From Syncephalis fuscata S228 (lineage: Eukaryota; Fungi; Zoopagomycota), in assembly GCA_025786725.1 (NCBI GenBank), contig JAHLTZ010000005.1, forward strand, positions 372,001-436,000: a stretch of DNA of 64,000 nt, given 5' to 3'. Both the position numbers and the translations under genes were made by a program. Numbering within the stretch: position 1 is the first letter of the stretch; each line of letters starts with the position of its first letter. Below, piece after piece: positions 1 through 64,000 of the stretch. Under the pieces are notes generated by a model. It ran no database searches and was not told where the DNA came from. It was given only the letters and a program-made list of their open reading frames with translations.

Positions 1-50
1 CATACGAAGTCTGTGCTTCCCAAGCCTCCTGACAGGCTATCTTGTGTCAT
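1..50 (-). CDS. 5' end of a GPCR-like 7TM family paralog, continuing beyond the window start
   Basis: Reverse strand reads MTQDSLSGGLGSTDFVW, matching MIKNDLSGDLGSIDFVW of the 719-1704 gene. Upstream DNA 51-205 also aligns to about 1705-1860. Confidence 0.8.
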   Translation of the reverse strand, partial: MTQDSLSGGLGSTDFV

Positions 51-718
51 GTTATTAATATATGAAAGCTAACTTTGAATAAGCAATTATGTATAGTATA
101 AATACAAACTAATAGAGGAAAAGCATTACAAGGCCATGGAAAGTGGCTACAAAGGATGGGCTGATGGGGGATGACATGATGCATAATTGGCATGCAAACA
201 GGTTTTAAATGAATTTACATTCTTTATATTAAGTAAAAGCGCCCGCAGACCAATGTTTAGTCTTTGGTTTAAAATATATGTGTTAGGCTTATAGTAAAAG
301 TAATCACAGGTTTAATTAAATGTAAGTTAGATATTGGTTGCTATTTGTCGCTAACCGAACTAGTTATAAATTTGTTTTACTCACTAATCTATATGCACAA
401 TAACCTCATATTGCTACTTATGTTTTCCCATTCTATATTAGCTTTAATGTATAATATTATCTTCTTGCAGAGTTGAAGCCACAGAAGTTCAAGATTGGCA
501 CAAAATATTTAAGAGTTACTCGGTGTTTGGAAGCTCGTATTTTGAGCCTGCGCTTAGTATTATAAAAATATTGTTCGTTGGTTTGACAATAAAATAAAAT
601 GCTTATAACGTTTTTGCTTATTTGCTTTTATATAAACAATTAATGTATTTCATTAAATAGCTATTCGTACATTTATTAATAGTTCGATAATTAAATTGAC
701 AAATAAAGATGTAACAAA

Positions 719-1704
719 CTATTCATAAATATAAGTTGTAGTTATTCCAGTCACACCAAATCTATTACGAGTGGTTGTTTGATCCTCGATCGATACCTTG
801 GATGTTGTTGTTGGTTTATTACGCAGTTTTGTAGTCCCATATGATTGCGGCATCATATGTAAATTGTATATGTTGTTTACAAGTAATGTAGCTGTTATTA
901 TCCTATATTCCTCGCTTTAGTATTTTACACATAAAGTGTTTCAATTTTTACTTACCAATCAGCAACATACAGTAGGTCACTTGCTTCTTCGAGCATTCTG
1001 GTTGCACCTACAATAAAGCATATTATATTCGATGCAACCACTAATAGCATTGTAAGCGCGCCGTCTTTTGCCAGCTTTTTCCAGCAGTCCTCTTGGTATC
1101 GCTTATAATGACGATAGATCACCATACTAAATATTACAGAAAATATAACATTAAATGGGAGGTCGAGGGATAATCGAACATATGGAAGATATGCTGGATA
1201 CTTAAGATAACATCCATGCATTTCATTGTATCTAGGAGTTGATGAGTACCATACAGTAATTACGTATGCAGGGCCGGAACCACCAATCATTATAATGCCT
1301 AATATTAAAAACCACATTGGGCGATTACATGCAAGATAGGCACGTTCGAATAATACAGCATTTGTAATTGCTGATGAAATTGTCACTCCGGCTATTACAG
1401 CCCAGGCTAACGTGTTGCAAGATGCGATACCCAGTGCAATAGATGGAATACTAATAAATACCGACAGTAGTACGCCAACTAAATTCATAGCTAAGCAGCA
1501 CCATGGAGCGAGTTTACGAGAATAAGCAAATACTACATATCCAGCGCGATAAGTATTTCGTAGTAAAATAAACACCATTATTACACCAAATAATATTTGA
1601 TAATTGATTGCTAGATAGCGTCGCCTTAACGAATCTATTTCATCGCGTGCTTCCCATACAAAGTCTATGCTTCCCAAATCTCCTGACAAATCATTTTTTA
1701 TCAT
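719..1704 (-). CDS. GPCR-like seven-transmembrane protein, 2 exons (1704-956, 902-719)
   Basis: Seven hydrophobic segments, Cys before TM3 and in ECL2, DRY-like ERAY. A GTAAG..TAG intron (955-903) splits the TM7 Trp codon; exon 2 is open to TAG at 721-719. Start placed at ATG 1704 by alignment to the paralog. Confidence 0.8.
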
Positions 1705-2300
1705 GTTATTGATATAGAAACTAACTTTGAATAAAACAGTAATAAACAATATGGATATAGATTAATAGAAGGAAAACGTTACAAGGTTACCGAAAACTGC
1801 CATAAAGGACAAGCTATCAAAAATCTACATGTCGCGTGATTGATATGTAAACAGGTTTAGGCGCATGCATATTATACAGGACAAACAGAATGTTGAAGCC
1901 TAGTGCATAAAATTTGACGTACGATATACATGCAATTTTATGACAAAAGCATAATTATCAATCTGGCTATATTTAATAGCATCCATGCACCTGGAATAGA
2001 CAATTATTTTACTAAACATGGACTGGATAATAAATGATATCGCTTAGCAAATCATTATGCCATAGATACATCATTACCAACATTTTGCATAAGTTATAAG
2101 CAAAGTAAATCAAAACTTACCGATAATAAAACAAGAGATAAAAAATAAAAACTGTGAGTAGGATAGTACTAGACAAGCATGAAAATGATATATAATAGAG
2201 CGAATTACATTGTTAATAATAAAGTTGAGTAAAAGATACATGTGTTTCATATTTCTTATTTAAAATTATTTTTTTAAAATTATTTTTTAAGCTTTTCACT

Positions 2301-3000
2301 ATGGAATCTACGTTCAATGACCATAACAACGACGAATATGACTACCCGCCAGATGTCATTATTCGTGCCGTGCTACGGCGTCAGTTGTCAGACGTACAAA
2401 CTACGCTGGGCCCATATCTCCATGCAAAAGTCCATCAAATGAATCCTGCGCGATATTTTGAAACACTTTTCAGCGAACTGCCCTATGTTCTTGGTGGGTT
2501 TGCTTATCCTTGGCTTGACTGGAGGACGGGACGCCAGGATAGCCGCCATACAGCGACAGGTTCGACCAACAAAGAACTAACTAAGGGCGCGGATGATGCA
2601 TATTCAGCAATGGTAAGAAAATACACATATTCTTTTATTATCAAAAACTAATAAACTGGTCAACTAGTCTGCGTGGAAATCGATTCTAAATGAAGACGAT
2701 GAGCCGCAATCTCTTTACGATTTGTTTATTGATGAAATGGCTGAACGTAAACAAAATCAATTTCGTCGTTTCTCTCCTTGGTTTGATACCGAATTTGACG
2801 AACGAATTCCTAATAACGTGGATCCGAATGTAATAGAGAAAGATCCACCGTGTAGCATACGAATCACTAAAACACAGAATGCCGACGGCGTAAGTGATAA
2901 ATGGATACGAGTAGATGAGTTTTTAAATTTATTGATTAATAGATTATTGAAACGCGTGAAGAGATGCGCTGGGCGGATGGCCGCGAATATGTTACAGTAA
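2301..3000 (+). CDS. Hypothetical protein, 2 exons (2301-2612, 2668-3000)
   Basis: GTAAGA..CTAG intron 2613-2667 joins the two ORF-track fragments in frame. No recognisable domain. Confidence 0.65.
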
Positions 3001-3389
3001 CGCAAGACAGTAGTAAATAAACAAAGTGTTTTTATTAAACTTATCACCACTATTATTATTATTCTTCATTATATCGTATACTGAATTTAAGTATTTTGGT
3101 CGCTGATATTACTCACTACCCTGGTCTATTTACAATAGAATGCATGTGCAGCTTACTCATATAAATAATGTCAGATGCAACTATTTAACCTCCAAATAAT
3201 ACTAAATAGGTAATAAATTGTTTATAAAACCAAAATTATAATAACGTTAGATGGCACATAGCATAATATGTAACCAACAGGTATGGCAATGCTGCTGCAG
3301 TTACTTGAAAATACAAAATGTAAAGTAAAATGAAAAAAAGTATTAATTAGAAATCAGCAACCGTCATTAAAAATGATCATAATAATATT

Positions 3390-4240
3390 AGCTTCTTCAA
3401 AATCAACCCGGTATAATATTACTTAATCGTAGACTATCAATAATATGTTTGAAATTCAAAGCAGCAGCCAAGTCACGATTCTACAATCTTGCACCCGTAA
3501 AAAGTTTCATGTTTTTTTACGTTTGATTTGTGCACCTACAAATAATCTAGATGTTAGAATAAAATATTTATTTTGTATTTAGTCTATAAATTATAGTATC
3601 TTAGAAGCCCATGGCACTTTACTTTTGGATGATTGTGACGCCGATACAAATGTGGATTATCAATTATTTTGAATGTTTCTAAACTTCAAGCTTGACAAGT
3701 GGGACAGGTTTAAAGCTGTTATACTCATCAATTAAAAGCACATTAAAACCACTCTTTTGAAGCATACGCTTCAAGCCAGCACCTTAAATAGGTTTTTTGA
3801 AAATTTACACGACTTGCAGACCAGTTACCAAATATTAAAGTAGCATTACTATCAAGCTTGGATTTAAGCTTATTGATAAGTTTTTGGTCAGCTTGCTGTC
3901 GCCTAATGTACGAAGATAGTTTTAGTTTCTGAACAAACAGTTTTGTTTGATAGGATCTATATTTGTTTGATAAGTGTAGTATGGTGCAGGATATCGGCTG
4001 GCAACAGCACAAACGGTGAGATATTCCTCAAAGTTAGATATATTAGCAGATCTGGTTTGACATTGAGACAATAATTTTTCTTTTCTTTAAACATCGCAAT
4101 ACTTTGCCTTTGATTCAATTCTGATTCTGCGATACTTCTTGTCCCGGTATCAAAATGTTTTTGATTTAAAGTGTATCTGTAGGCCATTGGCTCTTGGATG
4201 GTGCTGAAGTTATAGTGTGCGTATGAGCAAAATAGCTTTA
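3390..4240 (-). mobile_element. Decayed, 5'-truncated Fanzor1 (eukaryotic TnpB-like RNA-guided nuclease) gene
   Basis: Translation across frameshifts and stops: YRYTLNQK..LLSQCQTRSANISNFEEYL..KLKLSSYIRRQQADQKL..LIFGNWSA..PI*GAGLKRMLQKSGFNVLLIDEY (RuvC-II)..CPTC..NPHLYRR..VKCHGLLR-CTNQ..RL*NRDLAAALNFKHI (RuvC-III). This motif order is typical of fungal Fanzor1. Confidence 0.85.
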
Positions 4241-4381
4241 TAAAAATACAACTATTTAACCATTGAATTACATTAAATAATCATCAAGTTGTAAAATGAT
4301 CTATTAGCTAATTTATTTGTGAAGGCAATATTGCTAATGAGATAGTGAAATAATACTAGGCAAAATCTATATTTAAGTTGT

Positions 4382-6230
4382 TTAACCTTTAACTGCTCCG
4401 TAATATGGAACATAAACGGCACGGTTCGATGGTGGTTCATTGAGCCTTGGATTGGGATCAATTACAATATACCCGGAATATGATCATATCTCATCCTTTT
4501 GTATATTTTTCGGCGTACTGATTTGTACAGTAATATCGATGATCTGATATGGCTGTAAATTGATAAATTCTAGAAGGGAGGCAGTTTCAGTTGTGTGTTG
4601 CCTTGATGATATATTGCTAGTAGGTCTTGATTTTGGAACTGGAGCATTTGGAATACGTGAAAAGCTATACGATAGCGATGTAGCAGATAAAGATGAAATT
4701 TTGATAGCTACATTTACTACTTTAGCATAACTATATCCTATATTAATTGAAGATGGCTCAACACGAGTGTTCTCAGCGCCTATTATTTTGTTAAGATTGA
4801 TCATGCTGGCCACCTTGATATTTTACAGAAATGTAGGAACTTAAATTGCTGTTTTTAATCGGAATTGCATTGTTTTTTTAGTATAGTCTTGATAGATCTA
4901 ACGTCGATCGAATCATATTGATCAAGTTCAACTATCAATGCCGCTGCACCAGCAACGTGGGTAACAGCAGCTGATATATCGCTAAAATGAGATTTGTTTC
5001 ATTGTTTATAAATGGTAGTAGTGTAAACTTTGTGACTTGGTGCTAAAATGTCAGGATAGTGAGGCGGTATGGATGGCTTGTTTTGCGATCCAGTTGTAGC
5101 GACAGTAATATTGCCATCTGTAATATAGCCATACTTTTCTTTAAAAGCGTATTTATATCCACGTCCATTCATGCAAACTTTTTTAAAAATAAAACATTTT
5201 TTTTGCTAATACTAAATAAAGGTATGCCACATTCAATTTTCGTTTCCTTTTTTTAAATACCATCTACAATGATAAACCCAGTTATTTCTGCTGATTTAGC
5301 AAGCTGTAGCATGGCCTCTATCTCCGGTTTTATGCCAAACAAGTGCAATACCACCTTTGTTAAGCCTGTTAAAGTGCTCATTCAAGGTGCCTATAAAATT
5401 ATTAGGAATAATAGCCATTTCATTATCAAAGTTATATTTCATATTTGAACATGAAGATATAAACTTAATGCGACGACCAGTTGTTTTTTCTTCAAACCAA
5501 TGCGATAAATGATAATCTTGTCTGGCACCACCAACGCTTAATACAGGTAGTCCTTTGTACGAAAATTGTTTCTGCTTTATGAAATCATTAGCTGATGCTG
5601 CAACAATCATAATCACGCCTTGTCTCGCGGCAATTTTTATTTCTTGTCTTAGTTGAGTGCTGGCTTCGTCTACAATGGCAATTTCCGGCAATACAATAAT
5701 TTTCATTTGATCCTCATGTACTGTGGTTTTTATAGCCTGCAATACTATTGAGGCTGAAGCTGGACCTGTGCAACCAAACACACAATAGGTGCCAAGTGTC
5801 GCCTCGGGTGCAACTCCAGTAAAATAATTGGCTTTTGCAACAGCGATCCCAGCCAAACCTACACTGCGTCTATTGCATTCAGATGAATCTTTGGTTTGGC
5901 TACAATCAACATTCACAAATTTGCGATCATAGACATAATTTCCTTCAAATATATTAATTTTAAAATTAATTCCACCATCAATAATTCCAAGTTTCACGCC
6001 TTTTCCTTTGAAGCCCGTGTCGTGAAGTGCTTTAATACCGGTGGGTACATAGTAAGGTGTTACATAAACTGGCTTTTCAGTGATTTTAGAACCAATGTAG
6101 GGACGGTTGTAACTAGGTATTGTGTAAAATTATCTTTATATGTTTTGGCACTGTCTACAGCAAAATGTTGTGTTAAACAAAATAGTAACAGCGTGACAAT
6201 AGCCAGTTTTTGTGCTTGTATTATCATCAT
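4382..6230 (-). pseudogene. Secreted subtilisin (S8 with PA and Fn3-like domains) pseudogene, catalytic His missing
   Basis: Signal peptide; GKGVKLGIIDGG; FTGVAPEATLGTYCVFGC; PA domain; YPDILAP; SDISAAVTHVAGAAAL; Fn3 YSGYIVI..VYVPYYG. In-frame stops near 5255 and 4485 plus frameshifts. Confidence 0.8.
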
Positions 6231-7082
6231 AGTAATAACCAACTGCTGTATTGAAAATAATTATATAATCTAACTGTATAAAAAGTGGCGATAAAGCAAG
6301 TAAAGAATGAGACAACGCATATGAAGTGAAAATATTTTGAATAAATACTTGCAGCTACTTTCAGATTCGATGGCACCATAAAAGAATATTGACATGCTTT
6401 AAATGCCATTTTAGATTATCAAACAAAATATCTAAGAATGTGTCAATAATAGTACTAACAGTAATGTGGCAATTGAATAGAAGTCATTAGTAATTTGATT
6501 TTTACTTGTTTAAATTCTCCATTCTAATAACTATCATGTGCTGTTAGTTTTTCTTTGGCAAACTACCACGCTATATATACATTCCTTTGGCGGAATCGAC
6601 TGAACGTGACATTATACACCAATGTACATTTATAGTTCGGTAGTTGTTTAATAGTTTAAATAAATTAAAATCAAACTATAGCCTGAGCTATAAAATAAAT
6701 AATGCGATTGTAGTTGTATCGAATCTAACTAAGTATAGTGTACCAATAGTTGCAAAAAAAAGTTATTTTTATTTGGTTAATAAAAAGAACGAATTAATAC
6801 GAGAGTGCACTATTATGGTGGATATAATAGCCAGCATGAATAAGGAAATGTATCGTGAATGAATTATTAGTTCAAAGGCTCAACGGCCTTTGGAGATAGG
6901 TTACACAACTGGCATGGAATCATTATAAATACGCGTTAAAATTGATTACTTTTGAAAAACATTGCTTTTCAAATTTGATAGTGTTTTATTGCTGTTTGAT
7001 CAAATCTTATCACGACAACATTTCATTTTATTATTTTCTAATTTCCTTTTGTGAATGAATTTTGCAGTTTTTTTATATTTCC

Positions 7083-10000
7083 ATGGAAGGAAGTGAAGGA
7101 TCCAAAAAACGTTCCAATAAGCAATATGTAAAAGACAATGGTCTAGTATTAAATACTGACGACTTGCCTACTACAAAACGTTCACGAAAAACAGAACAAC
7201 ACGCAACCTCTGCTAGCTCTTGTGATCGTGATACTAGTCGATTGACGGAACTGCACCGTATATCCAAAGAACTGACAAATTTATTAAATAATAATACGGC
7301 TCGTTCACTAGAATGCTTTAAGCAGATTCGCATTATCCTAGAATCATTGGCCCGCCGGCCTTCTTTGGCGGCACATACAGTTCAAGGATTGCAAGTATGC
7401 ACTGCGGCCAGCGAGGAATTATCTCGTGCCCTAAACACTGCCTTGAACACTTTTAATGCAGATTATTTGGAATGGACATGCAAATTGATATGTTACATAG
7501 TAGAGACGGCCAAAGCCACGCATAAAAACCCCTTTCATGTTCACTTTGTCAATTCTTTTTTATGCAGTGAAACACTTTATCGCATAATTCACATCGGCGA
7601 ATCAACTTCAAAAACACAAAAGTACTACGCGTTAAGATTCATTAATGTAGCATGGCCGGCCATTGAACAATTGAATGTGCCATCTTTATATAACACGCTA
7701 TTGAATAATACCATCCAGATAGCTGCAACTCTACCATATTCGCCAAATGACGTCACTAACGTGGATAAAGTATGGACTCAAGCCTCAACTATATTATTAC
7801 AGCTTTTGCGCGCACCAACCCTTAAAAATACTATTATTCCAACTACAGAACAAAATTTTACATTATATATGACCTGGCAAAAGATATTAGACGATATGAG
7901 CAACAAAAAATCAACCAATGATGCAATTTGGCCATCAATTGCAATTTGTTCAGCATCTGCAATGCTCTTACGCATTATAACAGCCATTGCTAATACATCA
8001 AAAATGCGATTTGACGAATTAAACCGCTTAGACTGGATTTCCAATGTATTAAAATGGTGGCGATTAATTCATAAGCGCTTTCCATCCGACAATTATTCAT
8101 CAACTTTTCGTACTGAACAGATCAAATTGGTTAAATTCTTTGTACTTCCATTGTCCGTATGGAAGTTTTACCACCCCTCAAGCAATGAGGAAGTAGCATT
8201 AGGTAGTATCGATCGTACAGAATTTGTCTATTTATTACTGTACTCTATTCAGCTTGCTGCATCTATTTGCTTAAATTCAATAGCGTCACTAAACATGAAT
8301 ACTATTGAAGAAAATAGAAATGTTCAATCCATGGACTTGGACTCCAATGCTTGTTCGGTGCTTATATCGCTTTTGGGCAATGTTGGACAGTTGAGCGGTA
8401 TTGCAAGAACCAGCGATATTTCTAATCAATGCGCTTTTGTTTTATCATCAATCGACAAAATACTTGGTCACTTGCTTGACAAGGATTGTATTAAAGGTGA
8501 CGGTCGATTATCAGAGTTAAACGATGCTCTATTAGCTGCTGCCGGTCAAATTATTACGCAAGGATCACACGAATGTACGACGAATATTATTAAAAATAGC
8601 TGTGCTGCTCGAGATATTATTCAACGTTCAATGAAGCGGCTACATTTATTACTATCACAACCAGCGGTGCAACAACCATCGGATGACTGGATTTGCCAGC
8701 TATGTTTTTATGGTTTACGCGAAGATGTAAACTTTGTTACAAACCATGGCTTATTAGAACTGCCGTTAATGGGTATTTCAGAGCTAAGTTATGGCACATC
8801 CATAGCTAGTCATACAGTTTTGACACTAGCTCGATTTGTAGCATTATTGGGCGAAAAAACGCTATTACGGGCTGAGCAAACCCGTATGCTTATTGCTAAC
8901 ATAGTAATATCGGCTAGTCAATTGGAGAAGGAGGCACAAACTGCAACACCACCTTTATTTGATTTTCGTACTCACATACCATATCAAATACTTGTCAATA
9001 TACTAACAGCATTACTAAAACAAACACGCGATCCAGATTGGTGTAAGCAACTTTGTTTTTTTAAAAGCAAGTCGGAATATATTACAAATACACAACTTCG
9101 ATCAACATATGAAGTTGAGGTAAATAGAATGTGTCGTTGGGTGAACGGTCATCATTTACTAGATACATCTGCAAACAACAACAACAATAATAATAATAAT
9201 AATAATAATGAGAAAAATAATACTTTATCCATATTATCACTATTTATATGGCTATCTTGTCACTGGCTATCCGAACTATCTTATTATAAAGATAACCATT
9301 CACATTATACACTATGCCAAAGTATAGAGCGTATACAAGAACTAGCACTATCAGCGTTAGTTGGCTGGATAAACAACAAGTATTCGCGAGATATGCTTGC
9401 AATGCAACCTCAGCATTTTTATGATTTATGTAGTATAGTTACGTCTCAGTTGCAATTGGATAAAAAAGCAAGTTGGATTCCAGTGCTACAACAGTTATTT
9501 CATAAATTTCTACGAAATACACGATACATTGATTTAATGTTAAATCATAATTTATTTCTACGGTCGTTGCAAGGCATATTGCTACCGTTAGGAAATGAAA
9601 AAATAACCGGTATAGAATTGTTACAACATCAGCAGTTATTGTTAAAGTTTCATCGTTGTACTGCATATCTAATGCTTCAACAACGTAAAGAAGTATCAGC
9701 TATTATTGCACTCGTCATCTACACACCACCTATTAAGTGGGGTTCTGTTTTATTAACTCCCTACACTAATAATGACAAAAAGACACCGCTAGGTTTAATG
9801 TTGGAGCTTTTAATGCTTACAGCACACCATGGCCAGAATGATGAACGAGTATTGGCTCGATTGGTATTTCAATGGTTAGGCGCGCTACTTGCAATAGTTT
9901 TACCAATCGAACCAGTACAACAACAGCCCAATCATAAACAAGATGTTTATACAAAATATCGCAATCATCGTCTTAGTAATTATAATGCATTCGACGCAAC

Positions 10001-10724
10001 AACAACAACAACAGTTCTAGATGATACGTCTGCCAACTGTGTATTGCTCGTAGCCGGTGACGATCATATTGCTATTCCGATTGATCGTCGTAAACTTGCT
10101 AATGCCAGTGATTACTTTACCGTGCTACTTGAAAGTGATTTTGCCGAAGCTTACCAACAGCAAATCGATTGGTCACACGTATCGGTAGCAGCGACAAAAA
10201 CACTTGTCCAATTTGTACAGGCCATTTACGACAATAGCTCCTTGGACGACGTACTCGATCGTACCTTTGACCAACCGGGGGACGCGACCACTTTACTGCA
10301 AACAATGTCACTTGCTCACCAAGTCGATCTTTTAGTGCTAGAGTATGCGTGTGGCGACACATTAAATACAATGATTTTTAGTGATCACTATGAAGACGTG
10401 GCACTGGCAGTGGCCAATTTCGCGGCTGATCATCGACATTTTGATCAATTACCTCGTTGGCATCCCTGGCATGCTATTCGCGACCATGCCTTTAGATATT
10501 TGTGGTTAAATACACCACGTGATGAGCTTCCTATCATATTACATCATTGGTGTGGACTCGATACCACAAACGATACTACTAGTTACGATGAAGAAACAAT
10601 AGAAGAACATTTGGTCTATTTAAGTGGACATATAAAGCGGTTTGTACAAGAAGGTGCCATAGCTGCGGCAGGACCAGCTAGATTAATTAGCGTGGAAGAT
10701 GAAGAGATGGAAGATGATTATTGA
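7083..10724 (+). CDS. Large intronless helical (ARM/HEAT-like) protein with C-terminal BTB/POZ domain
   Basis: Continuous ~1213-codon ORF from ATG 7083. BTB motif IPIDRRKLANASDYFTVLLESDFAEAYQQQI. Leu-rich helical N-terminal region, poly-Asn tract. Confidence 0.8.
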   Translation: MEGSEGSKKRSNKQYVKDNGLVLNTDDLPTTKRSRKTEQHATSASSCDRDTSRLTELHRISKELTNLLNNNTARSLECFKQIRIILESLARRPSLAAHTVQGLQVCTAASEELSRALNTALNTFNADYLEWTCKLICYIVETAKATHKNPFHVHFVNSFLCSETLYRIIHIGESTSKTQKYYALRFINVAWPAIEQLNVPSLYNTLLNNTIQIAATLPYSPNDVTNVDKVWTQASTILLQLLRAPTLKNTIIPTTEQNFTLYMTWQKILDDMSNKKSTNDAIWPSIAICSASAMLLRIITAIANTSKMRFDELNRLDWISNVLKWWRLIHKRFPSDNYSSTFRTEQIKLVKFFVLPLSVWKFYHPSSNEEVALGSIDRTEFVYLLLYSIQLAASICLNSIASLNMNTIEENRNVQSMDLDSNACSVLISLLGNVGQLSGIARTSDISNQCAFVLSSIDKILGHLLDKDCIKGDGRLSELNDALLAAAGQIITQGSHECTTNIIKNSCAARDIIQRSMKRLHLLLSQPAVQQPSDDWICQLCFYGLREDVNFVTNHGLLELPLMGISELSYGTSIASHTVLTLARFVALLGEKTLLRAEQTRMLIANIVISASQLEKEAQTATPPLFDFRTHIPYQILVNILTALLKQTRDPDWCKQLCFFKSKSEYITNTQLRSTYEVEVNRMCRWVNGHHLLDTSANNNNNNNNNNNNEKNNTLSILSLFIWLSCHWLSELSYYKDNHSHYTLCQSIERIQELALSALVGWINNKYSRDMLAMQPQHFYDLCSIVTSQLQLDKKASWIPVLQQLFHKFLRNTRYIDLMLNHNLFLRSLQGILLPLGNEKITGIELLQHQQLLLKFHRCTAYLMLQQRKEVSAIIALVIYTPPIKWGSVLLTPYTNNDKKTPLGLMLELLMLTAHHGQNDERVLARLVFQWLGALLAIVLPIEPVQQQPNHKQDVYTKYRNHRLSNYNAFDATTTTTVLDDTSANCVLLVAGDDHIAIPIDRRKLANASDYFTVLLESDFAEAYQQQIDWSHVSVAATKTLVQFVQAIYDNSSLDDVLDRTFDQPGDATTLLQTMSLAHQVDLLVLEYACGDTLNTMIFSDHYEDVALAVANFAADHRHFDQLPRWHPWHAIRDHAFRYLWLNTPRDELPIILHHWCGLDTTNDTTSYDEETIEEHLVYLSGHIKRFVQEGAIAAAGPARLISVEDEEMEDDY

Positions 10725-10893
10725 ATTAAATAAAGTTGCTATTCATACAACTGCATCAATCCTTTAAACGATGTAAAGACATTGATTTGTCTACATTAGC
10801 AATATTACTATTTTATTAATCGTACATTATATAATACTGCATACTATTTCATTGCACTGCTATTACTAATGACTAATGACTACATTTAATTTA

Positions 10894-13800
10894 TTATGAC
10901 CATTTTGTATAGGATGGATGACCTTGCCAATGAACAATACGTTGATTAATTAAACATTGTGCCACCCATTCAGAAGTGACCACTGCCTTCATTCTACCAC
11001 GTGTCATTGTGGATAGACTATTTAACCAAGAGGGTGTCGGTCGCTTCTCCACGACAATATAGTCACATCCAACCGATGTTAGCTGTTTACGATCAGCAAT
11101 TATGGCACCGGCTGCTTTCAACACTGCTTCCCAGTCATTCTATTTATATTTTATATTATATATTAATTCATTCATTTATCATTAACATTTAGATAACAAA
11201 CCTTAAACGAAATGCCTCCTTTTAAATGAATAATTAGACCGGCTAATAATCGATTATTTCGTTCGCTATCACCATCATTGCTTAATAGTGATATAGCAGG
11301 CCGCGATGCTACATAAGCATTCAATTCTATCGAAAATCCATTACATAATAAATAATTAAGCATGGTATCTGTTTGGCCCTATAATTAACTAAATTAGCTA
11401 TTATACTTAATAGTATACTTATATTAACATTAATTACCGTATGAATAGCATCATTAATCCATTTATAAGAGACACGCGGTATATTCATGGCCAGAGCAAG
11501 TAAATGTTTTTTTGTTCTTTTCACTTCACCACATAATAGAATAGTCGATGTGACTATTGATGAACCATGTTCATTTATACTATGGCTACCAAATAGATTA
11601 GATGAAATACGGCCACCATGTTCTTCGATCATTTGAGTCAATTGTTCTTTAGTACAAGTTATTAGAGAATCTAATACTATTTGTTAATATTGTTACTTAT
11701 ATTAATAAAATACTTACCTTCTTTTTTACCATCATTATCAGATTTAGAAGGAATATTGGTTAACACAAATACCATATCTTTAAATAACAATTGATCTAAT
11801 AATCTTGGTTAATATATATACACTCTATTTACTCATTTATAATATATCTTACTAGATAACATAGGACTATCCTGTTCATTATCAACTAAATTCAATGAAG
11901 GCCCAAGTAATGAATTGATAAATTCCGGTGCTGTCACATCAAGTACTGTATTCTTTTCTTTTTTCTCTGTTACTTTCTTTACTTCTTCTTCTTCAACGTC
12001 TTCTTCAACGTCTTCTTCAACTAATAGCTTCTCTTTTGGTGTTTCATGGTTATTATTACTAGCCATATCTGCCTCTATCATATCAATATCATCTAATAGA
12101 CTCGTTACAGGTAATGCAATACGTGATATAGAGATCCATGGAGATATTGAAGCTGTTGTAGACTCTTCTCTACCATCTTCAGTCAACCAGTGAACACGAC
12201 ACCGTTCTTCATCAAGATCTACTGCTTGTATACGTGCTTGTTTAAGTGTTCGTTGACCCATACGCATTATCCATACTTGTGTATTCACCATAAGTGTTAA
12301 TGGCCGTAAATGACTGGTATCAAGGGTCACTTTACTCTTATTCTTCTGACCGTCACTATTAGAATCGCCATTATGTCGACGATCATCAAATAGTACACGG
12401 TATATATGTTCCCGTTCTTCACTGCCTTTAATCGTTGCTGAATGATAATAGCCATCATAACTTGAATAGGCCCATACACGATCACCTGGCAAGTATTCAG
12501 GTGGATCCAGTAAAGAAGACCTTGATACATTTAACGCCGTATCACTTTTAGGTATCGGCAATTTGTTATGAATGGCATAAAAGCTGCCACATCGATTACA
12601 AAGTGTTGGTCGACCAGTAGGACCTTTACGCCAACCAGTAGTAACCGATGTGTCACAGTGTTCACATAGACGTAGAGGTGTTGTATTAATGGCACCACTA
12701 CCATTTGAATGTCTTCTACTATGTCTACTATGTTGTCGATATGAGTTATTAGTTAAATGACTTTGATTCTCTTCTATAGATAGCGGTAAATCTTGATCGG
12801 CTGATGATCGACTCTCCGATGCTTGATCGAATCCTATATCTCGTTGTATAACTACGCGTTGACGCTTTCTCTTTAGCTGCTTCGACGTTGAAGACCCTAT
12901 CAAATCAATAGGTAGAATATCTTTTGTCCGCTTCTTATAATTTGTTTGTGGTGTTTCTATTACTGGATCCGATCTAATAAAACGATCTTGAACTGAATCG
13001 GTAATCGTTAAATGTGAGGGAAGGTCTGAATCTGAATAGTTCATTTCAAGTGATTCAGAAATGTCATTTTGTCTATCATTATGTCGATTAGCAAAAGCTG
13101 AAAATGTAAGTGTTTCATCTTTAGAAGGTATTCGACGTTTAACCGATACATCTAATGAATAGATAGATAAGTATTAATATATTAATACATTAATATAATA
13201 ACCACTTACGAGATATAGTTGCTTCATCTTGTATAGGTGTATGGAATTGAAATGATGGATGTTCCATAGAAATGGCCTCTAATAATGACTTTTTATCCTG
13301 TTCATCTCGTTCTAATTCAATAGTAGGTTCAAGTACATCTATCTCTTCATGTTTTCCATTTTCTTCCAATAGAGCATAATGGTCTGAACGATAACCAGTA
13401 CATCAGGTGATGGGTACGTGATAGAACTAGTGTAGGCATAGTAGTTGGTCTATGGGAGATGCTTCTTGTTCTACACTAGGTAACAATACTAAATGATGGT
13501 CATTCAAGGGTAATATAATGGATCCTATTAGTTGTGTGGGTTGAGTGACAGATTCATCTCTGTTTACATTGTAACCATATCTATTACTAGATGACATCAG
13601 TATTAAATGGGACCATTATATTTATTTAATTTACCTCGTTCATCATTGACTGTTGTATTAAATGCCAATAACTCTGATGGTGTATCTGTAATACATGTAA
13701 TAGGATCATCAATATAGGTTGATACTTGACGTGATAGTACAACTGGAGAAGGTGGTGTATCTGTAACTAGTACACGGGCATTGTCTCTATCCTCTATTTC

Positions 13801-14734
13801 TGGTCGATATGAATGATGGATGAATTAGAAGTAGTTGGATCTTTTGTTTCCAATGAATCTAACTGATTTACTTGATCTTCATCAATAGATAATGATAAAT
13901 GAGTAGATTAATAGTATCTGTATCTAATAAATCAGTAGTATTTATGATATGTGTACGCTTTACACATGGTGTAGTTATATTTAATACTGGTTGGTGTTGT
14001 TGTTCACTTGTAGTCAATTTATCGATTTTTGACTCTTCTATCGGTGAAGGAGGTGTACCTTCATCTGAAGCAATATAACCTTTACCGCTAACTGGTACTA
14101 ATTGAGATGCATAAAGTGATGTCTGTTTATTCATCGGTGTTATCATAGTTGATTCTGGTCTATTTGGTAAAATGACTGAATTGGATGTCATCTTTGATTG
14201 AATGACCGGTGTACGTGGAAATGCGTAATAAGTTGAATCATCAATGGATGGTTCTATTGTATCTACCATAATATCTTTCTCTTTCTCTTTCTCTTTTTCT
14301 TTGTCTTCTTTGTTATGACTATTGAGTGGTAGTGTATGTACTTTATGACGATTAATAAGAGGTGATGTGATATCTGTTATTATATTGTTGTTATTGTTTA
14401 TTGTTATAAGTGGGCCGTTGTACTGTTATAGGTGTACGTGGAAATACACTTAGTGAAGCAGGCAGTTCACCATTATTACTTTCCATCTCTTTAAGTATAC
14501 TTGTACTATTATTGACTGCTATATCAAAGGATTCATCTTCATTGTTTGTTGTGGAGGCTAGTGGTGATTCTTCTGCTATATCGTCGGAATGACTAGTTGT
14601 GGATGGTTGTTGTGAATGACGCCTACGTAACTCGCGTACGGTACGCGTTAAACGAGGTGTTCTGTTGACTGATTGTTACCACGCCTTGAATTACGTGAAC
14701 TAAATAGAACTGTTTGTTTGTGAGGATGTGTCAT
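10894..14734 (-). CDS. Rad9/Crb2/53BP1-like DNA-damage checkpoint adaptor (GATA zinc finger, tandem Tudor, tandem BRCT), multi-exon
   Basis: Long S/T-rich N-terminus; Tudor-like GDRVWAYSSYDGYYHSATI..YRVLFDD; BRCT motifs RTKKHLLALAMNIPRVSYKWI and VVTSEWVAQCLINQR. The 5' part has frameshifts and the start is approximate. Confidence 0.75.
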
Positions 14735-14922
14735 TGTAGACGGTAATAATTTTGGTAAGTAAAAGTGGCGTAGTTGGTAAAAGCGATAAGAATGAAATGG
14801 TCGCTATTTTGTACGTGTGATTTTAACGAGCAAAAAATGAACAACGAGCAAAATAAACGATGAGTCAACATAACATTTTTATTAATTAACTTTTGAGTTA
14901 TAAATAGATTGTCACTTCCATA

Positions 14923-15906
14923 TTAATACTGTACGGTAAGTTGTTTGTCTAATAGTGTGTATGTATCTTGGCCTGATTCAAGTGCATCAATTAATACGGC
15001 TAACCTATCTTCATCAAGTCCTTCTTGTTGTCTTAGTTGGTCCAAATCATCTCCGAATGTATCAGTGAGTGTAGACATATAGTATTCTCGGAAGCGTTCC
15101 TCGGTTGCTTCATTTGCTTGTTTTACAGTCTCGGCTTCACTTGCTGATAATTGCCGTTGTAGATGGTATTGAATTTGACTGTTAATTTGATCTATTTGTT
15201 GTAATAGACCAATATAAACATATGGCTGTGTTGTAGGCAGTGCTGTTTCTGTTGTCATATTCTAAATATACATAAATTAATAAACAATATAACTATAATA
15301 TATTTACAAACCTTAAATACCATATCATTTAAAAAATCACTTTTTTTATATTTTTGCGTATCAAATTCACCATTATTGCTAGCTAATACCTTTTAATTTT
15401 ATAAGTTTAGAAAAGCTGTTTTGAATCCATTGATCATCAAGCGGTGTTTTCATAGCTATTATTATAAATATACATATATTAATATTGATGTTGATACTGT
15501 TAAATACATTATAATTAGTTACCGTTTGAAGAAGATGACGTGGATGATTGTAATAAATCGTTGTCTTCGAGTCTTTTGGCCATTTCTTCTACTTGTTCTT
15601 TAAATTGCAATAGTGCTGAAGTAGACTAATAGCTAATATGAATAACAGTGCTTTATATATATACACATAAATATCATACCAGTATTTTACGTGTACTATC
15701 CCGTTTGGTATCACGACTATCATGCTCGTCATCGGTAGACATCGTATCATCAATGTCTACGATATCTTCGTCTTCGTCATTCATAGCGCGCATCTATAGA
15801 TAGTTTAATAATGATAAATATATACATTCATATAGATTATATGTATTTGTATAACGCTATAACTAATTACCATCGTATCGTTTCTATCATTGTGAAAAGA
15901 GTTCAT
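14923..15906 (-). CDS. Rsa3-domain ribosome assembly protein (upstream exons uncertain)
   Basis: Last exon FREYYMSTLTDTFGDDLDQLRQ..LAVLIDALESG matches the Rsa3 domain pattern. Small acidic GT-AG-bounded exons extend to ATG 15906 but do not join cleanly in frame. Confidence 0.6.
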
Positions 15907-16180
15907 GTCGTAACGATTTGCTAATTCAACTGTACGCTTGTCAATGCTGCAATCCAACAAAGTGACACGGTGGTAATGGGGAAGGAACAAAAAAGATAAC
16001 TGAGAAAATAAAAATGATATGGTGTTTAGAATAATTGTGTCACATTTAAAACATTAATTTCACAATAGTCATGTCTTTAAATAAAGTTTTAAGCAGCCAT
16101 GATTTTACTTTAATCTTTTTAACAACTCCAGATATGCATATTTTGTAAATCCTTAGGCAATCTACGATAATTACTAACTC

Positions 16181-18133
16181 ATGGGGAAGGTTCAATCTCG
16201 ATTTCAGCGGACAGATTCGCTGCCTAACGTCAGTGAACCTAATGCGTCGTCTATCGAGCCAACTGCCGTACAGGGATCGTCATCGCCCTTAAGCGGCATG
16301 TGTCCAATACGACATTGACTGTCCTTTCTAATAATGATTATAACTATGAGCCCTATTTAGACAATGATATAATTCATAGCGATGCTGAAGAGACGGTTGT
16401 TCAGCCGCATTTGGCAGCAGCGTTATTCTGGACTGTTCAATAGTACGGATGACGAGCATTATATTAAGGATAATAGTACTGATAATAGGAGTAATAACAA
16501 TAACAATACTGATATGAAGTAGCTCTTGTTACTCTTTAGTGGAATTCTTTAATCGAAATGCTAGCGATAGCAATGAAGAAACTATGACGGATACATCGCC
16601 GAAAAGACCAATTATACCCTGGATGGCTAAACTTGGTAATACATCGTCAAGTAATGTGTCATCACCCGAGGATAGGCCGGCCAGCACTGGACATCGGTGG
16701 CCGATAGTAGCAAGAACTATTACTCGCGTTTTCGCCATTCTTTGGCCAAAAGAAAGAAGGGCGATAAGCGGCGAGAAATGGCACCGACTATTTCTGATCT
16801 ATCAAAAGCCTCCTACATACCCGTTACGTTTGATGGTAGCGAGATACGAGAACCGCTACTTAGATCGCCTTCACCTCGAACAAGTGAATCATTTATGACT
16901 TTTGTATCGAGTCTGGCCCAAAAACGACGTGATCAAAGAAATAAGACACGAATGAGTTTTGGTAGCGGTACAAGTGGATCGTCAGAGTCAAGCGAATTAA
17001 ACGCCGAAGGTCTTTATCAAATACACGTTAATCCAGATGTACCATTGAAGATGTCAGATACGCTGGACATTGATAGGCAAGCGATTAGAAGGCATAGATT
17101 AATGATGGCTGACTTGATTTAATGAATAGTGCGCGTGTAGCTCATTTACTGTATCATTATGTGCTTCGTGGTGATTACATAGCACCCATTAAGAATCCAC
17201 ATAAAATACTGGATAATGACCAAGAGAAGGTAGCTGGGTTAGAGTAAGTGTTGATTTAATTAACAATTAATTAATTTACTAATGAATTAATGATTGATTT
17301 AATGCTTTATTATAGTGTATGGCTAATACATTTCCCAAAAGTACAGTTATTGGGTGTGGTATTACCAATTACATGGAAAATACTTGTACGGAATTACCAA
17401 ATAACTGTGAATACATGCCATATAATTTTGATGGACGTAAGCTAATTATGATTGGTGATCCTATTTAACACACGATTAACATATATATTTAGCTATGCCA
17501 TTTCCTAAAAATTATTTTGATTATGTGCACCAACGTTCTGTTAGCACATTTTTGACCTCTTCCGCTTGGAATGATTTACTATCCCAGCTGTATCGAATTC
17601 TGAAACCTGGCGGCTACATCGAACTAGTGGAGCGAGATATGCTGCCGTCTAATGTAGGTCCATGTACGGCGCAATTAACCGAGCAGGTGGGCCAGGTGAT
17701 GCGTGAACGTGGTATGGCCGTTGATATGCCGCGTCGGCTTGGTGACTTGCTCGAATTGCACGGTTTCGAGGAGGTACACAAAGTTGATATTGATGTGCCC
17801 ATTGGTGCTTGGGGCGGTGTTCACGGACACCTTATGGGCTGGCTAACTAGCTCAACAATAAGTATGGCGCGACATGCATTGGTACACGGTATTCTTTGGC
17901 AATTGACGGGTGGCGGAACACCTATGGCGATCTTGGATGATCATGTCAAAGATAGTGTATTTGACAAGACACCCGATGAACTACGTGAGATGAGCCGTAG
18001 TGGAGGTACATGGACCGAAAATGAATTTAATGCCATGGCGCAAACTGTACGCAATGAACTATCTGTAAATCATACCTACGCTACAATACACGTCTATTGG
18101 GCACGTAAGCCCAAAAAACAGACGCGTATTTAA
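16181..18133 (+). CDS. Class I SAM-methyltransferase-fold (LaeA-like) protein with long disordered N-terminus and degenerate SAM motif
   Basis: HYVLRGDYIAPIKNPHKILD, PFPKNYFDYVHQR, LYRILKPGGYIELVE, VPIGAWGG. Starts MGKVQS. Several introns and frameshifts. Confidence 0.75.
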
Positions 18134-18474
18134 TTTACTTTTAAAAGCCGTCTACAATATAACTTATCAATAAAGCAGCTTAAAACGTTAATGATAGTTC
18201 AAGAATGTATTATAAGACTCGTGTTAATAGCGACTATTATGGCACTAATGTTTATGCTATGACAGAATTGCATGCTTTATTGACTGAAATATACTGCGCA
18301 AGGGACCGATAACAAACAATTGATAGAGATTATCGGATCAGTATCAGTGATCTGGATCGGATCTAAAAGGCGTGACTGTGAATCAAGCGTAAAAATTTTC
18401 TGTTTAAAACATCATAGGCGTAGGATCAGTCCTCTTCTTACAACTACCAGTTCTTATTTCTACATTTTGTTAAA

Positions 18475-19898
<1,424 letters not shown>

Positions 19899-20238
19899 AA
19901 TACATAGCGAGCAGTGCCATAACAATGCTGTTTAAATACAGCAATTTAATAAACTGTGCATATCAATCTAAATATATATAGATTCATAATCTATGGTCAC
20001 ACCGTATATTAGTTAGCTTTAATGTAATCAAATTAATTATATTGAGATACATAATAATCTGTGATCTATTAAATCGCACATCATTAAATCATACAAACAA
20101 AACTTAATTAAGCGGAGATTTAAAACATTTAGTTCATTCTTTGTGAGTGTCTTTTTCATATGTTCTTTTTCGAGATTCTCTCTCGTTCTCTCGTCATTAT
20201 TAACCGTTATTCAGCATATAAAATAGATATTTATAAAC

Positions 20239-21996
20239 ATGCTGTTTAAATCAACAGCATGCATGACTCGTGACATACCCGTGCGTATTACTTCTCGTCG
20301 CTGTTTAGTCCAATTCATGTCGCTAGCGAACCGCGACACACCGGCTACTGGTCTACTTGCTGCTAGATTGCGGCAACAACAACAGCAACAACAACGTACC
20401 ATTGCTTTCACCGCAGATAAATAATTCTGTAGCAGAAACTAATAAGCATGATACAAGTTTATTGAATTTACAGTTAGATTCATACTCCAAACGGCTATCA
20501 TTGCCTCAGTATCAAGCCCTGTATAAGCACCAGTAGAATAGATACTATACATACTATACGTCCGAATCTATGGACAAGCTCGAAACAAAAATGGAACTAT
20601 CAAAAAGCTGCTTACCACCTCGCTGGTCATCTTTATCGCTATCGACAATGGCAATACGGCACAAATCAAATACTGCTGTAGCAACCACAGTAACAACCCA
20701 CATAAAGGAGATATCAAACTAAGATGTAATTACTATGTGCATTATGACTGTACTATTTACTAATGGCATTTCAGGCACAGAATTTGATCATAATGGCAAC
20801 GTAAAAACAACAGCGGGTGAATTCTCTAAACATCGACTATGCGCAGAAGTACGTAACTCATTATATTTCTATTACTCTATTCTAACCATGAACTATTAGA
20901 ATGGGCTACAGGTAATTATTGGATTTAGATGAATACATATAATTGACGCATGCTTGCTTATCCGCTCATAGCCACGCGATTTACGCAAGGTAATATTAAG
21001 GACACATAAAAATATAATCAATTTCTTATTTGAATAGATAGATAGCAATTTTGTTAATCAGCTTCCGGCCATTCTTGTTCGTGACGAGGTTATTCTAGTC
21101 AATTTAGGACATATACGTGCATTAATCAAGGCTGATTTGGTTATTTTATTTGATACTTATGGATCAACAGACAGTTTCCATCAATCAACTTTTATTTATG
21201 ATTTACAAGAAAAACTACGTAATCCAGGTGGTACTTATGGAACTCTACCATTTGAATTTCGGTATGTTTGTTGGTGGATAGTCATAGTATTTGCTAACTT
21301 GACGACGGTTTATAGAGCAATTGAATCGATTCTAATTAGTGTGGTATCATCATTACAATCGGAAATGGATGTACTGTCAGGACTGGTAACTAATCTTTTA
21401 GCACATCTTGAAGAACAAATAGATCGTGACAAGTTGAAAGAGCTGCTGCAGTATTCAAAACGATTGGCGCGATTTGAGCAAAAGACGCTTAATATACGCG
21501 ATGCAGTATTGGAGGTGTTGGAAGAAGGTATATTATAATAAGCTCTCTATGTATGCTGTTTAAAACTAACTATCATAACGGCTAGATGAAGATCTAACGG
21601 AAATGTGTCTGACCAGCAAGAAAGAGGATCGAAAGGATATTACTGAATACCATGAAGAAATTGAACTGCTACTAGAAACGTATTTGAAGCAAATTGAAGA
21701 AATTGCCAATGTTGCCTCATCGCTTACGGCTAACATGCGAACTACGGAAGATATTGTCAATATTATGCTAGATTCACAGAGAAACAGCCTGCTGTTGTTT
21801 GAATTACGCTTGACTATGGCTACCATGGGACTGACAGGTGGCGCATTTATTGCTAGTATATTTGGCATGAATTTGGTATCAACGCTAGAAAGTCATCCTT
21901 ATGCATTTTTTGTGGTATCAGGCACAGCCCGCAGCAGCCAGTCTTGTATTTATAGTAGCAATGCGACGTATGCGGTTACTAGTGAAGAAGTCTTGA
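20239..21996 (+). CDS. MRS2: Mitochondrial Mg2+ transporter, MRS2/LPE10 (CorA family), multi-exon
   Basis: GLQPRDLRK, LPFEFRAIE, ELLLETY, TEDIVNIMLDSQRNSLL, IFGMNL (GMN motif). Basic presequence-like N-terminus. Confidence 0.9.
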
Positions 21997-22158
21997 ACAG
22001 TAGAGTAGATGCAATGATTACAAAAAACTCTATTGTTATAATTATCGTACTTGTCTTTATAATAAATGAATCAATAACATTTAAATAAATCATCATGATA
22101 TTTCATTATTAATGATTGAAAACATTTGTCATTTTAATCAAATTACTAAGAAAATACA

Positions 22159-23472
22159 ATGGCACAAACCACGGCGTCAACGTCATCTTTACTATGTGCA
22201 AGCACGACCGCCGATCAATACGAACTGTATCGGCGAACAGTCGCTGTTAGAAGTTTGTCGCAGATTTGAAGCTGCGCAGTATCCGTAAACTATTCAGTCG
22301 ATATGGCCAATTGAGCGACTAGTTCCAATGGAGCATCCCTTTACATTGTTACAAAGCGTGTTTATTCGCTATATTAATCAACATGATGCTGTTAAAGCAG
22401 TGCTGAATTATGGTAATGTCATAGAAGACTTGAATGATCTGTAAGTAAATAAGTGTATGCAATAAATCGAATGAAGCAGCAAGCATATGGTCTATTTGTC
22501 TAATCAATATATGCTTATTGACTATCTTATCAATATATAGTATTGTAGAACATTGTTCTCCTCGAGATCGATGGTACCGACAGCAATTCTCATGTATTAT
22601 TTACTGTCATGGTATTGCTCAGGATGTTACACGCTATAATTGAATCAACTATTTGAACTGTACGGTTCTGTCTATCGTATCGATTATTTTCCTAATCGTT
22701 TTACAGCATTTATTCATTACAATGAAACATACGCAGCACAAATGGCAAGTAATTGATTTTTAAATGAATATAAGCAAGTTTAAATAACCACTACTGCTGC
22801 TGTTGCTACTAGGCGATAAACTATTTGAATGGCTATGAATTTCATGGCGCAAAGTTACATGTCCAAATATCACGTCAATGTCTTATTAACAATATTGTAG
22901 CTGCAAATGGTCAATTAAACCAGCCTCTGAATACATCAATGAACTTACACCAAACTTATTCTAACTATGCATACCATCAAGCAGATTATAATGAATCATT
23001 ACCGACTTTATCAATGGAAACGACTATTAATCCATCAACTGAATTGTGTATATCTAACTTGGATGTGCAACACATTGTCACCGTCTCTCAATTAACCAAT
23101 ATATTGAACAAATTTGGTAATATCAAGTACATTCATTTCCCGTACGCTTTAAATAGTCAAGAGCCATGTCGACACGCATTTGTTCAATACAATCAAATAT
23201 CAAACGCGCAATGTGCAATGAATACCTTGCAACAAACGTATATTGGCAATCGTAAAATAAATATACAAATGATGACATCATCAGCAACACTTAACAGATC
23301 AACAACAGGATCAACTGCTGTAATACCACCAGTAAGCAATCTATTAATAGTTATATAACATTATTAACAAACTATTTAGTCAGCTGGTCCAATTACTACT
23401 GATGCTAGTTCAGCCATCTCTTTTAGACCTGCCCACCCATACTATTATTACTATTACTACTATCCATCGTAG
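22159..23472 (+). CDS. Multi-RRM RNA-binding protein
   Basis: RRM-like repeats: LFELYGSVYRI..TAFIHY..AINYLNGYEFHGAKLHV and LCISNL..HAFVQY..AMNTLQQTYIGNRKINI. Frameshifts in the 5' part. Confidence 0.7.
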
Positions 23473-23774
23473 ATTAACAATAATAAGGACGATATTGATG
23501 ACTACCACATGTGCTTGTCTAAATAAAGCAATTTACTATAGCAGTATAGACTAATAATAAACATTGGTTCTTTTTTATCTTCTTTGTGCGTACAAACAAA
23601 CGCCTTGAACCTCGTATTTTATTTACAATGTTTCAATAGGCCTAGCTCTTGTAATTACAATAATTGTTCACGATTCTCTTCTCTTTCTCGCAAAGAGAAA
23701 AAGGTTGGCACCTTTATTTGCCAAAGCACTTAAGCGACTGCTTATTGTCTATTGTTTGAACTTGGCATTCTATC

Positions 23775-25830
23775 ATGATATTTCCCTTGGCGGTAGCGCC
23801 TGTAGCCTATCATCAGGACAACTACACTGCCATTCACAACAAACCAACTAAATTGCCGTCGTTTGACGTAAAAAACCATAGCGAAATTCAACTATGGCTA
23901 GGTCAATTGGACGGAACTGCCAATCAAACAGTAAGTAGTTCGCGCCTTAGATAAGACTATGCATGTTTATTGACTGACCAGTGTTTATTTGTATGTCTTA
24001 GCATGACTTTTCTAATTTAGGTGAAGCTGCAGCTACCATTTTTGTTAACCTTAATGAAGGCTTTATTAGCGTTGAAAAGGTAAGTGTTAATACGTAGTTA
24101 AAAAGGATAGTTAATAATATATTTATACTGTGTAATTGTTACTAGCTCGATGATGGTGGTGGTAATATGGACACTCAGAATCTATGTAATGCTATTCGGG
24201 ATAAGACAAACAGTCAATTAAAGGACTGGATCCCACTTAAGAATATGCATTATAAACAACAGGATTTGGATCATTCTACTCGGAGTTATCAATGGCAAGT
24301 GAAGGGTAATCAACAGTTTTATATAAGTGTGGCCAATTGTGCCGATTTCGATATTGAATTCTCGGTATGTAATTATGGTTCATATAAGCTATATGTACAC
24401 ATATTAATAGTAATATATATATACATATGTATATGTATTAGTATACGGTAACAGTCTCAAGCTTAGATTTGCTCGGTATGCCCACCCGTCTCCCGTCTGA
24501 CCTACAAAATCTTCCATTTTTGTTGGCTGTCATGTTTGGTGGTGTGTGGCCACTTATTATGGCTATTTGGTTTATTTATCTTTACAAGTATCGTCAGGTA
24601 ACTATGGTTTGTAATAACAAATGTAAAATACTAATGTTGACTAGTATTGCTTGCCATTGCATAAACTTTTGACTTTCGTACCGTTATTACGATTTGTCTG
24701 GTCTGCCTTAATGGCGGTTATTATTTATCGATTGGCATATCATGGTAAATGGGTTGTTTACGGTAATAGTTATAATATCTGGTCGATTTAACGATATCTC
24801 CATTGAATAGGTGAAATTGGTTACTCGGCGGAGATAGCGTTATATACGGTGACGGCGTTGAATTGTCTTTTTGAAAGTGCGATTATTATGCTTTTGTCAA
24901 AAGGATGGTGTATTACGCGATCTCAATTAACTTTTACAGAAAGACGAACTATTTGGGGTAAGTATTATGAATATATGTATATATATATATATATATATGC
25001 GTATTAATATGCATTAATACTAATAATACACTAATGGACTATTTTTAGGGACAGCATTTTTTACTGGTGGTGCATATCTTTGTCAATATATCGATCAAGG
25101 TCCTATTATTGTAAGCTATCACTTTATCACTTAATACATTTATATAAATAAATAACAACATTTATTACTAGGGTGTTTATACTGTGTTTTTCTGTTTGGT
25201 ATTTATACGCTCATTGTCATGTTTGTGGCATCAGCGTGAAGAGTTATTACGTTATTTGCATATGCTTATAGCACAAAAATCACATCGAACATTTTTAATG
25301 CCACATTATGAAAAATTACAAGTATTTGTTCGTTTCCAGTGGCTTATTCTAATGGGTAATGTTTTCCCAGTGGCTGTAAGTTATTATTGATGCCATCAGA
25401 TTATACTATTGCTAATGATGACATGATAAAGGTTTACTATGCAGTAATAACGCGCATGCCTAATGCTCGTCAAAACTTTTATGTCTATTTGATTCAAGAT
25501 GTAGCGCCGGCCGTTTACATTATTATTTTACTATTTATATTTCGTCCACGTACTGCGAAAATCATTGATTTGTCAGAAGCATCGACATTACGGCAAACCC
25601 AGGATCGGGCTTTGGCTGATTCGGTGTCTGATTCAAATCAGATGTCATCGTCGGCAATCCCTGGCATAGCTTTAATTAGGCGGCGTTTTTTAACATCTAC
25701 AGGAGATCTTTCTCCTGGCACACCTGTCATAGCAAATCAGCCGGTCTTTTCTGGCATGGGTGTGACAGGTGCATGGCAGCATGTGCTGACTGATTTGCGA
25801 GAAAGAGCAAACCGATTTTACATTTTATAA
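23775..25830 (+). CDS. GOST-family (GPR107/GPR180/TMEM145-like) 7TM protein, multi-exon
   Basis: Luminal N-terminal region followed by several TM helices, including the family-like IIMLLSKGWCITR and a terminal IFRPR. Start uncertain. Confidence 0.6.
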
Positions 25831-26225
25831 TAAGATTTGCGGTATACATTGTAGAATTCTTAGCTTAGCGATCTATTTTATTTCGATTAAATTATTATTG
25901 AACAAAATACTTGATTAACAAAACGCAAACTGTACTGCTATACCGATTGTAAGCAATAGTATTACTGGTAATATTCTAATGAATTGTATAGCTAAATGGG
26001 TTTTTACGATACAAATCATGGTAGTAATGTTAATGCAATATTTTACATACCAGAAAATTTAATCCACTTTTATGTAATACTAAATGGTATTTAACAAAGT
26101 GATTAAAATTAGTAGTAATACAAATAAAAATACAATTGTGTACAAAGCTAAACAAATTATAATAAATCTACTTTTTATTTACTGTTTTTGCTTGTATATT
26201 ACACTATTGTGTAAGACTCTATTAT

Positions 26226-27193
26226 TTAGAAAGACTTTATAAATGACAGTATATTTGCGGATCTTTTGCTTGTAATATGCAATGAAGAGTATGTCTTGCC
26301 ATTGCCTTTTGCTTTTGCAGCGCTTGAACTTATTTTGGATGTCAAATCCATACGATAAGTGTATTCTGACAGTAGAGTAGATGTACATGCCCTAAAAATT
26401 ATTGTTAGTCAACAGCTGGTAATAGCTTGGTACAACAGTGATCTTACCAGTCTACTATCAATAAAAATGAGCTAAAGTCGCCCAGCAGTTTGAGAGCTAA
26501 GGATAGAGTGAAAATCAGTCGCAGTATAAGAACCTGTAGTATGGTAAGAACTCCTTTGCGTGCTATTTGACTCCAGCATTCTGCCCCATCACGAATGTAT
26601 TGTTGGTATACAGTGTACATAAAAGCGGTAAAAAATATTGTCGATGTACCTCCTTCAATAAAGTACCGTGCGTAGGAATACGAACTTGGAAAATCTGAAT
26701 GGCAATTGCCGGTTTTAGTAAATCCACTTTCAAAAAATCGCCAGTATATAAGCGTATTGCCTATGCAGCACATAGAACTCAATACACCGGCAAAAATTAG
26801 AAATGAGCTACGGTTGTGCACTAGATAGGCATGCTGTATCATAAAAACACTGCTTGCTACGGCATTAATCGTAAGACCGACTAACGCTGCAGACACTACT
26901 GTGTGACATGAAGGACCATAAAATGCTTTCATTTGCAAGGAAAAGCCTGCCATGTAGACAACTCCAGTAAATGACATAGCCAAACAGCATAACGGCGCTA
27001 TTTTGTATTTATAAGTATGCAGAATTAGCAAAATACGAAAGGTGTTACGAATAAAAAGAAGCAGTATCAGACTGTCAAAGAAAAGTTCGTTTAAAAGCGT
27101 TTTGTAACAGTCGCGAATCAAAGATGGATTGCCGACAAGCTCAAAATACTCCAGTGTATTTAAATTTCGATATGCTCTGTTTATGCCAGCCAT
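26226..27193 (-). CDS. GPCR-like 7TM family member, 2 exons (27193-26448, 26391-26226)
   Basis: Homologous to the 719-1704 gene (FIRNT, APLCCLAM, ECW). Same intron position in the TM7 Trp codon; exon 2 open to TAA. Confidence 0.8.
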
Positions 27194-27574
27194 TGCTCAA
27201 ATGTAAATATTAATGTTTGTTCACCAGGAACAAATGTTTAAATGGAATAGTATGCTAAAAGTTAGCAATGGAAGACGGGACAGCGTTAGAAGGGATAAAT
27301 AGTGAACACGATTGTCTAATCTTGTTCCTTTCTGTTTAATGAAACAGGGCCAACCATTCCGAGTTCAGCAAACCAGTTTACATTAGCTGAGCACGAGGTT
27401 AAGCAGTCGTGTGTAAATCGTCCAAACTCGCAAAACGCTCTATTCGTAACCGGTTCTCAAGGTCTGCAGAAAATAATATGCAGGCAATGTTTTAGTTAAC
27501 AAAAGGTCATGGTTTATACATCAATACCGATGGTAGCATGGTTTACGTGCAGTGTGATTAAACTTGTACATTTA

Positions 27575-28566
27575 TTATCTTATGCGAAGGAGTTCAATAA
27601 AAGATGATACCCTGTTGATGGTAGTATTGTTTCGAGTAGTGAATAAAGAGAAATTGATTGGATTAGCACGACTGGCACATGTAGTTGTGGCAGATGCTTT
27701 GAAGAAGTTTAAGCTCAATGCAGCGAGTAAATTCTACTTGTAGGTTATGATAATAAACTAATAATTACTATTAAAACCGTTTTAAAAAATAGCAAACATT
27801 TTACTACCATTCTATCAAAACATCTAAAGTATGTCCCAACAAATTAAAGCTTGTTATAATAGCAGATATCAAGCGTATTGACAAACTGCTAAATATTGCA
27901 ATGAGCCCTTAATCGTAAGTTTTTTCCATTGAAATCCACGACAACGAGCAGTATTTCGATAAACAACATAAATGAATGCAAGAAGAAATAGATCGGCCAC
28001 AAATTCAACAATAAATCGTAGAAAAGGGACGATATTAGGAATAATTGCATGGCATACTCCTGATGAGCTACGATTATTTTTGATTAATGACCAATAATAA
28101 CAATAGACACCGATGCATGTTAAAACACCAAGTGCACCAACTATAACTGGTGTTTTACTGCGGTTATATACTAGGTAGATGTATTGCATCATAAAAACGC
28201 CACTAGTAATAGAATTGATAATGAGACAAACAAGTACTGCATTTTTGGCTAAATGGCACGATGAGTCGCTTAGAAGTAAAAAAACTGAGAATCTAAATCC
28301 AACCAAATCTACAATACCAGTAAGACACGATATCGTACAACATATGGCTGCAAGTTTATGACGACCAGTATGCAAGCATGGCATAATACGAAAAAGATTG
28401 CGTACAAATATCATAAACATCAATGTATATATAACAACTGATATAGCCAGCTTTTGTAGCATGAACGACTATGTTCCATACTAGTAGAACATCTTTGGAA
28501 GTGTTCAAACGCATTTAATCGATCTGTGGTGGTACTAAGTGGATGCATTCTGTTAAAACTAGCCAT
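27575..28566 (-). CDS. GPCR-like 7TM family member (frameshifted; pseudogene or assembly error)
   Basis: MASFNRMHP start, FVRNL, KLAAICCTISC, FLRFIVEF, ends ELLRIR*. Several 1-nt indels. Confidence 0.65.
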
Positions 28567-28819
28567 TAAATTGTTTAAATATTTAGTTGGTTGGCAAAGA
28601 TATGCAATGGTATTATATATCCGGGTATATTAGCACGCTTAGCTGATCATTAACTAAAGCTTTACAGATTGGTTCATGTTTCATAGACAATGCAGTATAA
28701 GGGGCAAATACTCCAAATACGGAATGTATATCCGGCCAATACACTATGATGTATAAATTGAAACAATAAATGGCCTGATTTTGCACATTACCATTATGTT
28801 AAAAATACTTGTGTCACAT

Positions 28820-30050
28820 TATTGTAACATAAATGCTCGGTTTTACACATAGGCACGCTGTTATGCTGTTACTTCTCAATAACCCTGTGCTACCAGCATG
28901 TTACATAAATACTGATACTATCTATGAAATCTGTTAATAGTAAATTATTATCAATGGCAAAAAGAGTGCCGTGTTTGGGCCATGTCCTTTCTAAACATAG
29001 GGTGTTCTGTGTTTTGTCCAAAGATAGCTTTATTGATAATACAATGAAGTAAATGAATCAAAGTTGTCTTTATTTAGAAAACCCCGTTAGCAATTTTATT
29101 GCTTCAAAAATCTATTAGCAAAGCATTGGGCTGCAGTGGTGCAAGTGACTACAACAACAATAGTCGCTCTCCGTCATTGTCCCAACTTATCAAGCAGAAA
29201 ATTGCCTCAAGCAACCTATTTTTTAAGAATTATTTGTGAGCTCAAACGACAGTGATATTTACAATGGGCCTAAGACAGATGCGTAAAAACCAAACTTATA
29301 TAAGCGCAGGTCTATAAATTTGTTAGTTTTTGGTTGAAATAAATTATTTGCATCAAACTGGTAAAGCGCCATTTTTCCATAAGCACACAAACAATGGTTT
29401 AAATTATGATTATTATTTGTTTATTATTCAAAGAAAATACCTCAATAACACATTCGAAAATACCACTTGAGCGTTGCGAATTTGCATTGTTCAAACCCGA
29501 AACCGTTCTTCCAGCACAGCAAGTTAGTGTGCCGCAACTGGCCTCAGCATCTTTATTCGGAGGTCCGCCTATTGTCACACCCAACATACAATGGCAAACT
29601 GCACACGCACCTGCGGATATGACACTTCCGAAGTTGTCCGAATCACCTGGTATTTCAATGTAGGTCACAGGAGAAACTATTTGGTGAATAGCTAAGTTAG
29701 CGTGTTTAGTGCTTATGTTTCAGGTTTGCTTTTGCACTGCATGCTTGGTGGCGAGTATATGGCGCCACTTCGACGACCTCGAACAATACTAGATGTATGT
29801 CTACGTGATGCATCTGGATGCAGGTAAGTTAAATATGCTAAGCAAATTGTATATTCGCTACAACATGTGTAGAAAATGGCATTATCATTTCCAAAATGTA
29901 GAATTATTGGTAGCAGTTCCGTAAAATACTACATAGGGGCTGCTTGTACCCTCCCACTAAATTGCCAAATTGTTTTCCAAAACTCACTTGATGGTAAGTA
30001 TCAAAATAGATTATAAACGACGTTTCATATAGCATTATACTATAGATTTA
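28820..30050 (+). pseudogene. Truncated, decayed copy of the 31622-33373 methyltransferase-like gene
   Basis: 5' part is degraded with stops, middle exons are near-identical to the intact copy, and the final exon is absent after about 30050. Confidence 0.8.
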
Positions 30051-30198
30051 TTAATAGTCACCGATAGTATTGATATATTAACAATAAATAAACGTATTTT
30101 ATTAAAAAAAATTAATTTACCGATACACTTAACCGACTATCAATTTATACAGCATTGATGATAGCATGTTTACGTGTAGTTGGTTAAACTTGTATTTA

Positions 30199-31206
30199 TT
30201 ATCTTATGCGAAGGAGTTCAATAAAAGATGATACCCTGTTGATGGTAGTATTGTTTCGAGTAGTCAAATAAAGAGAAAACCTGGTGGATTAGCACGACTG
30301 GCACATGTAGTTGTGGCAGATGCATCTGAAGAAAGTTCAAGCTCGATGCAACGAGTAAATTCTACTTGTAGTGTTAGAACTAGCAACCTAATAGCATTAC
30401 TATTAACAACTATGTTTAAAATAGCAAAACTTTACTTTTTACTTACCATTCTACCAAAACCATAACTGAGGTATAATTTGCAAACAAATTAAAGCCTGTT
30501 ATAATAGCGAATATCAAACGTATTGACAAATTGTGAATATCGCAATAAGTCCTTTGATAGTAAGTTTGTTCCATTGAAATCCACGACAACGGCAGTATTT
30601 CGATAAACAACATAAATGAATGCAAAGGGAAATAATCGATTACAAATTCTGTGATAAATCGTATAAAAGGGACGATATTAGGAAAAACGAATAGCATACT
30701 CCTCTGGGACTAAGTCCGCTTTTAATTGATGACCAATAATAAAATAGACACCGGTGCATGTTAGAACACCAAGTGTCCCAACTATAACTGGCGTTTTACA
30801 ACGATTATATACTAGATAGGTGTATTGAATCATAAAAACGCCACTAGTAATAGAATTGATAACGATACCAATAAGCGCAGCCTTTCTGACTAAATAACAT
30901 GATGGACCATTTGCAAGTAGAGATGTTGAGAATTTGAATCCAACTATATTTATAATACCAGTAAGACACGATATCGTACAACATATGGCTGCAAGTTTAT
31001 GACGACCAGTATACAAGCATGGCAAATACGAAAAAGATTGCGTATAAATATCATGAATATCAGCACAGTTATAAAAATTGATATAGTCGAGTTTTTGTAG
31101 CATGAACGAATGCGTTCCATACTAGTAGAACATTTTTGGAAGTGTTCAAATACATTTAATTGAAAATGGCGTTATCAAGTGGATGCATTCTGTTAAAACT
31201 GGCCAT
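30199..31206 (-). CDS. GPCR-like 7TM family member (frameshifted; tandem paralog of 27575-28566)
   Basis: MASFNRMHP start, KLAAICCTISCLTG, VLVEW then GTAAG intron at the conserved position, ends ELLRIR*. Confidence 0.65.
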
Positions 31207-31621
31207 TAAAATTGTTTAAATATTTAGTTGGTTGGCAAAGATATGCAATGGTATTATATATCCGGTATATTAGCACCTTAGCTGATATTAACTAAAGCTT
31301 TACAGATTGGTTCATGTTTCATAGACAATGCAGTATAAGGGGCAAATACTCCAAATACGGAATGTATATCCGGCCAATACACTATGATGCATAAATTGAA
31401 ACAACACATAATTTAATTCGGCAAATAGCTACGATGTTAACAATATTTCTGTGTCACTTATTGTAACATAAATGGCTCGGTTTCACAGCACGGTATATTC
31501 GTTTTGCTTAGAACCTAAAGTCTCACTTTTTGAGCTTTCACACCATAGCATCCTGTTATCTTGTTACCTTTTTTCCAATAATCCTGTAGCGCCAAATGTT
31601 ACACTGATATCGACACCATCT

Positions 31622-33373
31622 ATGGGATCCATTAATAGTAAACTATTATCAAATGGCAAAAAAGAAGGCCGTGTTTGGGTCACCACGCCTTCTCCAGACA
31701 TGGAGCGCTCTGTGTCGTGCCCAGAAACAGTCTCAGTAGACAATACAGTCGAAGTAGATGAACCAAAGTCGTCATTATTTAAAAAAACCCGTTGGCAGTT
31801 TTGTCGCTTCAAAAAACCATTGTCAAAGCATTGGGTTGCTGCGCGTGCAAGCGACTACAACAACGATAGTCGCTCTCCATCTATTGTTCCAGCGGCTTAT
31901 CAGGCAGAAGATTGGGCTTCAAGCAATCTGTCTCCCAACAGATCATTTGCGAGCTCGGACGACAGCAGTGTTGGTAACGACCCTGAAATGGACGCATGGA
32001 GACCACACTCACATGAGCGCAGGTCTATGCAATTTGTCAGTGCCGATGACCTATTTCGGCCAAAAACTAAGCCGGTAAAGCGTCGCTCTTCCACAAGCAC
32101 ACTGAATGAAAGTCTAGGCCACAATGACCATCTGTCCATTATTCAAGAAAATACCTCAATAACACATTCGAAAATACCACTTGAGCGTTGCGAATTTGCA
32201 TTGTTCAAACCCGAAACCGTTCTTCCAGCACAGCAAGTTAGTGTGCCGCAACTGGCCTCAGCATCTTTATTCGGAGGTCCGCCTATTGTCACACCCAACA
32301 TACAATGGCAAACTGCACACGCACCTGCGGATATGACACTTCCGAAGTTGTCCGAATCACCTGGTATTTCAATGTAGGTCACAGGAGAAACTATTTGGTG
32401 AATAGCTAAGTTAGCGTGTTTAGTGCTTATGTTTCAGGTTTGCTTTTGCACTGCATGCTTGGTGGCGAGTATATGGCGCCACTTCGACGACCTCGAACAA
32501 TACTAGATGTATGTCTACGTGATTGCATCTGGATGCAGGTAAGTTAAATATGCTAAGCAAATTGTATATTCGCTACAACATGTGTAGAAAATGGCATTAT
32601 CATTTCCAAAATGTAGAATTATTGGTAGCAGTTCCGTAAAATACTACATAGGGGCTGCTTGTACCCTCCCACTAAATTGCCAAATTGTTTTCCAAAACTC
32701 ACTTGATGGTAGTATCAAAATAGATTATAAACGACGTTTCATATAACTTTATGTAATAGATTTGCCAATAGCCACTGATAGCATCGACTATATTCACCAA
32801 CAAATGAAGTCATTTTTATTAACCAAAGATGGCTGGGCAAGACATATACGCAATCTACGCCGCGTATTACGTCCGGGTAAATACATTGAACTAGTTGAAG
32901 TCGACCTGCTTCCATCGCGAGCTGGACCAGGCTCTTCACGACTCGTATGTATGATCCAACGCTTACTCCAGCTACGAGACATTGATCCCGAAATGCCACG
33001 CAAACTTGAACCATTATTGAAGCAATCTGGCTTTAAGCACGTCGAACGACTCGATGTTAATGTGCCTATAGGTGAATGGGGTGGTCCAGGTGGTAAATTA
33101 ATGCTCTGGCTACTCGATACGGTAATTTTTATGATTCGCCAAGCTGTTATTGATGGTATCAATTGGGATCTATTTGAAGGTTACAATGGCTCGATGGTAC
33201 TCGATGAAATGATGCCCGACACACCCATTTGCCTCAATTTAATGGCTTCTGCACCTGATGCAAATTATTCAAACATCACTGCTAATGAATTCGATGCACT
33301 ATGGGATACAACACGCCGTGAAATGACCGTCAATTGTAGTTATTCCACTATGCACGTTTATTTGGCCAAATAA
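31622..33373 (+). CDS. LaeA-like methyltransferase-fold protein lacking the GxGxG motif
   Basis: MGSINSK start; GGEYMAPLRRPRTILDVCLRDCIW; LPIATDSIDYIHQQ; RVLRPGKYIELVE; VPIGEWGG. Paralog of 16181-18133. Confidence 0.8.
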
Positions 33374-34165
33374 TTATTGATTAGTTATTGCCAATAGATG
33401 TATACGCATATATAATTATATAACTATAATAAATATTAATGGTAACACTAGTCCCTTAACATTGTACAAGAATGTATTGCACTCTTCTACTTCGTGTTAC
33501 CTATTTCTTTTATCAATTACTTGGTCCCTGCTACTATTCTCAGGCTAATTTTACCAGAATCATAGTCTGTAGGTGGTCTGAGTGTCGATTGGTCAATCTC
33601 TCCGCTTTTTTATCCCCGTCTCTTACTTCACATGGCCACCATTGCTTTAATATTTTCACTTATCCTTTTCTCTGTTACTGCAACTATTACATTTTATCTG
33701 CACCACCATTACCACCACATTCTTCATTTATTCGCTCTATTTTTACTCATCTTGTTAACACACACGCTTTCTTTCTCTCACACTTCGTACTTGGCTTATC
33801 TTTTCTTCTTATTCTACTACTAACTACTACTACACTTCATTTTATTCATCTATCCAGTGATTCTGTTGTCATCCACTACGCACCATCTCTCGCACGTTCC
33901 ACGCACTTTGGTAACAACGCCTATTTCTTTCATTGAATCCTTTGGCATACACGTAATTCCGTTGAAAGCACAAGTGTATCTCTTTTTCTCTTTCTTTCTG
34001 TAAACAGCTGTTATCTTTATATTCAATTTGCGTTTAGAAACGTTTTCATATTGCAGCTGGTTCGGCTAGTTACTTTGTAATCATCATTATTTGCAAATAT
34101 TATTGATTTTTGCCTTTTACCTTTGTTTAAGCTTTATTCAGTTTAAATATTAAGTACTACTGAAG

Positions 34166-35099
34166 ATGCCTACATTTGCCAGCAGCACAGGTCACACGGA
34201 ACTGAACACGGCGACATCGATTGAACAAGCAGCTGTGGAGGGCGTGACTGCTATTACCACCGACCTTGAATGTACTGCCACAGGTACGGTCAGCCTTAGT
34301 AGGAAGAATGGTAAGGTATCTTTGGCCGATGACGATGAGGATATGATAATAGAGTCATCGGCTGAAGAAGTAGAAGCCGAGATTATGGACACTGACGAGC
34401 AACTTGCCGATGAGACAGACTATGGTCTACTCGGCTATCCTCGGCCATGGCAGGATCTGTTCCGTACATCTCTAAAGCCAGATCGTTTGGGACCACTCTA
34501 TTCAGGGGCATGTTTCCAGGGCGAACAGCGTAGCGGTGTTCATAGCTATGATGTCATTGTTCGCATTCAACATGTGGATTTAAAGGCGGCTACACTTTCA
34601 GGCTACCTGCATATCCATGGATTAACGACCGATTATCCGGAATTGACTACATTCTTTGAAGCTGAACTCATTGGTAGTCGGTATCCTTTCCTTACTCGTA
34701 AATGGGGTGCCAGTGAGGACATTGATAAACAGCATTGGGTAAGTATTGTATTGAAGATAAATATAATATTTACATATTGATTAATAACAATTTAATGGAT
34801 TATAGATGAAATTCTCTGCATTCGAGCCATATAAGCATAAATTCAATCGCGATGAATTTAAATATGACTTTGCTGGTCAAGACTACGTATTTATGCGTTG
34901 GAAGGAGCATTTCCTAGTGCCTGACCATCGTGTTCAGTCAATTCATGGTGCTTCCTTTGCCGGATTCTACTATATTTGTTGCCATCTTTCTGCCGGTAAT
35001 ATCACCGGTTTCTACTATCATGTTAACTCGGAATGGTTCCAAAACATTTCGTTAAAACATCGACCAATTCAAACGAATTCAACCTACGAATTACGTTAA
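34166..35099 (+). CDS. GID4: GID complex substrate receptor GID4/VID24, 2 exons (34166-34738, 34806-35099)
   Basis: LYSGACFQGEQRS, LTTFFEAELIG, FLTRKWGA, YVFMRWKEHFLVPDH, GASFAGFYYIC. Confidence 0.92.
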
Positions 35100-35669
35100 A
35101 TGCGCAGTATGAATTTCTTTTCTTTTACAGTATACTTTGATAAGTACTGTTCTTTCCAATGATGGCCAGTGATTTGTGCGTTGTTTTTACGTACAAATCT
35201 TGTTTCGATATGTGCACAATATTATTAAGAAATACATTTTAGATGAGTGGAATAATAGACTACTAATGTAGAAATGTATTAGTGTGTGTTTATTAGATAG
35301 TTGTATAATGATATATAACAATACAGTAATATACAACACTTGGTAGACTATTTAATTAATGAATTTATCGATCATTTGTATTGTATATTCAATGTTGACC
35401 ATTATAGTGACCATTAAGTGATAACACAGAAACTACAACGCTTAGGATACTTGTATCATTTTCAGGCAGCCTATCAAAACCCCGCCACGAGATAGCCATA
35501 GGTCATTCTGCTTCATCTCGTTTTTTAACTATTACGCTGTGGATTCGGTCGGTGCATACTTCTTTCGTACACGCACACAAACACAAATACTAGCATACGG
35601 CGTCTTTTTTCTATTCTGATACTACGTTGTTATTGAAAAGACTTACTCCAAGTGTATACATACATCTAT

Positions 35670-36608
35670 ACACACACACACACACACACACTATCTATAC
35701 ACTGCCCATGCGTTATTGTAGTTGGATTTAACTTGTTACTAGCACAAACTATAATCAACAAGGTTCTATTACTATTTGAGATGTAAGTATTGGTAACAAT
35801 AGGGGGTTTATTGGGCTACTGAGGCAGTATTATACTTGAGATGACGATAGACGGATGGCTATAATATCGATATTGATAATACGATAACAATATGATGAGT
35901 GTAATAGTAACATGGGTAGAATATTAATAATATTTATTATATTATGATAATTATTATAATTGGCAGTAATTATAATATTGTATCTGAGTTATTATTATTA
36001 TTATTATTTCGGCAATACTACACCCATACACACACACACACACACACACACAATCTGCACTGTTCTTGTATTCAATGTGAAAATGATGGAGTTTAATTGA
36101 TATATTGGGTCTACTAGTTGGTAAACTTTGGTTTCCTTTCACAGACTATTACTATTACTACTACTACTCTACTGCTGCGCGATCCATCTTCTTATTTTCT
36201 GCAATTTATACTGCTGCCATTGTTGTTGTCGTTGTAGTAACAGTAATTACAGTGCTTTTCGTTTGATTATAGTTAAACTAACGGTTGCTGTGTTCATCTA
36301 CATACACGCGTATCTTTCTTACTCTTTCGGTTTGGATCCATATACTTGCACCTGTGGTCATCATCTGTGTGCCTATTTCCCGTCTTACTTGCCTCTGACC
36401 ATACGAACACTATAGTAAACAATACTAGGTAAGTGTTACAGACGCTATGGTATACTAAATCTAATAACTTTTATTTATGATCTAGTTGAGCGCCCTTCAG
36501 ATCTCTGCCTTCTATATTGTTTTCTGTTTCTAAATCGCCACTGTTATCGTTGTTGTTTTTGTTGTTGTCGCTTCTCGTTCACTCACTCACTCACTCACTC
36601 ACTCACTC
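35670..36608. repeat. Microsatellites: (CA)n near 35670 and 36027, (CACT)n 36579-36608, in the region upstream of eIF4E
   Basis: Directly visible simple repeats. Confidence 0.85.
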
Positions 36609-36797
36609 TTCTGTTTAGTGCGTGTTTATTGCGTCTACACGTCTCGATTACTTTACTATTGGTGGTGCGTGCGTGCGTGTGCGCTCGTCGGTCCTTGTCA
36701 CTTTCTCTTATTCACGCTGTTCATCCCGCTTGACGCGCGGTTGTAATTTCTTTTTATTTTCATCTAAGCTTGTTTCATCTCCCATAACAACAACGAC

Positions 36798-37738
36798 ATG
36801 TCTGCCGACGCTACGGTTGCCGCTACATCTCCATCGTAAGTATAAGTGTTGCGATGCGGACCTATCACACTAAGAAAGGGCACGCGTCAAGCAAAGTAAA
36901 ACGGCTACTAACGATACAACAACAATGTCCATTCTACGACAATATTAGTGCCGAGCAGGCCACTCCTGCCAATGGCGCCACGGAACAAAATGTATTACAG
37001 CTCACCGAGGATGGGCGCCATTTATTGAAGGCTGAATGGACACTTTGGTTTATGCATCGTGCACCAGGCCAGAAAATTACCGATTATGAGGGAGCCATAA
37101 AGAAAATTGGTTCATTTGGCACGGTAAGAAGGTATCTGTTGGCGATTGCTGGTTACTAATATACATATGGTGCATAATATAGATTGAAGATTACTGGGCA
37201 GTCTACAGTCATCTTCAGCGTCCTAATGATTTGCCTAATATCAGCGACTACCACATGTTCCGCAAGGGTGTACGACCAGTCTGGGAGGCAAGAACTATTT
37301 GATTGAGTTTATTATTGATAGTAGATACTTACATATATTTAATGATTAGGATGATGCAAATGTTCTAGGTGGAAAATGGATTTGCCGTTTAAAGAAAGGT
37401 TTAACCTCGCGCTATTGGGAACAATTGGTTAGTGGTGGATAAATACGTAGTTTATTTCAATTGTATTTATAATATGAGCCTATTAGATTATGGCGGTTAT
37501 TTCAGAGCAATTCGATGTTGGTGATGAGATCTGCGGTCTAGTCGTATCTGTTCGTCATTCTGAAGATATTATCTCTATTTGGAATCGTACAAGCACAGAC
37601 ACGGAAAGCAACCTAAAGATTCGCGACACCGTTAAACGTGTACTGGGATTACCGATGGAAACAGTCATGGAGTACAAGTCGCATAACGATGCTATTCAAG
37701 ATAACAGCAGTTTCCGCAACACAGCCGTCTATAAATGA
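36798..37738 (+). CDS. EIF4E2: Translation initiation factor eIF4E class II (4EHP/eIF4E2-like), multi-exon
   Basis: WTLWFMHR, Tyr in DYEG at the cap-stacking Trp position (class II), YWAVYSHL, HMFRKGVRPVWED, GGKW, ICGLVVSVR. GC-AG intron 37288-37349. Confidence 0.88.
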
Positions 37739-38463
37739 GCATTATAATCGCCAATATACTAGTAATCATTTCATTAAGAAATAACTTGGGAAATTTACTG
37801 GCTACATAAACAATAAAGCGTGTTTAGTATAAATATTGCGTATTTGTCAGATAGAGTATTTATTTATTGACTTACTAACTTGTAATGAATGCAAATTTCA
37901 AATAATTAAAAATAGACATCGTGTACAATTAATACTTAATTGCAAGCTATTTTGAATACTTAAATATTTATAAATAGCTTTTATTTGCAGTAATGATGTT
38001 ATTGTTATGAAATGGCATTATAGCTTAGTTTGATGTGTTTAGCCCAAATCAATATTACAATATGTTTAACATTCTAAAGATTTTGAGGCATATATTCCTG
38101 AACGTTGTCGTACTCTGGATTATAAAGTCATGACATACAACAAATCGAGTGTAGAAAAATAGTCATAAACGATACACACTGGATATATCAATTACGTGAA
38201 TGGCTACATGATCTATTTTTAATCCAATATATCTTTACTGTTGTGTATTTAATTAAATGATATAGTGTAATGTATATATAACATACACTTGCATTTCTAA
38301 TACTGATAGACAATAAACAAACAATATTAAGACAAGCACAATTACAACAATCAAATCTTGTTCGATGGCTATATGAAACCATAACAGTAATTTGTTTAAT
38401 ATTTAAAAAAGCTTCCGTTTGTACTATTTGTCGATACATAACTTAATTACGAGCCAACTAGCT

Positions 38464-39300
38464 ATGAATGACGACGATAGTAGCCAGGACTGGTTGGAGC
38501 GAGACGAGGACTGGCTAACCTACTCGGTATTACCAAGTAATGCCGCTCAAACAGCTGAGAAGGAAGACGAAAACCGAAAAGTAAAACGGCTAAAGCGCGA
38601 TGAGCCCTGCAATGACAATAACGACAAAACAATAGATAGACCAGGACAGACTTGTGTTATATGTCTATTGCCATGGACACGACGTACTTATTTAATCGAT
38701 TGCTTGCACAGTTTCTGCTTTGACTGTATTGCTCGATGGTTGAAGCATCAGCCAGTATGTCCACTTTGTAAACAGCCACCACGATCGATTGCTATGCTGG
38801 CTGAAGATGACAACAATGAAGACAATACTAGCAATAGTGATGAGCTGACAACTGGACAGTTGATTCATCGCACGCTTGATGAATTAGAGCCACCACCCTG
38901 TTTACCAGGAAAATGGCATAATCGTCGTAGTGTTTATCGTCGTTCATTGCGTGCAGATAATCCACCTCGCAATGTAATTGTATCACGAATTAAGACACAT
39001 CATTTACGACGACTACGACCATTTGTTGAACGAGAATTAAGTGCACTTCTTGGTGACGATAACGATGATATTGTCATGACGTATACCATTGAAGTGCTAC
39101 TAGATACGACACCATCCTTCGTCACTGCCTCTAATAGCGACAGCGATGACGTATGGCGTGAACGACTTACACAACGTCTTGCTATTTATCTTGGCAATGA
39201 TGCAGCAGTATTTCTACGCGAGATTATTACGTTTCTTGAAAGTGGTCGTGATATGAAAACATTTGACCACACAGTAAGTTATACGGCAACCTCGCCATAA
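38464..39300 (+). CDS. C3HC4 RING E3 ligase (Topors/Psh1-like), copy A
   Basis: CVICLLPW..CLHSFCFDCIARW..CPLCK; C-terminal LRPFVERELSALL and FLREIITFLESG..FD as in Topors-like RING proteins. Confidence 0.85.
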   Translation: MNDDDSSQDWLERDEDWLTYSVLPSNAAQTAEKEDENRKVKRLKRDEPCNDNNDKTIDRPGQTCVICLLPWTRRTYLIDCLHSFCFDCIARWLKHQPVCPLCKQPPRSIAMLAEDDNNEDNTSNSDELTTGQLIHRTLDELEPPPCLPGKWHNRRSVYRRSLRADNPPRNVIVSRIKTHHLRRLRPFVERELSALLGDDNDDIVMTYTIEVLLDTTPSFVTASNSDSDDVWRERLTQRLAIYLGNDAAVFLREIITFLESGRDMKTFDHTVSYTATSP

Positions 39301-39376
39301 ATGACACAAGGCAACAAATAGCTATCAAACCATTGTATTTATAAGCAATAAAGCATTTATTACTAGCGTAGACTGT

Positions 39377-40513
39377 TTAGACAAATAGCGTCAACACAGC
39401 AATGACAAAGGCAACAGCTGATACACCACCAATGCTGCTAGCTGTTTTGTCGCTGCCATTGTTACCATTGTTGTCATCATCGCCATTTGTGGAGTTTGTA
39501 ACATTCTTGACTGGCCATAATATTTGACCGCTACAGCTACTTTTTACAAATTGTGGTGGATCTCTTAAAGTGAATACGTCTTCTGAAATAACAAAATAAA
39601 GTGTTGTACCAATGATCTTGCCATTATCACACTGTAAATTAATCTTGCCCTTAAGCCCAAGGTCTTTCTTTAAAGCATTTATAAATTCATCACTATTCCT
39701 TCGATCTCCAGGCTTAATACCAGCATTGATAAAAGCATTGGAAGGGCTATATATTTTGAGATACAGAGTAGCATCACTGAAATAGTCGATCATATCTTTG
39801 TTAGCCTTGTAATCTTTACCGTAACACTTGGGATCAGTGTAGAAACACAGGTGCCGTATTTGTTCCATTCACGAGTCCTAATAATAAATTAATTAAAAAC
39901 AATATGCATATTGTAATTTCATTACCAAAGTCCACTATTGTAACCTTTTTTTGAGGGCCAATACGTTATCATGCTGTCATACTCATCCCCAAAATTTGAC
40001 TGGAGTTTAGTACCAACGCTCTTGTACTGACGTTCTGAGTCACATCCATCTTCAGGTGGAAGTTCACCATTACTATAATTTAGTGTTAATTGGCTATTTA
40101 TCATTTATAAGCTGTACAACTTACCAACCAGTGGGTGAAATCCATGGATGGTAAAATTATTGGTTGGCCCTAATGTTGTGTCCCACTAGTAATTGTATTA
40201 AAACACCGCCCTTTATTACTGTTATTATTATGCCTTACTCGTAACACAAGTTGAAGAAGACCATATTTTGGAACACAACAGAGGTCAGTAGTAGTCGTGT
40301 TGGCACTACACGAATAAAAATCTGGACAATTATTTCTGTATCGATGTAAACTAACTCGCATGCCATTAATATAATCAGGTAGTATAAGCGTACCAGCCAA
40401 TGACGGACTAAGTCCGACAAAAGCAAAAGAAGCAATAGTAGCGACGATAGTCTAGTATAGATTTGTATTGACAAGGTAAATAAGACAAATGAAGACTGAC
40501 TCAATTGCTTCAT
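39377..40513 (-). CDS. RNase T2-like protein, predicted catalytically inactive copy; signal peptide and GPI-type tail; 4 exons
   Basis: DLCCVPKYG, FTIHGFHP (CAS I altered), TYWPS, LWTREWNKYGTC (CAS II His to Arg and His to Tyr). Contains 1-nt indels. Confidence 0.85.
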
Positions 40514-42071
40514 GTCTAATTAGCTTGCATTAATAGAATTAGAAGGAAATTATGTTGAGAAATACAAAGCTAATATAGTGTAGACAATAAATGGCGACTA
40601 GAGTAAATAAAAAGGGATACTGCAACGATAGAAGATAACACACTGAGTGCTAATTTATTGGTAAAATTCCGGTTTTTAACTGACTGCTGAGTGGATCATG
40701 CACGTTATTCTGTGTGTTTGTGTTTGAAACAAGGCAATGCTTTAATCCTGATAATAATATAAACAACTTGTTGCATTATGCTGGCTTCTATTAAAAATTA
40801 TATTAACAAATATACTCTTCTACATTCATGCTTTATTATTGGTATATTGAGTAATGATCGAAATGAGCAGATAAAACTTCCCCTGATTCAATTAAACAAA
40901 ATTAAAAGCTGACACTAAATAAAATATGAATGAAACAGATATCAATACTACGACTGTAGCATATGCTGGAATGACTGAAAATGCAATAGTAGAGCAAAGT
41001 GCAGATTATTTAAATAACAGAAAAAGCGTCGAGCGTGTGGCAGTTTCAATCATGTAAATAACAGCATTTCATCAAGAATCGTGGCATTCCAATAACTACG
41101 TTTGATAACATACGCGTAGTTAGATTACAAATTTGATTGGCCGAACATGGTGCCGAGTGGAGATAAATAATGATGATTGATTATTTAGTTATACTGTGAT
41201 TGATGGTCAAATGGCTATGTTTAATAATACTCGTGTAATTGAATTAGACATTCTTTTTATATTTGATATAGATTTCAATTATATATAGTTTAATAGATGG
41301 AATGGGCAAAATAAGTTAAACTTTATTATTAATAAAGTTAGAACAAAACGGACAACAGTTCCAAATAGCTTGTAAATACTATAATATATATATATACAAT
41401 ATAATGATTATACAATACAAAGTGAAAATTAACAGTGTTGAAGCTATTGAGCACATATGCATGAACAGATGAACGACATTAGTCGACATTTGTATATAAT
41501 AAAGCTAGAACAAAAGCACAAGCAGTTTTGGTTAAGCATAGTTGGATAAGTGTAAAATAATAGATGATAGAATAAAGACACAATGGCAAAGCATAGAAAC
41601 ATTGATGAAGTTATAGTGCATACAACGTAATAAGCGAATGAGTGAAATGTATTGAAACATATAAACAATAGAGCGTGTTTAGTATATTATAGAATGATAT
41701 ATAGTAGTGTAGAATAGAATGGGAATGATATAAATGGATAGAGTATATATGCATACTGGATAATGGATCTACGATGATGAGTATTTTAAACTTTGATGTC
41801 ACGCATCATACACCATCATGTTCAATAAAAAATATTTACTTTAATTACGTGAATGCTATCAAGTAGTCATTGGGATGTGATTATCATTGATGGCTAATAA
41901 ATTGCTTAATTTTAATGCAATACATACGTAAATAAAATCCCTTTTATTTACATGCGTTGAAATTGTCAGGAATAAAACGTAATTCAGTTACTTCATTTTT
42001 GTTCTAGCTGGATATTAACACATCCTTCGCATCTCTTTATAACAAACTAGTCTACGACCGTTTACCGCGAC

Positions 42072-43516
42072 ATGCTGCCCGAAGATTTGATTATTTATGT
42101 CTACAAATTCCTTTCTCCTTATGCGTTACGTCAGTTATCTTGTTCCAGTCGTTTATTTTACCAACTAGCATGGCATGAGATTTGTTGCCGCTATAAACGT
42201 TTAGTCAATTCAAACTTATCTATATTGCCGGCTTTGCTAGTAAGTACTAAAGCGCGCCGAAAACAATACAAAACTTAACAGCACTGAATGACTGCAGGAC
42301 CGACAAAGCTACTGGTATTTAGTTGGCCAGACCTGCTATGAATGCACTGTCCGTTCAACATACTTGATACCGCACCCGTTAGAGCCATGGCTTCTTTGCG
42401 ATGTGTGTATATCAAAATTGGCAACTGATCGCGTGCTATTGACATTAAGTCAGGTTGAAACGCTATATGGATTGGTGTCGGATGGTCTAGTGGCTGATAT
42501 ACACTCAGGACGAATGCGACGATGCGATTTAGCATACAAAAAATCACCTAGTCGACATAGCGTGTGTAATTTTTCTATGGCTGCGGTTTTAACATCAGAT
42601 ACTTCGGAAAGCAGCGATAGTGACACATCAGAAAGCAGCAGCGAAAGCGATTTTAGTAATGGCCATTCGCGCTTTTTTCAAAATCCACCAGTAAAACTAC
42701 CAATGTATAGTATAGCTGCTCAATCATCAGTCAATAGTGATTTGGAAAGTAGGAACAATTCTTTTACATTAGTATTCTATTATCAGCATATTGAGCAGCG
42801 CGCTCGCGAAGTATATGGAACATCAGATACAAACAAATTAGCGTCACGATCGGAACGTGATTTGACTAGAAAACGCCAAATATTTCTGGAAATGGAACAA
42901 AAGAAACGGCACAAATTTATGTACAGTATACTTAATACATGGCAATCAAACCCCTTGATAACTTGGAGTTATTATGGACAGGAAAAATATTAGCCTTTTT
43001 GCCCGATACTTTAACGGCAGCCAAGTCAATAACAACGCCGTTGTTAATAGAAGAAAGTAGACACGCACTGATGAAAGCTCAATTACAAAAGCTTATTATG
43101 ACAGATGGACACGAAAACATCCTTTTGGATGGTGTGACCAGCAGCGTATTACTTGGATACAGCCAAGATGCATCGCTAGTAATATAGCTAATAATAACAC
43201 ACAAGTATGCAATAGTAGCATAGAAAATGTGCTGTTATTAGCAAAACGTTTATGGAACATGCAATTTGCAAGTTCATTTGCAAAAAATGTATTCGATACT
43301 ATAAATATTTTATTGTTCCGTTTTACGCGACCTTCAGCGTCAGCATCGACGAAAAGCAGCTTTAAATCGACAACTGTGCCGGATAAGCAGGCACTTGAGC
43401 CCATTTGGGGCTGTGGAGAGACGCGACAAGAGCTATTGGAGTACATGGCGCAACTCCAACACAATATAACCAATAAGTTACTAACATTCATGGAAGATGA
43501 TATCAAACTATTGTAA
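42072..43516 (+). CDS. F-box protein of unknown specificity, multi-exon
   Basis: N-terminal F-box LPEDLIIYVYKFLSPYALRQLSCSSRLFYQLA. Downstream ORF pieces are linked by introns or frameshifts. Confidence 0.7.
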
Positions 43517-43677
43517 AGCATTGGTATCAACGACAAGATAGCAAGGCAATAGCTAGCAACTTGGATAGGCGACGAAAAACGGGAAAGCGTCGTGGCCGTC
43601 AGTAGAAATGAAGATTGTGCATGTGTATGCAGTTAATTGAGTAGAGTTATATAACTATTGCTTGAAATAATGTAAAG

Positions 43678-45481
43678 CTACGGTACCAATGGCAATAAAT
43701 CACGTACACTTGCATCGTTGGCATGTAATGCAAGTGCACGATACAACTCAGGCGGCAGTTGTCGTGATAGTGATAGTGCATCATTGATCGTTTGATGAAT
43801 ATCACCATCCAATCCATCGGAAAGAATAGAAAGTGGTCTATATAACAGTGTGGTAAGTATTTTTGTACTGGTTAATCGGTTGAATAAACAACTTACTGGT
43901 CAGCGGCAAGTAGTAAGTCACGCGAATGAATCAACTGTGCTACTACGCAAAGTACATTGATGTGGATGCCATAGGCAAGAAAAACATCCCATAGCCGTAA
44001 ATGGTCCTGTTGATTCATCGATTTACTACAGCTTGTAAAGGACAGTAAAGCTAAATAAATAGATTAGCTTGGGTAGTGCATTAATAAAGCATTATATCTA
44101 CCATTATATGCGTACAACTCAGGGAATACACCATGGTCAAGTAAATAGTCGTATAATGGACGATCAAGAACACGTAAACATTCATCCATCAACTATAGTT
44201 AAAAGTGTTAGAATGGATATGTATTTGGTCATTTATCTGTAACATACCTCTACGGCACACTGGATACCATCCATTGTTGTACGTGCGTATACCGATGCAC
44301 ATTTAGTAGCAAACAAATAAAAACCAACAAATGCCTCATCTTCGGGCAATACTTCGGCAAATGATAACGCTATCCAGTGTAAACCTGAAACGTAGTCTTT
44401 TGTACCATTATCAGCAGTATCTAAAAATAGTTTCAATAATAAATAAACAGTAATAATAATATAGTATAATGTCATTACCATGAATTTGATGAACAAATGC
44501 ATTGAGTATTCGATCTAATGATTCTACAATTCTGTGCTGTTCTTTAGCTTGAATAGAACTACTTAACAAACGATTTGAATGTTTTAATGTAGCAAGATCA
44601 TGCTGAATTTGTAAATGCAAAACGGATGCACCACGTGTTTTTAGTTCTGGATAAATACACCGAAGTTGGGTAAAATTTCCCTCACGTGATAGCAAAGCAC
44701 GCCAAAGCCGACGTCGTAGATCATCATGCCCAGCAGGAATGGGATGGACAAGCGCAAGACGTCGTAAATGTCGCTCGGCCAACGACATATCCGATAGACA
44801 CTGGGTGTGACTTCTTGATTCTTTATTATGACCGATGCGTGCAAGACTAGACGGGCTCATGGCTGAACGAGCCATATCGTCAAGTGCATGCTCGTACCGC
44901 TGTCGAATCGAGTCACTTGTGTCGCTTTCCGTGCCTGGAAATAATGGCGATAAAGGTAGAGCAACAGTACCAGCGGTAGGTAGACCAGCATTGGAACCGC
45001 GAGTATTTCTAGCTCTTTGTAACCAAGCATCAAATTCTGTCGCGCCAGAATGTCCTTTATTTTGCATCATTTTTGGAGGAGAGGAAGGAGGAGTAAGAAA
45101 GCGTGGTGCGGTTGTTGGTGTAGTTATTTTTGTCGTATTCGTCTTTGTGACAGCAGCAGCAGCAGATAGACGCGATAGTCTTTTTGACAAATCGGCCATG
45201 CTGCTTTTAGTAGCTGCCGTACGACCTGCCGTGCGTTTGCGTGGGTATGACGATGTCGGCGACGATCGACGGCTGGACAACTGGCATATTTTGTGGGAAC
45301 TATTTGATGTTACTACAGATGCTATTGATATTGAAACTGATGATGGTAAAGATGGCGATATTAATGGCGATGTTGTTGAAGAAGAAGAAGAAGAAGAAGG
45401 TGATAATGATGGCACTGGCGACGTTGGCAATATCAAAGAGGAAAGCAACGCTCCTAGCGACACACTGGATGGTAAAGACAT
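43678..45481 (-). CDS. BUB2/Cdc16-like TBC-domain protein with degenerate catalytic fingers, multi-exon
   Basis: LRRRLWRALL, SLDRILNAF, EDEAFVGF, ECLRVLDRPLYDYL, ELYAY, LWDVFLAYGIHINVLCVVAQLIHSRDLLL, LPPELY match the Bub2 pattern. Long Ser-rich N-terminus. Confidence 0.8.
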
Positions 45482-46428
45482 GAATAACACAAGTACCAGG
45501 AAAAACGTAACTGATCTTTGATGAAATAATGACGCTATAAGTAGACAATCGTTAGCAGGGAGGATACGTGTGTGTGTGTGTGGTGTGTGTGTGGAAGGAG
45601 TATTGTTGTTGCACTTTCTTGGACGTATTATCGTCCGTTTACAATACAAGGCACATTAAATAATGAAGTGATACGCGAATGTATCAAGTTTCCTGCAAAA
45701 AAAATGAGGCAAGGGGAACAATGTATATTCGCCTATGCTATTATGTAGTACTGTTAGAGCTACCGTGAATGCAATAGTTAGAATGTGATGGATGTTACAA
45801 ATGTTGTAGGAGTACTATATACGCAGGCTATAGTAATAAGCTTGTATAACATTAATGTAACAACAGTCATGTTCAATAGCTATTATTCTAATAAAAAAAC
45901 TGTCATCATTCCCATAGTGAATGTGCCAGTCTTTATCCGACATGCAAAAAGGAGATAAGGGGCAAAAAGAAACAGCGAGTAAAGCCAAGCGTAATCATTG
46001 TTGAATTGGCAAAGTCTATACTGCTAAGTCAATGGCTGTTCTTAATATACCGATATATAGTGTAATCCGTGCATATCGAATACTGATTACTTTCATCTTT
46101 GCTTGAATAGCCTCTATTTTACGCAATATAATGCAGCTTAATGACTAAACGCGCTTGGAACAATTAATACAAATCACTTGGAATCCTGGTTTTATTATTT
46201 ACGTAGAATATTCGTATAGAAACGGGAGTAGTTTTATGTATCCATATCGACTATACATAGAACCGTGGAACAAATAGGCGTTCTATAGTTATTTTGCCTG
46301 TAATAATAATAGCTTAATCATTACTATATTAAATCATTGAATCCAATTATAGCATAATTTAAATTGTTTACTATTTATTTTTTACTGTTTTCTTTTCATT
46401 TATTGAATCTCTTGTTTCAAGTCTAGTC

Positions 46429-47384
46429 ATGTCAACGTGTTGGATTACCGAGTTGCCCGAGCTAGTCTCTCTAGAGCATGTACGCCAGTTGGAGGGCGGC
46501 CGCGAAGCCTTGCCGCTTGGCACTTGGATTATACGTCATCATCAGCCGAATGTAACGATCCAAGCTGTTCCTGCCTTGGAACCATCGTTAAGCAAAGGAG
46601 ATCTTTATGTGACAGAAAGGTAATAATAAAAATAGTAAGCGAGAATGAAGGGAACTGCCTTGACTGGATAACAAGTAAATAAGGGGCGAATACTGAACAA
46701 AGAGCAAAGGACAAAGAACAAAACAATCGATGTATTATTGTTCACTATCTAACTATGTTCTATGACAATCGGTAATATGGCAACAATAATAGCCGCCTTG
46801 TATTCTTTAGTGCTACTGATGGAAAAGGTATTGCACTAGAGTATCCAGCCATTGGTATTCATGCAATTGCTCGTCAGCCTACGGATCATGCACCTTGTGT
46901 CTATTGTCAAGTAGATGGGAGTCTTGCAATGACACCAGCAAGCGATGACGATGAGGATGACAAAGACGATGAAGTAACGGAAGTGCGCTTTATTCCTGAT
47001 GATTTTAGCACACGTAAGTAAAACACAAATATTATTACTGATATATAGTCGTGTTGATAAATATATATTTAGTGGATGTGCTATTTGAAGCTATATCTGA
47101 ATGTACCGCCCTTCATCCCGATGCGGATCTTATGGAGGCCGAAGGTGACGATAATGCATTTGTTGATGGCCAGTTCTACACGGGTGATCTTGATCCGCAA
47201 GAACTTTCTGACGCAGGCCAGGTAAGCCATACTATCTATGTATCTATCATTGTCAATAACACTGATTTGTAATAAATAGGCGGCACTTGCTTATCTCGAC
47301 TCAATTGTTGATGCACCGGTATCTAATGCACAAGCATTGTCGGATGAAGATACTACCAAAGACCAGTTTGCCGACGCCGACTAA
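46429..47384 (+). CDS. pICln/Lot5 (Voldacs domain) methylosome subunit, multi-exon
   Basis: GDLYVTE, GIALEYPAIGIHAIAR, CVYCQ, EVRFIPDD, LFEAISECTALHPD, AGQAALAYL, QFADAD*. Confidence 0.88.
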
Positions 47385-48896
47385 CCAATTGCACTATCAA
47401 TTGAATAAATGAGTAATAAAGTATGTTATTTTTATTAATTTAGTTTTTAATAGAGGCCAGCATAAACATGATAGGTCATTTATTTACGTATGTTATTGCA
47501 TTAAAATTAAGCAATTTATTAGCCATCAATGATAATCACATCCCAATGACTACTTGATAGCATTCACGTAATTAAAGTAAATATTTTTTATTGAACATGA
47601 TGGTGTATGATGCGTGACATCAAAGTTTAAAATACTCATCATCGTAGATCCATTATCCAGTATACATATATAGTCTATCCATTTATATCATTCCCATTCT
47701 ATTCTACACTACTATATATCATTCTATAATATACTAAACACGCTCTATTGTTTATATGTTTCAATACATTTCACTCATTCGCTTATTACGTTGTATGCAC
47801 TATAACTTCATCAATGTTTCTATGCTTTGCCATTGTGTCTTTATTCTATCATCTATTATTTTACACTTATCCAACTATGCTTTAACCAAAACTGCTTGTG
47901 CTTTTGTTCTAGCTTTATTATATACAAATGTCGACTAATGTCGTTCATCTGTTCATGCATATGTGCTCAATAGCTTCAACACTGTTAATTTTCACTTTGT
48001 ATTGTATAATCATTATATTGTATATATATATATTATAGTATTTACAAGCTATTTGGAACTGTTGTCCGTTTTGTTCTAACTTTATTAATAATAAAGTTTA
48101 ACTTATTTTGCCCATTCCATCTATTAAACTATATATAATTGAAATCTATATCAAATATAAAAAGAATGTCTAATTCAATTACACGAGTATTATTAAACAT
48201 AGCCATTTGACCATCAATCACAGTATAACTAAATAATCAATCATCATTATTTATCTCCACTCGGCACCATGTTCGGCCAATCAAATTTGTAATCCAACTA
48301 CGCGTATGTTATCAAACGTAGTTATTGGAATGCCATAATTTTGGTGAAATGCTGTTATTTACATGATTGAAACTGCCACACGCTCGACGCTTTTTCTGTT
48401 ATTTAAATAATCTGCACTTGCTCTACTATTGCATTTTCAGTCATTTCAGCATATGCTACAGTCGTAGTATTGATATCTGTTTCATTCATATTTTATTTAG
48501 TGTCAGCTTTTAATTTTGTTTAATTGAATCAGGGGAAGTTTTATCTGCTTATTTCGATCATCACTAATATACCAATAATAAAGCATGAATTTAGAAGAGT
48601 ATATTTATTAATATAATTTTTAATAGAAGCCAGCATAATGCAACAAGTTGTTTATATTATTATTAGAGCAGTATGAGTTGTCATAGTCTTAGATACACAC
48701 ATAGAATAACGTGCATGATCCACTCAGCAGTCAGTTAAAAACCGGAATTTTACCAATAAATTAGCACTCAGTGTATTATTTCTATTGTTGCAGTATCCCT
48801 TTTTATTTGCTCTAGTTACCATTTATTGTCTACACTATATTGGCTTTGTATTTCTCGCTCAATTTGCTTTAATTCTATTAGTGAAAATAATTAGAC

Positions 48897-50008
48897 ATGA
48901 AGCAACCAAGCCACTCCTTGTTTGGCTTTTCTACTTTGCCAATACAAATCTATACTAGACTATCGTCGCTATTATTGCTTCTTTTGCTTTTGTCGGGACC
49001 TAATCCGTCATTAGCTGGTATCAATAAAGCGCTACCTACTCTCTTTCGACGCCAATTAAGCTGCCAAAGCTCAATCATGTAGCACCAGCGCGAGTAATGC
49101 TGACCTCTGTTGTATTCCAAACTATGGTCTTTTTAAATTATCTCTGCAGGTACGTATGATAAGAATAAAAAATAAAGGGCGGTGTTTTAATAAAACTACC
49201 AGTGGGACACAACATTAGGACCAGCCAACGCTTTTACTATTCATGGATTATGGCCCGATGGTTGGTAAGTTGTACAGCTTATAAATGATAAATAGCCAAT
49301 TAACACTAAATTATAGTAATGGCGAGCGTGCGCCTGAAAATGGATGTGATCAGAACGTCAGTACAAGAATGCTGGTAAAATTGTCAAGTCAAATGACCAA
49401 GATCTTTACAATAAAATGACAACGTATTGGCCCTCAAACAAAGGCACCGACAGTGGATTCTGGTAATGAAATTACAATTTATGTAAATTATATTTTAATT
49501 AATTTATTACTAGGACCCATGAATGGAACAAACATGGCACCTGTGTTTCTACACTGAGTCCCAAGTGTTACGGTAAAGATTACAAGGCTAACAAAGATAT
49601 GATCGACTATTTCAGTGATGCCATTACGCTTCGCAGCAAGTATGACGTTTACGATGCTTTCGCTAAGGCTGGCATTAAGCCTGGTGACCAGACGAATAGC
49701 GATCAATTTACAAGTGCTTTAACAAACAGTTTGGCCGCAGTCTTACTCTACGATGCGCTAGTGGCAAGATTACCGAAGCGATGCTTTATTTTACAGTTTC
49801 AGGAAGAAATTACGAACTGACAGATCCACCAAGATCCGGAAACAGTGGCTGTGGCGGTCAAATATCGTGGCCAGCTAAGACTACTAAAAACTCTACAGAT
49901 GGTAATAATGACAACAATGGTAACAATGGCAGCGACAAAACAGCTAGCAGCATTGGTGGTGTATCAGCTGTTGCCTTTGTCATTGCTGTGTTGACGCTAT
50001 TTGTCTAA
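48897..50008 (+). CDS. RNase T2 with canonical active site; signal peptide and GPI-type tail; 4 exons
   Basis: CAS I FTIHGLWP (His 49242-49244) and CAS II FWTHEWNKHGTC (His 49518, 49533); DLCCIPNYG, TYWPS. Contains 1-nt indels. Confidence 0.88.
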
Positions 50009-50084
50009 ACAGTCTACGCTAGTAATAAATGCTTTATTGCTTATAAATACAATGGTTTGATAGCTATTTGTTGCCTTGTGTCAT

Positions 50085-50920
50085 TTATGGCGAGGTTGCC
50101 GTATAACTTACTGTGTGGTCAAATGTTTTCATATCACGACCACTTTCAAGAAACGTAATAATCTCGCGTAGAAATACTGCTGCATCATTGCCAAGATAAA
50201 TAGCAAGACGTTGTGTAAGTCGTTCACGCCATACGTCATCGCTGTCGCTATTAGAGGCGTTGACGAAGGATGGTGTCGTATCTAGTAGCACTTCAATGGT
50301 ATACGTCATGACAATATCATCGTTATCGTCACCAAGAAGTGCACTTAATTCTCGTTCAACAAATGGTCGTAGTCGTCGTAAATGATGTGTCTTAATTCGT
50401 GATACAATTACATTGCGAGGTGGATTATCTGCACGCAATGAACGACGATAAACACTACGACGATTATGCCATTTTCCTGGTAAACAGGGTGGTGGCTCCA
50501 ATTCATCAAGCGTGCGATGAATCAACTGTCCAGTTGTCGGCTCATCACTATTGCTAGTATTGTCTTCATTGTTGTCATCTTCAGCCAGCATAGCAATCGA
50601 TCGTGGTGGCTGTTTACAAAGTGGACATACGGCTGATGCTTCAACCATCGAGCAATACAGTCAAAGCAGAAACTGTGCAAGCAATCGGTTAAATAAGTAC
50701 GTTGTGTCCATGGCAATAGACATATAACACAAGTCTGTCCTGGTCTATCTATTGTTTTGTCGTTATTGTCATTGCAGGGCTCATCGCGCTTTAGCCGTTT
50801 TACTTTTCGGTTTTCGTCTTCCTTCTCAGCTGTTTGAGCGGCATTACTTGGTAATACCGAGTAGGTTAGCCAGTCCTCGTCTCGCTCCAACCAGTCCTGG
50901 CTACTATCGTCGTCATTCAT
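50085..50920 (-). CDS. C3HC4 RING E3 ligase, copy B (1-nt deletion in the RING near 50630)
   Basis: About 99% identical to 38464-39300 (roughly seven differences counted by eye). Confidence 0.8.
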
Positions 50921-52053
50921 AGCTAGTTGGCTCGTAATTAAGTTATGTATCGACAAATAGTACAAACGGAAGCTGTTTTAAATATTAAACAAATTACTGT
51001 TATGGTTTCATATAGCCATCGAACAAGATTTGATTGTTGTAATTGTGCTTGTCTTAATATTGTTTGTTTATTGTCTATCAGTATTAGAAATGCAAGTGTA
51101 TGTTATATATACATTACACTATATCATTTAATTAAATACACAACAGTAAAGATATATTGGATTAAAAATAAATCATGTAGCCATTCACGTAATTGATATA
51201 TCCAGTGTGTATCGTTTATGACTATTTTTCTACACTCGATTTGTTGTATGTCATGCTTTATAATCCAGAGTACGACAACGTTCAGGAATATATGTTCAAA
51301 ATCTTTAGAATGTTAAACATATTGTAATATTTATTACAATACTAAACATGATTATACTATCGGTTGAAACTGTACTGAATTGGTTTGTCGTCAGTATACT
51401 AACAATGTGAATAATGGCAATGAAATGTATGGTTATTTTACTATATGCTTTATCAAATAAGGCACCCATAAACAAACAAGTTTTCTATAATTTTTATTAG
51501 TGTAAATGCAGCTATAAATACAATCTTGCTGGTATAATTGTATAATTTGATCATAAAAATAATGAATCGAAAAAAAAGATGACAATGTTACTTGGCAAAG
51601 ATTAGATCTAAGATTGTATGATCAAATCTATAGAATACAACTATAAATAGACAATTGATTGTTTATTGTTGCTTCATTATTCCATTTAATTATCTTGCAC
51701 GTTGTCATTATATTTGTATCAATAGCGCGTGTATGACGATGTAAGCTACTAATTTGAATTAAACATATTATTTAAATTCACCTTTTTAATTAACTGCATG
51801 GTTATTAGTTTCTATTTTGAGTTATTATTTACTTAATTTATTTTGATTTCATGCTGGCTATTATCAAAATACAGATTTCCCTCGCTTAAACAATAAAACC
51901 TATATTGATGGATATAAATCTAATGTCCTATAAATAAGCTAGCTATTTGCCGATTTTTATTTCGCTATTACAAATACACTTCATTTTACGTCTGCTAGTT
52001 TTTATTGCTGCAACAGCAATATTTATAAAATTATAGATATTAGACAAAGGCTC

Positions 52054-53220
52054 ATGATGTTATCTAGAACCAAGTACCTTTTATTACCATTAGTGCTGCT
52101 GTCAGCCGGCCAAAGTATGGCAACATTTTTAGACATATTTATTGAAAAAGGTAACAACTCAATGAATTTATTTACAATGCAATAACAATTATAACACAAT
52201 GCTAGATCCTATTTTTGGATATGAATTGGATCATCTAGTGCGTTTGGTATCAAGGGTCTTAGTATTAAATCATATGCAGAGAAAGAAGATGATGCATATG
52301 TTATGAAAGCAAAATACTATACAAATAACAATGGCCAACTCAAAACTGAGGTTATATGTGGTAATAGCCAACTGTATATAAGGACTTTAAATTATATCAG
52401 GTACGTACACTTATTATTATTTTAACCTGTCGAAGCAATAACTTTATTTGAAGGATATATATTACCGAGACTATAACATGTTTGAGGCAAATTCCTCACC
52501 TCATCCCTTTTACTCGGCTATTAAGAAGTTTTCTCCTATAATTGGCTATGTTTGCTACATGGTTGTTAAGCCAAAATGTGGAAATGAATTGTCATTTATT
52601 AGTCCTTGGAGTGTTGCTCATGTGGAAATACCAAAATCTAGCTTTTTAATTCTTATAAATCGCAAGTATACATTAATTATGCCAATACTATGCTAATCAG
52701 CAATTAAATAGTTATACACAAAATGCAAAAAAAGGAATGGTCAATGAGCGAAGCTATTAGCACTTGTAAGTTAAATATTTAAATATCTATGTTGGTAAAT
52801 ATACTTATAATAATATCAGGTGTTTGTGTTACGAATAATCACATAGTATTTCCCACTGTTGCAAATGTACATGAATTCAAGCATATATTGTCTCCTACAA
52901 TTCATAAAAGTAGAAATGATCAAATTAACCAGGAAAACGATAAATTATGGGCTAATTTAGCATGGTTTTATTCAAAAGTTGAACTTGGTTTAACGCGCGA
53001 TCAGGCATTAGAATATGTTAGAAGAAAATACAAATATCTAGCACTACCAACAATCAATCCACCTTCTTATTATCCGCGACGATACAAAGATCGTTATAAC
53101 GATCCTTTGATCGCTAGCACGCCTGCTATTGATCATCAGGCGAGTTTTCCAGTGAACATTAATGGCGAATTACTTCCTCCTCCGCCTTATACCCATGATG
53201 ATAATATTGCAGCGACATAG
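52054..53220 (+). CDS. Secreted hypothetical protein, multi-exon, Pro-rich tail
   Basis: Signal peptide MMLSRTKYLLLPLVLLSAGQSMA; several GT-AG introns; last exon ends at TAG 53220. Confidence 0.6.
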
Positions 53221-53460
53221 CTTAATTAATAAACAATATTATAATATTGCTAATTTCTAATATCCATGCTTCATTAAAGTAAGCAATTATAATATATATT
53301 CAATAGAAACGTATATTATAAATATAAATATATACAATCCACATTAAACACTGTTTAATACTTAAACGAATGGTTTATTGGCGTTTGTTCATAACAGCAG
53401 TGTGCATCAAGCAGATGCTACAAATATAGAACGTGATATTGGAATATAGCTTAGCAGAAG

Positions 53461-54655
53461 TTATTGGAAGAGTCTGCCAAATGCCATCATCTTATCTTTT
53501 ACGGGCGTATTGGACGTCGCCAAATCGCACATGCTTGTAGCAAGAATCAACCCGCCAAATCGATTATGGTTGTAGAAGCTGCGAGCTGTACACTTATACT
53601 GGCGCCGCACTTTTCATCGCCATCATACTCACACACATTATATATCGGCTTATCAGGATCTGGAAAGTGCATAACACGTGCCTTACGAGCATGAGCAAAG
53701 TTAGGATCAGTACCGCGTAAGTGAGGTACAACGTCGTCGGAAGAGATGATACGAAGGTAATTGTTGCGATCCAACATGTCTAGAACCCAGCTCGAGAATG
53801 CAAGTGTCGTGGTAATCGGCTCGGCAAAAGTATAGGTCATACTTGGCTTAAGGCTTGGCTCCTTTAATGCCAAATGGAGCGAAAACAAACGTGCTACGGC
53901 TGCTCCTAACGAGTGGCCCACTGAAATAATAGAGTAGTCTTTATATCCAAGTCGAAGTCGCTTTAATGCCTCAACCGCCTTTGGAATGTGCTTCAAAGCA
54001 GTTGCTTGAACACCAGCATAAATTCTAGCATCACTTTGAGCATTTGGAAAAAGATTTTGATCAAGTGGAACAGCTCGGCTATCTGCATTATAGAATACCG
54101 AATCATAGACGCCAAATGTACCTCGAAACGCTACGGTAATCGTTTTATGTACTTTAGACAACGTAATAAGCCAGTGCTGACCAACTTCTGAAGTCCAGTG
54201 CATAATATGATGATTTTTGACCAATAGACTCTTTTTTCTATTATTTGCATCGACCAGCTCGGTCGACTCCATGGCTATGGCCGTCTTTTTACTACAATAC
54301 GGCAGGCTGGTAAGAATAGCATGGCGGAAAATAACGTCCAGTTTAAACTTGTCTTTCGACTTGAACACGCCATGTTCTTTTTTAATGCTGTTCGTGGCAG
54401 CTAAATATCTTTCACGAATAATCTTAGCCGATGGTGCCGACAATGGTGTATGGGTTATAATGTATTTTAGAGTATTGGCAACAAGTTGTGGATAGCAAAC
54501 ATTGTTGTCATAGAAACATCGACCAATGTACTGGATCCGGTTGAAGAACGTGTAAGTGATGGTTGTTGATTTGATTGTCTATTACTGAAAAAATTTATGG
54601 ACTGGACAGCCAGTGCATTAATAAGACATAACGACAACCTGGGTATTAGACGCAT
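53461..54655 (-). CDS. Secreted class 3 lipase
   Basis: Signal peptide, ITVAFRGT, SVGHSLGAAVA, DDVVPHL, and His in YNHNRF after a frameshift near 53590. 3' end approximate. Confidence 0.85.
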
Positions 54656-55289
54656 ATTCGTTAATAAAGAAAAAGAAAAATCGTAACTTGAAAACAGTAA
54701 GAAAAGTGTAGAATCGTAAAATCTAGAAAAGCACAGATAAAAACCTTTAATGGATCTCGAATATACATATTTAAATACCACGCGGAACAAACACTAGCTA
54801 TATCCAAAATGGGAAATACCGCCGAAGTTACATCTACACATGGTCAAACCAAATTGGAAAGTCGGAGTTAACAAATGTATAACAAGGGCTCTTTTAACAC
54901 TGACGAGTCTTTAGAAATATAATAATAACTATTATAGTTGTACCAAAGACAAGTAATATAAGCAATAGAGTAATCAATGATTAATATTTTAATATTAATT
55001 AACATAATAATATTTTAATTATACAAAACTTGATAAATAATATGTGAAATCTACTACATTTTAACCTATCTGTATCTATATAGTAGTCATTATTGAAAAG
55101 TAAAAATAAACTTTTTATTTTATTAATACTATTGCAAAATAAAACACTGATATTAAAAGCTTTTATTCTTAACAGCAGAATAAAAAACATCGTACGAAGA
55201 CAGCAAATAAAATAATCATCGTAATAAATACAGTTGCATATGCAGAAATAGAATGTAAATGGCGAGAAATAGTAAAATACACTAATAAT

Positions 55290-58200
55290 TTAAAGGCAAA
55301 CATTTTGACAACTTTCACGCGCTGAATCATTAAAGACTACTTGCTCGTTTGTCAACGCGTCATGATCATTGTCTTCATGTCCGCCATTAATATCATCATC
55401 ATCATCATCATCGTTGTTGTTATTATTATTGTTATTGTTGTCGCGAATATCAACGTCCATGTCAAGTTCATCTTCATGATCGTCGTTATCACTCGCTATG
55501 TCTTTTAAAGATAACTGAAAACTATTATCCCAGCTATTATTCTCTCTCCATCGACGTTGTTCTTCAAATCGACGTAATCGCGCTTCTTGTCGTTCATCAC
55601 GTTGTCGTAATCGATCTAATAATCGACGTACCTCAGCTACACCACGAGCAGTGAATCAACGCGTTTTCGCTGATCCAATACTTTCTTATTAGCTTCATCA
55701 TTCAACCGAATCATACTACGTTCAAATGCGTCATCATCGCTACTGCTACTATCTTCATCGGGGGCCAGTTGTGTCATATAATGTGTACGTGTAAATGAAT
55801 ATTCACGTCGAACATGAACAGGCAACTCAATTTCACAAAATGGATCATCAGGAATTTGAGCTGTACGTGGTGCAAGTTGGTGCATTTCTTCCGACGATAC
55901 TGAATTACTTTTCTCCAATCGACATGAATTAAATAGCAAATTATCACTTTGCAGCTCATTAGAAGTTGCCGTTATTACCAGTGATGGATGCTTTTCCTTG
56001 TCATTCGAATCTAATACACAGTCAATGCTCTCAGGCGATGCGGGTGGACTTGGCTGTCCATGTTTACTACTAGTTGCAATAGATACTACAGATGTGCTAC
56101 TACGTGATGATGAAGTACGCGAACGGCCCATTAGACCAGCCCGTTTTGAATGGGCACGCCGTGCCGATGGACTACGTGGCTGCACAGGTGGTAGCATCAA
56201 CATAAGCGATTCTTTAATGGGTAAAGTGGCAATAGAATCATCGGCTACTTCAACGTGTTCATTGGCGGGTGTATGTTGTCTAGTAGCCGATGTTGTTGTT
56301 GTAAGCATAGAATCAGAATTAATTTTCATACCAACAGGAACGAGTGGCGGTGTTATTAATAAGGATCGAGTCTGCAAATCATGCAGCTGCTCTAATGATA
56401 ACAAATCCGGTTTATCACTTTCTTCGTTCTCATCGTTGGTCGTTGAATCTATTTCGGACATGGCGACTGTCTTTTGTTGTACCTCTTTCTGTTCTTCTTG
56501 TGGCCTTTCCGGTTCTTGTTCGTCTTCTTCTTCTGGTTGTTGTTCTTCAGTTACTTGCTCTTCTTCAACCATCTGTTCCTCTTCCTCTTCCTTTATTTCT
56601 TCTTCTTTTTGTTGTTGTTGGATCGTTTCTTCTTCTGTTGTCGATAGCAACAAGTGAAATGAATTTGAATCCGGTAATGACGATAATGGCGGTATCTCAA
56701 TTTGATCACCACTCTCAATTGGTTGGTCAAACTCCGCCGCCCTTGCCTCTTCTTCTGCTTCTGCTTCTGCTTGTATATGTTCGCTACACCAATCAGTGTC
56801 CATAAATGGTTCAGGTGTAACACACGTCTCTGCTCGCCATGCAGCCACATCAACACCCATAACAATACTTTGTCGTCGTAGGCCTGAATAATGCTGTTGT
56901 TGCTGTTGTTGTGTGAATGATTTTGCGAACGGACATGAGGTGATGGTGACATAATACGCGTGCGTACAGCATGCCAATCAGGTGCAGAGGCAACACTGGG
57001 TGGTCGTTGAATCAATGCTGGATCAATATGGCCATTACGTCGACCAAGTACACTGGATGAACGACGAGGCGGATACTGCTTAGGAAGACCTTCACGCGAC
57101 TCACGTACTGGCATATCTGGGTCAAGATGGACCTTTGCCCGTTGCCGCCATGCCACCGTAGTGAATTCATAGCGATGACGATCTAGCGAAGCATTAGACG
57201 AAGTACGGCGCAATTCACGCTCTGAACTCATAGAGGCGCGTGAGCTAGGCCGTGAATAAAGCGACGAAGGTGATGCGGGATACCGTCTAGTGTCATCTAG
57301 CTGGCCTATTTCCGAGCGGGCCTGCGCCCGGGCCGCCGTGGCCAATTGAAAGGTCGACACAGTACGTCGTAGGTCGGATACATGCCGCGGCGACTTGATA
57401 GGCGTGGCCGGTCGTGATGTAGTCTTTGGTGGACTAGCCTCAGGTGATCGTCCCATTGATGATACCGATAGTGTCGATGGTGTACGTCGTAATGTACCGC
57501 CAAGTCTTGATGCAGGTCGAGAAGGCGGCGATGACACAGGTGGTGGTGTATTAGCTGCTGCTGCTGCTGCTGCTGCTGCTCGTCGCTGTGCGCGTTCTGC
57601 TGTAGCTAATGATGCATTAGAAGCTGTACGCCTTACACTACGTAGTGGTGATGATGGTGATGGCTGTATGCTAGATGATGGTCTAATAGATCGAATAGGC
57701 GTCGCTGGAATACTGGGCAGTATACAAGGTGGATCAGGTGTAATACACCGTGTAGATGCTGGTGTACTAGGCCGACTACTATTGTTACTACTACGCTGTC
57801 GTATTGATTTATCACTGGCCATTGATGCCACCGCTGAATCTGATGCTTTAGACATCGATACAAACGAAAGAGCCGTGTCAAGTAATAGAATAGATGACGT
57901 GTCATCATTAGACAGCTGTACTTTGTTATTAAGATCTGTATTCAAATCAACACAGTCATCATCTATCGGATCATCATTCTCAGTTGCTTGTAATGATATG
58001 GTGGACAGGCTATCACTATCACCATTATCGCTACTACTGTCGTCAATACTAGAACCAAATAGTAGCATTTGGGCCGGAATAGGTGGTCTACGCATGGGTA
58101 CACGCCGTACTGACATACTACTCGCTAGTGGCACAACAGCTTCATCACTGTCATGCTTATTGGCACTAGAGCCATCACTGTACTCCGACTGGTGCATACT

Positions 58201-58509
58201 TGAATTGGCCGATGAAGGTAAAACACTACGCGCTGTATGGTAAGTTGAACTAGGCGATCCAGATGATAAATACGGTGTAGCTGACGTTGACCGCATCGTC
58301 ATTCGCGGTGATGTGCCATCGCTTGAATCAAAGTATTTGGTAGAATTTAACGCATCGTCATCATCGGTTATGGTAGGTGAAATCGCACAGAATGTCGCTA
58401 CAGATCCATTGATTGCAGTTGAGTAGACGCTGTTGGTACGCGACGACTTACGCCGTAACAGTTTGCGAAAAAAGCGTCTACCAGGCACTTTATCTGGTAT
58501 GAACACCAT
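55290..58509 (-). CDS. Large low-complexity Ser/Pro/Arg-rich then acidic disordered protein
   Basis: Overlapping ORFs 58509-56593 and 56977-55637 plus a terminal piece join through two apparent frameshifts. No recognised domain. Confidence 0.65.
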
Positions 58510-59559
58510 TAATAATTGTACTCAATGTTTTAACAAGTAAATAAATGGTAATAATCTCAAAAATGGTCAATAAAAATCAAGAAAGAAAGTAATATATGAA
58601 TAGTCACTTGGCACTTTTCTCTAATAAAGTAGTCGATACCAACAATTGTCTTTTTCTGTGGAATTCGATCTAATAATAAATATACGATGAAAACGTGTAT
58701 CTATATAGAGTGTGTGTGTGCTTAAAAAGTGATATATAGAGAGAGTAGATAAGTGCGTAAAGCAAAAGGTCACGAAAATTGGTCACGTTGGTATATTGAT
58801 GTGTGTGTGTAAGATAGAATACTGGAATGAAAGTGTTTATCGGAGTTGTGGAGAAGACGAAACGGAGTCACGAGATTTGTATGAATCACGCACACAAATT
58901 GCCACAAATAATAATAATAATAATGATGGATAGTTGATGTTATTGTTACTATTGCTGTAACAGTTACAGGCAAGGACGAATCGTATGGCAGTAGATGTAA
59001 CAATCGATGAACTGGTTGTGGTGGTAGTTGTAATTGTAGGTGTTGCTGTGGTCGCCGTCGTTTCACAGTCCGTTCAAGTGTAGCTGTAATATCCAATTTC
59101 ATTTGTTCTGCCCATAGACGTAATGGCAGAGAGAGAGATAGAATGAAAAGGCACACGCGTATACAAGGATACACCAATGAATAGACAAATGAATAGATAG
59201 GCAAACAGAAAGACAAATACGCGACAAGGACTGAAACGCAGGAATAAAGAAAATCAAGGTGCGTGTAGATACCTAAGAAGTGGCCGGTCGCTCGTTACAG
59301 CTTGAAAGAAAGACGAGGAGAAGAGGAAGAAGAAGCGAAGAAAGAGAAGAAAGTGCAGGAGACGTCAGCGACGGCAACAACAATAGTTGCAAAATAAAAA
59401 GTGTAGAAAAATAGTCAATGAAAAAATCAAGGCTAGAAGAAAGGGATAGACATGTTACGGCCTTTATCATATGCAAGAATGATAAAATAGTTAAGTGGAT
59501 AAAGAGGTCGGTAAGATATGAATATGGCTGTGGCTATGGCTATGGCTGTGGCAGAGTTA

Positions 59560-60174
59560 GAGAGATAGAGAGAGAAAGAGAGAGAAAGAGAGCCTATCAC
59601 TCTCTGTCTATAGCCGTTGCTACCGCCGACACTGCCACTGTTGTTACTGTGGCCATTGTAGCTGCAAGGCTTAGCAGCATGTGTAATGTGGGTGTGTGCA
59701 TGGTATAAAGGTGCGATAACCACTAGATAATGACAGATAGATAGATACACACATACACACACACACACATCCACCTACCCGCACATCTATGGTAGAATAA
59801 TAGCCTTTGTTATGGATTTTGGAACAGGACGCGTATAATCCATATACAAATGGCCGACTAGTTAATTGGTTGAACAACTATGGCGGTGAAAAGGGAATGG
59901 ATAACCAATGAATGAATATTCAACGCGCTCTCCTTTTCCGGCGTAACATTGAATAACTTGTTGGCGGTAATAAATTGACTAATTGTGTAGATATGCTAAC
60001 AACAACATCCATGAATCACACGCCACCAATGATATTTGCAGATATTATTTATGGGGGGAGGAAGGGGCAGGAGTGACTGTGACTCTCCTCAATAGTAGAT
60101 GACCATGACTATGATAATGGTAGATTACTATGGTGATGGCGTTATTCATTGCCCAAATTAAACCACATATCCAT

Positions 60175-60210
<36 letters not shown>
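59560..60210. repeat. Simple repeats (GA)n, (CA)n and (TAC)n in a long intergenic region
   Basis: Directly visible, e.g. (TAC)n at 60181-60210. Confidence 0.8.
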
Positions 60211-60625
60211 GTAGTTATTATCGTGGAACAACATGTGGTAGAAAAGGCGGGCTCATGAACACCGAGTGGTAAAAGGGAGAAATTGGACTGCATTTTCTCA
60301 ATATGGCAAATGGCCATGATGTCTCGACCGACTATGGGTCCGTAACACATGAGCAACCAATATAGATCATTGTTTCTGGGTTATTTTGGTTCTATTAGAA
60401 TAGAATGCATAGATGCAAAGTCTAAAGTGTACAATTATAATGATTGCATAAAATAAAGGGGAGGGAAGAAGAAGGATAGTGTAGATGTAGAAAAACAACG
60501 AATAAAGCAAAGGAACAAAGGAAGGATGCAAGAGCCGCATAGCATTGTCTAGATGAGTAATTAAGTAGTATTTAGGTTTTATTATATTACTATTATTAGA
60601 AACGAGTTGAGTACTAAATCAATGA

Positions 60626-62504
60626 TTAGGAAATGTATTGAATTTGGAGTCCGATAGAACGGAAAAATGCATTTGTACTTTGATTTATCAACTACTAGAC
60701 CAAAACTAAATAGAGCATTTCTATAACGGCCATCAAATAGTAAGGCTAGTCCCTATTAGTTGATAATAATAATAATAATAATATATTAGTTAATGACATA
60801 ATAATATATTTGATGTTAATTATTTACCTGACGGAATCCAAATCGACCTTTAACAACACCTTCACCACCATTTCTCCATTCAGCACCAATACATAAATCA
60901 CTTTCATAGCTGTATAGATTAAAGTCAAATCTTGTACTACACGTGAGTTGTTCATTAACTGCTGCTGTATATGCAGTGGATGTATAGCCCATAGCTGGAT
61001 TAATAATATTAGTGACCTCAAAGATAAATGGCTGGGTGGCCCGATAGCGCAATCCAGTAGATACTATCAATTATATTAAATATATTAAATAGTTATAGTT
61101 TATAAAATATGTTACTTACCACCACCACTTTTCTCTTTGGCCGAGTAATAAACTTCAGCTCCTGCTGACCATATACCATCATTACTGTTACTATTACTGT
61201 TATTACCACTTGTAGAATTGCCATTTATATGACTTGCTGTTGTTGTTGTTGTTGGTGCATTAGATATAGTTGTAGGTGTATTACGCTTTCTAGTACTGTA
61301 TGAAGCACCTTTAATTGAGGCATCTGCTTTAGTATTTTTTCTATTAGATGCACTTGCTGTACGAGTTATGACCGATGATTTAGAACGTGGCGTTTTTGTT
61401 TTTTCGTTGTCGTTGCTGTATTCATAGTTGTGCCATCCATATTAGTTGTAGTTCTAGTATCCACTTGTTGATTAGTAGATGGGTCAGTTGAAGAAGAAGA
61501 AGAGGAAGAAGAGGCGTGATCATGAGCAGAAAAATCGGCAAATGCATCGGCAAATGACTCGCCCGTAGAAAATAAATGATTGGCTTTACTAGGAAGATTA
61601 GGCCATTTAAAATTATATAATCCACGTAGACCAATCATGGAATCATCAGTAGAATAAGAGACTTCAGTACACCATGGACCACGATCATGCCACCATTGCA
61701 TAGTCAACTATTGATTAATGTTAATTAATATTGATTAATAGGGTTAATTAGTGGAATAATAGAAATCATTTAGTTTACCTGTATAGGATCACGGGGATCA
61801 GAAGAACTTAGACCAGTCAATACATATTGTGTAGATATTGTTGTACGTCGTGCCATCATTGCTTCAAGTACACCAGTTGGAAAAAACATACGTCCATATA
61901 AAAAGAAATCCGGATCACCTATACAAATAATTATATATTCCTATTAATACATCATATAGTAAATACACTACCAATATTAATATTTTACCTGACCATTGAA
62001 TTGTTTCCGCTAATGATGCTTTATCGATAGTTGGTGCAGTCATGGTTAATGACTTTCCCAATGAATTGTCTAGTGAATTGATGGTTTGAAAGCCTTCCGC
62101 TACTTCAGTTAGTCCCATAACATGTTGTGGGTCAGCTGATAGACGTTTTGACGTATACATATAGCCTATAGAGCCCGTCATACGTGGTAGTGGCTGGAAT
62201 GAATGAGCTGACTTTAACCAATCTGACGGTGCCCGTCCCGCGTGAAAGGATAGTCCATGTGGAATATTGAAGTCGAGTATAGCTATTAAGTGCGTCATTA
62301 TAAAAAGTATTTGTGTTTATTTAGTTAGTTAACTTGTAGTATATATACATATATACATATATATATACTTTACTAAACTATCTACTATAGCTATTCAAAA
62401 TACTTACCTCTGGCCGGTGCACGTAGATTCGAGTATTGGTTATGACTATTCCAGCCGGTTTCCCGAAGGTAACACCTTAAACAATAATCCATATAGTCGT
62501 GCAT
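60626..62504 (-). CDS. MDM10: Mitochondrial outer-membrane beta-barrel Mdm10 (ERMES/SAM), multi-exon
   Basis: MHDYMDYCLRCYLRETGWN..YSNL, ILDFNIPHGL, LLYGRMF, WCTEVSYSTDDSMIGLRGLYNF, WSAGAEVYYS, STGLRY, RFDFNLYSYESDL. Confidence 0.92.
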
Positions 62505-62929
62505 TGTGTATTTACTTCTATATAGACTATTCAACCATAAACAAGCAATATTAAGAGTAGGATTCAATCGTGAATAGAATAGCAAATAGTATGTATAAAG
62601 ATGATAAAGGAATCCGCACTACTAGTCGGACTTTTACTGAGGGTAAGTTATTATTAACAAATATTAATAATAACACTGGTAATTATTTGTATCTAGTTTA
62701 AAGATGTGTAAATATCAAATCAATCGGATTTTTAATTATGATGCCATTATTCATTGTATTTACATCATGCCTTTGTATGAATGTTAGCGTATTTTTATTC
62801 TTATTCTTTTAGTTCAACTTCTATTGCCAACTTGGTGGCGTACTTATTGGCACCGTTCTTTTTCTGCTCTTCCTTTTTGTTCCTTTGATCTAACGATCAT
62901 CTTTTATTAATTGGATCTACACTATTTGT

Positions 62930-64000
62930 ATGCTAGGTGGTGGGCGTTTTATTGCTACTCGTCGTTTGTCGCTCGTTCGTTATTCTACCACTGCCGCTGC
63001 CACTCCTACTACTCCTACTAGTGCTATTGCTTATCGCGCTATTTCCTTGGGACGGACAAGTAGACTTGGAACACCACTACGTTTACTGAGTTACTTTGAT
63101 TCAGTTACCACGCTAACTCGATCGTCTCGATTAGCTTTTACTACTTATTCTCATAACCGTATTATTGATACTGTTGATACTGTTACAACTATTGCTACGG
63201 CTACTACTACTACTACTACTACTACTATGGCAGCCACCACTGATAGCTCTAAAATAAAACAGCCTGATTGGCATAAGCCAATTAATGGGCTAGAAATACC
63301 TGAACTACGCTTATTAAACTCTTTGACAAAAACCAAGGTAAAATACCTATATATAACTACAAATAGACGTGATAGCTTACCTGGTTGGTATATAGACACC
63401 GCTTATCCCACGTAGTGGCAAACAGCTTACTTGGTACAACTGTGGACCCACTGTCTATGATGTATCTCATATGGGACATGCACGGTAATTGGTCATTTAT
63501 TAGAATTTACACTATATTAATATGTATATCATCAATATTAGATTATATGTAACCATTGATATCATGCGTCGTGTATTGGAAGATTATTTTAAATATGACA
63601 TTCTGTTTGTTATGAATATTACGGATATTGATGATAAGGTAATACAGCATAAATTGATACAATTAAACATTTATAATTTATTATTAGATTATCATTCGAG
63701 CACGTCAAAATTATTTATTTGAGCAAATGAAAGAACAAACCAATAGTCTTACCGACGATTTAATTACGCAAGTTGATGCGGCATTTATTGATTTTGTTAC
63801 CCAAAAGCTAGGATCTATTGATGCAAGTTTGGCGGATCCATCAACTGTATGGACAGCATGGCCAGCATTTGCTGAAAAGGCCATCAATGTTGCTAATATT
63901 CCAGGTGCGGCAGAGGATCCTAAATTTCCTATGCATTTATCGGCAGCCAAATTGGCATATAATGCTATTGTCGCGGCAAAAGCTGTTTTAAAAAGCGAAA
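62930..64000 (+). CDS. CARS: Cysteinyl-tRNA synthetase, 5' part (runs off the window), with N-terminal presequence
   Basis: [27 protein letters not shown] (HIGH-type motif), [29 protein letters not shown]. Confidence 0.95.

Follow-up and report, generated by a model that had tools for sequence, protein, structure and literature searches.

Syncephalis fuscata is a haustorial mycoparasite, i.e., it parasitises other fungi. The window—the whole stretch of 64,000 nucleotides of its DNA analysed here—contains two four-exon RNase T2 genes, one in each arm of an inverted repeat and on opposite strands (Table 1). The initial annotation described them as a maintained pair of an enzyme and a pseudoenzyme, which raises the question of what the left gene encodes, in which Tyr takes the place of the catalytic His of CAS II: a maintained protein that binds without cutting, a transcribed relic, a ribonuclease with a rebuilt active site, or merely a product of the assembly. 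The favoured answer, held to be probable, is that one enzyme and two likely pseudoenzymes form an expressed and weakly constrained set. The described pair stands insofar as the left gene is transcribed and Tyr109 appears to be maintained. It has to be amended in three respects: the family has three members, the third of which shares Tyr109; the constraint is weak; and we infer the integrity of the right copy despite three frame breaks in the assembly.

Table 1. Features of the inverted repeat and of its two RNase T2 genes, with positions in the window
Feature	Position	Strand	Details
Inverted repeat, left arm	38129-41922		about 99% identity to right arm outside 39482-40870
Inverted repeat, right arm	47494-51255		pairs with left arm
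Left RNase T2 gene	40513-39377	minus	exons 40513-40239, 40185-40125, 40072-39926, 39877-39377; PF00445
Left exon 1 break	40412-40413	minus	one base missing; X1 RNA contig and X3 DNA contig carry extra base
Left CAS I	40155-40126	minus	FTIHGF-CAN-PTGC; His46 kept, Leu48 to Phe, Asp51 to Thr
Left exon 2 break	between 40136 and 40135	minus	inside CAS I
Left CAS II codons	39873-39856	minus	CGT 39873-39871 (Arg for His104), Glu105, Lys108, TAC 39858-39856 (Tyr for His109)
Putative converted tract	39853-39773	minus	left equals right, C113 copy differs at 19 consecutive informative sites; right counterpart about 49538-49619
Left exon 4 break	39833-39834	minus	one base missing; X1 contig has extra base behind 39833
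C-terminal tail	39377-39500 (left)	minus	Asn/Gly/Asp-rich linker, SSIGG, 15-residue hydrophobic end; identical in left and right
Right RNase T2 gene	48897-50008	plus	exons 48897-49149, 49203-49264, 49317-49462, 49514-50008; PF00445
Right exon 1 break	49060-49085	plus	13 nt between first two Cys codons compared with 15 elsewhere; 2-nt shortfall (A2 columns 195-196)
Right exon 3 break	49348-49349	plus	one base fewer than both other copies (A2 column 477)
Right exon 4 break	49715-49735, about 49725	plus	7-nt gap (6 + 1) compared with other copies (A2 columns 855-861)

The RNase T2 copies and their active sites

The gene of the right arm is, as judged by its residues, a canonical enzyme; the NCBI model P0002 is a shortened version of it. 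It features His46, His104, and His109 within the motifs FTIHGLWP and FWTHEWNKHGTC, both of which had been reported before, and also retains Trp49, Asp51, Glu105, and Lys108. The set of catalytic residues (His46, Glu105, Lys108, and His109) is complete in this copy and incomplete in the two other copies of the family.

The gene of the left arm, of which the NCBI model P0001 is a shortened version, carries the motifs FTIHGF.. and LWTREWNKYGTC. The CGT and TAC codons of CAS II are found exactly where the initial annotation had placed them, and the residue numbering, obtained by alignment to RNase Rh (1BOL), puts both at His104 and His109, as had been proposed. The reported exchange of Trp49 for His is borne out as to the loss of Trp; the codon itself reads CAN (His or Gln), since the exon 2 frame break falls inside CAS I, and His is probable solely from comparison with the third copy. 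With the breaks filled by N, the left copy contains no stop and keeps the 10 cysteines, the N-terminal hydrophobic region, the GT..AG introns, and the tail, in agreement with the earlier description.

The third copy is located on another contig (C113:265711-266851) and is 87% identical to the left copy. It reads THEWKKYGTC and FTIHGFHPTGC—the latter in one frame—and features, like the left copy, Tyr109 and His in place of Trp49. His104 is kept in this copy, and the exchange His104Arg occurs in the left copy only. An assignment of the C113 sequence as an allelic haplotig of the left arm was rejected because of the identity of only 85% and the unrelated flanks. The left and C113 copies form a clade, the Tyr-type, which is set apart by His109Tyr, Leu48Phe, Trp49His, Asp51Thr, and Phe101Leu. 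In these copies, the base-binding residues of both subsites are altered, and His46, Glu105, and Lys108 are retained. Altogether, the two window genes belong to a three-member, lineage-specific RNase T2 subfamily of S. fuscata, the copies of which diverge from each other by 13 to 22% within the gene and all feature a hydrophobic leader at the N terminus and a tail resembling a GPI signal.

The database proteins P0003, P0002, and P0001 match PF00445 with 85.9, 85.5, and 38.1 bits, respectively (cut-off 26), and a profile scan of the species' own genome also matches the right and C113 copies. Searches were carried out with exon references or with these database proteins; the joined coding sequences with N at the breaks served for dN/dS only. 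RNase Rh of Rhizopus niveus (1BOL) is the best match both in sequence (E = 6e-32 for the right copy) and in fold, and shares the CAS I/CAS II layout and the pattern of 10 cysteines, which occupy aligned positions in all three copies once the breaks are filled with N. The fold comparison is based on an AlphaFold model of the C113 copy only (pLDDT 85.3). Its best PDB match is 1BOL, at a target-normalised TM-score of 0.87 and an rmsd of 1.9 Å, and 16 further T2 RNases follow among the fold matches.

Compared with RNase Rh, the Tyr-type copies differ by Tyr109, His49, Thr51, Phe48, and Leu101—in the left copy also by Arg104—and all three copies of S. fuscata possess two parts that RNase Rh lacks: an extension at the N terminus and an Asn/Gly-rich linker whose end is hydrophobic and GPI-like. 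The hydropathy profile features a Leu-rich core at residues 22 to 32, as in a putative signal peptide, the leader being unusually long, and a hydrophobic end of 15 residues after SSIGG. This tail looks like a GPI-attachment signal, and the putative surface location of the proteins derives solely from it. A similar tail ends one of 141 other family representatives.

Transcripts and frame breaks

All three copies are transcribed, as judged by copy-specific contigs of the public run X1, which is labelled 'RNA?' and is taken as RNA because of its spliced joints. The copy-specific contigs reach a depth of about 265 to 1300, compared with about 230 to 250 for the neighbouring RING gene. In X1 contigs, introns 1 (40238-40186) and 3 (39925-39878) of the left copy have been spliced out at GT..AG, and intron 1 is retained in the DNA contig of X3; for intron 2 of the left copy, no spliced junction was found among the X1 contigs. 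As the contigs were aligned to the left arm, those of the right copy are detectable only where their similarity to that arm reaches 80%, and right-specific letters occur in loose ends of X1 contigs as well as in a spliced exon 1/exon 2 contig. As to transcription, the expression check proposed earlier turns out positive for both window copies and for the third in addition, and the existence of left-specific spliced contigs speaks against an untranscribed wreck in the left arm. Run X6, which bears the same species label, was set aside as a second strain, its differences being almost only C>T and G>A, which looks bisulfite-like.

The same contigs bear on the view that the repeat, or the differences between its copies, stem from misassembly or mixed polishing instead of three genes. 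Consensus errors do occur in exactly this region, and the arms reach 99% identity outside the gene. However, the copies differ from each other within the gene to the extent given above, the flanks of the C113 copy are unrelated, and copy-specific RNA contigs exist for the left copy (0 to 2 mismatches), for the C113 copy (23 mismatches, matching the C113 copy), and for the right copy (in loose ends), which makes an artefact of this kind highly improbable.

A contrast between a clean right copy and an indel-ridden left copy does not hold, as the right copy is itself broken in the assembly, a point missed in the initial annotation (Table 1). Each 1-nt gap in an exon reflects a base that a single copy lacks, and insertions do not occur. 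Spliced RNA contigs contradict all three directly testable breaks—two in the left copy and one in the C113 copy—and a DNA contig contradicts one of these as well. At 40412/40413, the extra base is carried by a left-specific X1 RNA contig (2 mismatches, depth 1015) and also by the loose end of the X3 DNA contig at 40413. Behind 39833, the X1 contig has the extra base at a depth of 2344 of 2907, and the two sister copies of the left gene have G at this place. The third case is a C113 break that a C113-type RNA contig spans free of gaps. The break in left exon 2 is contradicted indirectly; a spliced RNA contig of the left copy aligns there over exactly 50 nt, from 40185 to 40136. Five breaks lie outside direct read comparison: the one in left exon 2, the three of the right copy, and one in the tail of the C113 copy.

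Since the 1-nt gaps are private missing bases and the RNA contradicts the testable ones, the breaks are read as consensus errors of the assembly, mostly or altogether, with the remaining ones assigned by extension. The latter would have arisen where the long-read consensus mixed reads from the three paralogues, in which case none of the three genes would be broken. The correction of indels in the left copy, which the earlier reading presupposed, is confirmed for exons 1 and 4, whose breaks are absent from the RNA, and is backed indirectly for exon 2. Alternatively, the genes of the Tyr-type, perhaps together with the right copy, could be relics that are still transcribed, in which some breaks are real or neutral drift has not yet produced a stop. 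This is unlikely, if a serious contender: the five breaks outside direct read comparison speak for it, but the contradiction of the testable breaks by RNA and DNA contigs, the private nature of the missing bases, and a transcript depth at least equal to that of the neighbouring gene speak against it.

Proteins derived from the RNA contigs were also searched for in a protein collection, in which a 151-aa piece of the left copy matched only the two NCBI models and a 70-aa piece of the right copy yielded no match. Among JGI metagenome contigs, a pattern that bridges the break of exon 3 and allows N{0,1} there likewise gave no match. The public gene models (185, 180, and 272 aa for the three genes) are too short because of single bases absent from the assembly, and secretome or effector surveys based on these models will misread the family.

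Constraint and gene conversion

Pairwise dN/dS values range from 0.51 to 0.57, with 0.54 between the left and C113 copies at a dS of about 0.23. The per-branch values range from 0.51 to 0.70 and amount to 0.51 for the left copy (P = 0.048 versus neutrality) and 0.63 for the C113 copy (P = 0.11). For the Tyr-type, with its two lineages, this points towards a weak to moderate constraint. For the supposedly dead left copy, the value is below 1, in line with the maintenance claimed initially, and the strength of the constraint falls short of it.

Values of 0.5 to 0.7 are high, and the marginal per-branch tests fit transcribed relics as well. Furthermore, luck alone would leave the left branch free of stops with a chance of 0.22 in neutral simulations. 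For the C113 branch, however, this chance is 0.07, the joint chance is about 0.016, and frame, 10 cysteines, and core residues are kept in two independent Tyr-type lineages. In addition, the losses are concentrated at the active site and not scattered: nine conserved family columns are lost in both Tyr-type copies and kept in the right copy, five of them in CAS I/II. Tyr109 is common to two copies that have diverged to the extent given above under a dN/dS of 0.54, are free of stops, and keep all cysteines, which argues that the histidine-less form is maintained.

The left and right copies are consistent with a mosaic formed by gene conversion between the arms. One of the tracts of this mosaic begins 3 nt after the Tyr/His109 codon (runs test, P < 1e-5). 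Conversion from the right copy could also have patched the left copy. Conversion would homogenise the arms elsewhere, with selection, or the divergence itself, holding the blocks of the active site apart. In primate L/M opsin genes and palindrome arms, conversion homogenises flanks and introns, and the decisive codons stay different. This parallel is an evolutionary-genetic analogy only, and selection at the boundary in S. fuscata is a proposal. On this proposal, the locus would be a compact natural case of enzyme and pseudoenzyme genes kept distinct inside a converting inverted repeat.

Catalysis and known non-catalytic relatives

Two histidines are essential for RNase T2 catalysis (PMC3248902, citing Irie 1999). 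Position 109 is His in 140 of the 141 nearest family representatives, the S. fuscata copies excluded. The Tyr-type proteins would accordingly be predicted, from their residues, to have lost RNA cleavage. The residues that set the fold, all 10 cysteines among them, are kept, and weak purifying selection would preserve the proteins as non-catalytic binders at the parasite surface, with RNA or something else as the ligand.

Continued activity of the Tyr-type proteins as ribonucleases, or as phosphodiesterases of another kind, with an altered specificity and with His49—in the C113 copy together with His104—replacing His109, is improbable. In favour of such a rebuilt site, the C113 copy, and probably also the left one, combines Trp49His with His109Tyr; His46, Glu105, and Lys108 are retained; and catalytic residues are known to migrate in so-called pseudoenzymes (PMC10211241). 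On the other hand, His109 is nearly invariant, His104 is additionally lost in the left copy, the base-binding residues of both subsites are changed, and rice OsRNS4, which likewise carries Tyr at this position, is inactive, though it also lacks the CAS I His (PMC12871459).

The closest known counterpart of non-catalytic Tyr-type proteins is found in plants. OsRNS4, whose CAS II His is replaced by Tyr, has no RNase activity in assays and is functional via RNA binding (PMC12871459). Like the Tyr-type copies, OsRNS4 and other inactive plant S-like RNases have the T2 fold and have lost catalytic histidines, and a Calystegia RNase-related protein (1JY5) is among the fold matches of the C113 model. 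OsRNS4 differs in two features: its CAS I His, which is kept in S. fuscata, is replaced by Lys, and its RNA-binding residues are kept, whereas the base-binding ones are altered in S. fuscata. The inactive plant S-like RNases also lack a GPI-like tail and an inverted-repeat partner.

Rnt2 D, E, and F of Tetrahymena thermophila have their catalytic histidines replaced by Asn and Tyr and keep the structural cysteines (PMC3248902). As in S. fuscata, they form a lineage-specific cluster of T2 paralogues beside active members. In contrast, both histidines are lost, the genes of this ciliate are arranged in tandem instead of an inverted repeat, and no membrane anchor is described. A triple knockout of Rnt2D-F showed no phenotype (PMC3248902), which counts in favour of relics.

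The RALPH effectors of powdery mildews (e.g., CSEP0064/BEC1054) are secreted RNase-like pseudoenzymes of a haustorial biotroph that bind and do not cut (PMC6464244). They offer a possible functional analogy for a haustorial mycoparasite; unlike the putatively anchored Tyr-type proteins of T2 fold, they have the RNase T1/F1 fold and are delivered into plant cells. Along this line, surface-anchored pseudo-RNases at the host interface might hold host RNA uncut or sequester a factor that the host directs against the active enzyme, with selection keeping the catalytic codon distinct despite conversion up to 3 nt away. This extension is tentative and rather unlikely. If it were true, the Tyr-type proteins would correspond, within the T2 fold, to the RALPH effectors of mildews and to OsRNS4 of rice.

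The novelty claimed by the initial annotation stands for fungi, for which no case was found in the literature; outside fungi such proteins are known, even with the same exchange of the CAS II His for Tyr (PMC12871459, PMC3248902). If functional, the Tyr-type proteins would be the first fungal RNase T2 pseudoenzymes as far as literature searches show, and would join a very small number of RNase T2 proteins that have a GPI-like anchor; the mycoparasites they come from have been studied little. In an exhaustive HMMER search with P0001, the three S. fuscata proteins were the sole matches above the 1e-30 level, and no Tyr-type orthologue was found in other species. The next relatives, from Thamnocephalis, Tieghemiomyces, and Smittium, share about 40% identity or less and are canonical.

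RNase T2 copies and their catalytic motifs

Syncephalis is a genus of haustorial parasites on other fungi and is not known to cause disease in people, animals, or crops. S. fuscata belongs to the Zoopagales, Piptocephalidaceae, as judged by the NCBI names of matching proteins. The arms of the inverted repeat are ~99% identical outside 39482–40870; within it, 20–38 differences per 100 columns occur. The diverged stretch of each arm is one RNase T2 gene, each with four exons when both strands are read. A whole-genome search with the left gene as query yields a third copy on contig C113, with identities of 87% for left versus C113 and 78% for left versus right.

Features of the inverted repeat and RNase T2 loci (window positions unless a contig of the S. 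fuscata genome, G000, is named)
Feature	Location	Strand
Inverted-repeat arms	38129–41922; 47494–51255	
Left RNase T2 exons	40513–40239, 40185–40125, 40072–39926, 39877–39377	minus
Right RNase T2 exons	48897–49149, 49203–49264, 49317–49462, 49514–50008	plus
RING-finger gene, left arm	38419–39300	plus
RING-finger gene, right arm	50085–50965	minus
Third RNase T2 copy	G000:C113:265711–266851	
RNase T2 locus L004	G000:C310:17312–20722	
RNase T2 locus L002	G000:C310:25905–29201	
RNase T2 locus L003	G000:C59:119–3394	

The right copy features the motifs FTIHGLWP and FWTHEWNKHGTC. The left copy features LWTREWNKYGTC, and its codons CGT (39873–39871) and TAC (39858–39856) map to His104 and His109 in an alignment to RNase Rh (1BOL), whose numbering is followed here; all motifs and coordinates of the initial annotation proved correct. 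The C113 copy carries FTIHGFHPTGC and LWTHEWKKYGTC: It shares Phe48, His49, Thr51, Leu101, and Tyr109 with the left copy and keeps His104. Among the 141 nearest family representatives (S. fuscata copies left out), 140 have His at position 109. Since the left and C113 copies—the Tyr-type copies—both have Tyr109, the loss of His109 is older than their split. The proposed enzyme–pseudoenzyme pair thus stands as to a canonical right and a Tyr109 left copy but is not a pair, because the Tyr-type clade includes the C113 copy. Arg104 of the left copy is a less telling change because several fungal RNase T2 representatives also replace His104. The replacements are Tyr, Arg, Lys, or Glu in P0017, P0024, P0035, P0088, and P0041, fungal proteins that are otherwise canonical and keep His46 and His109; one among the first three is from Neoconidiobolus thromboides.

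Two residues ahead of His46 in CAS I, both Tyr-type copies carry an N-glycosylation sequon, NFT (left copy: 40161–40153); the right copy has NAF there and lacks the sequon. A glycan at this position would lie at the entrance to the active site.

Frame breaks and transcription

The assembly changes reading frame within exons three times in the left copy and three times in the right; the right copy is hence not the clean counterpart of an indel-ridden left one. The NCBI proteins of the left, right, and C113 copies (P0001, 185 aa; P0002, 180 aa; P0003, 272 aa) are each truncated or skip over frame breaks. In the three-way gene alignment, each 1-nt gap in an exon occurs in a single copy and is always a missing base: three in the left copy, two in C113, and one clean gap in the right copy, which is also short by a 2-nt and a 7-nt gap.

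Breaks of the left and C113 copies were tested with contigs from four public sequencing runs, aligned to the left arm at 80% similarity. Contigs of run X1 skip 40238–40186 and 39925–39878, and a DNA contig (run X3, record 18) reads through intron 1; X1 behaves as RNA because its contigs drop introns at GT..AG ends. At the left exon 1 break (40412/13), X1 record 7, a contig specific to the left copy with 2 mismatches, has one extra base, and the same base is found at 40413 in a loose end of an X3 DNA contig. At the left exon 4 break (39833/34), one extra base occurs in an X1 contig with a depth of 2344 of 2907. The C113 exon 4 break is crossed without a gap by X1 record 4 (192 nt, 23 mismatches, gapless), which is assigned to C113 and not to the right copy because these differ from the left arm over this stretch by 24 and 49 mismatches, respectively. 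Thus, all three directly testable breaks are absent from transcripts. In addition, a contig splicing left exon 1 to exon 2 aligns over exactly 50 nt (40185 to 40136), ending at the exon 2 break—indirect support, as the alignment would stop here if an extra base, 10 further nt, and the splice junction came next. The view of the left-copy indels as correctable errors therefore holds for exons 1 and 4, and indirectly for exon 2. Because, out of six clean 1-nt gaps, four fall where the remaining two copies disagree, and because the near-identical arm flanks contain 7 single-base gaps versus 18 mismatches, we infer that the frame breaks are long-read consensus errors from mixed paralogue reads. The left RING-finger copy is a single 293-aa frame with a gapless match to RNA contigs; the right one is split at ~50631 by one missing base, probably another consensus error.

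All three copies are transcribed, and the left and right ones are spliced. Contig depth in X1, which is a poor gauge of expression level and supports transcription only, is ~680–1300 for left-specific contigs, ~265–560 for C113-specific contigs, ~870 for a right-copy contig with exons 1 and 2 spliced together—its 16 unaligned letters are the right exon 1 end—and ~230–250 for the neighbouring RING gene. Four X1 loose ends also spell right-specific sequence. Expression of both arm copies, which the initial annotation named as a check, is borne out by copy-specific contigs. Run X6, of the same species label, differs from the assembly at 38100–41950 nearly exclusively by C>T (114 places) and G>A (135 places); it was rejected as a second strain, since such differences are expected of bisulfite-converted DNA.

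Constraint, fold, and conversion mosaic

When each break is filled with N, none of the three copies contains a stop (328, 328, and 319 codons), and each has 10 cysteines at aligned positions, in line with the stop-free corrected frame and kept cysteines noted for the left copy. Pairwise dN/dS is 0.54 for left–C113 (dS 0.23), 0.57 for left–right, and 0.51 for C113–right. Excluding converted tracts, it is 0.51 on the left branch (one-sided P 0.048 versus neutrality), 0.63 on the C113 branch (P 0.11), and 0.70 on the right branch plus stem (P 0.033). Simulated neutral change leaves no stop with a chance of 0.22 for the left and 0.07 for the C113 copy. That the Tyr-type copies are a transcribed relic, a reading to which these values leave some room, is unlikely. 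The right copy keeps 58 of 67 conserved family columns and the Tyr-types 48–49; nine columns, five of them in CAS I/II, are lost in both Tyr-types and kept in the right copy. The confidently predicted Tyr-type fold (pLDDT 85) matches RNase Rh with a target-normalised TM-score of 0.87 and an rmsd of 1.9 Å. Each single test is only moderate; combined, dN/dS, stops, conserved columns, the rarity of His109 loss, and the fold point to weakly constrained proteins that keep the fold and have a rebuilt cleft, which is probably non-catalytic. The alternative of an active site rebuilt with His49 is quite improbable.

Across most of the gene, the left copy groups with C113; in parts of the leader, in intron 2, at columns 666–747 of the three-way alignment, and in the tail, it groups with the right copy. 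This mosaic is non-random (runs test, P<1e-5). A 19-site left = right tract begins 3 nt past the Tyr/His109 codon, and the intron 2 tract begins just past the CAS I differences. The pattern fits selection against conversions overwriting the active-site state and equally fits conversion halted by divergence, or chance.

GPI-like tail, counterparts, and repeat context

The C-terminus of each of the three copies consists of an Asn/Gly-rich linker, then the small residues SSIGG, and finally 15 hydrophobic residues. This tail looks like a GPI signal and would place the three proteins at the surface. A similar ending occurs in just one of 141 other family representatives, P0132 (Ser-rich linker and hydrophobic tail), the sole further case among 144; judged from sequence, GPI-like anchoring of T2 RNases may have more than one origin. 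The most likely role of the Tyr-types would be non-catalytic binding at the parasite surface. Rice OsRNS4, in which Tyr likewise replaces the CAS II His, is inactive in assays and works by binding RNA (PMC12871459). In Tetrahymena Rnt2D-F, the two histidines are replaced by Asn and Tyr, and no function is known for these proteins (PMC3248902). A Calystegia RNase-related protein is among the fold matches of the Tyr-type model. Dead RNase T2 paralogues are hence already established outside fungi, and the S. fuscata Tyr-types add a probable fungal case; literature searches found no fungal dead RNase T2 paralogue and no report of any S. fuscata RNase. Unusual for such paralogues are the GPI-like tail, the inverted-repeat partner, and the conversion mosaic.

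The further loci L002, L003, and L004 are all canonical (HEW.KHG; HEWYKHGS in L004) and lack the GPI-like tail, and the portions that were compared showed no frame breaks. L004 and L002 lie 9 kb apart. The C113 copy and its upstream region are enclosed by inverted copies of a 737-bp element (264897–265633 and 267438–268172). The flanks of this 3.3-kb unit (G000:C113:264897–268172) are without similarity to the window; a mobile element may have carried or duplicated this segment. The inner arm ends (41091–41827 and 47589–48326) are copies of one dispersed repeat, which may have seeded the inverted duplication. This repeat has at least 76 genome matches at 72–79% identity, often as inverted pairs 3–5.5 kb apart, and its read depth is very high in all runs.
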